NCBI GenBank assembly: GCA_029974275.1 | Contig: JARKSN010000032.1 | Span: 1 to 13,189 of the forward strand | Source of the DNA: Candidatus Hydrogenedentota bacterium | GTDB taxonomy: Bacteria; Hydrogenedentota; Hydrogenedentia; Hydrogenedentales; SLHB01 | Length of the DNA stretch: 13,189 nucleotides | Reading direction: 5' to 3' | In this document: positions 1-13,189 of the stretch, one piece after another | Layout of the letters: each line of letters starts with the position of its first letter | Numbering within the stretch: position 1 is the stretch's first letter | Translations under genes and position numbers: made by a program | The notes under the pieces: model-generated | The model's input: the letters and a program-made list of their open reading frames with translations, nothing else | Told to the model about the DNA's origin: nothing | The model's database searches: none

Positions 1-377
1 CCTTCGCCGTACGCTGCCTGCGACGACGCCACCGCGACCTTCTTGACGTCGAGTTTCATCTCGACGATCAGTTCCATGATCAGCGCCGTACTCGTCGCAT
101 TCGTGCTGAGGAAGGTGCTGAAATCGGGCATGTAGTCCTGATACGCGGCTTGGTGAGAAATGATCTCCACGCCTTCCATCGCGCGCTTCATCACGTCCTT
201 GTCGCGCACGTCGCCGTGGATGAATTCGATTTCCGGTTTTACCCACGCGGGTTTTCCCTTCGGATGCACACGCGGTTGGAGACTGTCCACCACGCGCACG
301 TGATACCCGCGCTCCAACAGCCGATCCGCGATGTGCGACCCGATAAACCCGGCTCCGCCGGTGACTAATGCCTTCAT
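1..377 (-). CDS. NAD-dependent nucleotide-sugar epimerase/dehydratase (extended SDR), N-terminal part; runs off the left edge
   Basis: Not in the ORF track. Manual translation from the ATG at 377 gives MKALVTGGAGFIGSHIADRLLERGYHVRVVDSLQPRVH...GDVRD...HQAAYQDYMPDFSTFLSTNATSTALIME...VASSQAAYGEG, with the TGGAGFIG Rossmann motif. An SD-like AAAGGA lies upstream. Confidence 0.92.
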   Translation of the reverse strand, partial: MKALVTGGAGFIGSHIADRLLERGYHVRVVDSLQPRVHPKGKPAWVKPEIEFIHGDVRDKDVMKRAMEGVEIISHQAAYQDYMPDFSTFLSTNATSTALIMELIVEMKLDVKKVAVASSQAAYGE

Positions 378-392
378 GACGTCATCCTTTTC

Positions 393-1055
393 CTACGTAG
401 GACCTGCACCGAACAGCATGACCCACGGCGTTTTCAGCATGATTTTGACATCGAGCCAGATGGATTGATTGTGGATGTACTCAAGATCATCCGCGTACAT
501 CTGCTCAAACGTGGACTGGCTGCGGCGACGCACCTGGTTCAGCCCCGTAATGCCCGGACGCACCAACAATCGCAGCTTCTTGCGCGCGTCGTAGAGTTCG
601 TATTCATAGGGCACGGGCGGACGCGGGCCGACGATCGACATGTCGCCCTTGAGCACGTTCAGCATCTGCGGAAACTCGTCGAGGCTCACGCGGCGGATGA
701 GTTTGCCAATGGCGGTGACGCGCGGATCGTTCGTGAGTTTGAACACCTCTTCGCCGGTCTTGTCGTCCACATGGCCTTTGCCGTCGGCCACATACCTGCG
801 GATGAACTCCTTGTGTTTGCTCGCGTCGCCGTCGGTCGCCATCGAGCGGAATTTGTAGTAGGTGAAGGCCTTGCCGTCCTTGCCGATCACCGTGCCGCGA
901 TACAGCGCCGGTCCGGGCGAGGTCAGCTTGATGGCAATCGAAACGACGAGAAAGACCGGCGACAAGGCCACGAGCGCCATCGTTGCCACGGCGATATCAA
1001 GCGCGCGTTTGCAGAACAAGAACAGCGGATCGGTCCGCGGCGTCACGTCGGTCAT
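393..1055 (-). CDS. Priming sugar transferase (undecaprenyl-phosphate glycosyl-1-phosphate transferase, small Bac_transf type)
   Basis: Motifs KRALDI-(hydrophobic helix)-SPGP, YKFRSM, DPRVTAIGKLIRRVSLDEFPQMLNVLKGDMSIVGPRP, RPGITGLNQV and DLEYI. Start placed at ATG 1055, which overlaps the upstream TGA (ATGA); the longer ORF from 1169 overlaps gmhA. Confidence 0.93.
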   Translation of the reverse strand: MTDVTPRTDPLFLFCKRALDIAVATMALVALSPVFLVVSIAIKLTSPGPALYRGTVIGKDGKAFTYYKFRSMATDGDASKHKEFIRRYVADGKGHVDDKTGEEVFKLTNDPRVTAIGKLIRRVSLDEFPQMLNVLKGDMSIVGPRPPVPYEYELYDARKKLRLLVRPGITGLNQVRRRSQSTFEQMYADDLEYIHNQSIWLDVKIMLKTPWVMLFGAGPT

Positions 1056-1645
1056 GCGCATCCGCCCGAACACGCGGCGCTCCTGCCGCCCAGCGCGGTC
1101 TTCAACACTTCGACCAAGGCATGCTCGAGGATTAGGTGGGCGTCTTCCGCCACGGCGATGCAGGCGCACGGGGCGTTGAGGTGGACGTCCACGATGTCCT
1201 TCAACGCGCCGCCGTCGAAGCCCGTCATGCCGACCACGTTCAGCCCTTGGGCGCGGGCCGTCTTTGCGGCCTCCAGCACGTTCGGCGAATTGCCGCTGCC
1301 GGAAATGGCCACCAAGAGATCGCCAGGGCGCGCCAACGCCTCGATCTGCTTCGAGAAAATCTGCGCGTACGCGATATCGTTCGCATACGCCGTGACAAGG
1401 GACATGTTGTCGGCCAGGCCGATCGCGCGGATCGGGCGGCGCCCCGACGCCTCTGCCGGGGCTTTCACGAGGTCGTTCACCATGTGCGTGGCGGTCGCGG
1501 CGCTCCCGCCGTTGCCGCAGACATAGATGACCTTGTCGTTATCGTACGTATGCTGAACGATCGCGACCATGGCTTGGAACGCGTCACGGTCGATGCCCTT
1601 CAAGGTCGCATGCAACAATCCGAGATAGTCGTCAAACGTTACCAT
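1052..1645 (-). CDS. gmhA: SIS-domain phosphoheptose (sedoheptulose-7-P) isomerase, GmhA-like
   Basis: Motifs CGNGGSAA, TAYANDIAYAQIFSKQI, GDLLVAISGSGNSPNV, TGFDGG and EDAHL. Start at ATG 1645 with GGAG upstream. Confidence 0.85.
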   Translation of the reverse strand: MVTFDDYLGLLHATLKGIDRDAFQAMVAIVQHTYDNDKVIYVCGNGGSAATATHMVNDLVKAPAEASGRRPIRAIGLADNMSLVTAYANDIAYAQIFSKQIEALARPGDLLVAISGSGNSPNVLEAAKTARAQGLNVVGMTGFDGGALKDIVDVHLNAPCACIAVAEDAHLILEHALVEVLKTALGGRSAACSGGCA

Positions 1646-1670
1646 GCCAAGCTCCGTTTCCTGCGATTTT

Positions 1671-1740
1671 CCACGGAGACACAAAGGACGCAGAGAAAAC
1701 TCGGAGAAAAAGAGACGGAATCGCTTTGCGCCATTGCGTT
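1671..1740. repeat. Intergenic REP-like imperfect inverted repeat
   Basis: The left arm CCACGGAGACACAAAGGACGCAGAG contains three CRCRRAG units at 8-9 nt spacing. The right arm CTTTGCGCCATTGCGT is a degenerate reverse complement. On the mRNA strand GGCGCAAAG/CUUUGUGUC can pair with G-U pairs. Confidence 0.4.
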
Positions 1741-1781
1741 CATCTCTTTATCACGCTCTTTTTTTGAAGCGTTTACCCCAT

Positions 1782-2942
1782 TCAGCGTCCCAATGCGCGC
1801 TGATACGTCTCCGCATATTGCCGCGCGATGCGATCCCAAGTATACTCGATCTCGACGTGTCGTTGCGCATTTGCGCCCAGTTCCGCCACGCGTTCCGGTT
1901 GCGCGATCAACTGCGTCAATTGGGCGCGCAAGTCGGCGACGTTCCCTTGGGCGAACGTCGCCCCGTGCGGCGACGGCGTTGCGGTCGTGTCGGCGTGCGC
2001 GTAGCCCAATCGCGGCGGGTCAATCACCTCCACCACCTCCGGGATGTCGCTCGTCAGGCAGCACAACCCTGCGCCCATCGCTTCGAGCAACACGATCGGA
2101 AGCCCTTCGATATCCGACGGCAAACAGAAAAGATACGCGTTGTGATAGGCCTCTTCCTTTTCTTCGCCGTAGAGCGCGCCCGTGAACACAATGCGGTCAT
2201 CGCCCTCTGCAAGACCGCACACCTTGTTGTAGTAATCGGTTGCATGCCGTGCATCGCCAACGATGAGCAGCTTCATGTCGGTCTCCACCTGCCGGAACGC
2301 GGGAACCAAGTAATGGCTGCCTTTCTCCGGCACAATGCGCCCGAGGTAGAGAATGTACTTGCGCGGTTCGATGCCGAAACGGCGGAGTTTGTCCAGCGGA
2401 CGCGGCGCGATGGCAGGCACGCCGTTCGGAATGTAGTCGACCGCTTTGCCATAGCGTTCGCGGCAATAACGTTCGAGAAAACGTGACACCACCGTTGTCC
2501 GATTCGGAAACAGCAGCGCGCAACGCTCACCGAGTTTGAGCACCAGCTTCGCAACCGTGCCCCATTTGTCGCGCCGCCAATCGAGGCCATGCAGCGTGCA
2601 CACCGTCTTGCGGCCAAACAGACGCGGAAGAAACGACAACAAGGCAGGGCCCATCGAGTGAAACTGAATCACCTCGCACTCTTTGGTCGCCACGAGCATT
2701 GACAAGAACGAGTGCGTGATTGCCTCCAAATGCTTTGTGTATATCGCGGGCAGGCTTGCAAGGCGCACGCCGTGGAAGGCGGTCAGTCCCTCGCGGTTGT
2801 ATCGCGCGCGGCAATAGACCGTCACCTCGTGTCCCTGCTCAACCAGGCGGACGCTCACCTCTTCGATCAATTTCTCGACGCCGCCCGCCGTGCCGCTCGA
2901 CGCGCCCCCAATCGTGATGAGCCCCACTATGCCGATACGCAT
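1782..2942 (-). CDS. Glycosyltransferase family 4 (GT-B)
   Basis: N-terminal GGVEKLIEEVS, YIPNGV, LYLGRIVPEKG and the EX7E motif LPSDIEGLPIVLLEAM; C-terminal YTWDRIA. Confidence 0.93.
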   Translation of the reverse strand: MRIGIVGLITIGGASSGTAGGVEKLIEEVSVRLVEQGHEVTVYCRARYNREGLTAFHGVRLASLPAIYTKHLEAITHSFLSMLVATKECEVIQFHSMGPALLSFLPRLFGRKTVCTLHGLDWRRDKWGTVAKLVLKLGERCALLFPNRTTVVSRFLERYCRERYGKAVDYIPNGVPAIAPRPLDKLRRFGIEPRKYILYLGRIVPEKGSHYLVPAFRQVETDMKLLIVGDARHATDYYNKVCGLAEGDDRIVFTGALYGEEKEEAYHNAYLFCLPSDIEGLPIVLLEAMGAGLCCLTSDIPEVVEVIDPPRLGYAHADTTATPSPHGATFAQGNVADLRAQLTQLIAQPERVAELGANAQRHVEIEYTWDRIARQYAETYQRALGR

Positions 2943-2949
2943 GGCGCGT

Positions 2950-4254
2950 CTACCTCCGAGCAGCCTTCAGTGCACGCTCATAAATTTCCATGATGCGCGG
3001 ATACTGCGGTTCGGCGTCGTATTCCTCTTCTGCGCGTTTCCGCGCGCGCACGCCCATCTCGCGCAGGCGCGACTCGTCCGACAATGCCTCGCGCAATGCA
3101 CGCACAAGATCGGCGACATTTCCGCTTTCAAATAGAAACCCCGTTTCGCCATCGAGGATCATTTCGCCCAAGCCGCCAATGCGCGCCCCGATGACCGGCT
3201 TGCCGTACGCATACGCTTCGATCAGCGCAAGCGGGCAGTTCTCGTACCACTCCGACGGGATCACGATCGCCTTTGCCCCGCGAATGGCTTCGCTGAGCGC
3301 CTTCCCGGAAAGGTGGCCCGTGAGTTCGAGATTCGTCGCGCCGCTCTCGCTCGCCGCGTGCGCGATCTCTTCCTCGAAAGGGCCGCGCCCCGTGATTTTG
3401 AGGCGCGTATCCGGAAACTCCCGCATCGCCGCGGCAAGCGTGAGCACGCCCTTTTCCCGCGACAGTCGCCCGAGATACAGCAGGTATTCGCCCGGCGCAT
3501 ACCGAGGCTCGTACCCTTCTACGCGCACAAAGTTCGGCGCGTACGTGACTTTTGCCTCGTCAATGCCGAACTCGATGAGTTTCCGGCCCGTGAAGCGCGA
3601 CGGCGCAACGATGACGTCGTAGAGATCGTTGTAGCGCAGCAGATGATGTGCGTACATCTCGACCGTATTGACGAAGCTGGCGAGTCGCGATCCTTTCGTG
3701 CAGCGATGGATCGTCGCGTTGTAATACCGGCGCCCCCTGCACCGCTCGCAGATGCCGTCGTGCGTGTACAGCTTGTAGTTGGGGCAGATCAACTTAAAGT
3801 CATGCGTCGTGAACACGACCGGGATGCCGCGCTTCTTGAGTTCCGGCAAAATGCTCGGGCTGATTTGGTGATGAAAATTGTGCACATGCGCGATATCGAA
3901 CGGAATGGCGTCCAGTAGCCGCGCAATCCGCTTCCGCGCCTCCCCAGAGTAGACGGTGCGGGCCGCCAGCGTGAGTTTTTGACGCAAACCCGATGGGCCG
4001 TCGTAGTCTACGCGGTCAATAAAATACGCTTCTTCCGGCGAAGGGACATTCTCCGGGTGGCGCATCGAGAAGTGCCCGACGAAGTGGCCGTGTGCGCGCA
4101 AGAGATCGGTCAGCCCGAAATAACAAACCTCCGAACCGCCGTTGAGGAAATGAAACTTATTCACGTGCAGCACGCGCAGGGAGGTTGCAGCGGCGCGCGG
4201 GGGTTCCTGGGCAACGTGCGTTTTCGTTCCTTTTATGGCGCCCTGGTGCGACAT
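2950..4254 (-). CDS. Glycosyltransferase family 4 (GT-B)
   Basis: LRVLHVNKFHFLNGGSE, HVHNFHHQISPS, the Cys cluster TTHDFKLICP...CERC...C, LYLGRLSREKG and PSEWYENCPLALIEA. Start chosen at ATG 4254 because the ORF extension to 4386 overlaps the divergent gene and promoters. Confidence 0.9.
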   Translation of the reverse strand: MSHQGAIKGTKTHVAQEPPRAAATSLRVLHVNKFHFLNGGSEVCYFGLTDLLRAHGHFVGHFSMRHPENVPSPEEAYFIDRVDYDGPSGLRQKLTLAARTVYSGEARKRIARLLDAIPFDIAHVHNFHHQISPSILPELKKRGIPVVFTTHDFKLICPNYKLYTHDGICERCRGRRYYNATIHRCTKGSRLASFVNTVEMYAHHLLRYNDLYDVIVAPSRFTGRKLIEFGIDEAKVTYAPNFVRVEGYEPRYAPGEYLLYLGRLSREKGVLTLAAAMREFPDTRLKITGRGPFEEEIAHAASESGATNLELTGHLSGKALSEAIRGAKAIVIPSEWYENCPLALIEAYAYGKPVIGARIGGLGEMILDGETGFLFESGNVADLVRALREALSDESRLREMGVRARKRAEEEYDAEPQYPRIMEIYERALKAARR

Positions 4255-4260
4255 GGGTGC

Positions 4261-4289
4261 ATCATAGCGGTCGTTCTTGGCGGGGTCAA
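4261..4289 (-). promoter_or_regulatory. Sigma70-type promoter of the polysaccharide operon
   Basis: Minus strand reads TTGACC (4289-4284), a 17-nt spacer, then TATGAT (4266-4261). Each box matches consensus at 5/6 positions and the spacing is optimal. Confidence 0.7.
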
Positions 4290-4307
4290 TGGCTGCCCGC
4301 CAAGTTT

Positions 4308-4336
4308 TTGCGGTGTGGGCCGCTGATCTATAGTCT
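4308..4336 (+). promoter_or_regulatory. Putative sigma70 promoter for the divergent GT2 gene
   Basis: TTGCGG (4308-4313), 17 nt, then TAGTCT (4331-4336); an overlapping TATAGT sits at 4329-4334. GAGGAAG SD precedes ATG 4365. Confidence 0.4.
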
Positions 4337-4364
4337 GAGCGGAAGACGTACGAGAGGAAGACCC

Positions 4365-5114
4365 ATGCCGGAGATTTCGCCGTCATCCGCGCCGAATGCG
4401 CTGTTCTACTCCATCATCGTGCCGGCGCACAACGAGGAACGGAACATTGCCCGGACGCTTCGCGCGTTGGCCGGGGCCTTGCACGGGGCCGCCATACCGT
4501 TTGAGATTGTCGCCGTGAACGACAACAGCTCCGACGGCACGGCGCAGGCCGTCGAGACTTTGCGCGAGGAAATCGCGGAGCTTCGGCTTGTCCACAACGC
4601 GCCGCCGCCGGGATTGGGCCGCGCCATTCGCTGCGGACTCGAACATTTCCGCGGCGATGCCGTGGCCATTGTCATGGCGGATTGTTCCGACAGCCCCGAT
4701 GACGTCGTGGCGTGTTATCGCAAACTCGAGGAAGGCTATGACTGCGTGTTCGGGTCGCGGTTTCTGCCGGGCAGCCGGGTGACGGATTATCCTCCCGTGA
4801 AGCTAGCGTGCAACCGGCTCGGAAACCGGCTCATCCAAGCCCTTTTCGGGACGCGCCACAACGATCTCACGAACGCGTTCAAGGCATACCGCCGCCATGT
4901 CATCGAGGACATCTCGCCGGTGCGGTCGGACCACTTCGATATCACCGTCGAATTGTCGTTGTCCGCGCTGACTCGTGGCCATGCCATCGCGGCCATGCCC
5001 ATTTCCTGGACCGGCCGCACATGGGGCCAATCCAAGCTCCGTCTGCGTGAAATGGCCCTTCGTTATCTCACGACGATTCTCAGAATCCGCTTCGGGCTTT
5101 CCGCGCGCGGCTGA
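4365..5114 (+). CDS. Glycosyltransferase family 2 (DPM1/polyprenol-phosphate glycosyltransferase-like)
   Basis: YSIIVPAHNEE, VNDNSSDGT, GLGRAIRCG, IVMADCSDSP, GYDCVFGSRF, DLTNAFKAYR and RTWGQSKL. ATG 4365 with SD GAGG. Confidence 0.9.
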   Translation: MPEISPSSAPNALFYSIIVPAHNEERNIARTLRALAGALHGAAIPFEIVAVNDNSSDGTAQAVETLREEIAELRLVHNAPPPGLGRAIRCGLEHFRGDAVAIVMADCSDSPDDVVACYRKLEEGYDCVFGSRFLPGSRVTDYPPVKLACNRLGNRLIQALFGTRHNDLTNAFKAYRRHVIEDISPVRSDHFDITVELSLSALTRGHAIAAMPISWTGRTWGQSKLRLREMALRYLTTILRIRFGLSARG

Positions 5115-5128
5115 GCGCTCCGTCGGGA

Positions 5129-5728
5129 CTACGGAAACAGCCACTCGCCTTTCCAGCCGGCTCCGTCACGGCGGAAAAGGACCCGCTCATGCAGCCGAAA
5201 GGGCTTTTCGTGCCAAAACTCGATGACGTCCGGCAGCAGGCGGAATCCGGACCAAAACGGCGGACGGGGGACCTTGCCGATGTTGAATTTGAGCGCGTAT
5301 CGGGCGACGCGTTGCTCGAGTTCCCAACGTCCGGGCAACGGCTGTGATTGCTTGGAGGCCCAAGCCCCGAGTTGACTCAGGCGCTCGCGCGAAGCGAAAT
5401 ACGCATCGGCTTCCTCGTCGGAAACCGGCTCGACGCGTCCCTGCGCCCGGATTTGCTTGCACAGCGGCATGCAATGAAAGCACAGCGCCGCCTGAGGATT
5501 CTCGGTCAATTCACGCGCCTTGGGCGACGTCAAATTCGTGTAGAACACGAACCCGCGCGCATCGATGCCCTTCAACAGCAGCATTCGCACGCTCGGCATG
5601 CCGGAGGCGTCCGCCGTCGCCAGCGAGAACGCGGTCGGCTCTTTCATGTCCGTTTTCTTGGCCTCGTCCAACCACTGCTTGAAGAGTTCGATTGGGTCCG
5701 CATCGGGCGCAATCCCCATTCCCGCCAT
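5129..5728 (-). CDS. pdxH: Pyridoxine/pyridoxamine 5'-phosphate oxidase
   Basis: [56 protein letters not shown] and terminal WLFP. An alternative start at 5719 is possible. Confidence 0.95.
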
Positions 5729-5780
5729 CCTTCCCGTTTATGCCCCAGGCTGCCGCGCCACCCCGCGCGATAACGCCCCC

Positions 5781-5822
5781 AAAAAGCCGAGGAACCCTTC
5801 CCCATCCAGAAAGGTTCCCCAG
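5781..5822 (-). terminator. Rho-independent terminator after pta-ackA
   Basis: Minus strand CTGGGGAACCTTTC-TGGATGGG-GAAGGGTTCCTCGG forms a 14-bp stem (including G-U pairs) followed by CTTTTT, about 23 nt after the ackA stop. Confidence 0.7.
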
Positions 5823-5845
5823 AATTGTCGAGATACGGCGCGCTT

Positions 5846-7111
5846 CTACACGGTTTCCGCGACGCGCTCCGAACGATTGGCGGCGCCATCGCCCGTGACC
5901 AAGCGGGCCGTCTCGCGCGCAATCATCAGCTCTTCGTCCGTTGGAATGACCAGCACGCGGACGGTGGCGTGATCCTGCGAGATGTCCCGCTCGTTCCGGG
6001 CGTTTTTCTCTTCATCGATCGCCACGCCAAGATATCCCGCCTGCTTGAGAATGCGGCTGCGCATTTCGGCCCCTCGCTCGCCGATTCCTCCGGTGAACAC
6101 AATCGCATCGACGCCGTTCATCACCATTGCATACGAGCCCGTGAAACGGGCCACGCGGTAGGCGAACATCTCGAGCGCAAGCTGCGCATCCGGGTCGCCC
6201 TTGGCGGCCAACGCTTCGCAGTCCCGCACATCCGCATGGCCGCAAACGCCCTCGAACCCGCTCTGCTTGTTCAACGTGCGATCGACCTCGTCGGCGGTCA
6301 TGCCCATTTCCTTGATCATGAACAGCGGGATATAGGGGTCCATATCGCCGCAACGCGTGCCCATCATCACCCCTCCCAACGGAGTGAGGCCCATGCTGGT
6401 CTCGACGGACTTGCCGTGGTCGACGGCGGTGATGCTGCTCCCATTGCCGAGGTGACAGGTGATGAGGCGCAGGTCCTTCAGCGGCTGGCCGAGAAGCTTC
6501 GCCGCTTCCAGGGCGACGTAGTGGTGCGACGTGCCGTGAAATCCGTATTTTCGGACGCCGTATTCCGTGTACATGCTTTTCGGGACTGGATACCGGTATG
6601 CCTGCGGCGGGATGGTATGGTGGAACGCCGTGTCGAACACGGCGACTTGGGGGATCCCGCTGAATATTTTCTCGCACGCTTCGATGCCTTCGAGCGCGGG
6701 AGGATTGTGCAGCGGAGCCAGGCGCGAGCATTTGCGAATGCCCGCGAGCACGTCGTCGTCGATGATGACCGACCCCGTGAATTCCTCGCCTCCATGAACG
6801 ACGCGGTGGCCAATCCCCACGATTTCGGTGATGTCGCTAATGACGCCGCAGTCCGAGCAGAGAAGAGTCTTGCAAATGGCGTCAATGGCCGCGCCATGAT
6901 CGGGAACGGCCACCAGACCGTTGCTCTTCGCAAAAACGGCTTGCCGCTGACACAACTTCCAATCCGTCTCGCAACAGGCGCACTGAATGCGCGAACCCGT
7001 CAGCCCGATGCGCTCGACCGATCCCTTCGCAATGACCTGGCTGCCGCCGTTGACATCGAACACCTTGAACTTGACGGAAGACGAACCGCTGTTCAGGACC
7101 AATACTTTCAT
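5846..7111 (-). CDS. ackA: Acetate kinase
   Basis: VLVLNSGSSSVKF, GHRVVHGG, LAPLHNP, VAVFDTAFH, RKYGFHGTSH, HLGNGSS, TSMGLTPLGG, GTRCGD, FTGGIGE and IPTDEELMIA; adjacent to pta. Confidence 0.97.
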   Translation of the reverse strand: MKVLVLNSGSSSVKFKVFDVNGGSQVIAKGSVERIGLTGSRIQCACCETDWKLCQRQAVFAKSNGLVAVPDHGAAIDAICKTLLCSDCGVISDITEIVGIGHRVVHGGEEFTGSVIIDDDVLAGIRKCSRLAPLHNPPALEGIEACEKIFSGIPQVAVFDTAFHHTIPPQAYRYPVPKSMYTEYGVRKYGFHGTSHHYVALEAAKLLGQPLKDLRLITCHLGNGSSITAVDHGKSVETSMGLTPLGGVMMGTRCGDMDPYIPLFMIKEMGMTADEVDRTLNKQSGFEGVCGHADVRDCEALAAKGDPDAQLALEMFAYRVARFTGSYAMVMNGVDAIVFTGGIGERGAEMRSRILKQAGYLGVAIDEEKNARNERDISQDHATVRVLVIPTDEELMIARETARLVTGDGAANRSERVAETV

Positions 7112-7150
7112 GCCTTGACACTCCGATCGTGATTTCGCGCCCAGGGCGCT

Positions 7151-8155
7151 TTACCGCATTATCTGGCTTTGCACCACCGTCACCGCCGCGACGCCCACAA
7201 TATCTTCCCACGAGCAGCCCCGCGACAAGTCGTTGACAGGCAACCGCAGCCCCTGCAACACGGGGCCATACGCTTCCGCGCCCGCCAAGCGTTGAACCAG
7301 TTTGTAGGCGATGTTGCCGGCGTCCAGATCGGGAAACACCAGCACGCGGGCGCGACCCGCCACTTCGCTCCCCGGAGCCTTGGACTTGCCCACGCTCTCC
7401 ACGAGCGCCGCGTCGCCTTGCAACTCGCCGTCGATCCGCACGGGCGAATCCGCGCCGAACCGTTCGGCCATGCGTTCCTTGGCGATGCGCGTCGCCTCGA
7501 CCACCTTCTCGGTCAACACGCTCTTCGCGGAACCTTTCGTCGAATACGACAACATGGCCACATACGGGTCAATCCCGAAATTCAGCGCCGTCTGCGCGGT
7601 GCTCAACGCGATCTCCGCCAACTGCATGGCATCGGGATTCTCCACCAGTCCGCAGTCCGCGAACAAATACGTCACGCCCGTATCCGGCATGTCCATGAAA
7701 AAGAACGACGAAACCAGCGCGCAGCCCGGCGCCGTGCGCAAAATCTGAAGCGCGGGACGCAGCGTGGCGGCCGTCGAATGAATCGCCCCCGCCACCATTC
7801 CGTTCGCCAGTCCCCGGTGCAACATCATCATGCCGTGATGAATCGGTTCGAGCACGGCCTCTCGGGCCTGCTCGGGCGTCACTCCCTTGGCCTTGCGCAG
7901 GGCATAAAACTCTTCCGCGAACGAGGAGGTCCATTCCGCCGATGCGGGATCGACCACGCGCAACGCGCGCTTGATGCCCAGCGCTTCGAGTTTGGAGCGC
8001 ACCATCGCCTCATCGCCTATCAAAACGACGGAGCCGATGCCCTGTTCCTCGATGGCGTCAGCCGCCAGCAGGGTGCGGTCATCCTCGGGTTCCGGAAGCA
8101 AGATGGTCTTCGGGTCCTTTCGGGCTTTGGCAATGACAGCGTCAATGAACTTCAT
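7151..8155 (-). CDS. pta: Phosphate acetyltransferase (short, single-domain class I Pta)
   Basis: ILLPEPEDDRTL, LRPALQILRTAPG, VSSFF, FADCGL, AMLSYSTKGSA, DGELQGDAAL, FPDLDAGNIAYKL, GPVLQGL and NDLSRGCS. Start at ATG 8155 with SD GAGG; 8170 is the alternative. Confidence 0.96.
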   Translation of the reverse strand: MKFIDAVIAKARKDPKTILLPEPEDDRTLLAADAIEEQGIGSVVLIGDEAMVRSKLEALGIKRALRVVDPASAEWTSSFAEEFYALRKAKGVTPEQAREAVLEPIHHGMMMLHRGLANGMVAGAIHSTAATLRPALQILRTAPGCALVSSFFFMDMPDTGVTYLFADCGLVENPDAMQLAEIALSTAQTALNFGIDPYVAMLSYSTKGSAKSVLTEKVVEATRIAKERMAERFGADSPVRIDGELQGDAALVESVGKSKAPGSEVAGRARVLVFPDLDAGNIAYKLVQRLAGAEAYGPVLQGLRLPVNDLSRGCSWEDIVGVAAVTVVQSQIMR

Positions 8156-8321
8156 GCAGTGGTTCCTCATTTCGGCGCCCCAAACGCACAGGGACGCGCT
8201 CCCTTTCGCTTTTCGATTTGGTTACTGCGCGGCTGCTACCGCATACATGCAGAGCAATCCCTGAAGAAAACAAGCACAAAACATGCCATGCGGACCCTGC
8301 CGCAACCCGGCACAAAGGCGT

Positions 8322-8351
8322 ATTATACCGTATATGGGGACGTTTTTGCTA
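8322..8351 (-). promoter_or_regulatory. Putative sigma70 promoter for pta-ackA
   Basis: Perfect TATAAT on the minus strand (8327-8322), a weak -35 TAGCAA 18 nt upstream, and an AT-rich upstream tract (8360-8380) in otherwise GC-rich DNA. Confidence 0.5.
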
Positions 8352-8402
8352 GGAAATCCGTACATATTTTTCTTACAAACCGACCCAAGGGCGCTTCCGT
8401 TC

Positions 8403-8978
8403 CTACAAAAATGTAGCGCTGCCGTATGTTTGCGCCTCCGTCACGACAAGATCGACGGGAATGTCGTGCGGCTCGACCGGAATCGTCTCGACGAGACACG
8501 CCTCGTATGCCAAGCCGATGGACGGACCGGCATGGCGCGCCAAGAAACGGTCAAAATAGCCCGCGCCGTACCCAATGCGATACCCGTCGCGCGTGAACGC
8601 GACGCCGGGAACAATCACGACGGCGCCCGGATCGGGATCGTGCGTGCGGCGGCCATCGGGTCCGGGCTCCCAAATGCCGAACGCGCCACGCACAAGGTCC
8701 TCCACCCGCGCAAGTTCCGGCCACACCAGAGTGCGGCCCGGCGCGCATACAGGAACCCGCACCGGACGGCCTTCCTGCAAAAGCCAGCGTATCAGTTCGA
8801 ACGTGTCGACTTCGTTGTCCTTCGACGAGACATAGGTCAACACCTGGGGCGCTTGCCGCACCCACGGCAACGCCGCCACGCGCGCTAAAATAGCCGCGCT
8901 CTTATCACGCGTCGCCGCCGCCGACATGCGCGTGCGGCGTTCGAGGAACAGGGCGCGCATCTCCGGTTTCGTCATCAT
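8403..8978 (-). CDS. ygfA: 5-formyltetrahydrofolate cyclo-ligase (YgfA/Fau family)
   Basis: K..MRALFLERR N-terminus, YVSSKDNEVDT, GAFGIWEP, IVPGVAFTRDGYRIGYGAGYFDRFL and EPHDIPVDLVVTE. Start trimmed to ATG 8978 because the longer ORF overlaps the CHAD gene. Confidence 0.92.
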   Translation of the reverse strand: MMTKPEMRALFLERRTRMSAAATRDKSAAILARVAALPWVRQAPQVLTYVSSKDNEVDTFELIRWLLQEGRPVRVPVCAPGRTLVWPELARVEDLVRGAFGIWEPGPDGRRTHDPDPGAVVIVPGVAFTRDGYRIGYGAGYFDRFLARHAGPSIGLAYEACLVETIPVEPHDIPVDLVVTEAQTYGSATFL

Positions 8979-9039
8979 CCTGCGCCCGCAAGCGGAAAGA
9001 CCCGGCGCACGCCCCCCGATCCTTCGCGGTCCATTCTTC

Positions 9040-9981
9040 TCACTCTCCGTAGGCGGCTTCGAGCTGTTGATCGGCGGGCGCGGCGTCGCGGCAACACGCC
9101 CACGTCGGTTCCTCGAAAAAGGCCCGCGTCTCGTGCGCGCGTTCTGCGGCGAAAAAACGCGTCCCCAACTCGCCAAATGCGCGAAGACAATCCGCCGCCT
9201 CTTGATCGAGTTCGGCGAGAAGCGCCTCCGTGCCCGTGGGGGCCGGGGAAGCGGCAGCCAGCACGCGGCGGACATGGTCCCGCGCAAGACGCCGGTCGTT
9301 CCACGTTCCCAGGAGGTCTTGCAGTTCCTTCAGGGCAGCGACGAAAACGTCCATCCGCTCTTCGTACAGCGGCACATACAATTCGCAGGCATACCGAAGC
9401 TTTTTCAGGCAAATGCGAATGCAGTGAAGCGTTTCCTCGGAAGGCATGCCGCGCCACAGCAAATACACGGCGCGCGCTCCGGAATAGCGCCGGCAAAGCG
9501 CGCGCGCCGCTTCCTTGAGATAACAGGTCCGCGGCGGCCTCATCCCCAAAAACAAATCCACCAGCGCGAGTTCGAATTCGCGGAAAGCAGCCGCGGACGC
9601 GCCCTCTGCAACGGAGTTTGATAGGGCTTTGCGCTCGGCGCGCAACCGGCGCAATGCGACGGCAAGCGCCGCCCGAACAGAACCATCGCGCCGCCGCCGC
9701 CGTTTTTCGAGCAGCGCTATCGTGACGTCCAACTCGCGCGGCTTTCCCAGAGCTTTCGTGATGGCGCGCGCGCGCTGCGTCACGGGACGACGCGTCCCCC
9801 CCATAAAGACCTTCCTGTGGGCGACAAGAGCGGCCCGCAAACGGCGCGACGCCACGCGCAGATCATGGATGCCGTCCGGGTCTTCGGCGCGCGCCGCTTC
9901 GATAGAGGCATGCACCATGGCCGCCCGCGCCCGCACCAGCCGTGACGCCGCCTCCAGCGCCAACACGCACCGCTTCGCCAT
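9040..9981 (-). CDS. CHAD-domain protein (polyphosphate-binding)
   Basis: Both CHAD half-repeats are present: DPDGIHDLRVASRRLRA...LGKPRELDV and EETLHCIRICLKKLRYACE...LKELQDLLGTWND. The protein is very Arg-rich and helical. Confidence 0.9.
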   Translation of the reverse strand: MAKRCVLALEAASRLVRARAAMVHASIEAARAEDPDGIHDLRVASRRLRAALVAHRKVFMGGTRRPVTQRARAITKALGKPRELDVTIALLEKRRRRRDGSVRAALAVALRRLRAERKALSNSVAEGASAAAFREFELALVDLFLGMRPPRTCYLKEAARALCRRYSGARAVYLLWRGMPSEETLHCIRICLKKLRYACELYVPLYEERMDVFVAALKELQDLLGTWNDRRLARDHVRRVLAAASPAPTGTEALLAELDQEAADCLRAFGELGTRFFAAERAHETRAFFEEPTWACCRDAAPADQQLEAAYGE

Positions 9982-10020
9982 CGCTCGTTCCCTTCGCGCA
10001 CCGCGCCCGGCTGGAGAAAA

Positions 10021-10761
10021 TCAGTCCATGCCTTCCACCACCGGGCCCTCGGGAGCGCTGATCACGGCCTCGGTCTCCTTCAAATCCAGCAACGACCGCA
10101 CGCGCTTGCGCAGCCGCTGTTGCACCGTCATCACCGAGCCATGCGCGCTCACCTTCGTCATCTCGAACTCCTTGGTCATCTTCGCAAAAGCGCGAATCAT
10201 GCGTTTCTGATAGCGCATGAAACTGTCGTACAGATTATCGGCAAGGTTCATGTCCATGCCGCACTCCCAGAACCCCAGTTTTTCGGCCTTGAGGGCCCGC
10301 TCGGCCAGCACGTCGAGGTCCACCTCCAGATACAGGGTCAAGTGCGGAACAAGCGCAAACGAATACGCCTTGCGCAACCACTGCGCGTTGAGTCCGCGCA
10401 CGCCGTACCGCGCGAAAATCGTATAGATGTAGCGATCGGCCAGCACGATGAATCCCCCCTGCAACGCCGGCACGATGGCGCGCTCGAGTCGGTCCGCCAA
10501 ATCCGTGGCGTAAAACAACGCGAGGGTGCGCCGTCCGATTTCATGGCCTCTTTTGGCTTTTGTGAGGCCGATTTCGGTCAATTCCGATCGGCACAACGAC
10601 GTCGTGACCACGCCATAGCCGAGATTCTCGAGCCATTCCTGCAGCAGCCGAATTTGCGTGCTTCGCCCCACGCAATCCGGTCCTTCCAGCACGATAAGAC
10701 GCCCCTGCAGATCCACGTTTCGCAGCGTGGGAATGCCCGCTCCGAAATAGTGCGCTTTCAT
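10021..10761 (-). CDS. Thymidylate-kinase-like P-loop protein with degenerate Walker A; putative regulatory subunit of a PPK3-type polyphosphate kinase
   Basis: LIVLEGPDCVGRST (Arg at the catalytic Lys position), ATDLADRLE, IVLADRYIYT and ECGMDMNL. Paralogous to the upstream gene, with an ATGA overlap. Confidence 0.8.
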   Translation of the reverse strand: MKAHYFGAGIPTLRNVDLQGRLIVLEGPDCVGRSTQIRLLQEWLENLGYGVVTTSLCRSELTEIGLTKAKRGHEIGRRTLALFYATDLADRLERAIVPALQGGFIVLADRYIYTIFARYGVRGLNAQWLRKAYSFALVPHLTLYLEVDLDVLAERALKAEKLGFWECGMDMNLADNLYDSFMRYQKRMIRAFAKMTKEFEMTKVSAHGSVMTVQQRLRKRVRSLLDLKETEAVISAPEGPVVEGMD

Positions 10762-11453
10762 GCCTTCTTCCTCCCGGCCGGCCGCATCTTCTTTTCCTTG
10801 ATCTTTTCGAGAACCACCTTGCGGATGCGTCGCTGCTGTTTCTCGATGGGATGATCGCCGTGAACCACGACAAGCCCGTACTCATTCACCAACTTGTCGT
10901 ATTCCTCCATGATCCGGGCCTGAAACTTCAGAAAGCTTTCGGCGGGATCGCGGCTCAGCCCGAGATCCATGCCCGCCTCGTAATACTTGAGGCCCGCTCG
11001 ACCTCGGAAAATGCGCTGCACCGCGGTCTGCAGCGGAACGCGAAAATAAAACGCCAGATCAGGCTGCACCGCGAAACTATACAGATCGCGCACATACTCC
11101 GGGGCCACCCCGCGCACCACATCGCGCGAAAACGCCGTCCACACATACCGGTCGGCCAACACAATCATGCCCGCCTGAAGCGGCGGGATAATGGCGCGTT
11201 CGAGCCGATCCGAAAAATCGGTGGCATGGATCAACGCAAACGTCAGCGGCGTGAGAATCTGCTTGGTCTTGCCCAGCTTCGTCGTCTTTTTCACGAGTTT
11301 CGACGAATTCCACTCCGTGAAAAACAGGTCGTATCCCTCCTGGATCAACCAAGACCGCATGAGATCCAGTTGGGTGGACTTGCCCGAGCCGTCCACTCCC
11401 TCTACGACAATCAGCATGCCGGGGTACTCATGTGGCGAACGCAAACCGGACAT
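10758..11453 (-). CDS. Thymidylate-kinase-like P-loop protein with intact Walker A; putative catalytic subunit of a PPK3-type polyphosphate kinase
   Basis: LIVVEGVDGSGKST, TEWNSS, ATDFSDRLE, VLADRYVWT, PDLAFYF and YYEAGMDLGLS. Strong SD AAGGAGGT precedes ATG 11453. Confidence 0.82.
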   Translation of the reverse strand: MSGLRSPHEYPGMLIVVEGVDGSGKSTQLDLMRSWLIQEGYDLFFTEWNSSKLVKKTTKLGKTKQILTPLTFALIHATDFSDRLERAIIPPLQAGMIVLADRYVWTAFSRDVVRGVAPEYVRDLYSFAVQPDLAFYFRVPLQTAVQRIFRGRAGLKYYEAGMDLGLSRDPAESFLKFQARIMEEYDKLVNEYGLVVVHGDHPIEKQQRRIRKVVLEKIKEKKMRPAGRKKA

Positions 11454-11524
11454 ACCGTCACCTCCTTGCGCAAACCGTCCGCACTCCTGCCGTCCTGCCC
11501 AACGGGGAAAAGCGTCCGGATTTC

Positions 11525-12445
11525 TTACCCGTGCGGCCTATGGATGCCGATCAGATACCCGGCCCCGAAACAGGCCGCGCCAAGCAACAGCGAAATGATC
11601 AGCCACGCGATGTGCGTCCCGCGGCGTTCCCACATCGCCAAAAAACGACTCCGCAGCCACGTGAGCAGACTCGGCTCGAGCAAGGCCACGATAACGGTGA
11701 TATTGTCCTTGCCGCCGTTGTCGTTGGCCAGGTTGACCAACCGGGACGCGATTTCCGCCGGCCTGCCGCCTTTCTTGAATTCAGCGGCGATCTCCGAATC
11801 CTTCGCCATGTTGACCAAGCCGTCGGTGCACAACAACAGCATATCGCCGGGAACCGTGTCCCAGGCGTACCCGTCCACGTCAACCGCCTCATGGGTTCCG
11901 ATGCACCGCGTCACGAAATTGCGCCGCGCGTCCGACTCTGCCTCGGACTTCGTCATGAAGCCCGCCTTGACCTGCTCATCCACCCACGAATGATCCTCGG
12001 TCTTGTCGACGATCTCGCCGTTTCGCAGGTGATAGCAGCGCGAATCGCCAACGTTTGCGATATGCGCCCGGCGCGGCTGCACGACCGCCGCCAGGAAGGT
12101 GGTCCCCATGGGACGCCCCGCCTTTACCAGTTCACTGTTGGTTTGGAAAATGCTCGCGTTGGCTTTCTTGATCCATTCCAGCAAAACCGGCAGCGGACTT
12201 GGGGCGGCATCGGGCGCGTCCGGCTCCGCGGGCGGTTGCCTGAGGGCATCCTTCACGATAGCGACGGAAAGCCTGCTCGCAATCTCGCCGCCCGTGTGAC
12301 CGCCCAGCCCATCGGCCACGCACAGCATCGCCCCTTCCTCAAACAACCGCAACCCCGGCACATCCTCGCGAAACACGCCGTAGCTGTCTTCGTTGTTCCG
12401 TTTTTTTCGCCCGACATCCGTTTGTGCCGCGATATCGATCCGCAT
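11525..12445 (-). CDS. PP2C/PPM-family Ser/Thr protein phosphatase (Stp1/PrpC-like) with a C-terminal transmembrane helix
   Basis: TDVGRKKRNNEDS, VADGLGGHTGGEIAS, MGTT, ANVGDSRCY, TEDHSWV, LLLCTDGL and GGKDNITV. Hydrophobic tail IAWLIISLLLGAACFGAGYLIGI. Confidence 0.94.
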   Translation of the reverse strand: MRIDIAAQTDVGRKKRNNEDSYGVFREDVPGLRLFEEGAMLCVADGLGGHTGGEIASRLSVAIVKDALRQPPAEPDAPDAAPSPLPVLLEWIKKANASIFQTNSELVKAGRPMGTTFLAAVVQPRRAHIANVGDSRCYHLRNGEIVDKTEDHSWVDEQVKAGFMTKSEAESDARRNFVTRCIGTHEAVDVDGYAWDTVPGDMLLLCTDGLVNMAKDSEIAAEFKKGGRPAEIASRLVNLANDNGGKDNITVIVALLEPSLLTWLRSRFLAMWERRGTHIAWLIISLLLGAACFGAGYLIGIHRPHG

Positions 12446-13189
12446 ACGACCCCTCTGCCGCGCATGCCCGACGCGCGTGTCCTCTCACACGCCACTATAC
12501 CCTTTCCGGGCGAAGCTGTGCGAACTCGCGCCCCCGGCGCCATGCGCGCAGCGGATCCGCGGCGTTTCGGTCGCATTCCCCCTTGTCGGAACGCTACGCC
12601 CAACAACAGCCGAACCGCCGCCCGTCGTGCACTCAATACCCGGCATTTTATATGCCCCTCCGGCAGGCTTTTGACGGTTGTCCGCCCGACGCGGTTTGAA
12701 AACCGCCCCGCCGGTATGCTACCGTTTCCCTGCGCCAAAACGCACGCGTACCCGTAGCTCAATGGATAGAGTACTTGGCTACGGACCAAGGGGTTGGGGG
12801 TTCGAGTCCCTCCGGGTACGCCATTCCCCTCTCTTGCCCCATCTTGCAAACCCTTGTCTTTATTGGCCGAAATGCGATCTGTATCATCTGTTACGCTGTT
12901 ATGGATAAATGCCTCTTCATTGCCAAATTTTGCCTCGCTGCACCACGTTTTGCCGGATTTTGGTGCAACCGTTGGGGCAACCAAATTCGCCGCCTTTTGG
13001 GCAAGTAGCCCCGGGTTCTCGCCGCAAAAATCCGGCAACTTGCCCACGGCGTCCGCCGTGTCAATCAGCGTAAGGTGCGTGTAGATATTCGCCGTCAAAG
13101 TCGGCGTGCTGTGCCGCATGGCCTTTTGCGCCACCTGCAACGATACGCCCGCTTTTGCCAACATTGTGCCAAAGGTGTGACGCAATGCG
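12253..13189 (-). CDS. Tyrosine recombinase/integrase, C-terminal catalytic part (5' end beyond the window); the frame stays open through the tRNA to a stop at 12253
   Basis: (H)ALRHTFGTMLAKAGVSLQVAQKAMRHSTPTLTANIYTH is box II of tyrosine recombinases, with HxxR, a second His and the catalytic Tyr. Integrase-like sequence ends at about 13030; the extension past the tRNA is probably non-native. Confidence 0.88.
   Translation of the reverse strand, partial: ALRHTFGTMLAKAGVSLQVAQKAMRHSTPTLTANIYTHLTLIDTADAVGKLPDFCGENPGLLAQKAANLVAPTVAPKSGKTWCSEAKFGNEEAFIHNSVTDDTDRISANKDKGLQDGAREGNGVPGGTRTPNPLVRSQVLYPLSYGYACVLAQGNGSIPAGRFSNRVGRTTVKSLPEGHIKCRVLSARRAAVRLLLGVAFRQGGMRPKRRGSAARMAPGARVRTASPGKGIVACERTRASGMRGRGVVCGSISRHKRMSGEKNGTTKTATACFARMCRGCGCLRKGRCCAWPMGWAVTRAARLRAGFPSLS
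12696..12725 (+). promoter_or_regulatory. Possible promoter for tRNA-Arg
   Basis: TTGAAA (12696-12701), 18 nt, then TACCGT (12720-12725) with an extended -10 TGn, 22 nt upstream of the tRNA. Confidence 0.3.
12748..12823 (+). tRNA. tRNA-Arg (anticodon ACG)
   Basis: 76-nt cloverleaf: acceptor GTACCCG/CGGGTAC plus G and encoded CCA; D arm GCTC-AATGGATA-GAGT; anticodon arm CTTGG-CT ACG GA-CCAAG; T arm GGGGG-TTCGAGT-CCCTC. Confidence 0.98.
12824..13189. mobile_element. Left end of an integrative element (genomic island/prophage/ICE) inserted at tRNA-Arg(ACG)
   Basis: An integrase points toward the tRNA 3' end, GC content visibly drops after the CCA, and there are att-arm-like repeats at 12910-12982. 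Confidence 0.8.

Follow-up and report, generated by a model that had tools for sequence, protein, structure and literature searches.

Two-subunit polyphosphate kinases of a third family, PPK3, were described in Sulfolobus between 2024 and 2026. In S. acidocaldarius the catalytic subunit (cPPK3) is Saci_2019 and the regulatory subunit (rPPK3) is Saci_2020 (Hofmann et al., J Biol Chem 2026, PMC12995831), and the heteromeric enzyme that the preliminary description of the present DNA had mentioned for that organism does exist. In the accessible parts of the paper, Saci_2019 is reported to have PPK activity and no dTMPK activity and to be activated by Saci_2020 in an alpha2beta2 complex, and Saci_2020 is inactive alone, which is ascribed to a lost DRX arginine. 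STK_15430 is named as the S. tokodaii cPPK3 homologue and, according to the accessible part of a preprint, had earlier been reported as an unusual thymidylate kinase. An analogy is drawn with two-domain class II PPK2, in which an active and an inactive module are likewise paired, but PPK2 and PPK3 have their ADP and polyphosphate (polyP) sites swapped, and the authors emphasise that no specific relationship links PPK3 with PPK2. Bacterial PPK3 members with CHAD neighbours have already been reported (PMC12995831), hence a bacterial pair with a CHAD gene is a known kind of system. Our literature searches found no assay of any bacterial PPK3 enzyme. Here, we describe a locus in a mesophilic Hydrogenedentota bacterium, within a 13,189-nt stretch of DNA that was analysed as a whole (the window), which is a clean bacterial instance of a type of enzyme characterised so far in one archaeon only. 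The locus is very probably a three-gene polyP module, made up of a PPK3 and a CHAD protein, in a bacterium of wastewater or sludge habitats.

Locus layout and family assignment

The three genes lie on the minus strand (Table 1). The preliminary description had claimed a translationally coupled pair of Tmk-fold paralogues, here called cA and rB, with a CHAD gene 39 bp downstream, and both the overlap and the gap were recovered at the nucleotide level. When positions 8300-12700 were scanned for promoters and terminators, 1 promoter-like site and 6 terminator-like sites came up, against shuffle means of 0.8 and 5.3, so these sites are uninformative. In a strain variant from a public run, among the 40 of 50 differences listed, cA carries 5 synonymous and 0 non-synonymous changes, rB 14 and 3, and the CHAD gene 6 and 6; the indels of the variant are in frame or intergenic, with two 1-nt deletions (at 9996 and 10000) in the spacer between rB and the CHAD gene. 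Given this pattern, the three genes are not chance open reading frames.

Table 1. Positions in the window of the genes and short elements of the locus
Feature	Position	Strand	Basis
cA, cPPK3-type catalytic subunit, 231 aa	10758-11453	minus	ORF and sequence
rB, rPPK3-type regulatory paralogue, 246 aa	10021-10761	minus	ORF and sequence
Stand-alone CHAD protein, 313 aa	9040-9981	minus	ORF and Pfam
ATGA overlap of cA TGA and rB ATG, translational coupling	10758-10761	minus	read in sequence
Candidate ribosome-binding site AAGGAGG, 7 nt before cA ATG	11461-11467	minus	read in sequence; inferred only
39-bp spacer between rB and CHAD gene	9982-10020	minus	read in sequence

Both proteins match the Pfam family Thymidylate_kin (PF02223; cA 75.6 bits, rB 61.2 bits), and they share with canonical Tmk (TIGR00041) the P-loop kinase fold, a Walker A motif, a DRX motif and a lid. 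The motifs first noticed in the sequence held up. The Walker A motif is intact in cA (GVDGSGKST, residues 19-27) and degenerate in rB (GPDCVGRST, residues 27-35, Lys to Arg), and the distinctive E[AC]GMD[LM]xL motif occurs in both (EAGMDLGL at residues 159-166 of cA, ECGMDMNL at 166-173 of rB). Neither has the TREPGG motif of Tmk, in place of which cA has TEWNSS and rB TSLCRS. As had been claimed, cA is strongly basic (net charge +10, pI 9.67), with KLVKKTTKLGKTK at residues 52-64, KIKEKKMRPAGRKKA in its C-terminal stretch, DRY as its DRX motif and the lid RIFRGRAGLKYYEAGMD. In the alignment of c subunits the P-loop reads G[IVT]DGSGKST in 81 of 81 sequences, EWNSS is invariant and so are the basic residues K25, K62, R83, R102, R110, R114, R122, R147, R152, K156 and R211 of cA, among which K62, R147, R152 and K156 are invariant in c subunits only.

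The best PDB match of both proteins is STK_15430 (2plr/5h70), with 205.5 bits over residues 12-218 for cA and 123.5 bits for rB; canonical Tmk structures reach at most 51.8 bits with cA and 46.2 bits with rB. In a tree of 172 rows, taken without Saci_2019 and Saci_2020 and with 80 best genome loci that are all bacterial, the c subunits (81), the r subunits (80, support 97) and canonical Tmk (11, support 100) each fall on one side of a branch, with cA in the c clade and rB in the r clade. The pair thus does not cluster within canonical Tmk, and by sequence cA and rB belong to PPK3 as defined by Hofmann et al., as the preliminary description had suspected. It had also pointed to a fold shared with PPK2, and this part needs correcting: the likeness is to Tmk, because PPK3 is not specifically PPK2-related according to PMC12995831. 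PPK2 and the proposed PPK3 would both be P-loop kinases that transfer phosphate between polyP and nucleotides, but a Pfam search found no match to PF03976 (PPK2) in cA or rB, and the genome encodes its real PPK2 on another contig.

The public annotation of the pair is thymidylate/dTMP kinase, which bears out the mislabelling that had been predicted. If this annotation were right, the two proteins would be true nucleoside-monophosphate kinases, for dTMP or a modified or alternative substrate, and serve as a spare or specialised Tmk without a role in polyP. The Pfam matches are what such enzymes would give, cA nominally passes the cut-off of the TIGR00041 dTMP-kinase equivalog (85.0 against 83.25 bits; rB fails with 63.3) and STK_15430 itself has the history of an unusual thymidylate kinase. 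However, the invariant EWNSS replaces TREPGG in the c subunits, the accessible text of PMC12995831 reports no dTMPK activity for the c homologue Saci_2019, and the neighbours of the family are CHAD, SixA, PhoU, Pst and Ppx rather than genes of nucleotide metabolism. The genome also has a canonical tmk, directly upstream of holB on a separate contig, as the preliminary description had proposed to look for (161.5 bits, 212 aa, with VTREPGGT; contig C197). The pair is only about 28% identical to this Tmk, has no holB neighbour and is separated from the Tmk clade, and we regard a nucleoside-monophosphate kinase function as very improbable.

Neighbourhood and polyphosphate genes

The CHAD protein matches Pfam PF05235 with 119 bits (residues 21-238, profile positions 9-228 of 228), and its gene is the only CHAD match found in the genome. 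A survey of the neighbourhoods, which the preliminary description had called for, covered the 80 best related loci, which span Chloroflexota, Acidobacteriota, Nitrospirota, Planctomycetota, Hydrogenedentota and other phyla. The order c then r, adjacent and on the same strand, is kept in 76 of the 80 across many phyla. CHAD genes occur at 55 of them, SixA-like His_Phos_1 genes at 36, PhoU at 21 and PstB-like genes at 15, and at least one such phosphate or polyP neighbour is present at 66. The c-r-CHAD trio recurs in five of seven PPK3-bearing Hydrogenedentota loci (those of six genomes of the phylum sample, plus locus L006), so the CHAD linkage claimed from the single locus is conserved elsewhere; in one Hydrogenedentota genome, Ppx-GppA follows r directly, in place of CHAD. 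The other genes that flank the trio in the window (PP2C, 5-FTHF cyclo-ligase, pta and ackA) do not accompany the pair in the seven Hydrogenedentota loci and are therefore not counted in the module. A recurrent cluster of about 172 aa without a Pfam match (35 loci) was likewise rejected, being antisense shadow ORFs (51 of 52 opposite CHAD and 1 opposite a kinase gene).

Relatives of PPK3 form 335 clusters at 50% identity (E <= 1e-30). They include natural c-r and c-r-Ppx_III/HD fusions, and cPPK3-like domains are also fused to Ppx-III/HD, NUDIX and MFS and, in a protist, to SPX; the fusions of cPPK3-like domains go beyond what the accessible parts of PMC12995831 contain. The phrase "a few scattered bacteria" understates by far how common PPK3 is among uncultured bacteria. 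Within 31,788 of the 47,545 rows of Data S1 of that paper, the name 'Hydrogenedentes' was not found. Ktedonobacteria are a bacterial PPK3 entry in Data S1, and Ktedonobacterales loci are among the best 80 relatives here.

The arrangement matches SaPPK3 (Saci_2019 with Saci_2020) and its relative STK_15430 in the adjacent Tmk-fold paralogues, one with full motifs and basic and the other degenerate, and also in the CHAD gene in the operon, the canonical dTMPK encoded elsewhere and the lost dTMP-binding motif. It differs in the mesophilic bacterial host, and in that neither ppx nor sixA is present at the locus and Ppx-GppA was not found in the genome. A search for ppk1 and ppk2, also proposed in the preliminary description, had a split outcome: PPK2 was found (237.6 bits, contig C80) and PPK1 was not, with two domain models. 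The coexistence with PPK2 is a further difference, given that most PPK3 holders lack both PPK1 and PPK2 according to the accessible parts of PMC12995831, although the inventory is identical to that of Leptospirillum spp. in Data S1 (PPK1 0, PPK2 1, PPK3 1).

Across the Hydrogenedentota family of this genome, PPK1 was undetected in all six PPK3 holders sampled and present in 32 of 42 non-holders. The absence of detectable PPK1 from the six holders goes beyond the accessible content of PMC12995831, and the pattern fits a replacement of the synthase. As the genome encodes a PPK2, however, its polyP synthase could be an enzyme other than PPK3. The module could in vivo only consume polyP for ATP, with the polymer made by PPK2, in line with the roughly 50-fold preference of SaPPK3 for ATP formation (reported in the accessible part of PMC12995831). 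The same source states that PPK2 enzymes too prefer the polyP-consuming direction, and the lack of a detected PPK1, in this genome and in the other holders of the family, also speaks against a role in consumption alone, which we consider possible but somewhat unlikely.

The regulatory paralogue and a proposed mechanism

The data above directly support family membership, the pairing of c with r, a neighbourhood of phosphate and polyP genes, a canonical tmk elsewhere in the genome, and purifying selection. For what is predicted beyond this, namely the activity, the heteromer, an inactive rB and the part played by CHAD, the Sulfolobus enzyme serves as the model, and by analogy with it the following mechanism is proposed. 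By homology with SaPPK3, the intact P-loop of cA would bind ATP or ADP, the arginine of its DRY motif would clamp the transferred phosphate, and the basic cleft with the c-only lid residues would hold the polyP chain; from these elements, we propose that cA reversibly catalyses polyP(n) + ADP <-> polyP(n-1) + ATP. Without the Walker A lysine and the basic lid residues, rB is most likely non-catalytic; it probably assembles with cA and raises its activity, the stoichiometry in Sulfolobus being alpha2beta2. As a polyP binder, the CHAD protein probably serves to position the enzyme on the polymer or to regulate it there.

The subunits also differ in charge: over the 80 pairs the median pI is 9.33 (basic) for c and 5.34 (acidic) for r, and in 77 pairs the c subunit carries the more positive charge. 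The r subunits lack R147, R152 and K156, and rB itself is missing the basic lid residues of c. The DRY motif is kept in rB. The loss of the DRX arginine that is stated for Saci_2020 and STK_15420 was found neither in rB nor in any of the listed r motif variants, all of which have DRY, so the published reason for rPPK3 inactivity does not apply to rB. The predicted inactivity of rB would instead come from the Walker A Lys-to-Arg change and the missing lid residues. A bacterial r subunit that, as read from its sequence, combines DRY with this change differs from the r subunits of Sulfolobales, compared here by their published wording, and goes beyond what the accessible parts of PMC12995831 describe.

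An alternative is that rB is no inert helper but a binder of nucleotides or phosphate chains, acting either as a second active site, weak or of different specificity, or as a ligand sensor. Such a role would be in line with a GxDGVGR[ST] signature and a DRY motif that are common to nearly all of the best 80 r subunits, with the excess of synonymous over non-synonymous changes in rB, and with a different r-like class that has lost the DRX arginine and kept the Walker A lysine (6 of 99 family representatives). However, a Walker A Lys-to-Arg change usually abolishes phosphotransfer, and the basic lid residues invariant in c are absent from the r subunits. The inactivity of Saci_2020 alone, as given in the accessible part of PMC12995831, points the same way, and we think a binding or sensing rB unlikely.

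A bolder extension of the proposed module, speculative and in our judgement fairly unlikely, is that PPK3 has replaced PPK1 as the polyP synthase in one wastewater Hydrogenedentota clade, with r as a ligand-sensing pseudokinase. The Walker A Lys-to-Arg change together with the intact DRY motif, a combination that bacterial phyla share and that purifying selection maintains, would then let energy charge decide which way the enzyme runs. If true, regulatory subunits would have arisen twice independently, through the Lys-to-Arg change here and through loss of the DRX arginine in Sulfolobales.

Annotation, expression and habitat

Annotations consistently label such PPK3 genes dTMP kinase, one of them even passing the NCBI equivalog threshold, and genome-based inventories of polyP metabolism therefore miss them. 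The RNA evidence is negligible: two metatranscriptome runs, for both of which DNA carry-over is possible, each contain one contig of about 155 nt, which covers positions 9798-9952 inside the CHAD gene in one run and 11467-11600, the end of the PP2C gene and a spacer, in the other; neither lies inside cA or rB. The stretch recurs in metagenomes from activated sludge, wastewater and digesters, which are places where polyphosphate cycling matters.

Family assignment and subunit anatomy

The preliminary description had read two overlapping Tmk-like genes and a following CHAD gene as a bacterial polyphosphate kinase module, with reference to a two-protein "family 3" enzyme (PPK3) from Sulfolobus. 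A search of all PDB sequences with cA, the c-type (catalytic) protein, puts STK_15430 of S. tokodaii first (2plr/5h70; 205.5 bits, E 8.6e-60), followed by a canonical Tmk at 51.8 bits, and rB, its r-type (regulatory) paralogue, matches the same structure at 123.5 bits, with the next match at 46.2 bits. STK_15430 is named as a homologue of Saci_2019 by Hofmann et al. (J Biol Chem 2026, PMC12995831), which describes PPK3 as a heteromeric alpha2beta2 polyphosphate kinase in which the catalytic subunit Saci_2019 is activated by its paralogue Saci_2020. The same paper describes the PPK3 clade as mainly bacterial dTMPK paralogues, from genomes that encode a canonical dTMPK elsewhere, with both subunits encoded in all predicted PPK3 operons and CHAD, PPX, SixA and Pst genes as typical neighbours. 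Hence the enzyme referred to was the right one, and the inference drawn from it, a PPK3 with bacterial members and CHAD linkage, is already published.

In a FastTree phylogeny of 172 rows, which carries a long-branch warning and holds no archaeal rows, a branch sets each of three groups apart from all other rows: the 81 c sequences (support 86), the 80 r sequences (support 97) and the 11 canonical Tmk sequences (support 100). The nearest neighbours of cA and rB are the proteins of another Hydrogenedentota locus (L006). Sequence search and phylogeny, both among the proposed checks, set the pair apart from canonical Tmk. The motifs quoted earlier are all in place (GVDGSGKST and EAGMDLGL in cA, GPDCVGRST and ECGMDMNL in rB), as are the lysine-rich stretches of cA; TREPGG, the dTMP-binding motif, is missing from both proteins, and the canonical Tmk of the genome has VTREPGGT. 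The foreseen misannotation is real: cA scores 85.0 bits on the dTMP kinase equivalog NCBIfam TIGR00041 (cut-off 83.25), so automatic annotation will name it dTMP kinase, and named rB relatives are labelled thymidylate or dTMP kinase. For the family, this label is a systematic mislabel.

Genes and other features of the window
Feature	Position	Strand	Details
cA	10758-11453	-	231 aa; Pfam Thymidylate_kin 75.6 bits
rB	10021-10761	-	246 aa; Pfam Thymidylate_kin 61.2 bits
CHAD gene	9040-9981	-	313 aa; Pfam CHAD 119 bits
pta, ackA, 5-formyltetrahydrofolate cyclo-ligase	5846-8170 and 8403-8981	-	downstream of CHAD, same strand
PP2C phosphatase	11525-12445		71 bp upstream of cA
tRNA-Arg(ACG)	12748-12823	+	
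Tyrosine integrase, C-terminal catalytic end	12900-13188	-	enters from beyond the window's end, reads towards the tRNA
Polysaccharide-synthesis cluster	3-5114		

An AAGGAGG lies 7 nt ahead of the cA start, the ATG of rB shares bases with the cA stop (ATGA), and a 39-bp spacer separates rB from CHAD. By homology with the S. acidocaldarius enzyme, cA would transfer phosphate reversibly between ATP/ADP and polyP, rB would assemble with cA and activate it, and the CHAD protein would bind the polymer. No assay of any bacterial PPK3 was found in literature searches. The name "PPK3" is ambiguous in such text searches; several biocatalysis papers on UDP-sugar cascades apply it to another enzyme, a PPK2-family kinase.

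All 81 c sequences contain G[IVT]DGSGKST, DRY, EWNSS and the lid R-x4-R-x3-KYYEAGMD, and their invariant basic residues include K62, R147, R152 and K156. The r sequences keep DRY and lack the arginine and lysine pair of the lid; their P-loop reads GxDGVGR[ST][TS], with arginine at the position of the Walker-A lysine. Median pI is 9.33 for the basic c subunits (net +6) and 5.34 for the acidic r subunits (net -5), and c carries the more positive charge in 77 of the 80 pairs; no other r subunit in that set is as basic as rB, at net +5. In PMC12995831, the inactivity of Saci_2020 and STK_15420 is ascribed to loss of the DRX arginine. The bacterial r subunits, in contrast, keep this arginine and depart here from one of the paper's defining traits. 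When 99 single-domain-length representatives from the top 150 exhaustive-search matches were classed by motif together with the two window proteins, 55 were c-type, 18 combined a Lys->Arg P-loop with DRY, and 6 kept the lysine and had K, Q or G for the DRX arginine. Two different lesions therefore mark regulatory-type paralogues.

Gene neighbourhoods and distribution

A tblastn scan of species-representative genomes (E <= 1e-3) gave at least 563 confirmed relatives, among which there may be some canonical Tmk genes. The 80 best loci, 56-77% identical to cA, come from Hydrogenedentota (closest), Chloroflexota, Acidobacteriota, Nitrospirota, Planctomycetota, Omnitrophota, Binatia and others. In 76/80 the gene immediately after c is of the r type and has the same orientation; in three loci the r gene lies ~3 kb upstream, and in one, on a short contig, only c is seen. 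All ORFs of the 80 loci were clustered and the clusters named by Pfam. The CHAD linkage proved to be kept in other genomes (55/80 loci, 49 of them within 300 nt of the pair), and further recurrent neighbours are SixA-like His_Phos_1 (36/80), PhoU (21/80), a PstB-like ABC ATPase (15/80), a Pst-type permease (10/80), a histidine kinase (10/80) and a PstS-like binding protein (5/80). At least one scored phosphate-linked family is present in 66/80 loci.

The window's own genome (100% complete, 342 contigs) has three Tmk-family genes, the pair and a separate canonical tmk (161.5 bits) that lies directly upstream of holB, where the preliminary description had suggested looking. It also encodes one PPK2 (237.6 bits, contig C80:19382-20080), and neither PPK1 (PF02503 or PF13090), Ppx-GppA nor a second CHAD gene was found in it. 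This PPK2 is single-domain, in a 300-aa frame, whereas all five other pair holders of the same family (G028, G036, G068, G070 and G120) have a two-domain form, with two PF03976 matches per open frame of 500-600 aa.

Among 121 sampled genomes of the phylum the pair is present in seven, namely these six and G015 of another family; the other matching genomes have only canonical Tmk, at ~30% identity. PPK1 is found in 88/121 genomes, and in 0/6 pair holders of the window's family compared with 32/42 of its non-holders. These counts include related, hence non-independent, genomes, and completeness is only 84-86% for two of the holders. G015 has both PPK1 and PPK3. The order c-r-CHAD is seen in five of seven PPK3-bearing Hydrogenedentota loci (six from the phylum sample, and L006). 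Of the exceptions, one contig ends after r, and in G120 (locus L089) a Ppx-GppA gene (C808:10631-11467), the only one among the five other same-family holders, takes CHAD's place directly after r.

Family size and fused architectures

Exhaustive phmmer searches with cA gave 335 clusters at 50% identity at E <= 1e-30 and 1647 at E <= 1e-10; for rB, the clusters at 90% identity include 3086 relatives at E <= 1e-10. Some representatives join c and r in one chain, as in a 460-aa protein from Alicyclobacillaceae, or continue from c-r into Ppx-GppA domain III/HD (both types: P0121, P0216, P0035, P0041; P0130, P0131, P0134, P0225). In the second half, P0225 has G for the DRX arginine and P0041 a Lys->Arg P-loop. 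These fusions support a physical and functional link.

Other fusions are leads. In five clusters, distinct at 50% identity, a NUDIX hydrolase precedes the cPPK3-like domain (P0196, P0243, P0249, P0255, P0261; 385-419 aa). An MFS transporter is joined to it in P0169, P0178, P0193, P0207, P0218 and P0209 (771-1276 aa), whose metagenome contigs reach 120 kb, and all of these proteins except P0209 also carry an APH/DUF2252 kinase-like domain. InPase (PF18823) lies beside cPPK3-like domains in P0166 (2575 aa, also with ART-PolyVal), P0191 (1610 aa) and P0217 (968 aa), a domain make-up that defines them as giant "polyvalent proteins", a type that phages and conjugative elements encode. P0160 (794 aa), a eukaryotic transcript (EukProt, the protist Ancoracysta twista), combines SPX, a cPPK3-like domain and DUF2252; over 232 residues its kinase domain shares 42% identity with cA, and it retains GKST, WNSS, DRY and YYEAGLD. 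Since SPX is the eukaryotic phosphate-sensing domain, P0160 is a candidate for a polyP kinase distinct from VTC and PPK1; a literature search returned no paper joining SPX domain, thymidylate kinase and polyphosphate.

Strain variation and other contents of the window

A strain variant from an activated-sludge run covers the whole stretch, with 51 letters different and 6 gaps. Among the 40 of 50 differences listed, synonymous and non-synonymous changes number 5 and 0 in cA, 14 and 3 in rB, and 6 and 6 in CHAD. Of the indels listed, one removes 3 nt from CHAD and keeps its frame, and the others alter single nucleotides in the spacers. By this comparison, the three are real genes under selection. 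At least one fifth of the sampled words of window 8900-11600 occur in each of 14 public runs from 11 studies, all of them wastewater, activated-sludge or anaerobic-digester metagenomes; the run with the largest share may be the sample from which the sequence derives.

The PP2C gene, the 5-formyltetrahydrofolate cyclo-ligase gene and the acetyl-phosphate/ATP genes pta and ackA are not kept beside the pair in the seven Hydrogenedentota loci compared. The integrase frame meets its first stop only at 12253, and together the integrase and tRNA-Arg(ACG) probably mark the edge of an element integrated at the tRNA. The polysaccharide-synthesis cluster at the other end of the window consists of an NAD-dependent epimerase (cut by the window's start), a Bac_transf sugar transferase, a SIS-domain protein, and two GT4 and one GT2 glycosyltransferases.
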